DNA from: Escherichia coli
Lineage (GTDB): Bacteria; Pseudomonadota; Gammaproteobacteria; Enterobacterales; Enterobacteriaceae
Length of the DNA stretch: 1,086 nt
Direction: 5' to 3' (one strand)
Assembly (NCBI RefSeq): GCF_003334815.1
Contig: NZ_QOWO01000107.1
Part shown: positions 1 to 1,086 of the stretch, piece after piece
Numbering within the stretch: position 1 is the stretch's first letter
How the letters are laid out: the number at the start of each line of letters is the position of its first letter
Position numbers and translations under genes: made by a program
The notes under the pieces: generated by a model
The model's input: only the letters and a program-made list of their open reading frames with translations
Told to the model about the DNA's origin: nothing
Databases searched by the model: none

Positions 1-68
1 TTCGCCAGGAACGACCGGAACGCGGCATCATGCGGCGTGGGCGTTGTGGTGTTTTTCTTCTTACTCAC
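1..68 (-). CDS. hypothetical protein, 5' end only (continues past the left window edge); N-terminus MSKKKNTTTPTPHDAAFRSFLA...
   Basis: GTG start at 68..66 preceded by GGAGG (77..73) with a 4-nt spacer; the start overlaps the TGA stop (67..65) of the upstream gene as GTGA; frame stays open to the window edge (22 codons); the initiation region and first ~19 codons are homologous to the start of the 65..580 gene. Not in the ORF track because it is truncated by the window. Confidence 0.5.
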   Translation of the reverse strand, partial: MSKKKNTTTPTPHDAAFRSFLA

Positions 69-77
69 GGTTCCTCC
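51..77. repeat. 27-bp direct repeat, copy 1 (gtttttcttcttactcacggttcctcc); on the minus strand this is the SD plus GTG start of the 1..68 gene
   Basis: 25 of 27 nt identical to 563-589; weaker homology continues into both downstream coding regions. Confidence 0.8.
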
Positions 78-580
78 ATCAAATCAGCAGCATCGCAGCA
101 ATCATCGTCCAAATCCCCACAACCAAGAGGACAGCAATTGCGATCAAAGCCGTGACAACAATAGCCACGTTCTGCGTCACGGCGTATTTCTTCTGCAATC
201 TCTTCAGCGGAAAGGTAATCAAACTCCTCACGGGCCAGTTCCAGGACCAGCAGATGTTGTTCTGTCGGCAATGTAGACACAAAATTATCAATAGCAGCAC
301 TCAAACGTCGCTGATATAGCTCATAAACAAGACCACAACGGTGCATTAGTTCTTCGGATAATAGTTCCAGTTTTGAGCGAACGCTGTCAGCATTGAAAGT
401 GACTTCATCAGATGACATCTGAAAATCTTTGTCAGTGTCAAAACAAGACTTCATTTTTATCTCCTGCCCGTCCGGGCCCTGAATGAAAGAAAACCTGTTT
501 CCCTTCTCTGTTTTTTTATGGAACAGGAGGAATCCGGTACCATGCGACATAGACGTCATGATGTTTTTCATCTTGCTCAC
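65..580 (-). CDS. hypothetical acidic protein, 171 aa from GTG at 580 (alternative internal ATG at 454 would give 129 aa); Cys-rich C-terminal tail GYCCHGFDRNCCPLGCGDLDDDCCDAADLMEEP; no family recognised
   Basis: Long open frame (part of the 65..676 track ORF); GGAGG at 589..585 then 4 nt then GTG at 580..578; this initiation region is duplicated at the next gene; CTG/GAA/CGT-rich codon usage; roughly 34 Asp+Glu against 19 Lys+Arg by my count; stop TGA at 67..65. The track start at 676 is rejected: it has no SD and overlaps the upstream gene. Confidence 0.6.
   Translation of the reverse strand: MSKMKNIMTSMSHGTGFLLFHKKTEKGNRFSFIQGPDGQEIKMKSCFDTDKDFQMSSDEVTFNADSVRSKLELLSEELMHRCGLVYELYQRRLSAAIDNFVSTLPTEQHLLVLELAREEFDYLSAEEIAEEIRRDAERGYCCHGFDRNCCPLGCGDLDDDCCDAADLMEEP
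73..77 (-). promoter_or_regulatory. Shine-Dalgarno (GGAGG) for the 1..68 gene, embedded in the last codons (M-E-E-P) of the upstream gene
   Basis: GGAGG then AACC then GTG, with the GTG overlapping the upstream TGA as GTGA. Confidence 0.55.
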
Positions 581-589
581 GGTTCCTCC
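563..589. repeat. 27-bp direct repeat, copy 2 (gtttttcatcttgctcacggttcctcc); on the minus strand this is the SD plus GTG start of the 65..580 gene
   Basis: 25 of 27 nt identical to 51-77; differences at repeat positions 8 and 13. Confidence 0.8.
585..589 (-). promoter_or_regulatory. Shine-Dalgarno (GGAGG) for the 65..580 gene
   Basis: GGAGG then AACC then GTG; sits inside the duplicated 27-bp element. Confidence 0.55.
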
Positions 590-644
590 TGGTAAAGTAC
601 CTGAACATATCCTGCCACCTGCACAGACAGACGGCAGGGGGTAA

Positions 645-911
645 TCAGTGGCAGACCCGTTCAATTTCAAGCGCACGGAGCAGGTGCCCCCACTCGCTGA
701 CTTTCATGGCGGGGATACGCACCCGCTTCCGCTCACTGCAGCGTCTGGCGATATGACCGCCCATCGCCAGGACGTCCGGGTTAATCTCATCCGGTGCCAG
801 TTCCTGGCGTCTGAAGCGGGTATGGCGGTGCAGGGGTTTGTTCTCCCGCAGGCACTCTTCACGCAGACGCTTTACATATTCAGCCGTTGCAAAGATAATT
901 GATGGTCTCAT
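645..911 (-). CDS. hypothetical small basic protein, 88 aa (MRPSIIFATAEYVKRLREECLRENKPLHRHTRFRRQ...ERVCH); Arg-rich, possibly nucleic-acid binding; identity unknown
   Basis: ATG at 911..909 preceded by GGAG (923..920) with an 8-nt spacer; stop TGA at 647..645; Leu codons are CTG-dominated on this strand (6 of 8) versus CTC-dominated on the mirror plus-strand ORF; about 15 Arg + 4 Lys against 12 Asp/Glu. The track extends this ORF to 1007 (120 aa), but the extension crosses the terminator hairpin and uses rare AGG/ATA/CGG codons. Confidence 0.5.
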   Translation of the reverse strand: MRPSIIFATAEYVKRLREECLRENKPLHRHTRFRRQELAPDEINPDVLAMGGHIARRCSERKRVRIPAMKVSEWGHLLRALEIERVCH

Positions 912-919
912 GGCATAAT
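911..919 (+). promoter_or_regulatory. candidate extended -10 element (TGgCATAAT) on the plus strand
   Basis: TG at 911-912, one nt, then CATAAT at 914-919 (5/6 match to TATAAT); no convincing -35. A transcript from about 926 would end at the 979-1004 terminator. Sequence pattern only. Confidence 0.2.
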
Positions 920-923
920 CTCC
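920..923 (-). promoter_or_regulatory. Shine-Dalgarno (GGAG) for the 645..911 gene
   Basis: GGAG then 8 nt then ATG at 911..909. Confidence 0.45.
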
Positions 924-942
924 ATAGTTCGTGAATGAGATG

Positions 943-969
943 CCGGACTTCCGTACGGGGAAGCGCCGG
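943..969. promoter_or_regulatory. imperfect palindrome / inverted repeat upstream of the small basic gene; candidate operator or RNA stem
   Basis: CCGG-a-CTTCC-GTACGG-GGAAG-cg-CCGG: outer CCGG (943-946 / 966-969) and inner CTTCC (948-952) / GGAAG (959-963) arms around a GTAC core; lies 32-68 bp upstream of the ATG at 911. Confidence 0.3.
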
Positions 970-978
970 CAGAGAAAG

Positions 979-1004
979 GCAGGGTTTATCGCCCTGCTTT
1001 TTTT
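979..1004 (+). terminator. intrinsic (rho-independent) terminator hairpin, strongest on the plus strand; possibly bidirectional
   Basis: Stem GCAGGG (979-984) / CCCTGC (992-997), 7-nt loop TTTATCG, then T7 run (998-1004); an A-rich tract upstream (973-977) could extend the stem. On the minus strand the same hairpin is followed by the weaker tract CTTTCTCT. Confidence 0.6.
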
Positions 1005-1086
1005 CATTCCGGACAGCGACGCAGTGCCAGCGCGAGCGCTTTCATCTTCCAGCCTTCCGGCGTGCGGTACATCACCTTCCAGTAGC
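1004..1086 (-). CDS. 3' end of an unidentified gene entering from the right edge (C-terminus ...YWKVMYRTPEGWKMKALALALRRCPE, stop TGA at 1006..1004)
   Basis: Frame open from the window edge to the TGA, with CTG/GCG/CGT/CGC/CCG/GAA codons; stop is followed immediately by a hairpin. Not in the ORF track because the start lies outside the window. Only 27 codons are visible, so support is limited. Confidence 0.35.
   Translation of the reverse strand, partial: YWKVMYRTPEGWKMKALALALRRCPE

Follow-up and report, generated by a model that had tools for sequence, protein, structure and literature searches.

Duplication of the rpn translation-initiation region around a ccgAII-like gene in IncI-complex plasmids of Escherichia coli: a probable recombination scar

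Introduction

The Rpn family of recombination-promoting nucleases (PMC5350276) forms RpnL/RpnS toxin–antitoxin antiphage systems, and a plasmid-borne member, RpnP2, has been tested (Zhong et al. 2023, PMC10327210). At rpn loci, part of rpn is duplicated next door as rpnS; the duplicated part is the 3′ antitoxin domain, which yields a functional protein (PMC10327210). Repeats have also been described in plasmid leading regions. In the sections on which we draw, the report on pO26-CRL125 (IncI1/IncZ) put leading-region variation down to crossovers at repeats, which are approximately 0.2–0.5 kb long and contain Frpo (Venturini et al. 2013, PMC3817090). The CUP (conserved upstream) repeats of IncN plasmids, which control ccg genes, are ArdK-binding repeats of the promoter region that are present in many copies (Delver and Belogurov 1997, as cited in PMC6289460).

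The window, the whole stretch of 1,086 nt analyzed here, belongs to the leading region of E. coli plasmids of the IncI complex, and many complete E. coli plasmids contain it at 100% identity. In the window, a 70-nt sequence that includes the start of rpn occurs twice, on either side of a ccgAII-like gene. The same locus with the same genes is carried by pO26-CRL125, in which the middle gene was named ccgAII, but the sections of that report drawn on here do not mention 70-nt copies of the rpn start on either side of ccgAII (PMC3817090). The arrangement resembles the CUP repeats, as outlined in the citing paper, in that the 5′ sequence recurs in front of several leading-region genes, among them ccgAII, the homologue of the inserted gene. 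It differs from them in that the similarity starts at the Shine-Dalgarno (SD) sequence and continues into the coding sequence, that the matches further upstream are 16/43 (positions 78–120 against 590–632, which is chance level) and 3/13, and that only two copies exist in 17 kb. No ardK was annotated in this 17-kb context. As at other rpn loci, part of rpn is also duplicated next door in the form of a 73-aa ORF; in contrast to the known 3′ duplications, the repeat described here consists of the 5′ end and is apparently non-coding. The genes and their adjacency are already in the literature; no description of the 70-nt duplication, the junction map, or the two frame variants was found in our searches.

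Results

In plasmid pE2863-1, the genes are ordered ssb, a parB-like gene, psiB, psiA, ardA, a 144-aa gene, an 88-aa gene, a 129-aa gene, and an Rpn-family gene, and past rpn there are a 73-aa ORF, a helix-turn-helix (HTH) gene on the opposite strand, and relaxase genes. All genes of the window are located on the minus strand. The 88-aa gene (645–911, minus strand; PGAP CDS) was the fixed left neighbour in both the short and long alleles described below, and was present in all alleles fetched. Its product gave no family match in profile scans against Pfam/NCBIfam, PHROGs, and PADLOC. The downstream gene was annotated by PGAP as an Rpn family recombination-promoting nuclease, with its 5′ end in the window (1–68, minus strand) and the remainder running past it. 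The encoded protein matched the Rpn family (TIGR01784/PF04754) along its full length, with TIGR01784 reaching 177.4 bits over residues 12–306 where the curated cut-off is 52.1, and it matched phrog_3300 with an E value of 8.5e-104.

Several further features of the locus were observed. The length of rpn ranged from 891 to 942 nt across plasmids and appeared to track the repeat number. The 73-aa ORF, located directly after rpn and just past the left end of the window (L001 9945–10166), was an RpnS-like paralogue; it shared 52% identity with Rpn residues 244–306 and lacked the EGRM four-residue repeats. Both the rpnS-like ORF and the varying length of rpn match the description of other rpn loci by the Storz laboratory. 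A GC-rich 12-bp hairpin (611–638, minus strand), forming a stable stem in the RNA fold, was located just past the stop codon of the 88-aa gene. It was present in all alleles, conserved with a few substitutions in short and long ones, and was not accompanied by a T-run. The repeat finder reported an inverted partial copy of it 724 nt upstream, inside the 144-aa gene. Another GC-rich hairpin (979–997, GCAGGG...CCCTGC), between the 144-aa and 88-aa genes, was flanked by an A-run/T-run at 998–1004. It was more like an intrinsic terminator of the opposite direction, because the seven A residues on the gene strand are seven T residues on the opposite strand. No RNA family was found in the window by Rfam, and scanning for promoters and terminators yielded no feature peculiar to the repeat.

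A sequence-only reading of the window had noted that 27 bp around the start of an ORF at 65–580 recur around the start of the next gene. This recurrence was confirmed, with 25/27 matches between positions 51–77 and 563–589. The homology that it described in the coding part was also recovered at the same 512-nt offset, with 40/57 matches between 12–68 and 524–580 (the first 57 coding nt), and the N-termini that it quoted for both genes were correct. Its judgement that the similarity was far above chance agreed with shuffling: ungapped alignment scored 22 at best, compared with 8.0 ± 0.9 for shuffled sequences (maximum 13, n = 200), and gapped local alignment of the two copies gave a score of 59 against 17.7 ± 2.3 (maximum 33, 300 shuffles). 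The gapped alignment bounded the repeat at L001 8498–8567 and 9010–9079, which correspond to window positions 520–589 and 8–77. The same pair was found independently by a repeat finder (70 nt, 76% identity, spacing of 512 nt). A degenerate form of the 27-mer occurred exactly twice in the 17-kb plasmid context, where no occurrence was expected.

The downstream copy, R2 (8–77, minus strand), is the working initiation region of rpn and contains the SD sequence GGAGG, the GTG codon at 68–66 that PGAP gave as the CDS start, and the first ~19 codons (MSKKKNTTTPTPHDAAFRSF...). The upstream copy, R1 (520–589, minus strand), contains the same SD sequence GGAGG, a GTG codon at 580–578, and ~17 decayed rpn codons (MSKMKNIMTSMSHGTGF). 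The minus-strand ORF at 65–580 does exist in the window, nested in an open frame that extends over 65–676, and its GTG codon was neither the annotated start nor conserved. The duplicated initiation region and N-terminal codons reported earlier were thus upheld, but not their interpretation as tandem paralogs, which is discussed below.

Most related plasmids were ~500–510 bp shorter across the locus. In these short alleles (L002, L003, L004, and L013) the segment was absent, and rpn started 64 nt past the 88-aa gene. R1 is located at exactly this position in the long alleles, and the upstream copy was therefore taken to be a relic of an rpn start. The two structures can be written as U-R-rpn for the short allele and U-R1-X-R2-rpn for the long allele. 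Long alleles accounted for 417 of the 1431 E. coli plasmid records matching the window (at least 80% of the window covered) and for 508 of 2717 records in PLSDB. The sequence of R2 was nearly identical between short and long alleles, and alignment of the short alleles with R1 gave ~80% up to L001 8558.

The long alleles occurred in two frame variants. In type A, which includes the window, GTG 580 was in frame with ATG 454. This type was the minority, with 47 of ~510 long-allele PLSDB records (at least 99% protein identity). In type B, represented by 6/6 other long alleles fetched (L005, L006, and L009–L012), a 14-nt deletion in the relic put GTG 580 out of frame, and the GTG codon opened a 42-codon out-of-frame ORF that ended 14 nt past the ATG codon. 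Between types A and B, the relic tail and the leader that follows it diverged by 15–17% in addition to the indel (15% for the leader), whereas the divergence was 5% for the ccgAII-like ORF, 6% for the 88-aa gene, and 1.5% for rpn. The relic tail and leader are therefore not evolving like coding sequence.

The rpn homology of R1 ended at L001 8558, at about codon 17, and an IncX1-like leader started at L001 8568, so that the junction was mapped to within 10 nt. The leader (450–519, minus strand; L001 8568–8637) is a grafted 5′ module of 70 nt with its own SD sequence (AGGAG) and ATG 454. It showed 82% identity to IncX1 plasmids (L014 6001–6073 and L016 5001–5073), in which it is located directly upstream of an unrelated 109-aa gene. 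Here, for a second time, unrelated leading-region genes have a 5′ leader/start module in common. DNA homology to stand-alone ccgAII genes covered L001 8687–8985. Four pieces made up the insert, namely the 70-nt leader, a stretch of ~50 nt with no assigned origin, the core of the CcgAII family, and a short tail, and the insert is thus itself a mosaic of at least three origins. The ccgAII-like ORF was the only ORF in the insert. Direct repeats flanking an inserted segment recall a transposon target-site duplication, but the repeats here are 70 nt at only 76% identity, the insert is mosaic, and neither terminal inverted repeats nor a transposase bound it. A 36-nt insertion that would extend the homology between R1 and rpn (SFIQGPD against SFLANPD) was rejected, as this stretch is the IncX1-like leader.

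Other mosaics were found at the same genes. Two independent ENA metagenome contigs (L017 and L018) contained the 5′ part of an IncFIA-type ccgAII followed by the IncI tail and rpn, without R1. Their upstream context and ccgAII 5′ part were nearly identical to the IncFIA-plasmid homologue, and the hybrid gene points to recombination inside the ccgAII ORF or possibly to an assembly chimera. In an IncI2 plasmid (pPG20180057.1-IncI2; L015 2501–2537), an rpn-start stub of 37 nt (GGAGGAACCGTGAGCGAGAAGAAAAACACCACGACGC) was located where an 80-aa HTH gene ends, likewise with ...EEP and a stop, and no rpn or other rpn remnants were found within 2.5 kb of it. The CTCACC preceding the SD sequence of the short alleles is common to this independent stub, and the short-type 5′ region therefore looks ancestral.

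The gene between the two copies (65–454, minus strand; PGAP CDS WP_001317525.1) encodes an acidic, Cys-rich protein of 129 aa with a pI of 4.2 and nine cysteines. In tblastn comparisons, its product showed 48.5% identity to IncN CcgAII over residues 13–109 and 71% identity to an ORF of an IncFIA plasmid. These stand-alone homologues on IncN and IncFIA plasmids do not adjoin rpn. The CcgAII-family core in the ORF was recognized as CGLxYELYQRRLS ... EFDYL ... C-x-HG ... CCPLGCGD, and 14 columns were invariant over 22 family sequences, including Cys99, His101, Gly102, Cys108, Pro109, and Gly113. The conserved C-x-HG...CCPxGCG motif suggests that the protein may bind metal. The core ended with CCPLGCGDL(DD), and the last ~12 codons (DDCCDAADLMEEP) ran past the usual C-terminus of the family into the SD sequence of rpn. 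The TGA stop codon (67–65) overlapped the GTG codon of rpn (68–66) as GTGA.

The AF2 model of the protein (pLDDT of 78.5) predicted a core of four helices and, after it, a segment rich in Cys and His. No relatives of this model were found in the PDB (best E value of 4.6), and therefore no function could be assigned from it. Scans of the ORF against Pfam, NCBIfam, and PHROGs gave no family. PADLOC gave a weak and partial match to the N-terminus of a type III-A retron PRTase (residues 30–93, E value of 6e-5, 20.5 bits), which was distrusted, and the name cobalamin biosynthesis protein CbiX, given to this protein in some GenBank records, was backed by no family search. Published plasmid annotations of IncN or IncI ccgAII, including the relevant entries of PMC3817090, read "antirestriction" or "prevention of RecA overproduction"; no experimental support for these labels was traced.

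The start of the ccgAII-like gene is most likely ATG 454, as judged from four features. PGAP placed the start at ATG 454 and not at GTG 580, the 42 codons between the two positions are matched by nothing in the CcgAII family, the SD sequence AGGAG is located 7 nt upstream of ATG 454, and the frame from GTG 580 is broken in type B. The sequence-only reading had counted disuse of the GTG at 580 against its own interpretation, and the PGAP start, the family lacking the extension, and the type-B frame break indirectly support such disuse. The usual start Met of the family aligned with Met13 of the 129-aa form, and 60 database homologues were mostly 101–106 aa long; initiation at this family-typical Met, 12 codons further in, is possibly an alternative. 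N-terminally extended versions of 171 aa (P0001) and 176 aa (P0002) were present in protein collections, where they derive from longest-ORF callers.

Discussion

The repeat is very probably a recombination scar, formed when a ccgAII cassette recombined into the 5′ end of rpn in a mosaic leading region. The common short allele, with an rpn gene of the RpnL/RpnS antiphage type 64 nt past the 88-aa gene, would represent the initial state. In the long allele, a composite cassette of ~500 bp would have been placed after approximately codon 17 of rpn; downstream of it, the ribosome-binding site, GTG codon, and first codons of rpn occur a second time and in intact form. R2 now initiates rpn, and the overlapping GTGA, a classic coupling arrangement, would couple it translationally to the ccgAII-like gene, which would itself be translated from its own SD sequence and ATG 454. 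R1, with GTG 580, would have been left behind as a relic, presumably silent, whose rpn codons have since decayed. We infer recombination with a donor in which ccgAII already preceded an rpn start; of the two exchange points, one would be a crossover inside rpn or close to it, and the other an illegitimate junction near codon 17–20. Such a mechanism is plausible because other mosaics exist at the same genes, namely L017/L018, the IncI2 stub, and the duplicated 3′ end of rpn. No donor plasmid with an intact gene starting with an R1-type sequence was found in PLSDB. The polarity from short to long rests on parsimony and not on a rooted phylogeny. An older rpn split by insertion into a 5′ relic and a 3′ copy was also considered and rejected, as the short alleles likewise carry the rpnS-like ORF downstream.

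The state of R1 bears on whether the upstream copy still has a role. The TPHD motif of Rpn was destroyed in R1, reading MSHG in type A and VLHG in type B, and no nuclease domain continued from it. A junction segment (524–537, minus strand), the 14 nt deleted in type B, contains a perfect anti-SD sequence (UUCCUCCUG; 524–536) that was predicted to pair with the SD sequence of R1. The R1 hairpin, in which SD and GTG were buried, was predicted at −24.1 kcal/mol in type A (z of −2.66; 3/200 shuffles as stable) and at −21.8 kcal/mol in type B (z of −2.34). The functional rpn starts were predicted to be unstructured (z of +0.64 for R2, and −0.90). Only the local R1 hairpins were significant, and the fold of the whole leader RNA was not (z of −1.76). 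Among the differences between the R1 flanks (520–602) and the ancestral-type rpn 5′ region, 15/16 mismatches were transitions, with C to T changes of the coding strand dominating, and the spectrum of decay was thus strongly biased.

The 27-nt core of R1, from the SD sequence to codon 6, had 2/27 mismatches against 14/38 in its flanks (Fisher p = 0.008), and it showed 0/27 differences between types A and B. Pure neutral decay does not predict such conservation, and selection or gene conversion may therefore act on R1. Residual function, in the form of a uORF with coupling to the start of the ccgAII-like gene, could explain the conservation, as could gene conversion with R2 or chance. If ribosomes still initiated at R1, the uORF of type B or the in-frame extension of type A would modulate how strongly the ccgAII-like gene is translated, either by coupling or by opening and closing the leader structure. 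The reading frames are compatible with coupling, since the type-B uORF stops 14 nt past the ATG codon and the type-A frame continues without a stop, and IncI2 plasmids that lack rpn also keep the core as a stub. However, the start of R1 is predicted to be structured in both types while active rpn starts are open, both the peptide sequence and the frame are non-conserved, absence of differences over 27 nt is not significant at ~6% divergence, and the ccgAII-like gene has a good SD sequence of its own. A functional 5′ element is a rather unlikely reading, although the best placed of the alternatives. The shared 5′ regulatory element that the sequence-only reading had offered as its second option held in so far as both copies are the same rpn start region; with the upstream copy being a decaying relic, it is only weakly supported.

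The opposite direction of events is somewhat less probable still. In that case the long allele would be ancestral, the short alleles would have arisen by deletion between the direct repeats, and the repeat would serve as the substrate of a recurrent switch in which ccgAII is lost. The direct repeats, with an identical core of 14 nt, do flank exactly the segment that is missing in the short alleles. Fourteen nucleotides of identity make a poor substrate for RecA. The product of rpn is a recombination-promoting nuclease (PMC5350276), which fits a switch of this kind. However, the sequence preceding the SD is ACATCTCACC in the short alleles and GGTACTTTACC in the R1 flank, and 5/13 positions differ. 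Because of this difference, extant short alleles are not recent R1 × R2 deletion products of known long alleles. In addition, this reading would still need the 5′ end of rpn to have been duplicated beforehand to make R1.

The sequence-only reading had favoured tandem paralogs, with the ORF at 65–580 and the downstream gene being one duplicated gene that has since diverged. The SD sequence, the GTG codon, and ~17–19 N-terminal codons are indeed common to both. In the full-length protein alignment it had called for, BLASTP of the 171-aa ORF against the 308-aa Rpn gave nothing past the first ~17 residues, and extension beyond residues 1–17 was gapped and non-significant (E value of 0.037). Profile scans gave no Rpn match for the middle ORF, and the two genes belong to unrelated families, CcgAII and Rpn (TIGR01784). 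The common N-terminus lies outside the core of the CcgAII family and outside the annotated CDS, and its frame is broken in the type-B alleles. Descent from one family was thereby refuted and is very improbable. The similarity ends within ~20 codons, which the same reading had named as the sign of a recombination junction, and this therefore points to such a junction. That the repeat is an artefact of assembly or annotation, for which nothing speaks except its unusual look, is practically excluded because many complete plasmids, assembled independently, contain the same 1086-nt window without a difference, and 417 records contain the long structure.

A broader and distinctly speculative reading is that gene starts of leading regions, consisting of the SD sequence and the first 6–17 codons, act as portable "docking" modules of homology by which plasmids of different incompatibility groups would exchange genes that are expressed early, possibly aided by Rpn. 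The rpn start was found in three contexts: as a functional start, as a relic in the long alleles of IncI, and as a stub in IncI2, where rpn is lacking. These contexts, together with the ccgAII leader in front of an unrelated IncX1 gene and the conserved core of R1, are hints in this direction, although such docking is improbable at present. In this reading, R1 might be retained for repeated use in gene capture or because its uORF still works.

With regard to annotation, the 171-aa "gene" starting at GTG 580 is best regarded as a longest-ORF artefact, and the product is probably a CcgAII-family protein of 129 aa, or possibly 117 aa. The finding is largely one of ordinary plasmid mosaicism. It gives a view at base-pair level of how a candidate early-establishment or anti-restriction gene may have been wired in front of a toxic antiphage nuclease and become translationally coupled to it, and it shows gene starts recurring as breakpoints in the mosaics of plasmid leading regions. 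If the relic start were functional or recombinogenic, the locus would provide a small and concrete model of gene exchange in leading regions.

Follow-up and report, generated by a model that had tools for sequence, protein, structure and literature searches.

Our analysis suggests, with a probability that we put at roughly 0.58, that the cysteine-rich stretch on the minus strand of the window (the whole 1,086-nt stretch of DNA analysed) is the metal-binding knuckle of CcgAII, an acidic four-helix protein of the plasmid leading region with a role in early establishment or anti-defence. The stretch occupies window 65-166, which translates into GYCCHGFDRNCCPLGCGDLDDDCCDAADLMEEP followed by a stop codon and corresponds exactly to the final 33 residues and stop of a 171-codon open reading frame (ORF; window 65-580, minus strand, GTG start) with the C-terminal end ...ERGYCCHGFDRNCCPLGCGDLDDDCCDAADLMEEP. 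Seven cysteines fall within these 33 residues at a spacing of CC-x6-CC-x3-C-x6-CC, in a context with a net charge of -8 (nine D/E and one K/R); at a background Cys frequency of 1.1%, the presence of at least seven cysteines in 33 residues has a probability of ~6e-8. Since the Cys positions are kept in hundreds of homologues, the motif is not a chance occurrence. The acidic Cys-rich tail reported in the earlier note is therefore real, its coordinates and spacing matching the translation, but the description left out an invariant histidine that lies between the first two Cys groups.

The gene has been annotated before. In RefSeq, ccgAII spans window 65-454 (minus strand; 129 aa plus stop, WP_001317525.1) with an ATG start at 454-452 and an AGGAG Shine-Dalgarno sequence 6 nt upstream at 465-461, and its homologues carry the name CcgAII. 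Database entries with 100% identity to the window protein include two AFDB models named CcgAII (V5KC41 and A0A648F2K8), and the gene is annotated as ccgAII in pS62-1. In a word-indexed search, CcgAII-named proteins of the IncN pKM101/R46 type (~101-106 aa) displayed 51-77% identity to the window protein. The IncN pKM101/R46 protein itself stands at 73-77% identity over the common ~100 residues (E ~1e-41 to 1e-45; 7.5e-45 to 2.7e-41 for the entries P0010-P0013 named CcgAII), and the two share helical-body motifs (CGLxYELYQRRLS..ID and AR.EFDY), the knuckle C-[CS]-H-G-x4-CCPLGCGDL and a location in the leading region. The Cys-rich tail is the signature end of this family, which has a name and is widely annotated. 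Compared with IncN CcgAII, the IncI1 protein has 12 additional N-terminal residues (54 in the 171-aa reading) and an acidic C-terminal extension of 11-14 residues with an extra CC, while its gene has a 4-nt overlap with an rpn nuclease gene and lies behind a repeat resembling an Frpo single-stranded DNA (ssDNA) promoter instead of the CUP/ArdK-controlled promoters described for IncN.

The 171-aa length given to the protein in the earlier note relies on a frame that does exist, but RefSeq annotates 129 aa and the 42 extra residues are a remnant of the rpn 5' end. This in-frame upstream extension (window 455-580, minus strand; GTG 580-578, preceded by GGAGGAA at 589-583) encodes a basic segment (pI 10 for residues 1-42). 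A repeat search and alignment showed that window 520-589 is a degenerate duplicate (repeat family D4; minus strand, 70 nt, 76% identity) of window 8-77, which comprises the GGAGGAACC-GTG ribosome-binding site of the downstream rpn gene together with its first ~20 codons. Since the rpn 5' end is duplicated there, the 42 residues can be explained as an rpn remnant that is open into ccgAII by chance. The family alignment contains no counterpart of this extension in other CcgAII members, its frame and sequence vary among IncI variants (P0004, P0005), and the ancestral family start aligns with M13 of the 129-aa protein. Because the remnant retains a strong ribosome-binding site, a longer CcgAII isoform may nevertheless be produced; the Cys motif is the same whichever start codon is used. 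The duplicate upstream of the gene also makes ccgAII look as if it had been inserted into, or recombined beside, the 5' end of rpn.

A profile search of 1.84 billion representatives recovered 429 clusters (50% identity) at E<=1e-3, including 285 at E<=1e-10, and most of their representatives are stand-alone proteins of 95-110 aa. Matches in AFDB come from beta- and gamma-proteobacteria (Escherichia, Proteus, Xanthomonas, Pseudomonas, Burkholderia, Comamonas and Nitrosomonas) under the names CcgAII, 'plasmid-related protein' or uncharacterised, and a Vibrio member was present among the sequence matches. Conservation was counted in the 140 distant representatives, drawn from the 429 clusters, that cover the knuckle, and only C-x-H-x6-C-P-x-G-C proved essentially invariant. 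In the numbering of the 129-aa protein, C99, C108 and C112 are cysteine in 140/140 sequences, H101 is histidine in 139/140, P109 is proline in 136/140 and G111 is glycine in 139/140. The partner residues of the doublets behave differently: C100, the second Cys of the first doublet (C142 in the 171-aa numbering), is a cysteine in 11/140 (8%) and usually a serine, and C107, the first Cys of the second doublet (C149), is a cysteine in 97/140 (69%) and otherwise Thr, Tyr, His or Trp. Since these are the invariant positions, the conserved unit is a four-residue Cys3His set and not the Cys doublets, with a consensus of C-x-H-G-x4-(C)-C-P-x-G-C-G-[DE]. The proposal that the doublets form the key unit thus does not hold, as the partner Cys of each is dispensable and the terminal CC is lineage-specific and lies in a low-confidence tail. 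The window protein carries every invariant column of the signature. Other strongly conserved positions (G41, Y47, S52, D56, A74 and Y80) suggest a conserved interaction surface.

In the window, the conserved knuckle G-Y-C-C-H-G-F-D-R-N-C-C-P-L-G-C-G-D maps to positions 113-166 (minus strand), and the predicted ligands are C141 (158-160), H143 (152-154), C150 (131-133) and C154 (119-121) in the 171-aa numbering, equivalent to C99, H101, C108 and C112 in the shorter protein. AlphaFold2 run with the family alignment (mean pLDDT 82, pTM 0.69) predicts a four-helix bundle with helices 22-40, 44-59, 64-78 and 83-95 at pLDDT >90. The knuckle (96-115) is modelled, with no metal included, as a small beta-bridge and turn that caps the end of the bundle (pLDDT ~86-91), whereas the first 20 residues and the tail (116-129; tail pLDDT 50-62) are of low confidence. 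Together with the near-universal conservation of the four residues, this well-modelled loop makes a metal-binding knuckle the best supported of the three readings that the earlier note had proposed. The four side chains would most likely bind a single Zn2+ ion, which would probably staple the C-terminal loop onto the helical bundle, and C142 and C149 would be accessory residues. A disulfide-rich motif, another of the three, is unlikely because the protein is cytoplasmic and no library recognises a leader. The description of the body as acidic was borne out: the 129-aa protein has a pI of 4.23 and a net charge of -19, and 88 stand-alone members show a median pI of 4.5 and a median net charge of -10. 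Acidity is a trait of the CcgAII family as a whole.

The earlier note recognised no standard zinc-finger or Fe-S spacing, and our searches agree. No significant match was obtained in Pfam-A, NCBIfam, PHROGs or PDB sequences with the full protein, the family profile or the isolated knuckle peptide, so that no well-described domain of known function was found in these libraries. The 171-aa protein matched no zf-* or Fe-S profile of Pfam-A, nor did 30 longer members of the family, and no related fold was present in the PDB or among viral predicted structures. Zinc knuckles with three cysteines and one histidine are well known, for instance the retroviral CCHC knuckle (CX2CX4HX4C) and the DnaG-type CHC2 site, and a C-P-x-(x)-C-G turn is typical of zinc knuckles. 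CcgAII resembles them in that its three Cys and one His are confined to a very short segment, in having this turn and in capping a small domain. It differs by the order C-x-H-x6-C-x3-C, by the lack of any Pfam zinc-finger match at E<=10 and of any PDB sequence or fold match, and by its strong acidity with no sign of nucleic-acid binding.

Several other identities were considered. Many GenBank entries are labelled 'cobalamin biosynthesis protein CbiX' (P0002, P0007, P0016, P0017, P0021, P0022; CP061251, CP088777 and others). No NCBIfam match was found at E<=1, Pfam returned only two chance matches at E>1 and the predicted fold is a four-helix bundle; since no CbiX model matches, the label is a propagated misannotation. 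The best PDB profile match, the DtxR-like archaeal protein 2x4h with a common 'FDYL..EEI...C-P-H-G-L-E', has E = 0.13 and was taken as chance. Mimicry of the SSB tail was discarded as a family feature, as only 15/86 short-tailed members end in an aromatic residue; the IncI1 protein ends in ...MEEP. In PADLOC, the model PDLC02935 (retron type III-A PRTase) matched 6/11 short members over its positions 3-68 of 290 (E 1.3e-6 to 0.03) and 0/10 longer members, for which no PADLOC match of any kind was obtained. This similarity is weak but recurrent, and restricted to enterobacterial-type members; it covers the helical body (~30-93 in the 129-aa numbering; window ~176-367), leaves the knuckle outside and involves no PRTase domain. 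A Pfam search for fusion partners in the 30 longer members gave one bPH_2 domain in a single protein and nothing recurrent.

Beyond the knuckle, the protein ends in an IncI-specific acidic tail, DDDCCDAADLMEEP (window 68-109, minus strand), which carries the last CC doublet (95-100). The ccgAII stop codon TGA (67-65) and the GTG start of rpn (68-66) overlap in a GTGA sequence at window 65-68 (minus strand), as seen from the annotated coordinates and the sequence. The rpn gene encodes an Rpn-family (transposase_31/ygdB) nuclease, and its 5' end is present in the window at 1-68 (minus strand); in the surrounding sequence L001, of which the window is 12001-13086, it extends over 11142-12068, where 12068 is window 68. 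The last codons of ccgAII (M-E-E-P-stop) fall inside the rpn ribosome-binding site GGAGGAACC, and IncN-type ccgAII is homologous at the nucleotide level only up to about window 100, just short of CCDAADLMEEP. Since homology stops before the CC and the final codons lie in this site, the last CC is part of an IncI-specific junction extension of ~11 residues. C161 and C162 (171-aa numbering) would thus sit in a probably flexible acidic extension that arose where ccgAII was joined to rpn. Among the 140 representatives, 80 end no more than 6 aa past the last ligand Cys and two have the tail CC. The doublet is kept in all IncI-type variants seen (P0001, P0003, P0007) while the flanking Asp residues vary, and acidic '...DCC...' tails recur independently in two distant members (P0112, P0203). 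Because of its retention among IncI variants, a secondary role of the tail CC is possible in this group, though not a general one.

A 73-aa ORF overlaps ccgAII in an alternative frame (window 79-300, minus strand), and the rare variants P0008, P0025, P0038 and P0041 are frameshifted into it, so that the knuckle is missing (...AIVVMALNAIAVLSVVGIWAMIAAMLLI); sequencing errors or pseudogenes probably account for these variants. Another 73-aa ORF, labelled hypothetical, lies just downstream of rpn (L001 10921-11142, minus strand) and is a free-standing copy of the Rpn C-terminal domain, with 52% identity to Rpn residues 244-306 (E = 2e-15). The C-terminal domain of Rpn has been reported as an intragenic antitoxin, Rpn_S (PMC10327210), and a plasmid leading region that combines a toxin-like Rpn nuclease with an Rpn_S-like gene separate from it is unusual.

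Dozens of E. coli and Salmonella plasmids contain the 1,086-nt window at 100% identity, and matches that are at least partial were obtained in ~1400 records of E. coli genomes and in 2000 of PLSDB; nearly all are conjugative plasmids. At a coverage of at least 80%, the ccgAII ORF is found in 508 plasmid records, almost always adjoining the Rpn gene. In pE2863-1, the window is part of the IncI1 leading region, the DNA that first reaches a new cell, with ccgAII between ardA and nikA/oriT, in the R64-style order nikA(oriT)-yggA-ygfB-ygeA-ygdB(rpn)-ccgAII-ygdA-ygcA-ardA-ygaA-psiA-psiB-parB-ssb. The upstream ygdA gene (window 645-911, minus strand), transcribed in the same operon direction, encodes an 88-aa basic hypothetical protein that gave no match in NCBIfam, PHROGs or PADLOC. 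A GC-rich hairpin (GCAGGG-N7-CCCTGC, window 979-997) is located between ygcA and ygdA. On the plus strand a T-run comes after it, and on the minus strand a CT-rich tract; this hairpin might serve as an attenuator within the operon, or as a terminator that works in both directions. Distant CcgAII members occupy comparable positions: directly after a TraI_2 relaxase in an integrative and conjugative element (ICE), between DUF932 and SSB/KorA/KleA in a plasmid, beside DndB, SprT, H-NS, Topo III and SSB, in an ICE with TraG_N, and in an F-like leading region (ParB-PsiA-...-X-...-N6_Mtase-Antirestrict-TraM/Y/A). No neighbour gene that would point to a target recurs across these loci, and no relatives were found in viruses, either by a degenerate-pattern scan of IMG/VR contigs or among viral predicted structures. 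CcgAII (~100-130 aa) is a product of the leading or establishment regions of proteobacterial conjugative plasmids and ICEs, and its gene is confined to conjugative elements.

The timing of expression is suggested by the position of the gene. Two ~330-nt repeats with 90% identity bracket the ygcA-ygdA-ccgAII-rpn module outside the window (L001 10100-10450 and 13482-13832), and when folded as ssDNA, the upstream copy forms a long hairpin (-115.8 kcal/mol, z = -11), consistent with a single-strand promoter of the Frpo/ssi type. An Rfam search of the surrounding 8 kb returned no families. The name ccgAII stands for 'CUP-controlled gene', CUP being a conserved upstream repeat and ArdK a repressor, and the IncN gene was reportedly first described as such by Delver and Belogurov in 1997. 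Since the repeats of the IncI1 operon are Frpo-like hairpins, regulation of IncI1 ccgAII probably differs from the CUP/ArdK control of IncN. Three Frpo-homologous repeats have been described in this IncI region (PMC3817090), and in work on pESBL, an IncI1 plasmid, operons that follow ssi/Frpo-type hairpins reached inductions of up to ~500-fold in the first 15 min after transfer (PMC12672017), a report in which ccgAII is not named. As the operon lies directly behind such a hairpin, CcgAII would probably be made in the recipient right after DNA entry, an early induction that we infer from gene position only.

CcgAII can be compared with other establishment proteins of the leading region. ArdA, KlcA/ArdB and PsiB are likewise small, mostly acidic proteins encoded by adjacent genes in the same leading regions, and they act by binding host proteins. 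They are not known to have a Cys/His metal site, and CcgAII displays no sequence or structural similarity to them. In IncI1, they are expressed from ssDNA promoters right after transfer (PMC12672017). In the literature searched, ccgAII is mentioned at annotation level only, as 'antirestriction' (PMC3817090) or as 'prevention of RecA overproduction' (PMC3347995), two statements that are mutually inconsistent. No functional experiment on the gene was found there, the search for zinc or cysteine leading-region proteins brought nothing relevant, and the RefSeq record of R46 holds no functional notes on ccgAII. CcgAII would probably act on its own by binding or inhibiting a conserved protein of the host or the plasmid, in plasmid establishment, anti-defence or SOS control.

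The nature of the metal site leaves room for a different chemistry. The Cys3His set, possibly with C40 or C107, could hold a [2Fe-2S] or [4Fe-4S] cluster and make CcgAII a redox- or oxygen-sensitive factor instead of a zinc-stabilised protein, which we regard as unlikely but worth bearing in mind. Fe-S sites with three cysteines and one histidine exist in CDGSH/NEET proteins and in IscR, and CcgAII has in common with them such a set within ~15 residues (14 in this case). Additional cysteines are also frequent nearby, since C40 is a cysteine in 112/140 (80%) representatives, C107 in 97/140 and the variable residue of CPxGC in 30/140 (~21%, the CPCGC variant), for a median family content of 6 Cys per ~100 aa; besides, the CbiX label found on some entries would designate an Fe-S/His-rich chelatase, albeit with no model behind it. 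However, spacing and order depart from the CDGSH motif, there is no homology to these proteins, and neither Pfam (zf-CDGSH included) nor NCBIfam returned any Fe-S family match. C40 and C107 were examined as a possible pair or disulfide, but they show no covariation (Fisher p = 0.26) and each is dispensable. Only four ligands are thus fixed, and in small domains this arrangement most often represents a structural Zn site. A more remote proposal turns to the doublets as a thiolate-rich cluster for soft metals (Cu(I), Cd or Zn) or a redox-active tail of the metallothionein/Cox17 kind, with C142, C149, C161 and C162 forming a second site in IncI1. These are exactly the four cysteines that the IncI1 protein has beyond the core set, and both the maintenance of the tail CC next to variable Asp residues in IncI variants and the independent acidic DCC tails would fit. 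Yet with the tail CC in 2/140 and C100 in 11/140 representatives, this cannot be the mechanism of the family; the tail is also predicted to be disordered, and the fact that the rpn ribosome-binding site dictates the final four codons and the stop, together with the end of IncN homology ahead of the CC, fits a by-product of the junction.

The acidity of the protein invites another explanation, in which CcgAII would be a DNA mimic that blocks type I restriction in the manner of ArdA/Ocr and the knuckle would serve only as a scaffold. Its net charge of -19 over 129 aa, its leading-region position next to ardA and the 'antirestriction' annotation (PMC3817090) all speak in its favour, and it is compatible with a Zn site. 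No homology or common fold with ArdA, Ocr or KlcA was detected. We hold this explanation to be rather improbable, on a par with an Fe-S cluster. Finally, the tail might be no genuine product at all but the outcome of a frameshift, of non-coding read-through or of a chance ORF. The overlapping 73-aa alternative-frame ORF and the frameshifted database variants P0008, P0025 and P0038 could be invoked here, but these variants are rare (1-7 member sequences each), more than 400 homologue clusters share the frame up to and including the knuckle, and dozens of complete plasmids carry the sequence at 100% identity. A frameshift near position 300, which the earlier note had raised as a concern, was looked for and none is present, the frame following the family consensus to its end. 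An artefact is effectively refuted.

To conclude, the reading of the Cys-rich stretch as the metal-binding knuckle of CcgAII reveals no new kind of system, but it corrects misleading 'CbiX' annotations and an over-long 171-aa gene model. Leading-region genes are a reservoir of anti-defence functions (PMC11541004; PMC12672017). A new host expresses them before any other plasmid genes, and CcgAII is among the more widespread of the uncharacterised ones; its invariant, putative four-ligand Cys3His set offers a direct experimental handle. More speculatively, CcgAII might represent a widespread and unclassified family of metal-dependent effectors of the first minutes after transfer, in which the Cys3His site (possibly Fe-S or redox-active) would be required to neutralise a conserved host factor acting on the incoming ssDNA (defence, SOS/RecA or repair), with a second thiolate site in the tail of the IncI1 protein. 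We consider this extended scenario doubtful, but if true, it would add a mechanistically new class to the anti-defence or establishment proteins of plasmids.

Follow-up and report, generated by a model that had tools for sequence, protein, structure and literature searches.

Neighboring, unrelated accessory genes in the leading region of IncI-complex plasmids: a basic YdfB/YgdA-family gene and ccgAII

Leading-region families and the early gene string

The leading region is the part of a conjugative plasmid that is first to enter a new cell. Genes located there decide the survival of resistance and virulence plasmids in the first minutes within a new host, and of the 100 leading-region families found most often, one third are without known function. 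Of the families enriched in leading regions, the survey of Samuel et al. (2024, Nature 635:186) lists family 1 (YdaB/YdfB/YgdA) as the largest, with 4,739 members described as 'Uncharacterized', a median ORF position of 6 from oriT, T-strand orientation and no match to the anti-CRISPR or anti-restriction sets. CcgAII forms family 65 of the same survey (715 members, strand 1, median position 5), labelled 'Uncharacterized; Anti-restriction CcgAII' and without sequence or structural match to known anti-restriction proteins. The name CcgAII has been in use since 1997 and stands for 'CUP-controlled gene AII' of the IncN plasmids pKM101/R46 (Delver and Belogurov 1997, as cited by PMC5371602). Frpo/ssi promoters are active on single-stranded DNA only and give strong, transient early expression in F and IncI1 pESBL transconjugants (PMC9849209, PMC12672017).

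We analysed a stretch of 1,086 nucleotides, hereafter the window, that contains one member of each family. It is 100% identical to many conjugative plasmids of the IncI complex from E. coli and Salmonella, such as pO26-CRL125 (NC_022996.1), and it has matches in 1,349 of 5,426 complete E. coli genomes, nearly always on plasmids, and in 2,045 PLSDB plasmids. Within the leading region the window occupies a place between ardA and oriT/nikAB, and all its genes are on the minus strand, which they share with ardA, psiB and ssb. In pE2863-1 the order is oriT/nikA-nikB, DUF4942, HTH, a 73-aa ORF, Rpn, the acidic gene, the basic gene, a 144-aa gene, ardA, psiA, psiB, parB and ssb, where everything from the 73-aa ORF through ssb is on one strand and transcribed toward oriT. 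The string is labelled ygcA (144 aa), ygdA (88 aa), ccgAII and ygdB (Rpn) in LC567082 (pN601), which uses R64-style names. The authors of pO26-CRL125 annotated the acidic ORF as ccgAII, within a 9.7-kb IncI leading-region module containing three Frpo-like repeats (PMC3817090). No new entity is described here: earlier publications already contain the sequence and both families, and also report that these families are enriched in leading regions. A first-pass annotation of the window, made from its letters alone, had proposed to check the genomic context of homologues, leading regions of plasmids among others, and the setting is indeed the leading region of a conjugative plasmid, on the strand of ardA, psiB and ssb and downstream of a Frpo-type ssDNA promoter. 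No phage homologues were found for the window proteins.

The Frpo-type promoter belongs to a repeat of 300-500 nt that is present three times in pE2863-1 (about 13146-13476, 16467-16987 and 22808-23330). The outer copies are 9,724 nt apart, which equals the length of the 9.7-kb module in PMC3817090. Directly upstream of ygcA is the middle copy, the template (T) strand of which has a folding energy dG of -175 kcal/mol (z = -9.2). This copy has two homologous places on plasmid F, one preceding ssb and one preceding the 95-aa ygeA, and these are the Frpo2 (ssb) and Frpo1 (ygeA) sites (PMC9849209). The early operon Frpo1-ygeA-ygeB of F (PMC9849209) has the same architecture as our locus, with a Frpo ssDNA promoter near oriT and small genes. 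YgeA (95 aa), however, is non-homologous to both window proteins. Because F carries neither the basic family nor the CcgAII family, the strong phenotype of the F delta-ygeA mutant was considered as a guide to our genes and rejected.

The first gene after the Frpo/ssi repeat is ygcA, a name taken from LC567082/pN601 for a gene often mislabelled 'PndC'. Its 3' end occupies positions 1004..1086 (-) of the window (pE2863-1 CDS 16004-16438, or window 1004-1438), and it matches the function-unknown PHROG 1987/23089 with an E-value of about 1e-20. Between ygcA and the basic gene, a hairpin GCAGGG-N7-CCCTGC at 979..997 (-), followed by a T-rich tract, gave a weak terminator-like match. The stem is kept in all six aligned loci, including a locus with 75% identity (L004). 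The hairpin may be a weak terminator-like element or an RNA or ssDNA structure. Because no sense-strand sigma-70-like promoter was found inside the window and this hairpin follows ygcA, early expression of the basic gene and ccgAII is something that we infer, on good grounds, from the architecture of the string, and it assumes that transcription from the Frpo promoter reads through the ygcA hairpin.

We consider it likely that the window belongs to a string of early ('zygotically induced') genes and that two unrelated genes in it act independently as establishment factors. The string runs from a Frpo/ssi-type promoter through ygcA (144 aa), ydfB/ygdA (88 aa), ccgAII (129 aa) and rpn to a 73-aa Rpn-C-terminal-like gene, all oriented so that the incoming T-strand serves as template. 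The single-stranded promoter would drive transcription of the basic gene and ccgAII within minutes after entry, and during establishment each product would act alone in the recipient, the basic protein as a nucleic-acid binder and CcgAII as a zinc-stabilised blocker of a host protein. The two genes most likely encode independent, early-expressed establishment or anti-defence factors.

The acidic protein CcgAII

The acidic gene (65..454, minus strand; WP_001317525.1) encodes a protein of 129 aa with a net charge of -19 and a pI of 4.2. Judged by sequence, the protein is a member of the CcgAII family: named CcgAII homologues from IncN and IncF plasmids match it with E-values of 1e-41 to 1e-45, and the IncN proteins of pKM101/R46 are 73-77% identical to it over the core. 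A profile search retrieved 142 members from Gamma- and Betaproteobacteria, and Foldseek searches of AFDB50 matched only CcgAII or 'plasmid-related' proteins, with CcgAII proteins ranking first. Some of the homologues are mis-named CbiX. The protein carries the core motif of the family, G-L-x-Y-E-L-Y...S...E-F-D-Y...C-x-H-G...C-C-P-x-G-C-G, and positions G41, E45, S52, Y80, C99, H101, C108, P109, G111, C112 and G113 are invariant or nearly so in 38 CcgAII sequences.

The AF2 model has helices at residues 22-40, 44-60, 64-78 and 83-95, with a core pLDDT of 86-96. This four-helix core is followed by a Cys/His knuckle, C-x-H...CC-P-x-G-C-G, and by a lineage-specific tail DCCDAADLMEEP. The helical middle and the Cys-rich tail described in the first-pass annotation are therefore both present, with helices spanning residues 22-95 and seven of the nine cysteines within the last 33 residues. 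The knuckle C99-x-H101...C108-P-x-G-C112-G would most simply be a small metal (zinc) site.

The window protein and its IncN relatives are alike in being small and acidic, in the motif GLxYELYQRRLS...EFDY...C-x-H-G...CCPLGCGD, and in having their genes near oriT in the leading region, oriented for T-strand transcription. They differ in about 13 extra N-terminal residues and in the C-terminal tail of the window protein, the last codons of which are made from the ribosome-binding site of rpn. They also appear to differ in the element upstream: the window ccgAII lies behind a Frpo-type ssDNA promoter, whereas the IncN ccgAII is associated with an ArdK-controlled CUP repeat. F-like, Xanthomonas and Vibrio plasmids also have their CcgAII homologues near oriT.

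The charge of CcgAII would be compatible with a different function, in which the protein blocks type I restriction enzymes by mimicking DNA, as anti-restriction proteins like ArdA and Ocr do. Such mimics share with CcgAII the leading-region location, the logic of early expression and the strong negative charge, and ccgAII is located next to ardA. CcgAII has no sequence or fold similarity to ArdA (PF07275), ArdB/KlcA or Ocr, and to our knowledge the ArdA and Ocr mimics have no Cys/His knuckle, unlike CcgAII. Neither the predicted model of the basic protein nor that of CcgAII is similar to ArdA, to Ocr or to any solved fold of an anti-defence protein or regulator. The literature offers an 'antirestriction' label in PMC3817090 and the 'Anti-restriction CcgAII' entry in the table of Samuel et al.; what PMC3817090 says is cited from elsewhere and is not a finding of that study, and we found no experiment on CcgAII function in the literature. 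The published label is name-based and is to be regarded as putative. Taken together, we find it unlikely that CcgAII is such a mimic. The DNA mimicry suggested by the first-pass annotation is thus disfavored, and its broader idea of an anti-defence role stands as far as the family has been flagged elsewhere, by name only, as putative anti-restriction, without a match to a known anti-defence fold. CcgAII is most likely a zinc-stabilised acidic helical binder or blocker of a host protein, not a classical DNA mimic, and this blocking may serve anti-defence or host reprogramming.

The ccgAII cassette and possible partners of CcgAII

In R64 and in three other loci (L002, L003 and L004), rpn directly follows the basic gene without ccgAII. 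The window and the loci L005, L006 and L024 have a segment of about 520 bp between the basic gene and rpn, made of a degenerate copy of the rpn start, about 65 bp, and ccgAII. The copy is found at 520..589 (-) as a 70-nt direct repeat that includes the Rpn ribosome-binding site, the GTG start and the first ~18 codons, and it is 76% identical to window positions 8-77; it marks the left boundary of the ccgAII segment. The adjoining 455..519 (-) carries a Shine-Dalgarno sequence AGGAG (461-465), and these ~65 bp have 81% identity to five other, smaller plasmids (31-61 kb) at sites without annotated feature. On the other side, the final codons of ccgAII (MEEP-stop) consist of the real rpn ribosome-binding site. 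Because ccgAII is bounded by a duplicated Rpn start, it is a cassette. As read from these alignments, either the cassette entered the rpn translation-initiation region or the other plasmids lost it from there, and the 70-nt duplicated relic was left.

The duplication has consequences for the start of the acidic protein. A reading of 171 aa starts at GTG 580, inside the duplicated Rpn start. This relic GTG is in frame with ccgAII in the window allele only; in L005, L006 and L024 the two frames differ (offsets of 113, 112 and 112 nt). The GTG 580 start was consequently rejected, and the annotations of 171 aa and 203 aa are artefacts. ATG 454 is the start, conserved and annotated in RefSeq, with AGGAG 6 nt upstream. 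The distance of 64 bp and the net charge of about -15 given in the first-pass annotation hold for the 171-aa reading only; the conserved ORF is 190 bp away from the basic gene and has a charge of -19. Positive selection on ccgAII was also considered and rejected, since the excess of nonsynonymous over synonymous changes (15 versus 3) is not significant (P = 0.34).

At its 3' end ccgAII overlaps the Rpn-family nuclease gene (ygdB, transposase_31; pE2863-1 CDS 14142-15068), the 5' end of which occupies 1..68 (-) of the window. The GTG start of rpn (68-66) and the TGA stop of ccgAII (67-65) share the sequence GTGA, and the rpn Shine-Dalgarno GGAGG (73-77) sits within the final ccgAII codons. Given this translational coupling, CcgAII could modulate Rpn as an inhibitor or chaperone; in line with this, the Rpn nucleases are toxic and small protein antitoxins control them (PMC10400941). 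However, CcgAII homologues are found on IncF-like, Xanthomonas and Vibrio plasmids without an adjacent Rpn, most IncI plasmids have rpn without ccgAII, and a separate 73-aa Rpn-C-terminal-like gene already follows rpn. With these distributions a role in Rpn control is quite unlikely.

The other neighbor of ccgAII is the basic gene, and the first-pass annotation had taken the two for a regulator/effector or anti-defence pair. A functional two-gene module of this type, either regulator plus effector or inhibitor plus partner, is in line with the opposite charges of the two proteins and with the adjacency of the genes in about 500 plasmids, where they share a strand and a transcription string. 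To estimate how often the genes go together, we counted plasmids carrying the basic gene at the DNA level: there are 2,014, of which about 510-530 (~25%) have the IncI-type ccgAII, while about 75% are without it, including the reference IncI1 plasmid R64. Outside IncI, profile searches of fetched loci revealed no CcgAII within ~6 kb of 11 basic-family genes and no clear basic-family gene near 6 CcgAII genes, so that the two do not co-occur in any of these 17 loci. The 190-bp gap contains a hairpin and the relic Rpn start, leaving the two ORFs without translational coupling, and the cassette nature of ccgAII argues against a module as well. The distribution largely refutes this explanation, which we now hold to be very unlikely. 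The basic gene and ccgAII are not a conserved pair; they are unrelated accessory genes with independent distributions, adjacent here because the ccgAII cassette was inserted at, or deleted elsewhere from, the rpn start. The hairpin in the gap is an inverted repeat at 611..638 (-), directly after the stop codon of the basic gene, and has one compensatory change from C-G to T-A in L004. Near one of the non-IncI CcgAII genes we observed a degenerate 45-aa 'RIPAM' ORF, the lone exception of its kind.

A relation to a host defence system has also to be weighed. The PADLOC profile PRTase_III-A, describing the effector of type III-A retrons, matches the window CcgAII over positions ~5-67 of 290 (E = 6e-5), and four of ten diverged CcgAII members match always the same region (E 2e-5 to 0.02). 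The helical core of CcgAII might accordingly be related to the N-terminal ~65 residues of the PRTase and CcgAII might act as a decoy or inhibitor of such defence. The PRTase catalytic domain is absent from the 129-aa CcgAII and the fold search gives no support to the likeness; we give this relation a very slim chance indeed.

The basic protein

The basic gene (645..911, minus strand) is preceded by a Shine-Dalgarno GGAG at 919..922 (-), 7 nt 5' of its ATG at 911. It encodes 88 aa with 15 arginines (17.0%), in agreement with the first-pass annotation, a net charge of +7 and a pI of 10.2. RefSeq annotates the protein as WP_001247861.1, and its exact sequence is found in UniRef as 'YdfB' (Q7B1W6) and in LC567082 as ygdA. 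Compared with four IncI alleles, the gene has a dN/dS of 0.03-0.09, and 10-13 of the 11-17 substitutions in each comparison are at third codon positions. Against L004, which has about 75% DNA identity, exactly 88 codons are kept with no indel and a dN/dS of 0.42, the other five frames giving ratios of 0.56-1.6. The basic ORF is thus a real protein-coding gene under strong purifying selection. That the small, Arg-rich ORF is non-coding and overlies a structured RNA or DNA element, an outcome the first-pass annotation had named as contrary to its proposal and to which the many frameshifted database variants might point, is refuted by this substitution pattern and has next to no probability left, given also the length kept at 75% nucleotide identity, the homologues and motif described below, the size of the frameshifted clusters (1-2 members versus 1,103 for the intact form) and the zero families matched in an Rfam search of the leading region.

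An exhaustive HMMER search yielded 72 cluster representatives of the basic family, of ~80-90 aa and down to ~35% identity, with the consensus SII..YVK..R..E(I/V)DP...A.GRHIA....K...V(R/H)(I/V)PAM...(E)WG..LR.LELKRA. The protein belongs to family 1 of Samuel et al., the largest of the frequent families without known function, both by its sequence and by its place a few ORFs from oriT on the strand that can be transcribed from the T-strand; it is a typical IncI member and nothing sets it apart. The first-pass annotation could not assign either protein to a family. In our searches of Pfam, NCBIfam, PHROGs and PDB sequences neither protein obtained a family, and both nevertheless belong to catalogued, uncharacterised ones, YdaB/YdfB/YgdA and CcgAII. 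Overall, what that annotation observed is partly confirmed and what it proposed is partly supported.

The AF2 model of the basic protein (pLDDT 87) has three helices. The best match of the family profile to PDB sequences is the DNA-binding domain of TCP15, over 27 aligned positions and with a non-significant E-value of 0.24. In this alignment the block ...K-G-r-r-V-R-I-P-A-M-x3-l-G-q-l-L-R-a-L-E corresponds to the beta3/alpha1 'RIR/RVR saddle' of the plant TCP proteins AtTCP15 and AtTCP10 (PDB 7VP3/7VP6), where beta3 pairs across the dimer, arginines are placed into the major groove and helix alpha1 comes next (PMC9841405). Ribbon-helix-helix and TCP binders have a strand plus two helices and pair their strands in a dimer; the basic protein, unlike them, has only one helix after the motif. 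Neither does it present the HU-like body with beta-arms of the HU/IHF fold. As the TCP match is non-significant and a single helix follows the motif, we take the likeness as a lead for a dimeric nucleic-acid-binding role and not as membership. On this analogy, the most likely role of the basic protein is that of a small nucleic-acid binder, probably a dimer, in which the conserved x-V-(R/H)-(I/V)-P-A-M strand and the next helix would contact DNA in the way of the TCP 'RVR saddle'.

In a bolder version, the basic protein would be a DNA binder of a new kind, small and dimeric, with an Arg 'saddle' strand like that of TCP; produced from the ssDNA promoters within minutes after entry, it would control establishment by binding hairpin promoters of the plasmid or the DNA of the host. 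Independently, CcgAII would be a zinc-knuckle inhibitor of a host defence, possibly one whose helical domain it shares (the N-terminus of the retron III-A PRTase). We regard this combination as speculative and doubtful. The independence of the two genes and their defined motifs (V-R/H-I-P-A-M plus helix; the C-H-CC-C knuckle) allow precise mutants to be tested.

The survey of homologue contexts proposed in the first-pass annotation places both families near oriT/relaxase in plasmid leading regions: their distant members all adjoin oriT/relaxase, on MOBP and MOBF plasmids. Those of the basic family that we examined are all found next to NikA/relaxase or TraM/SLT and keep one orientation, while their neighbors vary. 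The ~145-aa gene upstream was considered as a conserved partner of the basic gene and rejected, the 146-aa protein at one such locus (L008) being non-homologous to ygcA. With the basic protein as query, tblastn gave matches in at least 5,000 records of plasmids, and the identity is below 60% in more than 3,000 of these. Sampled relatives of low identity are ~45% identical and cover residues 29-88 of the basic protein; the IncF relatives are shorter (76 aa) and align to these residues only. In the one such context examined, an IncFIA/FIB locus (L027), the 76-aa gene of the basic family is the first gene after a Frpo homologue.

Flanks and allelic divergence of the basic gene and ccgAII

Two inverted repeats, one on each side of the basic gene (window 611-638 and 979-997), are kept among the IncI variants. 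In L004, where the copy of the basic gene is about 75% identical in DNA, the 611-638 stem carries a compensatory change from C-G to T-A, which suggests that 611-638 is a hairpin under selection, as RNA or as ssDNA.

While the basic gene is strongly constrained, the two IncI alleles of the neighbouring ccgAII (that of window 65-454 and that of L005/L006) are separated by 15 nonsynonymous and 3 synonymous changes, a dN/dS of 1.6 that is not significant (P = 0.34). The amino-acid differences fall at 10 positions, 6 of them within residues 10-38.

Both families on IncF plasmids

Many IncF plasmids other than F carry a YdfB/YgdA-type gene or ccgAII. On the IncF-like plasmid L018, a 45-aa ORF, MSTRQIVQLADSLVKGWETRIPAMTFSEWDQFRWWLNYLQGYEMF (4752-4886), lies 1.1 kb upstream of ccgAII and retains the RIPAM..SEW core of the basic family alone, perhaps as a mini-version of the family or as what decay has left of it. 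Plasmid F (L028, 50000-67500) has neither gene, and its early gene ygeA (95 aa, essential-looking) is unrelated to both.

Neighbouring genes ygcA and rpn

The 144-aa gene ygcA upstream of the basic gene (window 1004-1086; 16004-16438 in L001, the pE2863-1 locus matching the window) is commonly annotated as 'post-segregation killing protein PndC', a label that seems to be wrong. Its hits to PHROGs 1987 and 23089 (E about 1e-20), both of unknown function, give it phage relatives, unlike the basic gene and ccgAII.

Just past the left end of the window, rpn is followed by a 73-aa gene on the minus strand (L001 13921-14142). A direct repeat pairs 13942-14051 in this gene with 14154-14263 in rpn at 76% identity; tblastn aligns the gene with the 3' end of rpn at 52% identity, and the Rpn models of NCBIfam match it at positions 232-273 of 273. 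On these alignments, the gene arose by duplication of the region encoding the Rpn C-terminus and has since diverged. It is reminiscent of RpnS, the small antitoxins produced from within rpn genes (PMC10400941), but stands as its own gene.

Repeats of ssDNA-promoter type and a recurrent ORF

The Frpo ssDNA-promoter repeats overlap a 104-aa Arg/Pro/Ala-rich ORF, YffB/YchA of UniRef, which lies at L001 23151-23462, has copies at 16807-16987 and recurs together with the repeats. The ORF is probably spurious, and would then inflate the 'hypothetical protein' families of leading-region surveys. A second repeat family of 300 nt (L001 17687-17986 and 24634-24933, 96% identical) has one copy upstream of ardA and the other upstream of a klcA-like antirestriction gene, in agreement with the 'class 2' ssDNA promoters proposed in pESBL (PMC12672017).

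What the first reader, a model, noticed from the sequence alone, without database searches (positions are those of the whole stretch)
64..1007. Overlapping stop/start quartets at gene junctions (GTGA at 65-68, ATGA at 1004-1007)
The stop of the acidic gene overlaps the GTG of the next gene (GTGA), with the SD for the downstream gene encoded inside the upstream gene's last codons. This is classic translational coupling and supports an operon. At the right-hand junction, the TGA of the incoming gene overlaps an in-frame ATG (1007..1005) that would extend the small basic ORF to 120 aa through the hairpin, so a coupled longer isoform cannot be fully excluded.
Basis: seen in the sequence. Interest (0 to 1): 0.3.

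Follow-up and report, generated by a model that had tools for sequence, protein, structure and literature searches.

The report
Two stop/start overlaps: one real, one coincidental
On this plasmid segment one four-base stop/start overlap is a real gene junction, created when a small acidic gene was inserted in front of a nuclease gene, and the other is a coincidence, so the finding is largely ordinary.

Summary
The window is the leading region of IncI-type conjugative plasmids and is 100% identical to pO26-CRL125. The genes lie on the minus strand in the order ygcA, ygdA (basic, 88 aa), ccgAII (acidic, 129 aa), rpn/ygdB.

Both quartets exist at the stated coordinates.

GTGA (65-68) is a true junction. 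The GTG is the only possible rpn start, with GGAGGA 5 nt upstream. It is not an evolved coupling device. About 75% of sister plasmids lack ccgAII and use the same start site 64-70 nt after ygdA, with no overlapping ORF. The long form is a 512-bp ccgAII cassette flanked by a 70-nt duplication of the rpn start region. The ccgAII ORF lost the family's normal stop and runs into the native rpn leader. It ends at the TGA inside GTGAGT. Coupling is physically plausible but probably optional.

ATGA (1004-1007) is coincidence. The spacer to the ygdA ATG is 95, 96, 97 or 100 nt in relatives. The 32-codon extension is open and in frame in only 4 of 11 loci. The spacer holds two conserved hairpins. Eight of 16 genes in this region end in ATGA or GTGA.

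Interest is low.

The parts
1004..1086 (-). 3' end of ygcA (144-aa hypothetical protein of the IncI leading region). Its stop TGA is at 1006..1004.
   Evidence: Annotated CDS L001 7649-8083, named ygcA in LC567089. It hits PHROG 1987, function unknown.
1004..1007 (-). ATGA quartet. The ATG is formed by the last base of the final sense codon plus TG of the stop. It is not a used start.
   Evidence: The quartet is conserved in 11 of 11 loci, but the downstream frame is not. No SD lies upstream.
979..1004 (-). Hairpin 1 (stem-loop 997..979) preceded by an A7 run (1004..998). It looks like a terminator on the sense strand (tail CTTTCTCT). On the + strand the same hairpin is followed by T7.
   Evidence: Terminator scan. 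All 6 stem pairs are invariant in 9 loci. The A-run length varies from 6 to 9.
942..970 (-). Hairpin 2 in the ygcA-ygdA spacer (GCCGGCGCTTCC-CCGTAC-GGAAGTCCGGC).
   Evidence: The spacer folds with z = -3.4 (window) and -4.7 (L002). It is kept in all 9 loci, with G-C to U-G changes at one pair.
645..911 (-). ygdA: an 88-aa basic protein (pI 10.2) of unknown function. It starts at ATG 911..909, with GGAG 8 nt upstream.
   Evidence: Annotated CDS. Against L002, 13 of 16 differences are at third codon positions. 1103 and 161 database members are called at 88 aa. No Pfam, NCBIfam, PADLOC or PHROG hit.
611..638 (-). Hairpin 3, directly after the ygdA stop. It is present in both the long and the short forms.
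   Evidence: Folds. The second stem pair is C-G (window), U-G (short forms) and U-A (L023) (sequences).
520..589 (-). Left, decaying copy of the rpn start region: SD GGAGGA, GTG at 580..578, and about 20 codons. In this lineage the GTG opens a 171-aa ORF in frame with ccgAII.
   Evidence: Direct repeat D1, 70 nt, 76% identity, spacing 512. BLAST E = 7e-11. Frame analysis. It differs from the right copy at 17 positions, 13 of them transitions, with 4 in the first 32 nt and 13 in the last 38.
452..517 (-). Conserved leader module ending exactly at the ccgAII ATG (454..452): two small hairpins plus SD GGAG. It resembles a CUP repeat but lacks the promoter part.
   Evidence: About 82% identical copies occur twice per IncX1 plasmid, in front of unrelated ORFs, each behind a promoter-like site with an inverted repeat.
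65..454 (-). ccgAII homologue: a 129-aa acidic protein (pI 4.2, 9 Cys). The model shows a four-helix core plus a C-x-H-G-x4-CCPLGCGD knuckle.
   Evidence: Homologues are named CcgAII, with E down to 1e-45. Alignments. AlphaFold model pLDDT 83. Annotated as ccgAII in LC567089 and in PMC3817090.
65..109 (-). IncI-specific C-terminal tail of ccgAII (DDDCCDAADLMEEP*). It lies beyond the family's normal end (GCGDLDDY*). The last 13 nt are the rpn leader.
   Evidence: Alignments. pLDDT is 54-63 in the tail. Homology to short-form plasmids starts exactly at window 77.
65..68 (-). GTGA quartet: the ccgAII stop overlaps the rpn start by 4 nt.
   Evidence: The junction is identical in all long forms inspected and at least 97.5% identical with no indels in the 7 sampled rows of the 516 long-form records.
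8..77 (-). Right copy of the 70-nt repeat. This is the native rpn translation initiation region (GGAGGA-N5-GTG) and codons 1-20.
   Evidence: It is invariant in 11 of 11 loci, including the outgroup L023, the most divergent locus (76% identity).
1..68 (-). 5' end of rpn (ygdB), a 308-aa Rpn-family recombination-promoting nuclease. GTG 68..66 is the only start codon between the upstream in-frame stop and the conserved N-terminus.
   Evidence: TIGR01784 scores 177 bits against a cut-off of 52. Start-codon analysis.

Best explanation
The window carries four co-oriented leading-region genes on the minus strand: ygcA, ygdA, ccgAII and rpn. The GTGA at 68..65 is a genuine 4-nt overlap between the ccgAII stop and the only possible rpn start. 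It is a by-product of a gene insertion, not an evolved coupling signal.

A 512-bp cassette sits at the 5' end of rpn, flanked by a 70-nt duplication of the rpn SD, GTG and first 20 codons. The cassette holds the transcribed part of a CUP-like leader plus a ccgAII ORF that lacks the family's own stop. The ORF therefore reads into the native rpn leader (...ATG GAG GAA CCG TGA) and stops at the first in-frame stop, the TGA embedded in GTGAGT.

Inferred: the rpn initiation region works on its own, because it does so in the majority of plasmids that lack the cassette. In long-form plasmids, ribosomes finishing ccgAII terminate one base from the GTG and can reinitiate. Rpn synthesis there is probably the sum of fresh initiation and reinitiation, so coupling is optional.

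The ATGA at 1007..1004 is a coincidence of a ...GAA TGA gene end followed by the A-tract of a hairpin. ygdA starts at ATG 911 with its own SD.
For: Gene identities and ends.

The rpn GTG is the only start codon in the open frame upstream of the conserved TPTPHDA N-terminus.

SD+GTG are invariant in 11 of 11 loci, including the outgroup L023, the most divergent locus.

In 8 short-form loci rpn starts 64-70 nt after the ygdA stop, with no overlapping ORF.

Long form frequency: 497 of 2045 plasmid records and 516 of 2271. Only two size classes appear across about 1977 records.

The 70-nt direct repeat has 76% identity and a spacing of 512. Homology between long and short forms resumes exactly at the first G of GGAGGA.

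CcgAII homologues of 101-106 aa end at GCGDL(DDY)* and sit in IncF, IncFII-type and other leading regions without rpn. The extra tail has low model confidence.

The outgroup L023 has the short arrangement.

The rpn initiation region in the long form is unstructured: z = +2.2. Accessibility is similar to the short forms.

Right junction: the spacer is 95, 96, 97 or 100 nt. The extension is open and in frame in 4 of 11 loci, and ygdA starts with GTG and another SD context in L012 and L013. In an evenly spaced sample of 39 plasmids, 25 differ in length from the window by -1, +1 or +4 nt. The two hairpins are conserved. ygdA itself shows third-position-biased substitution.
Against: No expression data were available, so in-vivo coupling, start-site use and operon structure are all inferred.

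All long-form junctions are identical, so there is no variation with which to test selection on the overlap.

The direction of the event (insertion or deletion) rests on parsimony from one outgroup and on the aberrant ccgAII ends.

The mechanism that produced a 70-nt flanking duplication is unknown.

In short forms a small CUCAC/GUGAG stem pairs with the start codon, and this stem is lost in the long form. The insertion may therefore have changed rpn initiation in ways not captured here.
Confidence: 0.8

Rival explanations
1. One reading: the GTGA overlap with an SD embedded in the upstream gene is an evolved, functionally required translational coupling. It would tie Rpn synthesis to CcgAII, and perhaps mark a functional pair such as nuclease and inhibitor.
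For: There is a 4-nt overlap and a strong SD 5 nt upstream, inside ccgAII. The junction is invariant in all long forms. Full-length Rpn proteins are toxic and their dosage matters (PMC10327210). Overlaps are frequent in this region, in 5 of 14 same-strand junctions.
Against: The same initiation region works without any upstream ORF in about 75% of relatives and in the outgroup. The overlap is forced by stops in both alternative frames of GTGAGTAAG. CcgAII homologues elsewhere are never next to rpn. No masking structure was found.
Confidence: 0.15
2. The long form is ancestral. Short-form plasmids arose by recombination between the two 70-nt repeats, which deleted ccgAII. The overlap would then be old and the autonomous start derived.
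For: Direct repeats flanking the segment are what a deletion by recombination would use. The 14-17 nt around the SD and GTG are identical in both copies.
Against: The outgroup L023 has the short form with the same 64-nt spacer. ccgAII has lost the family's stop and its leader module lacks its promoter, as expected for an incoming cassette. The left copy is decayed (76% identity), while the short-form start matches the right copy throughout.
Confidence: 0.12
3. A 120-aa N-terminally extended YgdA is made from ATG 1007, coupled to ygcA termination.
For: It is in frame and stop-free in the window and in 3 other loci. A few automated gene calls give 119-120 aa.
Against: The frame is broken by 1-4 nt indels or stops in 7 of 11 loci. 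There is no SD. The spacer forms two stable conserved hairpins. Chance probability is about 0.1. The large database clusters are 88 aa.
Confidence: 0.03
4. In this window's lineage the acidic protein is made mainly as a 171-aa form, started at the duplicated rpn GTG (580..578). The left repeat copy would then be a working initiation site that was co-opted for ccgAII.
For: The left copy keeps SD, spacing and GTG identical to the rpn site. It is much better conserved in its first 32 nt (4 differences) than in the last 38 nt (13 differences). The frame is open and in phase with ccgAII. In the other long lineage it becomes a 42-codon upstream ORF that ends 20 nt into ccgAII, so ribosomes would still be delivered there.
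Against: The 42-aa extension is not conserved as protein, because a 14-nt deletion shifts the frame in most long forms. The leader module ends at the ATG in IncX1 too, and that ATG has its own SD. The left site is predicted to be more paired. Family N-termini align near M13.
Confidence: 0.25

Closest known systems
Translational coupling through 4-nt stop/start overlaps (ATGA/GTGA) in bacterial operons, e.g. the trp operon junctions (from general knowledge)
   Same: Same-strand neighbours, a 4-nt overlap, and the downstream SD inside the upstream ORF. A terminating ribosome is placed next to the start codon.
   Different: Here the downstream start site is demonstrably self-sufficient in sister plasmids. 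The overlap was created by a recent cassette insertion rather than shaped around the pair. No masking structure was found.
[quoted passage not shown]
   Same: A ccgAII homologue in a leading region. It is preceded by a conserved upstream module that ends at the start codon and recurs before unrelated genes. PMC5371602 reports insertion, deletion and rearrangement within the IncN2 CUP-controlled regulons.
   Different: The promoter and operator part of the module is missing here and is replaced by a fragment of rpn. ccgAII has lost its own stop and carries a 13-aa tail. I compared the module with IncX1 copies, not directly with IncN CUP sequences.
Rpn toxin / RpnS intragenic antitoxin systems (Zhong et al. 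2023, PMC10327210)
   Same: The downstream gene is a full-length Rpn-family nuclease with GRME four-residue repeats in its C-terminal region. Paralogues are toxic and dosage-sensitive.
   Different: That work concerns an internal start inside rpn. The feature here is at the 5' end. In addition, a separate 73-aa ORF resembling the Rpn C-terminus follows rpn, outside the window.
Intrinsic (bidirectional) terminators between convergent or tandem genes
   Same: A GC-rich 6-7 bp stem flanked by an A-tract and a T-rich tract, directly after the ygcA stop.
   Different: The T-tract is weak in the sense direction (TTTCTCT) and strong in the antisense direction (T7). Function was not tested.

Membership tests
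Translationally coupled gene pair (ccgAII to rpn) | Adjacent same-strand ORFs whose stop and start overlap or abut | tested here: met
   GTGA at 68..65. The GTG is the only possible rpn start.
Translationally coupled gene pair (ccgAII to rpn) | Translation of the downstream gene depends on translation of the upstream gene | not testable with these tools
   This needs reporter fusions or ribosome profiling. Indirect evidence is against dependence: the same start site stands alone in about 75% of relatives.
Translationally coupled gene pair (ccgAII to rpn) | The downstream ribosome-binding site is masked by mRNA structure unless opened by upstream ribosomes | tested here: not met
   The region folds less well than shuffles, z = +2.2. 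Mean P(unpaired) over -15..+12 is 0.43-0.54, against 0.53-0.61 in short forms.
Translationally coupled gene pair (ccgAII to rpn) | The overlap architecture is conserved across homologous pairs | tested here: inconclusive
   It is identical in all long forms, with no variation to test. The pair itself is confined to one insertion lineage, and ccgAII homologues elsewhere are not next to rpn.
Extended 120-aa YgdA isoform | The reading frame from ATG 1007 to ATG 911 is conserved in relatives | tested here: not met
   The spacer is 95, 96, 97 or 100 nt. The frame is open and in phase in 4 of 11 loci.
Extended 120-aa YgdA isoform | A ribosome-binding site lies upstream of the start | tested here: not met
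   The sequence upstream of ATG 1007 is GCTGTCCGGA, with no spaced SD.
CcgAII protein family | Full-length sequence similarity, including the C-x-H-G-x4-CCPLGCGD motif | tested here: met
   E = 1e-45 to 1e-20 to proteins named CcgAII. Invariant residues are C99, G102, C108, P109, G111, C112 and G113.
CcgAII protein family | A demonstrated biochemical or anti-restriction function | not testable with these tools
   PMC3817090 calls it anti-restriction by citation only. There is no Pfam, PADLOC or PDB match.
Rpn family (TIGR01784 / Transposase_31) | Profile score above the curated cut-off | tested here: met
   177.4 bits against a cut-off of 52.1, over residues 12-306.
CUP (conserved upstream repeat) element | A repeated upstream module with a promoter and an ArdK-type operator, placed before several leading-region operons | tested here: inconclusive
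   A 66-nt leader is shared with two sites per IncX1 plasmid, which do have a promoter-like site and an inverted repeat. The promoter part is absent in the window. I did not compare it with IncN CUP sequences.
Intrinsic terminator after ygcA | A GC-rich hairpin followed by a U-tract | tested here: met
   The pattern scan hits 997..979 on the minus strand. Termination itself was not tested.

The most novel reading that the evidence does not exclude
The duplicated rpn start region may be a co-opted, portable initiation site. It would load ribosomes onto a chain of translationally linked ORFs: an rpn' leader ORF or fusion, then ccgAII, then rpn, then an RpnS-like ORF. The captured ccgAII cassette would then reset the dosage of a toxic Rpn nuclease just after conjugative entry. 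A further possibility is that the 5' end of rpn is a preferred capture site for leading-region cassettes, perhaps through Rpn's own recombination-promoting activity.
Probability: 0.08. Interest if true: 0.5.

Novelty: new member of a known kind. Interest (0 to 1): 0.2.

Why it matters
The result matters mainly as a caution. A stop/start quartet with an embedded SD looks like designed coupling, but here it is the automatic result of dropping an ORF in front of a gene whose start reads GTGAGTAAG.

For plasmid biology it documents a common presence/absence polymorphism of ccgAII in IncI-complex leading regions; about a quarter of plasmids have it. The polymorphism is flanked by a 70-nt duplication.

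It also shows that the cassette arrived with a conserved leader module shared with IncX1 plasmids. If Rpn dosage matters during plasmid establishment, the insertion could change it. That remains untested.

Tried and rejected
NCBIfam, PADLOC, PHROGs and Pfam gave nothing informative for ygdA. For ccgAII they gave only weak PADLOC hits that I judged to be chance.

Rfam at E <= 1 found no RNA family in the window.

A profile search of PDB sequences and a Foldseek search of the CcgAII model against PDB gave no significant match.

I looked for truly divergent YgdA homologues to test the N-terminus. The '62-70% identical' hits were frameshifted assemblies of the same DNA.

I tested whether other rpn genes carry upstream duplicates of their 5' ends, which would indicate a capture hotspot. 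None did in 4 paralogous loci, nor in L004 and L002.

I tried to obtain per-gene early-conjugation RNA-seq values for the IncI1 plasmid pESBL. No supplementary files are held.

I rejected the antisense ORFs on the + strand (37-276, 44-319, 648-902) as shadows of the minus-strand genes.
Full report
**Where the window comes from**

The 1086 bases are 100% identical to many E. coli and Salmonella conjugative plasmids of the IncI complex (IncI1, B/O, K, Z), including pO26-CRL125 (NC_022996). Related sequence occurs in 2045 plasmid records.

All genes lie on the minus strand. In the annotated copy L001 (pE2863-1) the stretch sits in the leading region downstream of ssb, psiB, psiA and ardA. The gene order is:
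- ygcA, 144 aa, ending at window 1004
- ygdA, 88 aa, basic, pI 10.2, window 911..645
- ccgAII, 129 aa, acidic, pI 4.2, window 454..65
- rpn (ygdB), 308 aa, starting at window 68

The names come from the LC567089 annotation and from Venturini et al. 2013, who describe 'ccgAII adjacent to a transposase' in this very plasmid (PMC3817090). Rpn membership is clear: TIGR01784 scores 177 bits against a cut-off of 52. The acidic protein matches proteins named CcgAII with E values down to 1e-45.

**Check of the observation**

Both quartets are present on the minus strand at the stated coordinates, and RefSeq annotates the same ccgAII/rpn 4-nt overlap.

A quartet by itself carries little information. 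Eight of 16 same-strand genes in L001 end in ATGA or GTGA, and only three of those have a gene starting there.

**The left junction (GTGA, 65-68)**

The overlap is real. In the rpn frame the nearest upstream stop lies 18 nt before the GTG. The GTG is the only ATG/GTG/TTG between that stop and the conserved Rpn N-terminus TPTPHDA. GGAGGA lies 5 nt upstream.

Comparison with related plasmids changes the interpretation.
- **Most relatives lack ccgAII.** Only about a quarter of related plasmids contain it: 497 of 2045 records and 516 of 2271. In the rest, rpn follows ygdA after a 64-70 nt spacer, with the same ...CCAGGAGGAACCGTGAGTAAG... start region and no overlapping ORF.
- **The start site is invariant.** SD and GTG are unchanged in 11 of 11 loci. 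This includes L023, the most divergent locus (76% identity), from a different Salmonella plasmid backbone, which has the short arrangement.
- **Only two size classes exist.** Across about 1977 records there is a form without the segment and a form with a segment of 498 or 512 bp.
- **The segment is flanked by a duplication.** The repeat is 70 nt, at window 8-77 and 520-589, with 76% identity and a spacing of 512 (E = 7e-11). It covers the rpn SD, the GTG and the first ~20 codons.
- **The boundary falls on the SD.** Homology between long and short forms resumes exactly at the first G of GGAGGA, window 77.

The 'SD encoded in the last codons of the acidic gene' is therefore the native rpn leader. 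The ccgAII ORF ends ...ATG GAG GAA CCG TGA because it reads into that leader.

The family alignment agrees. CcgAII homologues are 101-106 aa and end at GCGDL(DDY)* with their own stop. They lie in IncF, IncFII-type and other leading regions with no rpn nearby. The IncI protein carries a 13-aa tail (DCCDAADLMEEP) beyond that point, and the tail is of low confidence in the structure model.

The rpn start reads GTGAGTAAG, which has TGA and TAA in the two other frames. Any incoming ORF must therefore either fuse to rpn or stop within 8 nt of the GTG. The overlap is nearly unavoidable.

No structure was found that would make rpn initiation depend on upstream ribosomes. The region folds less well than shuffled controls, z = +2.2. 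Predicted accessibility is similar to the short forms.

My reading is that termination-reinitiation at this junction is physically likely but adds to an autonomous start. This last step is inference, because no expression data could be obtained.

**Direction of the event**

Insertion is favoured over deletion for four reasons:
- The outgroup has the short form.
- ccgAII lost its own stop.
- The sequence upstream of ccgAII is a truncated module (see below).
- The left repeat copy is decayed, with 17 differences of which 13 are transitions, while short-form starts match the right copy.

The mechanism that produced a 70-nt flanking duplication is unknown.

**The right junction (ATGA, 1004-1007)**

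The quartet is conserved because ygcA ends ...GAA/AAA TGA. The 32-codon path to the ygdA ATG is not conserved.
- In 11 loci the distance is 95, 96, 97 or 100 nt.
- The extension is open and in frame in 4 loci, out of frame in 6, and stopped in one in-frame locus.
- In L012 and L013, ygdA starts with GTG behind a different SD context.
- In an evenly spaced sample of 39 plasmids, 25 differ in length from the window by -1, +1 or +4 nt over this stretch.
- In the loci I read, the indels lie in the A-run after ATGA (6-9 A) and in the loop of the second hairpin.

The spacer folds into two hairpins with z = -3.4 and -4.7, and both are kept in all nine loci aligned. The first, with its A-tract and T-rich tail, is terminator-like. 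Read on the + strand it is followed by T7.

There is no SD before ATG 1007, whereas GGAG lies 8 nt before ATG 911. ygdA itself evolves like a protein-coding gene: against L002, 13 of 16 differences are at third positions. The large database clusters are 88 aa.

The chance of an in-frame, stop-free spacer is about 0.10. The extended isoform is rejected.

**Operon question**

All four genes are co-oriented. No sigma-70-like site was found on the minus strand inside the window, and the junctions are short. Co-transcription of ygdA-ccgAII-rpn is therefore plausible. Whether ygcA belongs to the same transcript depends on read-through of the hairpin at 997..979.

Early-conjugation RNA-seq shows that only some IncI1 leading-region operons are induced from single-strand promoters (PMC12672017). 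I could not obtain per-gene values.

**What the parts are**

CcgAII is modelled as a four-helix core followed by a Cys/His knuckle (pLDDT 83). It has no match in the PDB by sequence profile or by Foldseek and no Pfam family. Its anti-restriction label in the literature is by citation only.

YgdA has no detectable relatives outside these plasmids.

Rpn paralogues are toxic DNA endonucleases held in check by a small C-terminal product, RpnS (PMC10327210).

**Verdict**

The left overlap is a real junction of an ordinary kind, and its origin is a cassette insertion. The right overlap is a coincidence. The feature is a new instance of a well-known architecture, so interest is low.

Noticed in passing
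window 452-517 (minus strand); L027 2592-2660 and 3501-3573: The 66 nt ending at the ccgAII ATG form a conserved leader module with two small hairpins and an SD. Copies at about 82% identity occur twice in each of roughly 450 IncX1 plasmids, each ending at the ATG of a different unrelated small ORF. Each IncX1 copy is preceded by a promoter-like site with an inverted repeat (TTGCCATACCTGCAAATGCAGGTATAAT). In the window the homology begins where the -10 box ends, so the promoter part is missing. It has no Rfam match. It is reminiscent of the IncN CUP repeats.
   Followed up: partly
window 520-589 (minus strand), GTG at 580..578: The left copy of the rpn start keeps SD, spacing and GTG intact. 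In this lineage it opens a 171-aa ORF in frame with ccgAII. In the commoner long lineage (L003, L011) a 14-nt deletion turns it into a 42-codon upstream ORF that ends 20 nt inside ccgAII. The first 32 nt of the copy have 4 differences from the rpn copy, and the last 38 nt have 13.
   Followed up: partly
window 520-589 versus 8-77: Thirteen of the 17 differences between the two repeat copies are transitions. Seven of these are C in the rpn copy against T in the left copy, on the sense strand. This may be a deamination-like decay pattern, or chance.
   Followed up: no
L001 9945-10166 (just left of the window, same strand): A 73-aa ORF directly after rpn (TGATG, 1-nt overlap) resembles the Rpn C-terminal domain (MTIAERL...GLS.EELKK), like a stand-alone RpnS-type antitoxin. 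Rpn itself has three GRME four-residue repeats, the kind of repeat reported to vary in RpnS. In short-form L002 the next gene is separate and is 66 aa.
   Followed up: partly
window 968-977 and 919-923 (minus strand): The consensus fold pairs the CU-rich tract after hairpin 1 (UCUCU/C) with the ygdA SD (GGAGA), enclosing hairpin 2. This could be an anti-SD arrangement. All five pairs are essentially invariant, so there is no covariation to support it.
   Followed up: partly
window 979-1004: Read on the + strand, hairpin 1 is followed by T7, a better intrinsic terminator than in the sense direction (TTTCTCT). It could stop antisense transcription coming from the oppositely oriented HTH-regulator gene beyond rpn (L001 10197-10448).
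   Followed up: no
window 611-638 (minus strand): A hairpin directly after the ygdA stop is kept in long, short and outgroup forms. Its second stem pair is C-G (window), U-G (short forms) and U-A (L023), a compensatory series.
   Followed up: partly
window 383-454 (minus strand), ccgAII codons 1-24: The IncI CcgAII N-terminus MKSCFDTDKDFQ|MSSDEVTFNADS looks like a short tandem duplication of the family N-terminus (METFDTDKF...). The family's usual start aligns with M13 (ATG 418..416).
   Followed up: no
L031 2489-2492 (Serratia plasmid pSERAS01): Another rpn paralogue starts at an ATGA that overlaps the stop of an upstream recombinase gene. Rpn N-termini begin M/V-(S)-K-K, so an A at +4, and hence an NTGA quartet, is common at rpn starts.
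   Followed up: no
L025 2501-2764; L026 100-363 and 923-1047: Database proteins that looked like 62-70% identical YgdA homologues are frameshifted versions of the same DNA, probably from homopolymer errors in assemblies. In L026, rpn is also frameshifted in its A-run.
   Followed up: yes
short forms, e.g. L002 1995-2012: In short-form plasmids a 5-bp stem CUCAC/GUGAG pairs the rpn start codon and displays the SD in its loop. The upstream arm is absent before both copies in the long form.
   Followed up: partly

Follow-up and report, generated by a model that had tools for sequence, protein, structure and literature searches.

Our data indicate that the ATG at 454..452, together with its upstream AGGAG, is very probably the genuine and principal translation start of ccgAII, and that the frame upstream of it is open only through an accident of evolution in a minority allele. 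The window (i.e., the whole 1,086-nt stretch of Escherichia coli DNA analyzed here, contig NZ_QOWO01000107.1) had been read, from its sequence alone, as carrying a minus-strand gene at 65..580 with an internal start at ATG 454. ATG 454 being the true start, with the upstream 42 codons separate from the gene, was also considered in that preliminary description, and it is this option that is supported by annotation, by a comparison of 512 plasmids, by a leader that also precedes an unrelated gene, and by the size of distant homologues. A start at this position is ordinary and already known from annotation, and it indicates no new mechanism.

The start site of ccgAII

The minus strand around ATG 454 spells GGGCAGGAGATAAAAATGAAGTCT. 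The arrangement originally described (GGAG at 464..461, 6 nt and ATG at 454..452, in frame with 65..580) matches the sequence, and translation from this ATG to the TGA (Table 1) agrees with the proposed 129-aa product (N-terminus MKSCFDTDKDFQ, 14.8 kDa, pI 4.2). GTG 580 lies in frame 42 codons (126 nt) upstream of ATG 454 with no stop between them, and is preceded by AGGAGG and a 4-nt spacer. The 42 residues between the two codons are basic (pI 10.0), again as described.

By itself the SD-ATG motif is weak evidence and statistically unremarkable, with two copies of GGAG-N5-9-ATG in the window versus 0.69 expected and two or more copies in 29 of 200 shuffles. Both copies (452-464 and 909-923) fall on annotated gene starts. 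At ATG 454 the SD/anti-SD duplex has an energy of -7.4 kcal/mol, compared with -6.4 for the 88-aa gene and -9.3 for the true rpn start; the best value in the region belongs to GTG 580 (-10.3), while the in-frame ATG 418 reaches only -0.9.

Every PGAP/RefSeq and GenBank/submitter record inspected places the CDS start at the equivalent of ATG 454, and the protein read from it is a RefSeq entry of the CcgAII family (WP_001317525.1). The 171-aa form was found only in automated calls on Logan assemblies (P0001). SD, ATG 454 and the 129-codon ORF were intact in all loci examined, and the SD-ATG is kept in both plasmid alleles. Homologues lacking the internal ATG and SD had been named beforehand as grounds for giving up the internal start; every close homologue keeps both, and it is the long frame that is missing instead. 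We infer from these sequence comparisons that ATG 454 is the start mainly used by ribosomes.

Table 1. Features of the window around the ccgAII start (positions on the 1,086-nt stretch)
Feature	Position	Strand	Basis and remarks
rpn start: SD GGAGG 77..73, GTG 68..66, first 22 codons, running off the window	1..77	minus	PGAP WP_000038345.1
ccgAII CDS, 129 aa, acidic, Cys/His-rich C-terminus	65..454	minus	WP_001317525.1; TGA 67..65 overlaps rpn GTG 68..66
ccgAII translation start: AGGAG 465..461, spacer ATAAAA 460..455, ATG 454..452	452..465	minus	sequence and annotation
~65-nt 5' leader with SD and variable A-run 517..511	455..519	minus	BLAST and alignments
Decayed rpn start copy: SD AGGAGG 590..585, GTG 580..578, ~20 rpn-derived codons	520..590	minus	direct repeat
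14-nt segment ACCGGATTCCTCCT, absent from the majority allele	525..538	minus	alignment; predicted pairing with vestigial SD 590..585
88-aa hypothetical gene	645..911	minus	PGAP WP_001247861.1; stop 64 nt before GTG 580

A leader in common with an IncX1 plasmid gene

The part of the upstream 42 codons nearest to ATG 454 is a leader that also occurs elsewhere. Window positions 519..450 (65 nt and the ATG) share 82% identity with the leader sequence of a 109-aa gene (phrog_37844) that is unrelated to ccgAII and present on ~450 IncX1 plasmids (e.g., pSC4R-tetX4, locus L007, 2460-2573). The homology ends ~5 nt past the ATG, and the aligned ATG is the annotated start of the 109-aa gene. The joint created by recombination falls exactly on the start codon in front of both unrelated ORFs, which strongly argues that this ATG works as a start. 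The IncX1 leader is preceded by a good promoter (TTGCCA-17-TATAAT), whereas scanning the window for sigma-70 promoters gave none on the minus strand, so the IncX1 promoter has no counterpart there. The spacer of the IncX1 promoter holds a perfect, operator-like palindrome (TACCTGCA-AA-TGCAGGTA).

Within PLSDB the leader module occurred in just two gene contexts. Structure prediction gives it two small hairpins; its consensus fold, drawn from these two lineages, showed no compensatory changes or covariation. An Rfam scan of the window (E<=1) returned only a chance IRES match, and thus no known RNA element covers the leader.

A known module with a comparable placement is the CUP (conserved upstream repeat) element, which is conserved before different establishment genes and is a substrate for recombination between them (PMC5027574). 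CcgAII of the IncN plasmids pKM101/R46 is listed among the CUP-controlled genes, as that paper cites Delver & Belogurov 1997. In the IncN leading region (L004) we found four 126-nt CUP copies (275-400, 2861-2986, 5063-5188 and 5838-5963), one of which ends 9 nt before the ccgAII ATG. The window contains no CUP core save one chance-level match with three mismatches inside another gene, and CUP control (a promoter and an ArdK site directly upstream) was not found for its ccgAII. The 65-nt leader resembles CUP in being placed before different genes, i.e., the IncI ccgAII and the IncX1 gene, but has no sequence similarity to it, has no promoter in the window, and is accompanied by no ArdK-like regulator that we could identify. 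The IncN gene is thus directly preceded by CUP while the IncI-complex gene has the leader in common with the IncX1 gene instead, and IncI-complex ccgAII has traded its CUP control region for another leader. CUP is a regulatory feature of the IncN regulon and not of the protein, so the membership of the window protein in the CcgAII family stands.

These data raise a further reading, which we consider unlikely: the SD-ATG might belong to a portable ~65-nt leader cassette (two hairpins and AGGAG-N6-ATG) that recombination joined, exactly at the start codon, to mutually unrelated establishment genes in IncI-complex and IncX1 plasmids and that could serve as a common post-transcriptional control element, a counterpart of the IncN CUP. 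The dead rpn start and the A-run could then add allele-specific upstream translation, including the 171-aa fusion.

A decayed rpn start upstream of the leader

The remaining, distal part of the 42 codons derives from rpn. A 70-nt direct repeat (520-589 versus 8-77, 76% identity) brackets the ccgAII cassette. This duplicated initiation region had been taken as an argument that the longer protein is real; the duplication itself is confirmed, but as a dead copy of the rpn start it gives the long form no support. The upstream copy differs from rpn at 13 of 21 codons, and all but one of these differences (12/13) are non-synonymous. Intact rpn encodes MSKKKNTTTPTPHDAAFRSFL, while the remnant encodes MSKMKNIMTSMSHGTGFLLFH and then passes into unrelated leader sequence. 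The PHD motif is lost (TPHD to MSHG), such that the remnant lacks the intact PD-(D/E)XK N-terminal motif of the Rpn family (TPHD...F). The upstream segment is a pseudo-start rather than a gene, and the apparent N-terminal extension derives from it.

Plasmids without ccgAII show how this structure is built. In ~1,400 IncI-complex plasmids (estimated from 21-23 of 40 evenly spaced rows of 2,555 matches) ccgAII is absent, and the intergenic DNA after the 88-aa gene runs directly into AGGAGGAACC-GTG-rpn. Since these plasmids lead from the 88-aa gene straight to rpn, the upstream copy is a duplicated rpn initiation region flanking the ccgAII cassette, and the cassette was gained or lost by recombination at the rpn start. 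The recombination joint adjoins a gene for a recombination-promoting nuclease (rpn).

In RNA folding predictions, the vestigial AGGAG is 5% unpaired, versus 39% for the SD of ATG 454 and 35-63% for true rpn SDs. Its predicted partner is GGAUUCCUCCUG (534..523; local hairpin z = -2.8), a segment that is largely gone in the 14-nt deletion considered below. Thermodynamically, the vestigial SD is therefore predicted to be occluded by RNA structure.

The upstream frame is not conserved among ccgAII plasmids

The ccgAII region is carried by 512 PLSDB records, of which 46 are window-like and 462-466 fall in a class with a 14-nt deletion, as counted from BLAST length and identity classes and from a sample of fetched loci. 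The distance from GTG to ATG on the fetched loci is 126 (window), 124, 114, 113 or 112 nt. When 60 records were sampled in even steps, 49 had 112 nt, two had 113 nt, two were 1 nt shorter, one had an in-frame 114 nt and five were window-like. The A-run between the rpn remnant and the leader ranges from A5 to A8 among records, shifting the frame of the GTG ORF relative to ccgAII, and part of this variation (CP0612xx records) may be assembly error. Because the deletion and/or an altered A-run puts the GTG out of frame, ~90% of ccgAII plasmids cannot make the fusion. This speaks against the reading that the preliminary description preferred, a 65..580 gene in which internal initiation gives a shorter isoform. 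In one locus (L015) the identical 129-aa protein lies behind a 112-nt out-of-frame leader, and pESBL of the O104:H4 outbreak strain, which has been used for early-conjugation RNA-seq (PMC12672017), carries the out-of-frame form.

The 14 nt retained by the window-type allele align with rpn sequence, which marks this allele as ancestral and makes an early fused product conceivable. An in-frame, stop-free upstream arrangement is not surprising by chance: we estimate its probability at ~0.14, with ~23 codons open by descent from rpn, the other ~19 open with p ~0.4, and a phase factor of 1/3.

Dual initiation in the window allele, with GTG 580 giving a basic-headed 171-aa protein and ATG 454 giving the 129-aa CcgAII, is improbable on these data. 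It would fit an upstream frame that is open throughout its 42 codons in the window as well as in 44-46 near-identical plasmids, yet the long frame is lost in ~90% of ccgAII plasmids while the gene is retained, and an identical 129-aa protein occurs behind a broken frame. GTG 580 does keep the AGGAGG, 4-nt spacer and GTG of the working rpn start (at the -10.3 kcal/mol given above), but its vestigial SD is predicted to be 95% paired, and what it would translate is decayed rpn followed by a leader that is non-coding in IncX1 plasmids. Translation of a second protein from a start inside the gene is known for the rpn family itself (PMC10327210), whereas no homologue of CcgAII carries the extension. 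The long 171-aa form, if made, would most likely be a neutral by-product, and the comparative data say that such a 19.5-kDa fusion, if it exists, would be dispensable.

We regard as very improbable that the vestigial rpn start opens a short upstream ORF that regulates ccgAII by coupling or interference, with the slippage-prone A5-A8 run setting whether the outcome is a fusion, a stop 2 nt before the ATG, or an overlap. The geometry is suggestive in that the GTG ORF of the 113-nt variant has 36 codons and a TAA 2 nt before the ATG, and that of the 112-nt variant extends over 42 codons to a point 17 nt into ccgAII; that near-identical loci show three different frame relations nevertheless argues for an absence of constraint, and the SD of such an ORF is predicted to be paired in both alleles. 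The length of the A-run differs among records as this reading would have it, but some of the differences (those in the CP0612xx records) may be assembly errors and A7-A8 is short for efficient slippage.

The CcgAII family and the N-terminus of the window protein

The window protein matches NCBI/UniRef entries named 'CcgAII protein' with E = 1e-41 to 1e-45 and 73-77% identity over the core, which places it in this family. The alignment shows common motifs (GL.YELYQRR, EFDY, C.HG and CCPLGCGD), and invariant or near-invariant positions are G41, L42, E45, L46, Y47, Q48, R50, E77, F78, D79, Y80, C99, H101, G102, C107, C108, P109, G111, C112 and G113. More than 20 homologues (42-77% identity, 101-106 aa) come from IncN, IncFII-type and other plasmids. 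CcgAII has no Pfam, NCBIfam or PHROGs match and no informative fold match; residues 30-93 match PRTase_III-A of PADLOC weakly (E=6e-5). The conserved C-x-H-G-x4-C-C-P-L-G-C-G-D motif (residues 99-124; window 83-160, minus strand) suggests a small metal-binding knuckle, after which the IncI-complex tail adds DDCCDAADLMEEP.

In the passages of PMC3817090 and PMC3347995 that deal with its function, CcgAII is given as antirestriction or RecA-related; the two differ, and both cite others. The location of its gene makes CcgAII a probable establishment or anti-defence factor. Neither ccg nor Rpn is mentioned in the Nature 2024 leading-region paper.

[quoted passage not shown] Compared with this IncN protein, the IncI-complex form is longer by 18 residues at the N-terminus and carries a Cys-rich tail of 13 residues reaching into the rpn SD. 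Among the more than 20 distant homologues aligned, none has an N-terminal extension, and they begin opposite residues 13-19 of the 129-aa form. The AlphaFold2 model of the 129-aa protein (pLDDT 80) has helices from 22 to 95 and a folded core from about residue 21, with residues 1-12 disordered. Of the non-synonymous changes separating the two alleles, half lie in the initial 25 codons. Family N-termini align nearer to ATG 418, so that the first 12-18 residues of the 129-aa form are a lineage-specific addition. IncI-complex ccgAII took on a new leader together with an ATG and 18 N-terminal codons.

A real start at ATG 418..416 (Met13), giving 117 aa and an N-terminus like that of other CcgAII proteins, would fit the alignment at residues 13-19, the disorder of residues 1-12 and the clustering of allelic differences, but is scarcely credible given that ATG 418 has no upstream SD (-0.9 kcal/mol), annotation uses ATG 454, the common leader module ends precisely at ATG 454, and no indel or stop occurs between 454 and 418 in either allele.

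The N-terminal MKSCFDTDKDFQ resembles both the N-terminus of IncFII-type CcgAII (METFDTDKFRSEL; locus L018, 1501-1540) and the TFNADSVRSKL that follows it (window 400-454, minus strand). The 5' end of ccgAII may be a partial tandem duplication (FDTDKDF versus FNADSVR; cf. P0010), though the stretch is very short.

Comparison with Rpn(L)/Rpn(S) and significance

The Rpn(L)/Rpn(S) proteins, in which the shorter protein comes from an internal in-frame start, are an established case of genes within genes (PMC10327210), and they belong to the same family as the neighbor gene whose start region is duplicated here. For Rpn, the start inside the gene is conserved, and the long and short proteins constitute a toxin-antitoxin pair (PMC10327210). 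Unlike that case, the long frame of ccgAII is not conserved and its extra part is non-homologous: a two-isoform gene would have both the long frame and the internal start conserved, and here only the internal ATG and SD are.

The main value of this analysis is a correct annotation, as gene callers that favor the longest ORF report 171 aa (P0001) where the true protein is CcgAII with 129 aa. How leading regions are assembled can likewise be seen at this locus, with a cassette between duplicated neighbor starts and a leader and start codon common to unrelated genes of different plasmid groups. In evolutionary terms its mosaic structure (duplicated rpn start and IncX1-like leader) is a minor detail. 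Should either the fusion or the leader be functional, this would bear on the expression of establishment genes just after conjugation.

Plasmid context and the ccgAII-rpn junction

Many conjugative IncI-complex plasmids (IncI1/B/O/K/Z) from E. coli and Salmonella match the window at 100% identity, among them pO26-CRL125 (NC_022996.1), where the match lies in the leading (first-transferred) region. The authors of pO26-CRL125 had already named this ORF ccgAII and described the same 9.7-kb leading region (PMC3817090). In NZ_AP018803.1 the gene order is ParB, psiB, psiA, ardA, a 144-aa gene, the 88-aa gene, ccgAII, rpn, mobA (nikA-type) and relaxase, all co-directional and corresponding to the minus strand of the window; ccgAII thus sits between the ardA/psiB/psiA/ParB genes and the nikA-type mobA/relaxase genes. 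The rpn product is an Rpn-family nuclease (NCBIfam TIGR01784, 177 bits versus a cutoff of 52). The 88-aa protein gave no family match in profile searches including NCBIfam, PADLOC and PHROGs. We rejected two GenBank names for lack of Pfam or NCBIfam support, 'cobalamin biosynthesis protein CbiX' for ccgAII and 'post-segregation killing protein PndC' for the 144-aa gene (L001, 5649-6083), both of which look like propagated mis-annotations.

A terminator-like hairpin (GCAGGG-CGATAAA-CCCTGC, then CTTTCTCT; 979-997, minus strand) lies a few nucleotides past the stop of the 144-aa gene (TGA 1006..1004), which prompts one to ask from which promoter the 88-aa gene, ccgAII and rpn are expressed. Single-stranded promoters drive the transcription of IncI1 leading-region genes soon after transfer (PMC12672017, PMC3817090).

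The ccgAII cassette, comprising leader and ORF, lies between two copies of the rpn initiation region, of which the upstream copy is vestigial and no longer encodes rpn sense. Ribosomes would load at the AGGAG and ATG 454 on a ~65-nt leader module that recombination has placed before two or more unrelated plasmid genes, and the transcript probably spans upstream genes too. Translation of ccgAII would end at the TGA that overlaps the rpn GTG, probably coupling rpn translation.

This coupling is suggested by the junction itself. Stop and start codons share the sequence GTGA (rpn GTG, ccgAII TGA), and the final four codons of ccgAII (MEEP) double as the rpn SD (65-77, minus strand), so rpn translation is probably coupled to that of ccgAII. 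In a metagenomic contig, a 113-aa CcgAII with a short N-terminus and its own upstream region has the same C-terminal tail overlapping the rpn start (L022, 530-545). The same junction behind a different 5' end indicates that the ccgAII-rpn junction is older than the present 5' end of ccgAII, and that ccgAII and rpn are a linked pair in at least two contexts.

Follow-up and report, generated by a model that had tools for sequence, protein, structure and literature searches.

A run of seven A residues on the gene strand of a conjugative plasmid of Escherichia coli can be read with considerable confidence as a non-coding and functionally incidental part of the 5' leader of the ccgAII gene, left over from a decayed -10 box and start site. 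The stretch of DNA analysed here is 1,086 nucleotides long and is referred to as the window. The run is ordinary and mildly slippage-prone, and it is not a gene switch. The finding matters little by itself; it corrects a plausible misreading, since the long open frame that contains the run arose by accident in a single allele and no homopolymer switch controls the gene. The surroundings of the run are of modest interest for plasmid biologists.

Position of the run and the conserved start of ccgAII

Many conjugative plasmids of the IncI1/K/B/O complex from E. coli and Salmonella, pE2863-1 among them, match the window with 100% identity. The window is located in the plasmid leading region, between oriT/nikAB and ardA-psiAB. 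Every gene of the window lies on the minus strand. The gene ygcA, which ends at position 1004, is situated upstream of ygdA (645-911), which encodes a hypothetical protein of 88 residues and is transcribed in the same direction as ccgAII. The ccgAII homolog (65-454; RefSeq WP_001317525.1) encodes an acidic protein of 129 residues with a Cys-rich C terminus, and it carries the name ccgAII in R64-style annotation. It starts with an ATG at 454-452 and ends with a TGA at 67-65 that overlaps, as GTGA, the start of an Rpn-family gene (ygdB). The genuine 5' end of ygdB is found at 8-77, with a Shine-Dalgarno sequence and a GTG start codon at 68-66. An anti-restriction function has been ascribed to ccgAII (statement in PMC3817090).

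Several other features of the region were recorded. Two repeats of about 290 nucleotides (L001 4146-4438 and 7529-7818), which are 78-95% identical, flank the ygcA-ygdA-ccgAII-Rpn block. Frpo-like single-strand promoter repeats have been reported in IncI leading regions, and the flanking repeats probably fit that published description (PMC3817090). Directly 3' of the ygdA stop codon (647-645) there is a 12-bp hairpin without a U-tail (611-638, minus strand), and in plasmids that lack the ccgAII segment its pairing is strengthened by changes from G-U to G-C. One record (L010, CP057399.1) has a one-base deletion beside a C5 run in ygdA, at window position 685, and leaves ygdA unannotated; the deletion is either a true frameshift or an assembly error. 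In GenBank CP063741, CP057335 and others, CcgAII is labelled 'cobalamin biosynthesis protein CbiX' (L002) and ygcA 'post-segregation killing protein PndC'. No family search backs either name, so that both labels look like propagated misannotations; a comparison of CcgAII with Pfam, NCBIfam and PHROGs gave no significant match. Literature searches on ygdA and ygdB found nothing relevant, and in Rfam, searched with the window at E <= 1, only a chance IRES match appeared.

The sequence TTTTTTT occupies exactly positions 511-517 of the plus strand, where it is flanked as cccttctctg TTTTTTT atgg, and it reads as A7 on the minus strand. The minus-strand codons CAT AAA AAA ACA, as described in the first-pass annotation, were confirmed in the sequence, and they follow the frame of a mechanically derived open reading frame at 65-676. 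Counted from the A of the ccgAII ATG, the run extends from -63 to -57, so its nearest edge is 57 bases 5' of the start codon. The first-pass annotation had placed it inside the coding sequence of the acidic gene. This placement does not hold: the RefSeq gene covers 65-454 and has GGAG 6 nucleotides upstream of its ATG at 454-452, homologs outside the IncI/K lineage align only from residues 13-28 onward, and the upstream frame is not conserved. Together, the RefSeq start, the N termini of the homologs and the unconserved upstream frame put the run outside the conserved coding sequence.

The window protein belongs to the CcgAII family, as indicated by its homology to CcgAII of R46/pKM101. BLASTP against R46 CcgAII gave 51% identity over 105 residues (E = 9e-40), with an alignment that starts at residue 13. 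When 72,556 plasmids of PLSDB were searched by tblastn, CcgAII homologs were found in 1226 records, many of them annotated as CcgAII, and all homologs outside the IncI/K lineage align from residues 13-28 to residue 109. The closest of these, from IncI2 and IncN/R plasmids, are 100-102 residues long and begin at about residue 17. No outside homolog has a counterpart of the 42 residues added upstream by the long open reading frame. Between the window and a sister allele of the same locus, the coding sequence differs by 3, 4 and 13 substitutions at codon positions 1, 2 and 3, respectively.

The integrity of the open reading frame was examined in 43 sequences: 36 contigs from metagenomes, six plasmid sequences and the window itself. 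The frame from ATG 454 is complete in 39 of them and encodes 129 residues in 36. In the other three, indels lie in the part that encodes the Cys-rich C terminus and not in the leader. These exceptions are metagenome contigs (L027, L034 and L041) that encode CcgAII of 116, 119 and 127 residues, and they are altered only within the segment CCHGFxRNCCPLGCGDL. Two of the forms, those of 119 and 127 residues, are in-frame deletions, which suggests that this segment is repeat-like and indel-prone.

The presence of such a run is by itself unsurprising, as at least one homopolymer of at least seven occurs in 18% of mononucleotide shuffles and in 25% of first-order Markov simulations of the 1086-base window. 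A second T7, again A7 on the gene strand, is located at 998-1004. It shares one base with the ygcA stop codon TGA (1006-1004), whose final A opens this second run, and it is followed by a GC-rich hairpin at 979-997.

The ccgAII leader and the Rpn relic

The 5' leader of ccgAII comprises 56 nucleotides (455-510, minus strand) and contains two small hairpins. One is formed at 485-506 by the pairing of GAAGGGAA with UUUUCUUU, and the other, GCCC/GGGC at 466-477, adjoins the Shine-Dalgarno sequence GGAG at 461-464. This leader is homologous to that of a promoter-operator-leader module of the IncX1 type. The identity is about 82% over about 70 nucleotides, and the leader, both hairpins, the Shine-Dalgarno sequence and the spacing to the ATG are all present in the window. 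About 520 IncX1-type plasmids carry two copies of the module each, and some IncF and MOBC plasmids have it as well; it precedes unrelated small genes. Examples are located in L006 (1569-1596 and 2481-2509) and L012-L015.

An intact module consists of TTGCCA, ACCTGCAAATGCAGGT, TATAAT, AAAACA, the leader, the Shine-Dalgarno sequence and the ATG. More generally, it has TTGCCA or TTGCAA as the -35 box, the palindrome ACCTGCAnnTGCAGGT, and AAAA(N)CA after TATAAT; the leader with its two small hairpins is followed by GGGAG, 6 nucleotides and the ATG. From the window, the -35 box TTGCmA, the palindrome and the TATAAT -10 box are all absent. A promoter scan scored intact modules at 11/12 and 10/12 matches. 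On the minus strand, the same scan detected no sigma-70-like site in the window, and in L001 5000-9200 its single hit fell within the Rpn gene. The possibility of a promoter at the A-run was dropped for this reason. Literature searches on the operator sequence and on IncX1 leading-region promoters returned nothing relevant, and the repeated promoter-operator unit of the IncX1 type, which is CUP-like in concept, appears to be undescribed in the literature searched.

Homology to the module breaks off within the -10 box or just upstream of it. In a hand alignment, CATAAA/AAAACAG of the window is placed against TATAAT/AAAACAC of the module, an arrangement that differs from the MAFFT alignment by one or two columns at the tract and the -10 box. 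The four A's that follow TATAAT are invariant in the alignment and sit under the 3' part of the run in the window. Across ten module copies, the pairing of the leader hairpins is kept in 96% of cells, compared with 40-67% when the pairing is slid. The covariation is not significant, with one double-sided change and an observed value that is reached by 86 of 500 shuffles.

On the other side of the run lies a second, decayed copy of the Rpn gene start. The 70-nucleotide segment at 8-77, which comprises the start of the genuine Rpn gene (ribosome-binding site, GTG and the first 20 codons), is repeated directly at 520-589 with 76% identity. The duplicate has a Shine-Dalgarno sequence AGGAGG at 590-585 and a GTG at 580-578, and this context is identical to that of the genuine Rpn start over about 30 nucleotides. 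The residues encoded by the relic lack the Rpn N-terminal motif, VSKKKNTTTPTPHDAAF having become VSKMKNIMTSMSHGTGF. In about 1900 IncI1 plasmids of PLSDB the intervening 512 nucleotides are missing, and Rpn directly follows ygdA. The last codons of ccgAII (MEEP and the stop) are encoded by the Rpn Shine-Dalgarno region, and the 12-residue C-terminal tail of CcgAII extends into the Rpn ribosome-binding site. This arrangement suggests that recombination inside the 5' part of Rpn, a recombination-nuclease gene, led to the gain or loss of the ccgAII segment.

With module homology ending in or just above the -10 box, the run sits where a leader without a promoter joins a decayed Rpn fragment. Only the leader would have survived in the IncI/K copy, with the operator, the -35 box and any usable -10 box gone, and the module would meet the decayed Rpn 5' duplicate at the break. 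We infer that the last T of TATAAT was changed to A, a substitution that would join its 'AA' to the following 'AAAA', create A7 and disable the box. Given the break between the leader and the Rpn relic, ccgAII is most likely transcribed by read-through from upstream. Such transcripts would enter from ygcA-ygdA and probably start at the Frpo-like repeat beyond ygcA, and CcgAII would be translated from its own Shine-Dalgarno sequence and ATG 454. A ccgAII gene with an IncX1-type leader, wedged into a duplicated Rpn 5' end, illustrates how leading-region genes are shuffled as modules.

The relic also explains why the run shares its frame with the gene, because only the window allele has an open frame from the relic GTG at 580-578. 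In this allele the GTG is in frame with ATG 454, 126 nucleotides away, which results in an open reading frame of 171 residues; all window-type loci with A7 and an intact coding sequence have this frame open. The sister allele, which is found in IncK2/Z, IncI-gamma/K1 and other plasmids, is much commoner and has a 13-nucleotide deletion just upstream of the run. The deletion shifts the upstream frame into the other two registers and leaves the 129-residue CcgAII unaffected. With A7, the relic frame of the sister allele encodes 36 residues and stops 2 nucleotides before ATG 454; with A6, it encodes 42 residues and overlaps the ATG 454 start by 17 nucleotides. Across the 43 sequences, the relic open reading frame is 171, 161, 166, 167, 42, 40 or 36 residues long. 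The 13-nucleotide deletion also removes from the sister allele the sequence TTCCTCCT (525-532, minus strand), which is complementary to the relic Shine-Dalgarno region (590-583). In the predicted fold of the window allele, TTCCTCCT at 532-525 pairs with the relic Shine-Dalgarno sequence. The relic Shine-Dalgarno sequence and GTG do not differ from those of a working Rpn start, so the upstream open reading frame is probably translated, and the run would then lie inside an N-terminal extension in the window allele.

Length variation and alternative roles of the run

The first-pass annotation noted that such runs are indel hotspots and proposed a comparison of tract length across isolates or deep-sequencing reads. 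A comparison among relatives gave a different answer for each allele: A6 and A7 both occur in the sister allele, so that one-base variants do exist among relatives, but the window allele is invariant in 44 of 44 E. coli genomes and shows a single A6 among four metagenome contigs. Among 466 PLSDB plasmids with the sister allele, 439 have A6, 17 have A7 and 10 have another sequence. These counts are from exact-match BLAST with queries of 94-95 nucleotides, and some of the length variants in the database could be assembly errors. The 10 others differ elsewhere, and the one that was checked has A6 together with a deletion in a G-run.

No indel was found in any of the 44 complete E. coli genomes that carry the window allele: 36 are identical over 95 nucleotides and eight have substitutions only, and since all matches span the 95 nucleotides, an indel is excluded. 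Two of the 44 were verified directly. When metagenome contigs were scanned for exact patterns, the sister allele was found with A6 31 times and with A7 once, and the window allele with A7 three times and with A6 once, the last of these on a contig with about 3x coverage. This window-type A6 contig (L043) has an upstream open reading frame of 40 residues and an intact CcgAII. Overall, one-base length variants are present at a few percent, without visible compensating change, and CcgAII is intact in each length state seen.

Two A7 cases of the sister allele were examined, one on an isolate plasmid and the other on a NODE contig from a gut metagenome with about 12x coverage and a short-read-style assembly (L003 and L016). 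They share one flanking haplotype, which is also found with A6. Sequencing noise as the source of A7 in the sister allele was rejected, since an isolate plasmid and a metagenome assembly have this haplotype in common. The shared haplotype makes A7 look like a rare inherited variant and not the result of rapid switching. Replication slippage would occasionally alter the run by one base, affecting only the register of the open reading frame left over from the Rpn start, and slippage here is most likely neutral for CcgAII.

These data bear on several other roles for the run. According to the first-pass annotation, a slipped-strand or transcriptional-slippage event within the acidic gene would switch it off or change its frame. 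The in-frame position of the run in the open reading frame at 65-676 and the A6 and A7 variants among relatives speak for such a switch, but it is extremely unlikely: the conserved coding sequence starts at 454, the upstream frame differs between alleles, all 44 window-type plasmids of E. coli have the same run length, and there is no X XXY YYZ heptamer in frame. The 129-residue CcgAII is intact whatever the tract length, with A6 and A7 in both alleles, which contradicts the proposed effect on the gene. Slippage becomes frequent only from about 8-9 or more bases, and a run of seven falls below this length. A less improbable, though still unlikely, reading is that ribosomes on window-type plasmids start at the relic Shine-Dalgarno sequence and GTG 580-578 and produce a 171-residue extended CcgAII beside the 129-residue form. 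The run would then encode Lys-Lys in the longer isoform, and a slip would alter translational coupling without turning the gene off. The identity of the relic start to the genuine Rpn start over about 30 nucleotides is consistent with this, as is the 171-residue frame that is open in every window-type A7 locus with an intact coding sequence. A computed one-base slip (A6 or A8) results in an upstream open reading frame of 40-47 residues that ends 2 nucleotides before or 17 nucleotides after the ATG 454 start, and the A6 contig with its 40-residue frame and intact CcgAII is a natural example. On the other hand, about 90% of the plasmids that bear the cassette lack the extension, as do all other homologs of CcgAII, the extension has lost the Rpn N-terminal motif, its Shine-Dalgarno sequence is predicted to pair with TTCCTCCT at 532-525, and there is no sign of selection on it. 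The suggestion that the run is incidental Lys-Lys coding therefore stands as to incidental but not as to coding, barring such an allele-specific N-terminal extension.

It is also improbable that the A-rich tract keeps a role in cis, as a weak residual -10 box (CATAAA), a bend or UP-like element, or an unstructured landing or RNase-sensitive site on the 5' side of the leader hairpins that tunes ccgAII expression early after conjugative entry. An A-rich stretch with the invariant AAAA is present here in all module copies and in both alleles, and the leader hairpins keep their pairing (96% against 40-67% when slid). Against this, there is no -35 box or operator, the last position of the -10 box is A, the promoter scan finds no site, the covariation falls short of significance (its value is reached in 86 of 500 shuffles), and the length varies without visible compensating change. 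Equally doubtful is the idea that the length of the run and the 13-nucleotide indel set the register of the relic open reading frame and so tune the amount and form of CcgAII. If it were true, the relic frame would fuse to CcgAII, stop 2 nucleotides before its start or overlap it by 17 nucleotides, and tract length would tune a putative establishment or anti-restriction protein right after plasmid entry into a new cell. We consider a leftover of the decayed -10 box and start site, which probably has no regulatory role, a far better account of the run than any of these.

Comparison with known systems

Contingency loci with homopolymers resemble the present case in that a mononucleotide run differs by one base among close relatives. 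Length variation of this kind was seen in the sister allele and in metagenome contigs, with an indel in none of the 44 window-type E. coli genomes. Unlike the runs of contingency loci, the run in the window lies outside the conserved open reading frame and outside any promoter spacer. It toggles no frame, CcgAII being 129 residues long with A6 and A7 in both alleles, it has only seven units, and its variants are rare (about 3-4%) and apparently inherited. The run also differs from programmed frameshift or slippage sites. Such a site requires an X XXY YYZ motif in the zero frame or a run of 9 or more, together with a conserved product in an alternative frame. The window has no X XXY YYZ motif in register, the alternative frames end at 40-47 residues, and there is no conserved product in an alternative frame.

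CcgAII of the IncN plasmid R46/pKM101 is described as a CUP-controlled gene (Delver & Belogurov 1997, as cited in PMC6289460 and PMC5371602). The window protein is homologous to it and is likewise encoded in a leading or establishment region beside ardA. It differs from R46 CcgAII by 12-16 extra N-terminal residues and a 12-residue C-terminal tail. CcgAII homologs are found behind three unrelated upstream regions, namely an IncN CUP promoter, an IncI2 terminator-type spacer and the X1-type leader (L052-L054 and L007 22657-23700), which provides an example of the modular shuffling of establishment genes.

The CUP concept is that of a repeated promoter-plus-operator unit before several establishment genes (PMC6289460, PMC5371602). 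The X1-type module resembles the IncN CUP as a repeated, recombination-prone promoter-plus-operator unit that precedes unrelated establishment genes. The repressor of the IncN CUP is ArdK, and there is no sequence similarity between the CUP and the X1-type module. Suspected from the ccg name, an origin of the leader as an IncN CUP remnant was rejected, as R46 contains no similar sequence; a search of R46 gave no match with <=3 mismatches and no blastn-short match >12 nucleotides.

A further counterpart is the IncX1-type module itself. The copy in the window differs from it in having neither a -35 box nor a palindromic operator nor a -10 box that could function, and has a decayed Rpn fragment upstream instead. 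The 56-nucleotide leader, the Shine-Dalgarno sequence and the spacing to the ATG are about 82% identical to those of the module, and the A-run aligns with its -10 and start region.

Follow-up and report, generated by a model that had tools for sequence, protein, structure and literature searches.

The window (the whole stretch of 1,086 nucleotides that was analysed) carries at positions 611-638, on its minus strand, a hairpin that homologue comparison shows to be a real structure, formed above the level expected by chance. The hairpin is judged real because it is conserved in homologues, and not from the statistics of the single window, which taken alone are suggestive of a hairpin beyond chance. 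Its context suggests that it is most likely an ordinary stabilising element inside an mRNA and not a terminator; the more specific proposal, that it is an intercistronic stem-loop in a leading-region operon and serves as a barrier to exonucleases, is one on which we find ourselves evenly divided. The hairpin by itself is a small and ordinary-looking intercistronic element, and its value lies in its context. It forms the 3' edge of a conserved module, comprising an antisense RNA, a small basic gene and the hairpin, that is present in thousands of IncI and IncF resistance plasmids and sits in the region expressed first after conjugative entry.

The hairpin and its plasmid setting

The window corresponds to positions 8001-9086 of L001. 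It lies between ardA and oriT in the leading region of a plasmid of the IncI complex, and is identical to E. coli IncI-complex plasmids, with 1431 matching records. In E. coli genomes 1462 of the 1477 match places were on plasmids (median one per genome); the locus is flanked by ardA and nikA/oriT in pE2863-1, and its copy in pESBL occupies 65,546-67,817, with the hairpin at 66,347-66,374. In order, ardA is followed by a gene of 144 aa, the basic gene of 88 aa (911-645), the acidic gene of 129 aa (454-65) and rpn (from 68). Each of them lies on the minus strand and points to oriT, and thus the transferred strand would be the plus strand of the window, which is their template. The same arrangement is found in the IncI1 plasmid pESBL, in which ssDNA promoters drive zygotically induced operons (PMC12672017). 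The features of the window are as follows.

1-68, minus strand: start of rpn (Rpn-family nuclease), GTG at 68-66, which lies directly 3' of the hairpin in short-form plasmids
65-454, minus strand: acidic Cys-rich gene, 129 aa, pI 4.2, its stop overlapping the rpn GTG (GTGA, 65-68)
520-589, minus strand: relic rpn 5' end, SD GGAGG at 589-585 and GTG at 580-578, forming one arm of a direct repeat
611-638, minus strand: hairpin with a 12-bp stem (nine Watson-Crick and three G-U pairs) and a CUGU tetraloop at 623-626
645-911, minus strand: basic gene, 88 aa, pI 10.2, TGA at 647-645, homologue of IncF pHK01_035
871-899, plus strand: promoter-like TTTACA-17 nt-GATAAT within the basic gene (codons 5-14), directed away from it, the putative promoter of the antisense RNA
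906-1004, plus strand: predicted AS-pc01-like antisense RNA, length about 99 nt, spanning the basic gene's 5' UTR, its SD and its start codon

The sequence-only reading of this DNA had described an inverted repeat, CCTGCC (611-616) and GGCAGG (633-638) around a 16-nt spacer, which would form a stem-loop in the minus-strand mRNA. The coordinates were confirmed in the window sequence, and the mRNA-sense stem-loop is upheld, as it is the predicted minimum free energy structure of the surrounding 76 nt (-27.5 kcal/mol, z -1.85). The 6-bp arms, however, require correction, as the hexamers form just the lowest part of a helix whose real arms are 12 bp. Read from 638 to 611 on the minus strand, the helix is 5'-CCUGCCGUCUGU-CUGU-GCAGGUGGCAGG-3', with 12 uninterrupted pairs and a first base located 6 nt past the TGA of the basic gene. 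On the plus strand at 611-638 the three G-U pairs become C.A mismatches, and the repeat search returned 11 nt at 82%. The energy of the 76-nt fold was equalled by 13 of 200 shuffles. As a simple hairpin, 611-638 had an energy of -16.9 kcal/mol, a value attained by a hairpin in 3.7% of whole-window shuffles compared with 0.1% of shuffles of the 64-nt gap; when the whole window was dinucleotide-shuffled, a 12-pair stem arose somewhere, on one strand or the other, in 7.3% of cases. In the comparison with shuffled controls that had been suggested as a check, therefore, the hairpin is superior to the gap shuffles (P=0.001). A search of the window with the Rfam 15 covariance models, up to E=10, gave no match over 611-638.

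The hairpin had been placed in a 64-bp gap separating the basic gene from the acidic gene, a placement that was only partly correct; the hairpin does lie in the gap, whereas the far end of the gap at 580 is the GTG of the relic rpn start. This relic belongs to a 70-nt direct repeat (520-589 versus 8-77, 76% identity) that bounds a 512-bp cassette containing the acidic gene. Approximately 1000 E. coli plasmids, the majority of those matching, lack the 512-bp cassette and have the order basic gene, hairpin, rpn. The acidic gene does not begin at GTG 580, as had been proposed, and its RefSeq start is ATG 454. An acidic gene extending from GTG 580 was considered and rejected; this reading frame is open in the window variant only, and in pESBL and L003 the GTG is not in frame. 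Because GTG 580 is a relic, and in view of the short-form plasmids, the hairpin is best placed at the 3' end of the basic gene and not, as first described, in the leader of the acidic gene. A second hairpin, weaker than the first, was predicted in the 76-nt fold at 577-606 (minus strand), with the relic rpn SD and GTG among its paired bases. On short-form plasmids, pairing of CUCAC with GUGAG could span the real rpn start codon.

The basic protein had no Pfam, NCBIfam or PHROG family, and comparison of its sequence profile with the PDB gave a chance-level match only. A weak match to HU-CCDC81 (PF14908, E=7e-4) was evident in one or two family members, and an AF2 model built on a 13-sequence alignment displayed three helices at low confidence (pLDDT 58). 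Relatives with 41-50% identity occur in Lelliottia, Serratia, Mixta, Erwinia, Intestinirhabdus, Enterobacter and IncF. These distant relatives came from a genome scan and tblastn, and the word-based protein search returned close IncI relatives, among many frameshifted assemblies. By tblastn the family is present, unannotated, in >5000 plasmids, chiefly IncF plasmids of E. coli and Klebsiella; in pESBL there was no second copy of the basic gene beside M.EcoGIX. The acidic protein, which has a Cys-rich C terminus (CCHGFDRNCCPLGCGDLDDDCC), had no family in NCBIfam, PHROGs or Pfam. The GTGA overlap of its gene with rpn suggests that the two are translationally coupled, and the acidic protein may be an Rpn partner or an anti-defence protein. 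The 144-aa gene 5' of the basic gene (L002 1965-2399) carries the label 'post-segregation killing protein PndC' in a single record and is called 'hypothetical' elsewhere, and the PndC label looks unreliable.

Conservation of the pairing and its strand

A hairpin follows the stop codon in every homologue group (IncI, IncF, Serratia, Lelliottia, Mixta, Erwinia and Enterobacter), and across 30 loci from IncI, IncF and a further five genera the first base of its GCCG core is 10-12 nt past the T of the TGA. The gene on the 3' side of the hairpin differs between these groups: IncI has rpn, IncF has DUF3560, and the remaining groups have an N-6 methylase. The hairpin thus travels with the basic gene. 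Among IncI-type plasmids there are eight hairpin variants, in which every change in the lower nine pairs keeps the pairing; pair 2-27 is C-G, U-G or U-A, pair 7-22 is G-U or G-C, and pair 8-21 (U8.G21) is U-G in all variants. The top three pairs are less well kept, with pair 12-17 either U-G or C-G, pair 10-19 replaced by A.A in L009 and C.A in L017/18, and two mismatches within the top three pairs of pESI (L016). The IncI-type loops are CUGU, GAAA and GCAG, and the 20 nt 3' of the stem are variable at many positions. The forms adopted by distant homologues include GCCGCCCC-UGAC-GGGGCGGC, GCCGCUCC-UUAC-GGGGCGGC and GCCGCCCC-GCGA-GGGGCGGC.

Across an alignment of 18 distinct variants, 83.8% of the cells were paired compared with 74.2% in column shuffles, none of 500 shuffles reaching the observed value, and in a control in which the pairing partner was slid by 1-3 columns the paired fraction was 37-52%. 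Double changes occur at two core pairs (C-G/U-A and C-G/G-C) and wobble changes at three, nine different loops of 3-6 nt are present, and the arm sequence GCCG[CU]C...G[CU]GGC is kept beyond the needs of pairing. The covariation in homologues that had been put forward as a further check was thus observed, pairing being conserved with compensatory changes, and the alignment indicates a stable structure conserved by selection on pairing. In L034, a K. pneumoniae IncF plasmid, the hairpin is partly deleted at 1725-1773 (GCCGCCCCGCAGGCGCAAC), and so is dispensable at least there. A metagenome pattern scan returned mostly chance matches, with about 15 true copies and no new stem variants; the substitutions in four rare variants left the stem untouched, falling in the 3' flank in three cases and immediately 5' of the stem in the fourth.

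Among the eight IncI-type wobble-pair variants, the sense RNA is more stable than the antisense RNA by 1.5-6.4 kcal/mol in six, the margin being 1.4 kcal/mol in L017/18 and 0.1 in pESI (L016). With DNA parameters the T-strand and sense-strand values were -7.4 versus -8.7 for the window and -9.7 versus -11.1 for L005. The invariant G-C pairs, which make up most of the conserved stem, are uninformative on strand, and the sense-strand C.A mismatches of pESI and L017, which would be G.T on the T-strand, point in the opposite direction. Over a wider series of leading-region hairpins (see below), interior G.U and A.C numbered 6 versus 4 once the antisense-RNA terminators were set aside, which does not decide the strand for the class; the same count flags those terminators as belonging to the antisense strand, as expected. 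On these folding models an RNA-sense reading of the 611-638 hairpin is favoured.

Proposed role of the hairpin in the leading-region operon

The view that the hairpin is not a terminator, advanced from the missing U-tract, was borne out. The tail of the stem is AUAUGUUC, and the terminator scan, which demands at least five U in the eight nt directly 3' of the stem, makes no call at the hairpin. The GC-rich stem-loop of a terminator is present (12 pairs, -16.9 kcal/mol), and a conserved U-run 3' of the stem was not found in the homologues (tails AACAAACG, AACUGCAG and ACAGGAGA); the eight nt 3' of the stem contain 2-4 U in IncI forms and 0-1 in IncF and L015, in which the tails are AACAAACG and ACAGGAGA, respectively. 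A canonical terminator is found after rpn, at L001 7107-7131 on the minus strand (AAAGCCCGG-CAAAAUC-CCGGGCUUU plus UUUG), in the form of a hairpin and UUUUUG. Judged by its sequence, 611-638 is no canonical intrinsic terminator. The rpn terminator falls inside an ORF annotated 'hypothetical protein' (6921-7142), which may, for that reason, be spurious.

The hairpin is one of a series. When short gaps between co-oriented genes were scanned on the sense strand, a hairpin of -10.8 kcal/mol or lower was present in all nine gaps of the pESBL leading region compared with four of 19 gaps elsewhere (Fisher p=1e-4). The leading-region hairpins of pESBL had a median of -16.5 kcal/mol and began 4-23 nt past the stop codon, and each of the nine was at P<=0.027 against shuffles of its own gap. 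Plasmid F has such a hairpin in six of its seven leading-region gaps, and the IncF locus L030 in three of three. The homologous hairpins of F and pESBL differ in their loops, by a C-to-U wobble and by a swap of A-U to G-C. The series, seen in L037 (pESBL, 3471-18085), L038 (F, 5785-13986) and L001 (4500-17086), consists of GC-rich hairpins with no U-tract, located 3-23 nt past a stop codon, several of which share CCGCCCC/GGGGCGG arms. Rfam, at E<=0.01 on L001 and F, identified no family on the other leading-region hairpins, and in the leading-region literature that was found, long ssDNA-promoter hairpins are discussed while the post-gene series is not described. It is possible, if somewhat doubtful, that the series reflects an undescribed design rule of IncI and IncF plasmids, in which a U-less GC-rich hairpin follows every cistron of the zygotic operons as an adaptation to the entry phase. 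Such a rule could serve to obtain maximal protein from a short burst of transcripts off ssDNA promoters or, alternatively, could help RNA off its single-stranded template or structure the T-strand. If these hairpins determine how long early anti-defence and SOS-inhibition transcripts last, or how they are translated, the hairpins would be part of plasmid establishment in new hosts.

The genes flanking the hairpin are co-oriented, the promoter scan revealed no promoter-like site on the window's minus strand, nor any promoter belonging to the downstream genes themselves, and a terminator is present only after rpn. Because the downstream genes lack a promoter and the terminator follows only rpn, we infer that transcription would pass through the hairpin into the downstream genes. 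The hairpin, once in the mRNA, would block 3'->5' exonucleases. After an endonucleolytic cut it may thus provide a protective 3' end for the upstream cistron, and the same cut may leave a hairpin-structured 5' end on the downstream cistron, so that, in an operon that is zygotically induced and only briefly transcribed, every cistron would last longer. The hairpins have a position linked to the stop codon, precede the next SD, lie within operons, carry no U-tract and follow unrelated genes, all of which points to a general role at the level of mRNA; that this role is stabilisation, and not another function of the mRNA, is what we infer by analogy.

It could be argued that the hairpin is a leaky intrinsic terminator or pause site that attenuates read-through into a potentially harmful gene, as nucleases or methylases are encoded downstream. 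The GC-rich stem immediately 3' of the stop codon, the presence of some U in IncI tails (AUAUGUUC, AUGUGUUC and AUACGUUC) and the tails AUUUAAGG or UAUUCACU of several distant homologues would fit such a role. The stem, however, fails the terminator scan, its U content is not conserved (0-1 in eight nt in IncF and L015), a proper U-run terminator is present at the end of the operon, and the same U-less hairpins follow ssb, DUF905, a parB-like gene, klcA and ardA, whose downstream genes, such as psiB, are known to be co-induced (PMC12672017). We therefore regard attenuation as unlikely. A similarly low probability is assigned to the possibility that the element acts as DNA, the transferred plus strand folding into a hairpin on entry and influencing how SSB or RecA loads, how the complementary strand is made or how nucleases attack. 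The region does enter the recipient as ssDNA, and large T-strand hairpins in it are functional, as exemplified by the leading-region ssDNA promoters (PMC12672017); a T-strand hairpin has also been described as a roadblock to conversion (bioRxiv 10.64898/2026.01.09.698686). Moreover, perfect G-C palindromes, which fold as well on one strand as on the other, make up most of the series, and the C.A mismatches of pESI and L017 are converted to G.T on the T-strand. Set against these observations are the two to three A.C mismatches that weaken the T-strand version of 611-638, the fixation of U8.G21 in all IncI variants, and the 10-12 nt spacing from the stop codon, ahead of the next SD, which suits an mRNA element; stems of 8-12 bp are, furthermore, small compared with promoter hairpins selected below -75 kcal/mol.

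There is a slim chance that the hairpin, as RNA or folded DNA, is a protein site, for which the upstream basic protein would be the candidate ligand in autoregulation or in regulating the gene that follows. Hairpin and basic gene are passed on together while the downstream gene changes, the arms (GCCG[CU]C...G[CU]GGC) are conserved past the needs of pairing, and the protein is basic (pI 10.2), with the weak HU-like match (PF14908, E=7e-4) in one or two members. Similar hairpins, however, follow unrelated genes, for which a gene-specific partner is unneeded, and the basic protein itself has no confident family or fold (AF2 pLDDT 58). A spaced double-stranded DNA operator for a dimeric protein was also considered and rejected; the loop, which sets the arm spacing, is 3-6 nt and free in sequence. 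Likewise held at a slim chance would be a translational insulator, in which the hairpin keeps the next SD unpaired and uncouples the cistrons, favouring fast translation rather than RNA stability. Leading regions are reported to be adapted for translational efficiency (preprint 10.1101/2025.04.03.647016), and the next SD lies 3-12 nt past the stem in most members of the series; in the IncI form, however, the SD is 21 nt away, and in the window that SD is the one of the relic start. Finally, the hairpin may have no function of its own, being a leftover of gene-cassette shuffling or a linked neutral palindrome. Gene order is lost immediately 3' of the hairpin (rpn, DUF3560 or methylase), the 512-bp cassette has been gained or lost just downstream, and the hairpin is partly lost in L034. 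Against this, the distance to the stop codon is fixed down to approximately 42% protein identity while loops and flanks are free, and every gap in pESBL's leading region has a hairpin versus four of 19 elsewhere, making the absence of function very improbable.

A putative mRNA-stabilising stem-loop of this kind has precedents in the REP hairpins of malEFG and the puf operon hairpins of Rhodobacter, which are intercistronic stabilising stem-loops. The plasmid element resembles them in being a GC-rich stem-loop of high stability (about -17 to -24 kcal/mol), probably intercistronic, located after a stop codon and without a U-tract, with a conserved structure and a variable loop. It differs in that it is only 28 nt, is confined to plasmid leading regions and occurs in series after almost every cistron. 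It is not a REP/BIME repeat, since 1462 of the 1477 places are plasmid-borne with a median of one per genome, in contrast with many chromosomal copies; the sequence of 611-638 is also dissimilar to the REP consensus. With intrinsic terminators it shares a GC-rich hairpin directly 3' of a stop codon, but it lacks their conserved U-run and is probably internal to the operon, the real terminator lying after rpn. An RNase III site consists of about two helical turns (~20 bp) of dsRNA, a length that exceeds the stem of 12 bp here and of 8-10 bp in most homologues. The hairpins Frpo1-3, ssi1-3 and classes 1-3 (Wen et al. 2025) occupy the same neighbourhood that enters as ssDNA. The Frpo/ssi-type ssDNA promoters are long T-strand stem-loops (below -75 kcal/mol) that rebuild the -35 and -10 elements upstream of operons (PMC12672017). 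In contrast, 611-638 is a 28-nt hairpin with a 12-bp stem that folds better on the RNA-sense strand and lies downstream of a gene; the scan found no promoter hexamers at 611-638, and its T-strand fold is the weaker one, which sets it apart from the ssDNA promoters.

The antisense RNA at the 5' end of the basic gene

The opposite end of the basic gene is overlapped by the promoter-like sequence at 871-899 and the predicted antisense RNA at 906-1004, an arrangement that matches AS-pc01 (Rfam RF02875), which is described as 'antisense to pHK01_035'. AS-pc01 shares with this locus the gene family and the 5' antisense layout, and is an element separate from the 3' hairpin at 611-638. The window aligned with RF02875 over its full length (1-99) at 15.5 bits and E=8.9, which is below the gathering threshold of 79 bits, while IncF loci at the same position scored 105 and 98 bits. 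Homology of 906-1004 to AS-pc01 is therefore proposed because the location is the same, the promoter layout is conserved, and so are two stem-loops. Indeed the promoter hexamers and their 17-nt spacing are kept in the IncF, Serratia and Mixta homologues, and the anti-SD and anti-start sequences and the two stem-loops are kept in all groups, the stem-loops with compensatory changes. The terminator scan placed the end of the antisense unit at a strong terminator at 977-1004 on the plus strand (GGCAGGG-TTTATC-GCCCTGC followed by T7). Since the template strand of the antisense RNA is made only after ss-to-ds conversion, the RNA could switch the basic gene off after establishment. The invariant N-terminal S-I and V of the basic protein coincide with the promoter hexamers.

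Follow-up and report, generated by a model that had tools for sequence, protein, structure and literature searches.

A predicted cis-antisense RNA gene at the start of ygdA in the leading region of IncI-type plasmids

A cis-antisense RNA that covers the ribosome-binding site (RBS) of its target is a classical kind of plasmid element. Inc RNA/repZ of IncI1 plasmids and CopA/repA of IncF plasmids are pairs of this kind, in which the RNA is directed at the leader/RBS region to control synthesis of the replication initiator, and both act through loop-loop contacts. In FinP/traJ of IncF plasmids (RF00107), the RNA is ~80-100 nt long and folds into two stem-loops, the last of which is a U-tailed terminator. 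It is transcribed from the opposite strand, from a promoter within the 5' portion of the gene for the transfer activator, and covers the RBS of that gene. Between plasmid lineages its stem-loops differ in sequence but keep their structure. In SymR/symE, which is similar in layout, the antisense promoter is situated a few nucleotides into the coding sequence of the target, and the RNA overlaps start codon and Shine-Dalgarno sequence (SD); the target, SymE, is a toxin induced by the SOS response.

The leading regions of conjugative plasmids attract active study, because it is here that genes for anti-defence and establishment are expressed during the first minutes that follow transfer. To our knowledge, control of these regions has so far been explained by single-stranded DNA (ssDNA) promoters alone. 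In the leading-region operons of the IncI1 plasmid pESBL, early transcription after conjugation proceeds from such promoters, with starts mapped by 5' RACE (PMC12672017). Frpo/ssi promoters (class 1-3; PMC12672017) are T-strand hairpins of >=300 nt that rebuild a promoter on ssDNA, govern the timing of leading genes and are off upon conversion to double-stranded DNA.

Here, we compare these systems with a 1,086-nt stretch of Escherichia coli DNA (contig NZ_QOWO01000107.1; hereafter the window), which lies at the ygcA-ygdA junction, or spacer, of the leading region of IncI1/Igamma/K/B/O plasmids. From the comparisons below we infer that ~906-1004 on the plus strand is probably the gene of a ~99-nt cis-antisense RNA, which would repress ygdA and leave it free during the ssDNA phase. 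A full-text search of the literature on ygdA/ygcA, leading regions, plasmid transcriptomes and ydaB yielded no RNA described at this locus; its coverage was incomplete, and subscription journals or supplementary sRNA lists may hold an earlier mention. Papers on FopA/FinO RIP-seq in a strain with an IncI1 plasmid report no such RNA in texts that name the top ligands only. The antisense RNA gene at ygdA is apparently undescribed.

Plasmid context and polarity of the terminator

Many E. coli plasmids are 100% identical to the window, and 1462 of the 1477 matching places are plasmid-borne; a search of a phage collection with the window gave zero matches. In annotated identical plasmids, nikA/relaxase and oriT are followed by a run of minus-strand leading-region genes: ygfB (DUF4942), ygdB (Rpn nuclease), ccgAII, ygdA, ygcA, ardA, psiA/psiB, a parB-like gene and ssb. 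This annotation bears out the statement of an earlier note on this DNA that all convincing genes are on the minus strand. The open reading frames (ORFs) of the window agree, since every convincing one is on that strand, including an ORF of 129 aa at 65..454.

The target gene ygdA (645..911, minus strand) encodes a basic protein of 88 aa, as delimited by ORF reading, annotation and family alignments, and substitutions within 645..911 are synonymous in its frame. Its ATG is at 911..909 and its SD, GGAG, at 923..920 (both minus strand). A longer ygdA product of 120 aa, extended in frame from an ATG at 1007..1005, was rejected, because a T-run that varies from 5 to 9 among near-identical plasmids would shift its frame. 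The right-hand gene ygcA (144 aa in full) enters the window with its 3' end at 1004..1086 (minus strand). YgcA has no NCBIfam match and, among PHROGs, matches families of unknown function only. Downstream of ygdA, the cargo in the plasmid type of the window consists of ccgAII and the Rpn nuclease.

The YgdA family is widespread. A tblastn search with YgdA found homologs of ~42-47% identity in >=5000 PLSDB plasmid records, R100 included, and carriers comprise IncI1, IncK, IncB/O, many IncF and other enterobacterial plasmids. Our comparison set consisted of 40 related loci with YgdA identity down to ~35-45%; a family-alignment scan of species-representative genomes added 30 loci, from Lelliottia, Pantoea, Cedecea, Mixta, Erwinia, Klebsiella, Raoultella, Edwardsiella and others. 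In all cases ygdA precedes a variable cargo of the anti-restriction type, and the more distant homologs lead operons with an N6 DNA methylase, or with DUF3560 and a SAM methyltransferase. Read in the sense of the gene, the distant upstream spacers contain a TGA within an A-run, a GC hairpin that lacks a sense U-tract, a second hairpin and an SD. The protein family itself has no match in Pfam, NCBIfam, PHROGs or PADLOC, nor in a PDB sequence search. The AlphaFold model of YgdA, of moderate confidence (pLDDT 79.8), consists of three helices, for which Foldseek returned no significant fold match.

The hairpin in the spacer, stem-loop 3 (SL3), was identified by direct reading, by folding and by comparison as GCAGGG-TTTATCG-CCCTGC at 979..997 on the plus strand. 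Its stem of 6 bp, 5 of which are GC, pairs 979-984 with 992-997 around a 7-nt loop (985-991). Directly 3' of the stem is a U-tail of seven T (998..1004, plus strand), the last of which is shared with the TGA stop codon of ygcA (1006..1004). The earlier note had described a hairpin at 979-1004 with a plus-strand U-tract, and direct reading confirms it. On the plus strand the window has two sequence features expected of an intrinsic terminator, a GC-rich, short-loop stem and an adjoining U-tract. Conversely, our pattern scan flagged SL3 in the minus orientation only, with the tail CTTTCTCT (5 T in 8). In the fold, SL3 can be extended to 972-1004, as its A/G-rich 5' flank (972-978) pairs with the U-tail, and the scan probably missed the plus strand because this pairing absorbs the T-run into the stem.

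Comparison between plasmids reveals a clear polarity. Across the ten IncI-type plasmids that we aligned (90-100% identity) SL3 is unchanged, and all ten retain the plus-strand T-run at a length of 5-9 T, while in most of them the minus-strand tail decays to CTCTCTCC. The wider family shows the same pattern. In 32 of 32 loci, the 8 nt past the stem on the antisense strand contain 5-7 T (mean 5.9). The sense-side tail averages 3.0 T in 8, with <=4 in 31 of the 32 loci and >=5 in the window alone.

An alternative explanation might be that the hairpin is a terminator only, either a bidirectional one for ygcA, as the earlier note had considered, or an insulator against plus-strand read-through. In the insulator version, stray antisense read-through, for example from ygeA, would be kept out of ygcA and the ssDNA promoter. 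Several features agree with a terminator for ygcA: the hairpin begins straight after the ygcA stop codon, the A-tract before and T-tract after the stem are the usual layout of bidirectional terminators, and the minus-strand tail of the window was rich enough in T to be flagged. However, the sense tail is U-poor in nearly all loci, and four IncF-type loci have the hairpin and the T-run even though no upstream ORF of >=40 aa ends at the hairpin. Moreover, strong sense termination would silence ygdA, because the spacer holds no ygdA promoter. Our promoter scans found no sense promoter for ygdA in the ygcA-ygdA spacer, and ygdA is transcribed by read-through from ygcA. A terminator only would also leave unexplained the promoter ~100 nt upstream, which is conserved at synonymous sites, and the conserved second stem-loop (both discussed below). 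We therefore regard this explanation as unlikely.

The hairpin might also terminate the plus-strand mirror ORF at 648..902, another suggestion of the earlier note. This candidate was rejected, as the ORF is not conserved in frame: the antisense open stretch shifts frame between loci, and the substitutions are synonymous in the minus frame.

A promoter inside the ygdA coding sequence

Our scan of the window found a single sigma-70-like site, TTTACA-N17-GATAAT on the plus strand, inside ygdA. Its -35 box TTTACA (871..876, plus strand) lies within ygdA codons 12-14, and its -10 box GATAAT (894..899, plus strand), at a spacing of 17 nt, within codons 5-6 (ATT ATC). In the ten IncI-type plasmids, both hexamers and the length between them are invariant, and four synonymous changes fall in the spacer of the promoter.

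The same arrangement recurs throughout the family. Using a score of >=9/12 as the threshold for an antisense promoter, we found an antisense -35/N17/-10 in 34 of 35 loci (YgdA identity ~35-100%), with the -10 at nt 13-25 of the ygdA-family coding sequence and an extended TG in 32. The exception is locus L032, where no match reaches 9/12. These 34 matches inside the starts of ygdA-family genes make up half of only 67 in all 211,108 strand-nucleotides scanned. For R100 and for a Citrobacter and a Leclercia plasmid, the sole promoter-like match is antisense and just inside the gene, and an antisense terminator follows ~100 nt past it.

Conservation of a promoter within a coding sequence could simply reflect conservation of the protein. 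Indeed, the hexamers overlap a conserved motif of the YgdA N-terminus, S-I-[IV]...V-[KQ], and hence part of the hexamer conservation is protein-driven. Synonymous sites were compared in 27 unique, phylogenetically related sequences, with the -10 as anchor. For the flanking Ser all six codons are in use, which indicates that silent sites are saturated. Third positions in the promoter spacer likewise vary freely. In contrast, the positions that matter to the promoter are constrained. The codon that gives the antisense TG is ACA, TCA or GCA, so that CA is kept in 25 of the 27 sequences although three amino acids are encoded. At codon 7, all 27 sequences have T as the third base, which gives position 6 of the -35, although the amino acid there is Tyr, Ala, Ser, Thr or Phe. 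The Val-Lys/Gln pair is encoded as GTA-AAG or GTC-CAG and nothing else, and as a result the -35 is always TTTACA or TGGACA (5/6). These patterns support selection at the nucleotide level on the synonymous sites of ygdA at the promoter.

The clades differ in how the -10 region is built. Other clades combine TGn with AACAAT (4/6), whereas the clade of the window has lost the TG to a Phe codon and has GATAAT (5/6). It looks as if the stronger hexamer of the window's clade compensates for the lost TG.

The earlier note had placed the promoter elsewhere, at an extended -10-like TGgCATAAT (911-919), with transcription starting ~7 nt past it and an RNA of ~80 nt. The motif is present as written (TG at 911-912, CATAAT at 914-919), and its TG and CATAAT would make a reasonable extended -10 in this plasmid, possibly a secondary start in the window's clade. 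As a conserved promoter it did not hold up. It is the complement of the AT-rich spacer between SD and ATG of ygdA. Three of 10 IncI-type relatives have another sequence in its place, with GTG as the start codon and an AT-rich spacer that differs, and among 31 unique sequences the motif is confined to the clade of the window. An RNA from ~926 would, moreover, be without the anti-SD and the anti-start codon. We see in TGgCATAAT not more than chance and local AT-richness, and a main start at this position is very improbable. The -35/-10 pair at 871-876/894-899, 20-40 nt upstream of it, takes its place, and the predicted RNA becomes ~99 nt instead of ~80 nt.

Predicted RNA and its conserved helices

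The predicted cis-antisense RNA covers ~906..1004 (plus strand, ~99 nt), with a start that would fall at 904-907 and a 3' end within the T-run. Stem-loop 1 (SL1; 906..940, plus strand) contains the anti-start codon CAT (909-911), the anti-SD CTCC (920-923) and the TGgCATAAT motif. The internal stem-loop 2 (SL2; 942..970, plus strand) emerged from the folds as GCCGG-A-CTTCC ... GGAAG-CG-CCGGC, and is followed by SL3. Plus-strand RNA of 905-1006 folds into these three stem-loops at -43 to -44 kcal/mol (z = -4.5), and 0 of 200 shuffles folded as well.

With the start set 7 nt past the -10, the predicted RNA is 95-104 nt long in 33 of 35 loci, ending with a hairpin and T4-7, and the three-stem-loop layout is common to all those loci; locus L012 has no terminator within 170 nt. 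The predicted RNA lies on the complement of 65982-66079 in pESBL (NC_018659.1) and of ~30664-30766 in R100 (NC_002134.1). The element keeps its position relative to ygdA. SL1 is found in every clade in a register relative to the ATG that differs, and was therefore left out of the covariation test. The sequences of SL2 are unrelated between clades. RNAalifold on a plain MAFFT alignment recovered SL3 alone, and missed SL2 because the 3' arm of SL2 in the IncF-type rows is one column out of register.

Covariation was evaluated with a covariance model (R1) built from 17 seed sequences and comprising the 8 bp of SL2 and the 6 bp of SL3. The model found 39 full-length matches, each antisense to the 5' end of a ygdA-family gene, and nothing else significant in 233 kb. 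The matches include pESBL as well as 14 IncF-type loci outside the seed (E = 2.5e-7 to 2e-3), and the window matches at 906-1003 (48.4 bits, E = 1e-8). In an alignment that was fitted to the model structure, SL2 and SL3 are paired in 95.4% of cells, compared to 80.5 +/- 1.1% in shuffles, of which 0 of 500 were as high, and to 30-50% in slid-partner controls. Double-sided changes occur in 9 of the 14 pairs, in 67 cells as against 21 cells in shuffles. In SL2, 7 of the 8 outer pairs show double-sided change, and the helix is kept with differing sequence across clades. SL3 is paired in 99.5% of cells, with double-sided change across clades in 2 pairs. The window has no relevant match among Rfam families: an Rfam 15 cmscan of the window at E <= 1 returned a spurious IRES match elsewhere only, with no FinP (RF00107) and no Sok. 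The F plasmid lacks the element.

Conserved helices might serve a molecule other than an antisense RNA. They could belong to the sense mRNA leader, or to the transferred ssDNA, with the promoter boxes a by-product of the YgdA N-terminus. A leader structure could affect stability, processing or presentation of the ygdA RBS, and an ssDNA structure could act in pausing or priming. The helices could form just as well on the complementary strand, and the count of G.U versus A.C (12 vs 8) by itself assigns no strand to them. Furthermore, the plus strand is likely to be the T-strand (see below), and the hexamers overlap the conserved residues I5, V13 and K/Q14. Yet the U-tail occurs strictly on the antisense side, and the encoded amino acid varies while TG and the final -35 base stay constant. 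It is the U-tail and the promoter, and not the G.U/A.C count, that assign the strand. Nor could a plus-sense RNA act as a primer on the plus (T) strand. The stems of 6-14 bp are far too short to rebuild a -35/-10 duplex in the manner of Frpo-type ssDNA promoters. For 906-1004 as an Frpo/ssi promoter proper, these short stems and the position of the -35/-10 outside them, in coding DNA, led to rejection. On balance, a sense leader or ssDNA function is quite unlikely to account for the helices.

The simplest account of this locus is a cis-antisense RNA gene, because it explains at once a conserved duplex promoter, a fixed distance of ~100 nt, covarying stem-loops and a polar terminator. In computational terms, the predicted RNA has the features expected of such a gene: an opposite-strand promoter, a short structured form that is conserved, and overlap with the initiation region of ygdA. 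The short plus-strand transcript of the earlier note thus finds strong support in the comparison as regards its end at 979-1004 and its antisense position to the start region of ygdA. It had been thought to oppose the promoter and 5' leader of ygdA. The leader is indeed covered, together with the RBS and first two codons, whereas the spacer holds no ygdA promoter to be opposed. The plain or bidirectional terminator, the sense leader or ssDNA function, the mirror-ORF terminator and a type I toxin-antitoxin system (considered below) are all less consistent with the data.

Proposed control of ygdA and comparison with known systems

The ygcA-ygdA operon very probably belongs to the six operons expressed early. 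As ssDNA, the 700-nt gap upstream of ygcA forms a hairpin of -97.6 kcal/mol (z = -7.5). In pESBL, 312 nt of this gap match the region upstream of ssb at 87.5% identity, and with the region upstream of DUF4942 the identity is 81%. The ssb-upstream region is a class 1 ssDNA promoter among those with 5' RACE-mapped starts (PMC12672017). Judging from these identities, the regions upstream of ygcA, ssb and DUF4942 are three dispersed class 1 ssi/Frpo elements. Since ssDNA promoters of the pESBL type require the transferred strand as template, the plus strand of the window would be the T-strand.

We propose the following course of events. From the sigma-70 promoter within the initial 40 nt of ygdA coding DNA, a plus-strand RNA would start about two codons in. 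This RNA would cross the start codon, SD and 5' UTR of ygdA and end at SL3 and its U7, touching the ygcA stop codon. Being perfectly complementary, it would form a duplex with the ygcA-ygdA mRNA over the translation-initiation region of ygdA. The duplex would block ribosome binding and probably trigger cleavage, which would also lower the distal genes, that is ccgAII and the Rpn nuclease here, and DNA methylases or DUF3560 in relatives. We infer this repression of ygdA in established plasmids, and probably of the distal genes too, by analogy with FinP/traJ, SymR/symE and CopA/repA.

The two strands would impose an order on these events. After entry, the class 1 ssi/Frpo promoter on the incoming T-strand would drive the sense operon. 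The antisense RNA has the polarity of the T-strand, and hence its template would be missing until the complementary strand is synthesised; during the ssDNA phase, the operon would thus be free of antisense control in the new host. Synthesis of the second strand, upon which the ssi-type promoter is expected to fall silent (PMC12672017), would allow the RNA to be made; in the double-stranded, established plasmid the RNA would then repress the operon. Possibly, then, the RNA is an establishment timer that limits translation of the ygdA-headed operon to the ssDNA phase, with SL1 and SL2 preventing cross-talk between IncI and IncF, but we put this forward only tentatively. Early ygdA-headed operons carry nucleases and DNA methylases. 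If true, it would be a zygotic induction at the RNA level, alongside the shut-off of the ssDNA promoter, and the lineage-specific sequences of SL1 and SL2 would prevent cross-talk of co-resident IncI and IncF plasmids.

An alternative to a timing device might be a type I toxin-antitoxin (addiction) system, like SymE/SymR or hok/sok, made up of ygdA and the antisense RNA. In its layout, with the antisense promoter a few codons past the start of the target and the RNA over the RBS, the locus matches SymR/symE. Hok-type systems do occur in leading regions, and one pseudogenised ygdA copy still has an intact RNA region. However, YgdA matches no toxin family, and its predicted three-helix structure appears basic and soluble rather than that of a small hydrophobic peptide. 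The gene is also always found at the head of an operon with anti-restriction-type cargo. A toxin-antitoxin system therefore seems highly improbable. Some annotations provide a PndC/hok-sok lead, which we rejected: the window contains no Hok/PndA-type hydrophobic ORF of ~50 aa overlapped by a leader ORF, no Rfam match to Sok, and the lead has no NCBIfam support.

Control of ygdA by a cis-antisense RNA would, if true, add a post-transcriptional layer at the head of one class of early operons. It would also explain the silence of potentially harmful cargo, such as the Rpn nuclease and orphan methylases, in established hosts. Mutating the promoter synonymously can uncouple RNA and protein, which offers a handle on the role of the YgdA family.

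Compared to the systems introduced above, the predicted RNA is closest in form to FinP. It shares with FinP a length of ~80-100 nt, a series of stem-loops ending in a U-tailed terminator, an opposite-strand promoter within the 5' part of the target, coverage of the target RBS, and stem-loop sequences that diverge between lineages while the structure is retained. It differs from FinP in the absence of sequence or covariance similarity, in having three stem-loops instead of two, and in its target, the leading-region gene ygdA instead of a transfer activator. The position of the promoter just inside the target, and the overlap with start codon and SD, are as in SymR/symE, to which there is no homology; SymE is a toxin, and YgdA matches no toxin family. 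Inc RNA and CopA are likewise cis-antisense RNAs of the leader/RBS region in the same plasmid families; in contrast to these regulators at the replicon, the ygdA element resides in a leading-region operon driven by an ssDNA promoter.

The terminator resembles bidirectional intrinsic terminators in placing a GC hairpin between an A-run and a T-run, but across ygdA-family loci the U-tract is kept on the antisense side only. Frpo/ssi promoters share with the ygdA element the neighbourhood, hairpins on the T-strand and a part in the timing of leading genes. Whereas they need long hairpins to rebuild a promoter on ssDNA and are off upon conversion, the antisense promoter of ygdA would be an ordinary duplex promoter on the opposite strand, on only after conversion. 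Hence, an RNA over an RBS is familiar, while the RNA family, its location at the head of operons driven by ssDNA promoters and the timing logic that this implies appear to be new.

Cargo and distribution of the ygdA head

The genes downstream of the ygdA-like gene and its predicted antisense RNA differ between plasmids in the distant ygdA-family loci (L012-L015 and L018-L047). They encode a 276-aa N6 DNA methylase, a DUF3560 protein (453-461 aa) together with a SAM methyltransferase, ~300-aa proteins, or an Rpn nuclease. From comparison of these sequences, the gene and its predicted antisense RNA together behave like a portable operon head. One distant locus, L023, contains the antisense-RNA element twice. 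The additional copy (2618-2719, minus strand; E = 1e-13) adjoins a ygdA paralog that has decayed to a pseudogene with several stops, and the RNA region beside it looks intact.

The classic F plasmid (L048, NC_002483.1, 45000-70000) contained no copy of the element, with a best covariance-model match of E = 0.41, and is therefore unsuitable as a test system. The element is present, by contrast, in R100 and in many further plasmids of the IncF type. Suitable test systems are pESBL and R100.

Within the window, a direct repeat of 70 nt with 76% identity links positions 520-589 to positions 8-77. Judged by its sequence, the copy at 520-589 is the leftover of the 5' end of the Rpn-family gene, comprising the SD and the first ~20 codons. 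Because of this remnant, and because ygdA is followed by Rpn without an intervening gene in many relatives, ccgAII (65-454) seems to have been gained by the window's plasmid via insertion or duplication, leaving an Rpn stub behind.

Predicted antisense promoter and terminator

The -35 box of the predicted antisense promoter (871-876 in the window, with equivalents in L012-L047) is always one mismatch off the consensus, being either TTTACA or TGGACA; the exact consensus TTGACA, which would correspond to GTC-AAG codons for Val-Lys, is absent from all 27 unique sequences. The lack of a perfect -35 box may reflect selection for sub-maximal strength of the antisense promoter.

Plasmids that are nearly identical elsewhere differ in the length of the terminator's T-run (998-1004 in the window, with aligned sites in L003-L011), which ranges from 5 to 9 T. 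These length differences look like slipped-strand variation, and could tune the 3' tail of the predicted antisense RNA or how efficiently transcription terminates. Beyond the terminator, 'CAGAAATGA' is conserved. On the minus strand, an ATG at 1005-1007 overlaps the ygcA stop (ATGA), and nearly every locus keeps an ATG over the upstream stop codon (ATGAAAAAAGCAGG). The window's ATG starts a 120-aa extension of ygdA in the same frame (ORF 645..1007). This extension is probably not real, since the run length varies and its frame is consequently not conserved.

YgcA and its upstream region

Some RefSeq records name YgcA (144 aa; 3' end of its gene at 1004-1086 in the window, gene at 2863-3297 in the IncI-type locus L003) 'post-segregation killing protein PndC'. 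This name looks like an annotation error, because no NCBIfam model matches YgcA and neither a hok/pnd toxin nor a Sok-like RNA was found near ygcA. Its matches in PHROG are confined to families of unknown function.

Immediately to the right of the window, in the region upstream of ygcA, the T-strand can form a very large hairpin (-97.6 kcal/mol, z = -7.5), located at 10439-10760 in L002, a close IncI-type plasmid, and at 19817-20546 in pESBL (L017). Regions homologous to this hairpin lie upstream of both ssb and DUF4942. By their sequences, the regions upstream of ygcA, ssb and DUF4942 are evidently the three ssDNA promoters of IncI1 plasmids belonging to class 1 of the ssi/Frpo type, the hairpin promoters that are active on the transferred single strand.

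Follow-up and report, generated by a model that had tools for sequence, protein, structure and literature searches.

Minus-strand ygdA, a plus-strand shadow ORF and a predicted AS-pc01-type antisense RNA in the leading region of IncI1/K/B/O plasmids

Results

Genes and features of the ygdA locus

The stretch of DNA analysed in this study (referred to below as the window) is 1086 nt in length and is 100 % identical to sequences from many conjugative plasmids of Escherichia coli and Salmonella, of the IncI1/B/O/K/Z group. In the RefSeq plasmid pE2863-1, the window is situated in the leading region, with nikB, nikA and oriT on one flank and ardA, psiA, psiB and a parB-like gene on the other. The window is leading-region DNA of the IncI1/K/B/O plasmids. 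ygdA lies between oriT/nikA and ardA-psiA-psiB and shares its strand with these ard and psi genes; in the RefSeq annotation all of the intact CDSs, from a gene of 74 aa through ardA, psiA, psiB and parB, are on the ygdA strand. The 88-aa product is named from ygdA in one IncI1 record, and appears as YgdA or YdfB in the AlphaFold Database. The features of the window are as follows, with the basis for each in parentheses.

Bases up to 68, minus strand: 5′ end of ygdB, an Rpn-family gene (annotation)
454..65, minus strand: hypothetical gene, 129 aa (annotation)
645..911, minus strand: ygdA CDS, 88 aa plus a TGA stop at 647..645 (RefSeq WP_001247861.1)
648..902, plus strand: mirror (shadow) ORF, 84 codons, non-coding (resampling, dN/dS, codon usage, stops in relatives)
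871..899, plus strand: sigma-70-type promoter, −35 TTTACA at 871-876, 17-nt spacer, −10 GATAAT at 894-899 (10 of 12 consensus positions)
906..1004, plus strand: predicted cis-antisense sRNA of ~99 nt, AS-pc01-like (RF02875 alignment, covariance model R2, fold)
920..923, minus strand: Shine–Dalgarno (SD) motif GGAG of ygdA, preceding the ATG at 911 with a spacing of 8 nt (sequence)
941..971, plus strand: central hairpin, with a GCCGG...CCGGC outer stem and an inner 5-bp stem (fold)
979..1004, plus strand: intrinsic terminator, a G+C-rich stem-loop at 979-997 followed by T7 at 998-1004 (sequence)
1004..1086, minus strand: 3′ end of ygcA, whose stop at 1006..1004 overlaps an ATG at 1007 as ATGA (RefSeq WP_000218850.1)

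A sequence-only reading of this DNA had drawn attention to two ORFs of almost the same extent on opposite strands, one running from 911 to 645 on the minus strand (88 aa plus stop) and one from a GTG at 648 to 902 on the plus strand (84 aa plus stop). These coordinates are exact. The two frames are codon-aligned, i.e. both ORFs use identical triplets, read in opposite directions. The SD motifs proposed for each ORF, and their spacings, are also correct (GGAG, 8 nt before the ATG at 911; AGGGGG, 6 nt before the GTG at 648). The leucine codons of the minus frame are mostly CTG, as had been stated (6 CTG, 1 CTC and 1 CTT), and those of the plus frame are mostly CTC (5 CTC, 2 CTT and 1 CTG), with 7 Phe and 6 Gln residues in the plus translation. 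It is because the plus ORF spans 96 % of ygdA, with a start codon and a purine-rich motif, that it resembles a gene.

The coding strand

From this arrangement the coding strand had been called ambiguous, with the minus strand favoured and the plus ORF taken as its shadow. The preference for the minus strand is borne out by substitutions, codon usage, homologues, stop codons and the RefSeq annotation; the ambiguity is not a real one, in that all of the tests run point to the minus strand.

The comparison of substitution patterns that had been suggested as a check was performed with nine intact alleles, 84-100 % identical in amino acid sequence, obtained from plasmids and assemblies. The 53 variable columns among the nine alleles were distributed as 12, 6 and 35 on the first, second and third codon positions of the minus frame (binomial p ~1e-6). 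By the Nei–Gojobori method, the minus frame gave dN/dS values of 0.03-0.16, and those for the plus frame ranged from 1.4 to infinity; constraint is thus found in the minus frame, and in the nine alleles no purifying selection was seen in the plus frame that would indicate dual coding. The dS values for ygdA ranged from 0.16 to 0.61, versus 0 to 0.18 for the adjacent ygcA in the same plasmid pairs. Since dS in ygdA is not below that in ygcA, the synonymous sites give no indication of being constrained by a second frame. Codon usage led to the same assignment: the minus ORF had a log-likelihood ratio of real-gene to mirror-frame usage of +15.3 bits, as compared with −14.0 bits for the plus ORF.

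Protein searches with both translations, the other suggested check, returned diverged full-length homologues for the minus protein only. An exhaustive search of representative sequences gave 66 matches to it at E<=1e-3; many were near-identical alleles or fragments, and the others included full-length proteins of ~80-90 aa with 35-59 % identity. The plus translation matched only nine entries, mostly gene calls on short contigs. All nine are near-identical to it, so that these matches reflect identity at the DNA level. No Pfam, NCBIfam or PHROGs family was matched by the plus translation. The second ORF is not conserved in diverged homologues either: the plus frame contains two internal stops in the homologue of 59 % identity (locus L017), and it is interrupted by stops in 31 of 38 distinct genes of the wider family.

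A reading in which the plus ORF at 648-902 is a real gene, or in which both strands are coding and the terminator ends a plus-strand mRNA, can nonetheless draw on the 84 open codons, on the AGGGGG 6 nt ahead of the GTG, on the open plus frame in all nine intact IncI-type alleles and on the terminator 77 nt downstream. This reading is extremely improbable. Besides the dN/dS values, the 35 of 53 variable sites that occupy the first codon position of the plus frame, the unfavourable codon usage, the undepressed synonymous divergence of the minus frame, the stops in relatives and the restriction of database matches to nine near-identical entries, a pattern scan found no plus-strand promoter-like site upstream of 648, and an open mirror frame is in any case a common occurrence (see below). 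The assignment of coding to the minus strand is secure.

Some gene callers extend the minus ORF to 120 aa (1007..645). This extension was rejected: only 3 of 30 family loci had an open, in-frame connection from the upstream ATGA start, and spacer indels of 1-2 nt among the IncI alleles shift its frame.

Chance expectation for the mirror ORF

Synonymous resampling of the minus protein, with codon usage taken from 12 neighbouring genes, produced a mirror ORF that was 84 codons or longer in 42 % of 20,000 trials. The mirror ORF is therefore no more than is expected by chance, and is an ordinary shadow. The plus frame is open because the eight Leu codons and two of the three Ser codons of the minus frame avoid TTA, CTA and TCA; its stop codon is the exact mirror of the TCA that encodes Ser4 in the minus frame. 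Comparable cases are found close by: the mirror frame of ygcA is open over its entire 145 codons, and that of the neighbouring 74-aa gene is likewise fully open.

In these respects the plus ORF does not differ in substance from the shadow ORFs found opposite real bacterial genes generally. The triplets are shared, the frame is open since TTA, CTA and TCA are rare here, and its composition (rich in Phe and Gln, with CTC for Leu) mirrors the Glu, Leu and Lys codons of ygdA.

The YgdA/YdfB/YdaB protein family

Foldseek searches against AlphaFold Database entries named YgdA, YdfB and YdaB gave E-values from 5e-12 to 1e-4, and the window protein was 100 % identical to the YgdA entry and 98 % identical to the YdfB entry. 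With respect to YgdA/YdfB of IncI plasmids and YdaB of IncF plasmids, the window protein is a clear YdaB homologue, with the same size, motifs and genomic position. The IncF YdaB proteins were retrieved with family member P0073, to which they are 44-45 % identical; P0073 itself is 46 % identical to YgdA.

In an alignment of 29 sequences, L78, R79 and E82 were invariant, and V64, P67, A68, G75, L81 and R85 were conserved in at least 90 %. Motifs common to the YgdA homologues are VRIPAM and WGxxLRxLExxRA, and the C-terminal motif of the family, V-R/H-I/V-P-A-M/L ... G-x-x-L-R-x-L-E-x-x-R, is present in the window protein. The AlphaFold2 model obtained with the family alignment is a confident one and contains three helices, with a mean pLDDT of 88. 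The helices are amphipathic, and codons 2-88 specify 15 Arg, 4 Lys and 10 Glu residues. YgdA is accordingly predicted to be a basic, helical and soluble protein with no hydrophobic segment. Scans of YgdA and of the family alignment against Pfam, NCBIfam, PHROGs and PADLOC gave nothing significant, and structure searches with YgdA gave no informative structural neighbour; a match of one alignment member to HU-CCDC81, at 1.3e-4, was treated as noise.

Not all apparent relatives are diverged orthologues. Three sequences of 62-84 % identity (P0013, P0028 and P0040) were considered as such, but are actually alleles with compensated −1/−2 frameshifts, and were excluded from the dN/dS calculations. 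Many database alleles are truncated or frameshifted, and the gene may therefore be dispensable.

Members of the family always occupy leading regions, where they share a strand with the anti-restriction, psi, ssb and methylase genes; neighbours include ardA, klcA, psiB, ssb and methylase genes, and IncF and MOBP plasmids provide a comparable setting. A degenerate DNA pattern based on the protein motif recovered a further 32 genome loci, all of which (32 of 32) were true family members. At least 5,000 plasmid records contain the family, and major types of antibiotic-resistance plasmid are among them. The YgdA/YdfB/YdaB family is found in the part of enterobacterial conjugative and mobilisable plasmids that is transferred first, the leading region. 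For anti-defence, methylase, SSB and toxin-antitoxin families of leading regions, the reported orientation is one that permits transcription from the transferred strand (PMC11541004; PMC12672017), and the orientation of the YgdA family fits this reported arrangement (PMC11541004).

A predicted antisense sRNA opposite the start of ygdA

The sequence-only reading had also noted that the plus ORF is followed by a strong terminator. The terminator is indeed present on the plus strand, at 979-1004, but it most likely ends an antisense sRNA rather than the plus ORF. The predicted start of that sRNA, at approximately 906, lies downstream of the plus ORF stop at 902.

Exactly one sigma-70-like site was found by a pattern scan of the window, namely TTTACA-17-GATAAT. 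It is embedded in codons 5-14 of ygdA and points toward the hairpin and T7 tract at 979-1004. The RNA predicted to extend from this promoter to the terminator would be complementary to codons 1-2 of ygdA, the start codon, the SD motif and the whole of the 5′ UTR. The predicted fold of the 99-nt RNA has a free energy of −43 kcal/mol (z = −4.3), and a second-round covariance model (R2) scored 86 bits over positions 903-1004. The region from 906 to 1004 on the plus strand thus most likely represents a predicted antisense sRNA with its own promoter and intrinsic terminator.

Comparison with AS-pc01

In a permissive Rfam scan, positions 906-1002 of the plus strand aligned to 99 of the 99 positions of RF02875. 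This family is titled AS-pc01, ‘Antisense to pHK01_035’, pHK01 being an IncFII plasmid. The score in the window was 15.5 bits (E = 1.5 on 181 nt), as against a gathering score of 79, so that no call is made by Rfam; nor was RF02875 matched at the gathering threshold in loci L001, L013 and L017. Matches above threshold (91-110 bits) were obtained in five IncF loci (L019, L020, L023, L028 and L037), and there the RF02875 element is exactly antisense to the first codons, SD motif and 5′ UTR of the YdaB homologues. In L019 and L020 RF02875 begins 5-8 nt inside the YdaB CDS; the corresponding positions in the window are approximately 906 for the start of the predicted RNA and 911 for the ATG of ygdA.

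The predicted RNA resembles AS-pc01 in its length of ~99 nt, in its three hairpins, with the SD complement CUCC carried by the 5′ hairpin, in its GCCG/CGGC central hairpin and its GCAGGG...CCCUGC-U(n) terminator, and in its location opposite the 5′ end of a YdaB-family gene. It differs in that its sequence has diverged and in that it occurs on IncI1/K/B/O rather than IncF plasmids. By these features the predicted element is the IncI-type counterpart, and a diverged member, of the IncF AS-pc01 family. In a published RT-PCR assay for AS-pc01, cDNA prepared from outer-membrane vesicles of E. coli gave a positive result (PMC12370729). No mention of antisense control of YdaB or YgdA was found in a literature search, beyond the reach of which lay the original paper on the pHK01 sRNA.

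Conservation of the antisense element across the family

A first covariance model, seeded only on IncI-type sequences, placed antisense partners at the starts of 25 of 39 family genes. The second-round model gave 41 matches at E<=1.2e-5 in 291 kb, with one match opposite every intact family gene that was checked; the extra matches numbered only two, and both were marginal. In the alignment of these 41 sequences, 88 % of the cells were standard pairs and 14 of the 19 base pairs showed compensatory double changes, although covariation is biased towards the structure because the alignment was fitted to the covariance model. Cells with double changes numbered 142, versus 57 +/- 5 in shuffled alignments, and controls in which the pairing was slid paired at 31-52 %. 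Compensatory changes were found in 10 of the 11 pairs of helices 1 and 2 across the 41 sequences, and 4 of the 8 pairs of the terminator stem covary. In most of the family the antisense element retains CUCC, the complement of the SD motif.

A putative promoter was found at the equivalent place, with a spacer of exactly 17 nt, in all 39 loci (39 of 39), the −35 element being TTTACA or TGGACA and the −10 element xAxAAT. The promoter score was at least 9 of 12 in 34 of the 39 loci, versus 2.8 % of shuffles. Among ten IncI-type alleles, including the one of 59 % identity, both hexamers were invariant, with seven spacer positions varying. Because conserved codons (SII and VK/VQ) coincide with the hexamers, constraint on the protein could account for part of the conservation of the hexamers. 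The location of the antisense promoter within codons 1-14 may partly explain the conserved N-terminal SII...VK residues.

The hairpins between ygcA and ygdA could be explained in another way, with the antisense promoter being incidental. They might act in the sense mRNA, by controlling ygdA translation from the 5′ UTR or as a terminator or attenuator of ygcA, or in transferred single-stranded DNA, as a single-strand initiation or promoter-like site. The minus-strand RNA folds into the complementary hairpins (−33.9 kcal/mol, z = −3.1), and the pattern scan lists 997..979 as terminator-like on the minus strand. Counts of G-U against A-C (30 vs 23) do not discriminate which strand folds, so the hairpins could, as far as these counts are concerned, equally act in the 5′ UTR of the ygdA mRNA or in single-stranded DNA. 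In addition, the plus strand is the probable transferred strand (see below), and hairpins in single-stranded DNA are used in leading regions (PMC12672017). The polarity of the T-run argues for the antisense strand: across the family a mean of 5.0 T residues is found in the 6 nt following the stem on that strand, and on that strand only, whereas the tail of the hairpin on the sense strand is U-poor (mean 2.6 of 8). Also opposed to the alternative are the promoter with its fixed 17-nt spacer, which is appropriately placed with respect to the hairpins in all 39 loci, the listing of AS-pc01 by Rfam as an antisense RNA gene and the positive RT-PCR assay (PMC12370729). Finally, the hairpins, of 6-11 bp, are short ones, and they do not reconstitute −35 and −10 elements in the manner of Frpo-type single-stranded DNA promoters (PMC12672017). 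Action of the hairpins in sense mRNA or single-stranded DNA is considered unlikely.

Discussion

The interpretation that we regard as quite probable is a joint one, in which ygdA is encoded by the minus strand, the plus ORF is its shadow, and the plus strand directs an antisense RNA of ~99 nt, of the AS-pc01 type, that ends at the terminator at 979-1004. Under this interpretation, transcription would initiate near 906 from the promoter at 871-899 and would stop at 979-1004. The resulting RNA would pair with the translation-initiation region of ygdA. Because the complementarity to this region is complete, the likely consequence is a block to translation, cleavage dependent on the duplex, or both, as for other antisense RNAs that cover translation-initiation regions.

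The predicted RNA has features in common with FinP/traJ, Sok/hok-mok and SymR/symE. As in those systems, it is short and highly structured, it is fully complementary to a translation-initiation region (SD motif and start codon), it ends at an intrinsic terminator and it would be promoted constitutively. It differs from them in that its target encodes a small, soluble, basic protein and in that the promoter lies within codons 1-14 of the target. Comparison of the window with the Rfam models for FinP, Sok and others gave no match.

The order of the genes relative to oriT, taken with the orientation reported for leading regions (PMC11541004), suggests that the plus strand of the window is the strand transferred in conjugation. 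In that case, the antisense RNA would have a template only after synthesis of the complementary strand, and YgdA would be on early and off late: it would be made soon after entry, and would then be silenced by the antisense RNA. The YgdA/YdaB gene and the AS-pc01-like RNA might on this basis constitute a conserved two-strand module of the leading region, serving either to switch off an early gene or as an addiction pair resembling SymE/SymR. As a module of the former kind, it would confine the production of YgdA to the minutes that immediately follow entry, until the single strand becomes duplex. This proposal of a conserved module is made tentatively, and is on balance somewhat doubtful.

In pairs of the SymE/SymR type, an antisense RNA lies over the start codon and SD motif of a small ORF. 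The layout of ygdA and its antisense element matches that of such pairs, and the two could therefore constitute a type I toxin-antitoxin (addiction) pair rather than an expression timer. Loci of the hok/sok type do occur in leading regions (a sok match was found in L021), and the many truncated or frameshifted alleles could reflect counter-selection of a toxic product; the frameshift alleles may, however, be sequencing errors. YgdA itself, being basic, predicted to be soluble and helical, and devoid of a hydrophobic segment, is unlike the Hok-type toxins, and it matches no PADLOC, Pfam or NCBIfam family. A test for a hok/sok-like locus detected no small hydrophobic toxin, and no sok or hok Rfam match, in the window. 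A toxin-antitoxin function for ygdA and its antisense partner is thus judged to be quite unlikely.

Part of this picture was already known, in that ygdA is annotated and the Rfam title records AS-pc01 as antisense to a pHK01 gene. The analysis shows that the minus-strand annotation is correct and that the mirror ORF follows predictably from codon usage, a negative result that should be useful to anyone inclined to annotate mirror ORFs. The puzzling terminator led to a predicted cis-antisense sRNA that is missed on IncI-type plasmids by the current Rfam thresholds, and that appears to accompany every family gene checked. Genes of the leading region are under active study as early-expressed factors for establishment and anti-defence. 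If the interpretation presented here is correct, one such gene would be subject to a conserved antisense brake; the module proposed tentatively above might then represent an RNA-based switch-off of an early ‘zygotic’ plasmid gene.

The 129-aa gene and the 5′ end of ygdB

Scanning against NCBIfam yielded no significant match for the product of the gene that lies downstream of ygdA in the window (best E value 0.22), and none was found in a scan against PHROGs. The features of that gene are as follows.

65-454, minus strand: hypothetical protein, 129 aa; body acidic, C-terminus rich in Cys (CCHGFDRNCCPLGCGDLDDDCC)

In some GenBank records this protein is labelled 'cobalamin biosynthesis protein CbiX', which looks like a mis-annotation. 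Among plasmids that are otherwise collinear, just a subset carries the gene.

It is apparent that window positions 8-77 and 520-589 constitute a direct repeat of 70 nt with 76% identity. On the minus strand, each copy reads GGAGGAACC-GTG, after which come the N-terminal codons of ygdB, a gene of the Rpn family. In the related plasmid loci that do not contain the 129-aa gene (L005-L010 and L013), the ygdB start is situated approximately 64 nt after ygdA. On the basis of the repeated ygdB start and the proximity of ygdB to ygdA in those plasmids, the 129-aa gene looks like a cassette that was inserted, or recombined, at the 5′ end of ygdB, an event that would appear to have left a relic ygdB start at approximately 530-590. 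A second direct repeat, of 25 nt and 76% identity, was observed between the 129-aa gene and ygdA (221-245 and 783-807); it is probably a chance match.

The upstream gene and extended gene calls

The gene upstream of ygdA is present in part in the window.

Window 1004-1086, minus strand (7004-7438 in the related locus L001): ygcA, 144 aa

Some GenBank records name its product 'post-segregation killing protein PndC', whereas RefSeq gives 'hypothetical protein'. The mirror frame of ygcA is open across all 145 codons, making it a longer shadow ORF than that at 648-902 opposite ygdA.

The sequence ATGAAAAAAGC(A/G)GG is conserved at window positions 1004-1007 and in the loci of the family. Within it, the TGA stop codon of the upstream gene overlaps an ATG, and the terminator contributes its A-tract and 5′ arm. 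This sequence leads gene callers to predict forms of the family proteins that are extended at the N-terminus to 104-120 aa and begin with MKKA or MKKS (database proteins P0002, P0071, P0080 and P0097). The N-terminal extension was rejected as a feature of the family, as it is in frame and open in just 3 of 30 loci.

Variant ygdA alleles, the predicted antisense promoter and paralogues

In three ygdA alleles (L011, 3001-3264; L012, 100-363; L014, 241-504), a −1 and a −2 deletion occur, at different places in each. The middle of YgdA (residues ~24-57) is thus read in another frame, and the C-terminus is restored. Many other YgdA database entries are truncated. Errors of sequencing or assembly could account for these frameshifted and truncated entries; alternatively, the central segment may truly tolerate such changes or be decaying.

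One group of IncK/I-gamma alleles (L008, L009 and L010) differs in the region homologous to window 903-935 and has GTG in place of the ATG start. In these, a 25 nt stretch spanning the SD region and the 5′ hairpin of the predicted sRNA is rewritten (CACAAATATTTCTCCTTATG vs CATGGCATAATCTCCATAG), with no change in the antisense promoter or the terminator.

The −10 and −35 hexamers of that promoter (871-899) are encoded by ygdA codons 5-6 and 12-14, which specify the N-terminal residues best conserved across the protein family (consensus SII...VK); I5 and V13 are each conserved in at least 90% of the family sequences. The −35 hexamer is TGGACA in the subfamily with YVQ instead of YVK. This conservation may reflect constraint on the protein, on the promoter or on both. 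In some plasmids, two diverged paralogues of the family occur within one leading region (at ~4998 and 7166 in L021, and as two copies in L027), and each copy has its own predicted antisense element.

Follow-up and report, generated by a model that had tools for sequence, protein, structure and literature searches.

The window, that is, the whole stretch of 1,086 nucleotides analysed here, matches many E. coli plasmids at 100% identity and more than 1000 further sequences, nearly all of them plasmids, at 90-95%, and is part of the leading (first-transferred) region of IncI/IncF conjugative plasmids. On the IncI-gamma plasmid pSTM709 (L002), the gene order along the minus strand is psiB, psiA, ardA, ygcA, ygdA, yhgA/rpn, ygfA and ydiA, with oriT and nikA coming next, and the leading-region genes at this locus are all located on the minus strand, pointing toward oriT. 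The T-strand is known to run 5' to 3' away from oriT and to be the template of the leading-region genes (PMC11541004). Since these genes use the T-strand as template and lie here on the minus strand, the map indicates that the plus strand of the window would be the T-strand and thus the template for ygdA and its neighbours.

The gene ygdA (645-911, minus strand) is a real open reading frame, annotated in RefSeq, and codes for the 88-aa small basic protein that the initial annotation had pointed out, with a pI of 10.2 and 19 K+R residues. Direct reading of the sequence places its AUG at 909-911 and its Shine-Dalgarno motif GGAG at 920-923 (minus strand), within the span of the antisense RNA predicted below. 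The 3' end of ygcA (144 aa) occupies positions 1004-1086 of the minus strand, and its stop codon TGA (1004-1006) abuts a T run. YgdA showed no match to Pfam, NCBIfam or PHROG families, nor to the PDB by sequence profile. Its AlphaFold model, composed of three helices with a pLDDT of 78.5, had no match at E below 1 among PDB folds with Foldseek, the top match having an E of 2.5. Among homologues, the C-terminal half of YgdA hardly varies and the N-terminal half is poorly conserved. An in-frame open reading frame of 120 aa (645-1007, minus strand, with an ATG at 1007 within the terminator A run) was considered and rejected, its extension crossing both hairpins described below and being interrupted by stop codons in other lineages. 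For these same reasons, the calls of ygdA at 119-120 aa found in several database entries are probably over-long.

Other features of this region were observed besides ygdA. A few bases past the ygdA stop codon, a perfect 12-bp hairpin (CCTGCCGTCTGT / GCAGGTGGCAGG) lies at 611-638 (minus strand); its dG of about -18 kcal/mol or stronger puts it on a par with the palindrome described below. No U run follows this hairpin, which could stabilise the 3' end of the mRNA or be a processing site. A direct repeat of 70 nt, 76% identical between positions 8-77 and 520-589, duplicates the ribosome-binding site and first codons of rpn/yhgA. In comparison with pSTM709, where rpn directly follows ygdA, the window has about 452 nt extra (~78-528), flanked by this repeat and holding a gene for an acidic, cysteine-rich protein of 129 aa (454-65, minus strand), an arrangement that suggests recombination or insertion at the 5' end of the Rpn nuclease gene. 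In the record L001, identical to the window, the downstream Rpn family gene (2096-2985) is annotated as frameshifted, a pseudogene. On the other side, the 144-aa product of ygcA is labelled 'post-segregation killing protein PndC' in some GenBank records; no hok/sok-type RNA was found by Rfam at the ygcA locus and the YgcA protein matches only PHROGs with no assigned function (phrog_1987, phrog_23089), so that the label looks like an annotation carry-over. Upstream of ygcA, at L001 4430-4650 (~430-650 bp past the right end of the window), the T-strand can form a hairpin of about 220 nt (dG -104.7 kcal/mol, z -8.46), a plausible candidate for an ssDNA promoter of early ygcA-ygdA transcription.

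The palindrome that had drawn attention to this locus was found at 943-969, its sequence on the plus strand being as described, with, in succession, CCGG, A, CTTCC, GTACGG, GGAAG, CG and CCGG. It does lie upstream of the 88-aa gene, at 32-58 bp from the ATG, the distance given originally (32-68 bp) being too long. The stem gains one or two outward pairs, leading to a full stem at 941-971 of 11-12 bp with a bulge, in which, on the plus strand, positions 941-946 pair with 966-971 and 948-952 with 959-963 around a loop at 953-958. As RNA, the plus strand folds into 11 pairs and the minus strand into 12 with a single bulge (dG -19.4 kcal/mol, z -4.15), a result that none of 200 shuffles of this 37-nt segment equalled. 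When the whole window was shuffled with its dinucleotides preserved, a 37-nt hairpin of at least this order of stability (-19 kcal/mol or stronger) appeared somewhere in 11 of 60 shuffles. On single-sequence grounds alone, the palindrome is thus not far beyond chance, and its significance comes from the comparison with other loci rather than from the single sequence. As an intrinsic terminator it would need a U run directly after its stem; what comes after the stem is AUCUCAUUC on the minus strand and GAGAAAGG on the plus, with a U run in neither, and the palindrome is not among the sites reported by the terminator scan.

A promoter scan of the window found one promoter-like site only, TTTACA-17-GATAAT (871-899, plus strand), which matches at 10 of 12 positions and is directed against ygdA. 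Its -35 hexamer TTTACA (871-876) lies inside ygdA codons 12-14 and its -10 hexamer GATAAT (894-899) inside codons 5-6. No sense sigma-70-like promoter was found within 912-1004, and none is conserved there in the 36 loci compared below. Also on the plus strand, an intrinsic terminator lies at 978-1004, made of a GCAGGG/CCCTGC hairpin and a run of seven T (998-1004), the hairpin being backed by covariation as well. This hairpin may also terminate the minus strand behind ygcA, weakly. A main role of the hairpin (978-997) as the ygcA terminator was considered and rejected, since loci with an unrelated upstream gene, or with none, still have it and since its T run points in the other direction. 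Between promoter and terminator, a cis-antisense sRNA of about 99 nt is predicted at 906-1004 (plus strand), its 5' end being placed from the -10 hexamer and from the model alignments. The predicted RNA folds as three stem-loops (dG -43, z -4.28): stem-loop 1 (SL1, 906-940) with a UCUCAU/AUGAGA stem, the palindrome as stem-loop 2 (SL2, 941-971) and the terminator hairpin as stem-loop 3 (SL3). In SL1, the complement of the ygdA start codon forms part of the stem and the loop carries CUCC, complementary to the Shine-Dalgarno motif; SL1 also has a counterpart in the Rfam consensus discussed below. It is the least certain part of the predicted RNA, because its stem is poorly conserved within the IncI lineage.

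To compare loci, relatives of YgdA were collected. A protein search with YgdA gave nothing beyond close relatives and frameshifted variants, and the apparently intermediate proteins (62-84% identity) were discarded as frameshift products of nearly identical DNA; with tblastn, relatives about 35-47% identical were found in thousands of plasmids. A scan with one genome per species added 29 more loci, including loci from Lelliottia, Pantoea, Cedecea, Mixta, Erwinia, Klebsiella, Raoultella and Edwardsiella. The comparison set comprised 36 distinct homologous loci across the Enterobacterales, the ygdA homologues being about 35-45% identical. The same two hairpins, H1 and H2, were present within about 90 nt 5' of the ygdA homologue in all 36 distinct sequences. 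H1 has the form GCAG(G/A)-loop-C(C/T)TGC, with an A run on the sense side, and H2, the counterpart of the palindrome, follows 8-9 nt past H1. The base of H2 is GCCGG/CCGGC, sometimes GCTGT/ACAGC, GCCAG/CTGGC or GCCGC/GCGGC, and conservation within the hairpin is highest in these outer arms, GCCGG/CCGGC. The upper stem of H2 differs fully by lineage (CTTCC/GGAAG, ATTTAT/ATGAAT, AAAAATCG/CGGTTTTT or CCTG/CAGG) with pairing kept, and the centre-to-centre spacing of the outer arms varies from about 17 to 30 bp between lineages. In the MAFFT alignment, the H1 and H2 consensus structure of 16 pairs was paired in 95.5% of the cells, with changes on both sides in 10 pairs. The observed covariation values were reached by none of 500 column shuffles, and in controls in which the partners were slid by 1-3 columns 32-50% were paired. 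The refuting outcome proposed originally, a palindrome not conserved at homologous loci, did not occur: the palindrome is conserved, though in structure and not in sequence.

The flanking signals accompany the hairpins. In 36/36 loci, 4-7 T come after H1 on the antisense side, the sense side having only CTTTCTCT-like tails. An equivalent antisense promoter (at least 9/12 with a 17-nt spacer), with a TTTACA or TGGACA -35 hexamer and an AACAAT-like -10 hexamer, was found in 35 of the 36 loci, ending at +12 to +24 from the ATG; elsewhere in the 380 nt covered at each locus, matches of equal quality came, over all loci together, to 4 antisense and 3 sense. An extended -10 TG is present in 33 of these 35 promoters; the window's promoter lacks it, compared with 33 of 34 other loci having TG. 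The upstream gene is not conserved: in L003 and L004 it codes for proteins of 114-119 aa unrelated to YgcA, with both hairpins present, and in pO157 no open reading frame ends upstream of the ygdA homologue, yet both hairpins are present. The hairpin module therefore belongs to ygdA. Directly downstream, 31 of 36 non-IncI loci have a gene for an N6 DNA methylase (19) or a DUF3560 protein (12), DUF3560 being followed by a class I SAM methyltransferase in 10/10 loci whose sequence extends far enough; in IncI-type plasmids, the Rpn nuclease comes after ygdA instead. The downstream methyltransferases are unrelated to each other and to the IncI ydiA. On the grounds of these downstream genes, the module heads a leading-region methyltransferase cassette in most lineages.

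In the window's own lineage, 13 variants from IncI-gamma/K, IncK2/Z, IncI1/B/O and related plasmids were aligned. None of the 12 positions of the promoter hexamers was variable, and the 17-nt spacer varied at five positions, exactly its five ygdA third-codon positions; third-codon positions were thus variable in 0/4 cases within the hexamers versus 5/5 in the spacer (Fisher 1/126). In H2, variation touched 5 of the 6 loop positions and 5 of the 22 stem positions, the stem changes including a G-C to C-G swap at 946/966 and others giving wobble pairs on either strand; the H1 stem was variable at 2 of 14 positions and SL1 was poorly conserved. The IncK2/Z group has a GTG start codon for ygdA and a different leader. 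We observed also that Val13, one of the few invariant residues in the N-terminal half of YgdA, has its codon (873-875) inside the -35 hexamer. Its conservation may be due to the antisense promoter rather than to the protein; conversely, part of the conservation of the -35 hexamer could be due to the invariant Val13 codon.

The Rfam family RF02875 (AS-pc01), "Antisense to pHK01_035", occupies the same antisense position. Following its Rfam description, we take AS-pc01 to be an antisense sRNA of the IncFII plasmid pHK01, and its source study is reportedly that of Jiang et al. (2017, FEMS Microbiol Ecol; cited in PMC9029176). The IncFII plasmid pEG356, presumably closely related to pHK01, served as a stand-in for it. 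On F-type loci, RF02875 scored 109.6 bits in pEG356, 81.7 in L008 and 79.4 in L005/pO157, for a gathering score of 79, and the match extended from a few bases within the start codon of the 76-aa homologue of ygdA into the T run. The RF02875 consensus exhibits three stem-loops: SL1, whose loop contains CUCC, SL2, corresponding to H2, and SL3, corresponding to H1. Against the window, RF02875 aligned model positions 1-99 with 906-1002 (plus strand) at 15.5 bits (E 8.9), below the 79-bit threshold, and at this threshold it had no match on L001, so that by the Rfam criterion the window element is not a member of the family. Since RF02875 misses the window at its threshold, a covariance model, R1, was built from the 34 non-IncI loci only, among them the F-type loci that RF02875 recognises. 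R1 found the window element full length at 904-1003 (plus strand) with 34.9 bits and an E of about 1e-6, a rough value as the calibration was shortened, and it matched the same place in L001 and L002. The window element is most likely, judging from these alignments, a diverged AS-pc01 relative that the current Rfam model misses. A second, weak but full-length R1 match (17 bits, E ~0.02) was observed over the ygcA start codon (L001 4348-4429 and L002 6791-6871, plus strand); it contains CAT, CUCC, a hairpin and a GC hairpin, and may be a degenerate antisense module or chance.

Taken with the conserved promoter, the terminator and the covarying hairpins, the homology to the AS-pc01 family leads us to regard the palindrome, with good though not full confidence, as stem-loop 2 of a predicted cis-encoded antisense RNA gene lying over the ygdA start. 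The initial annotation had offered, as a fallback, an RNA stem in a read-through transcript: the stem stands, but an antisense RNA with its own promoter and terminator is better supported than a mere read-through sense transcript. In the window's lineage this RNA would be made and would act as a repressor in the following way. The sigma-70 promoter inside the first codons of ygdA would start plus-strand transcription near 906, and the RNA would cross the start codon and Shine-Dalgarno motif of ygdA (SL1) and the palindrome (SL2) and would stop at 978-1004. In the leader of the ygdA mRNA, the same bases would form a mirror hairpin. If the pair behaves like FinP/traJ, CopA/CopT and Sok/hok, antisense RNA and leader would first make contact through the complementary SL2 loops, and pairing would then spread over the Shine-Dalgarno motif (920-923) and the AUG (909-911), giving a duplex of about 95 bp. 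Such a duplex would hide the ribosome-binding site and invite RNase III, leaving ygdA silent, and in most plasmid lineages the downstream methyltransferase genes would fall silent as well.

Several of these observations would also suit an element of the sense RNA only, in which the hairpin would be a 5' stabiliser, a processing site or a translational modulator in the ygdA leader, carried by ygcA-ygdA read-through or by a transcript from an ssDNA promoter, independently of any antisense RNA. Of 29 variants, 20 had the more stable hairpin in sense, and several F-type stems have closing G.U pairs in sense alone. Sense transcripts must cross both hairpins, there being no sense promoter from the first hairpin to the ATG, and a transcript of this kind could be driven by the very strong ssDNA hairpin located upstream of ygcA. 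Over the hairpin variants, G.U pairs numbered 30 in sense versus 37 in antisense and both strands fold about equally; as this strand test favours neither, a function of the hairpin in the sense mRNA is inseparable from the antisense RNA. A sense element by itself leaves the position of the antisense promoter, the T run on the antisense side and the AS-pc01 match unexplained, and we hold it to be unlikely as the sole explanation; as an addition it is compatible with the antisense RNA, because antisense systems need the mirror hairpin in their target. Pure chance, to which the 11 equally stable hairpins in 60 whole-window shuffles might point, would have to account for a hairpin conserved, with compensatory changes, in 36 loci from many genera, and a palindrome with no function is hardly credible.

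Two explanations at the DNA level were also weighed. The operator proposed originally, an inverted repeat in double-stranded DNA bound by a YgdA dimer that represses its own gene, draws on the small size and basic character (pI 10.2) of YgdA and on the outer arms being the best conserved part of the hairpin. The spacing of these arms, from about 17 to 30 bp, does not suit a dimer at a fixed site, the inner arms are unrelated in sequence yet complementary, and the supposed site changes while the C-terminal half of YgdA is nearly invariant. Moreover, no sense promoter overlaps the site and the family and fold searches related YgdA to no DNA-binding protein, although a protein lacking such relatives may still bind DNA. 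The palindrome is thus probably not a protein-binding operator, and autoregulation of this kind was given very little weight. A marginally smaller weight was given to an element of the T-strand as ssDNA, either a priming (ssi) site or part of a Frpo-like ssDNA promoter used while the plasmid enters the recipient. The window belongs to the leading region and would enter as plus strand, leading regions do bear ssDNA promoters (PMC12672017, PMC11541004), and the same bases would form DNA hairpins. Against this, the T-strand DNA at 760-1086 exhibited no large hairpin (z -1.39, versus z -8.46 upstream of ygcA), the promoter hexamers lie outside any long stem, and a stem of about 12 bp is too short to rebuild a -35/-10 promoter.

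The predicted antisense RNA bears on how leading-region genes are switched off. Early expression of these genes is now regarded as the means by which conjugative plasmids evade restriction, CRISPR and SOS in the new host, and their switching on is explained by ssDNA promoters, their switching off only by the inactivity of these promoters once the DNA is double-stranded (PMC11541004, PMC12672017). Antisense RNAs are not mentioned in PMC11541004, in PMC12672017 or in a 2026 F-plasmid preprint. Because its transcription needs the complementary strand as template, the antisense RNA would not be made from the incoming single strand and would come on only after second-strand synthesis; we infer that it appears only after conversion to duplex DNA and could be an off-switch for the early genes. 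A tentative extension, which we think possible but would not favour, is a switch governed by the strand state, in which ygdA and, in most lineages, the methyltransferases after it, templated by the T-strand, could be transcribed at once from ssDNA promoters and the antisense RNA would later stop translation of the first gene. If true, this switch would confine an anti-restriction module to the first minutes after entry, in transconjugants and not in donors, and the conservation of the module before three unrelated types of methyltransferase would mark a general 'early-only' control cassette. The AS-pc01-like RNA is a concrete candidate for the switch-off step. The comparison also shows that this sRNA family, catalogued but functionally uncharacterised, extends well beyond its Rfam model, with relatives on IncI, IncK and IncB/O plasmids and on plasmids of Klebsiella, Enterobacter, Erwinia, Pantoea and others, always on the first gene of a conserved leading-region cassette and usually just ahead of an orphan DNA methyltransferase. 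A smaller practical gain is the correction of the over-long ygdA calls and a broader annotation model.

Among known systems, the Frpo and ssi elements share the neighbourhood and are likewise hairpin-forming DNA between leading-region genes (PMC12672017). Their hairpins, of 200-300 nt, rebuild -35 and -10 boxes, whereas the window palindrome measures about 30 nt.

FinP/traJ, CopA/CopT and Sok/hok are plasmid cis-antisense RNAs whose targets carry mirror hairpins. As is generally known of FinP/traJ, and also of CopA/CopT and Sok/hok, such RNAs are cis-antisense, 80-100 nt long, have bulged stem-loops and a terminator and cover the 5' UTR or ribosome-binding site of the target, as the predicted RNA does. 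The window element has no sequence or Rfam relation to FinP/traJ, and its target is a leading-region gene, whereas the targets of FinP, CopA and Sok are a transfer activator, a replication gene and a toxin, respectively. We know of no dependence of the window antisense RNA on a FinO-like chaperone.

AS-pc01 itself differs from the window element in several respects. Within stem-loop 2, the inner stem and loop show no sequence relation, the window's -10 hexamer GATAAT is without the extended TG, the genes downstream are the Rpn nuclease and the 129-aa gene and not DUF3560 and the methyltransferase, and the locus is close to oriT and not beyond ssb and psiB. The two are alike in their target family, the F-type 76-aa protein being 43-45% identical to YgdA with an invariant C-terminal motif, and in their position, which extends from inside the start codon to a T-run terminator. 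Both have a promoter within the first codons of the target, and both exhibit three stem-loops, of which the last is a Rho-independent terminator, with SL2 and SL3 backed by covariation and SL1 weakly supported.
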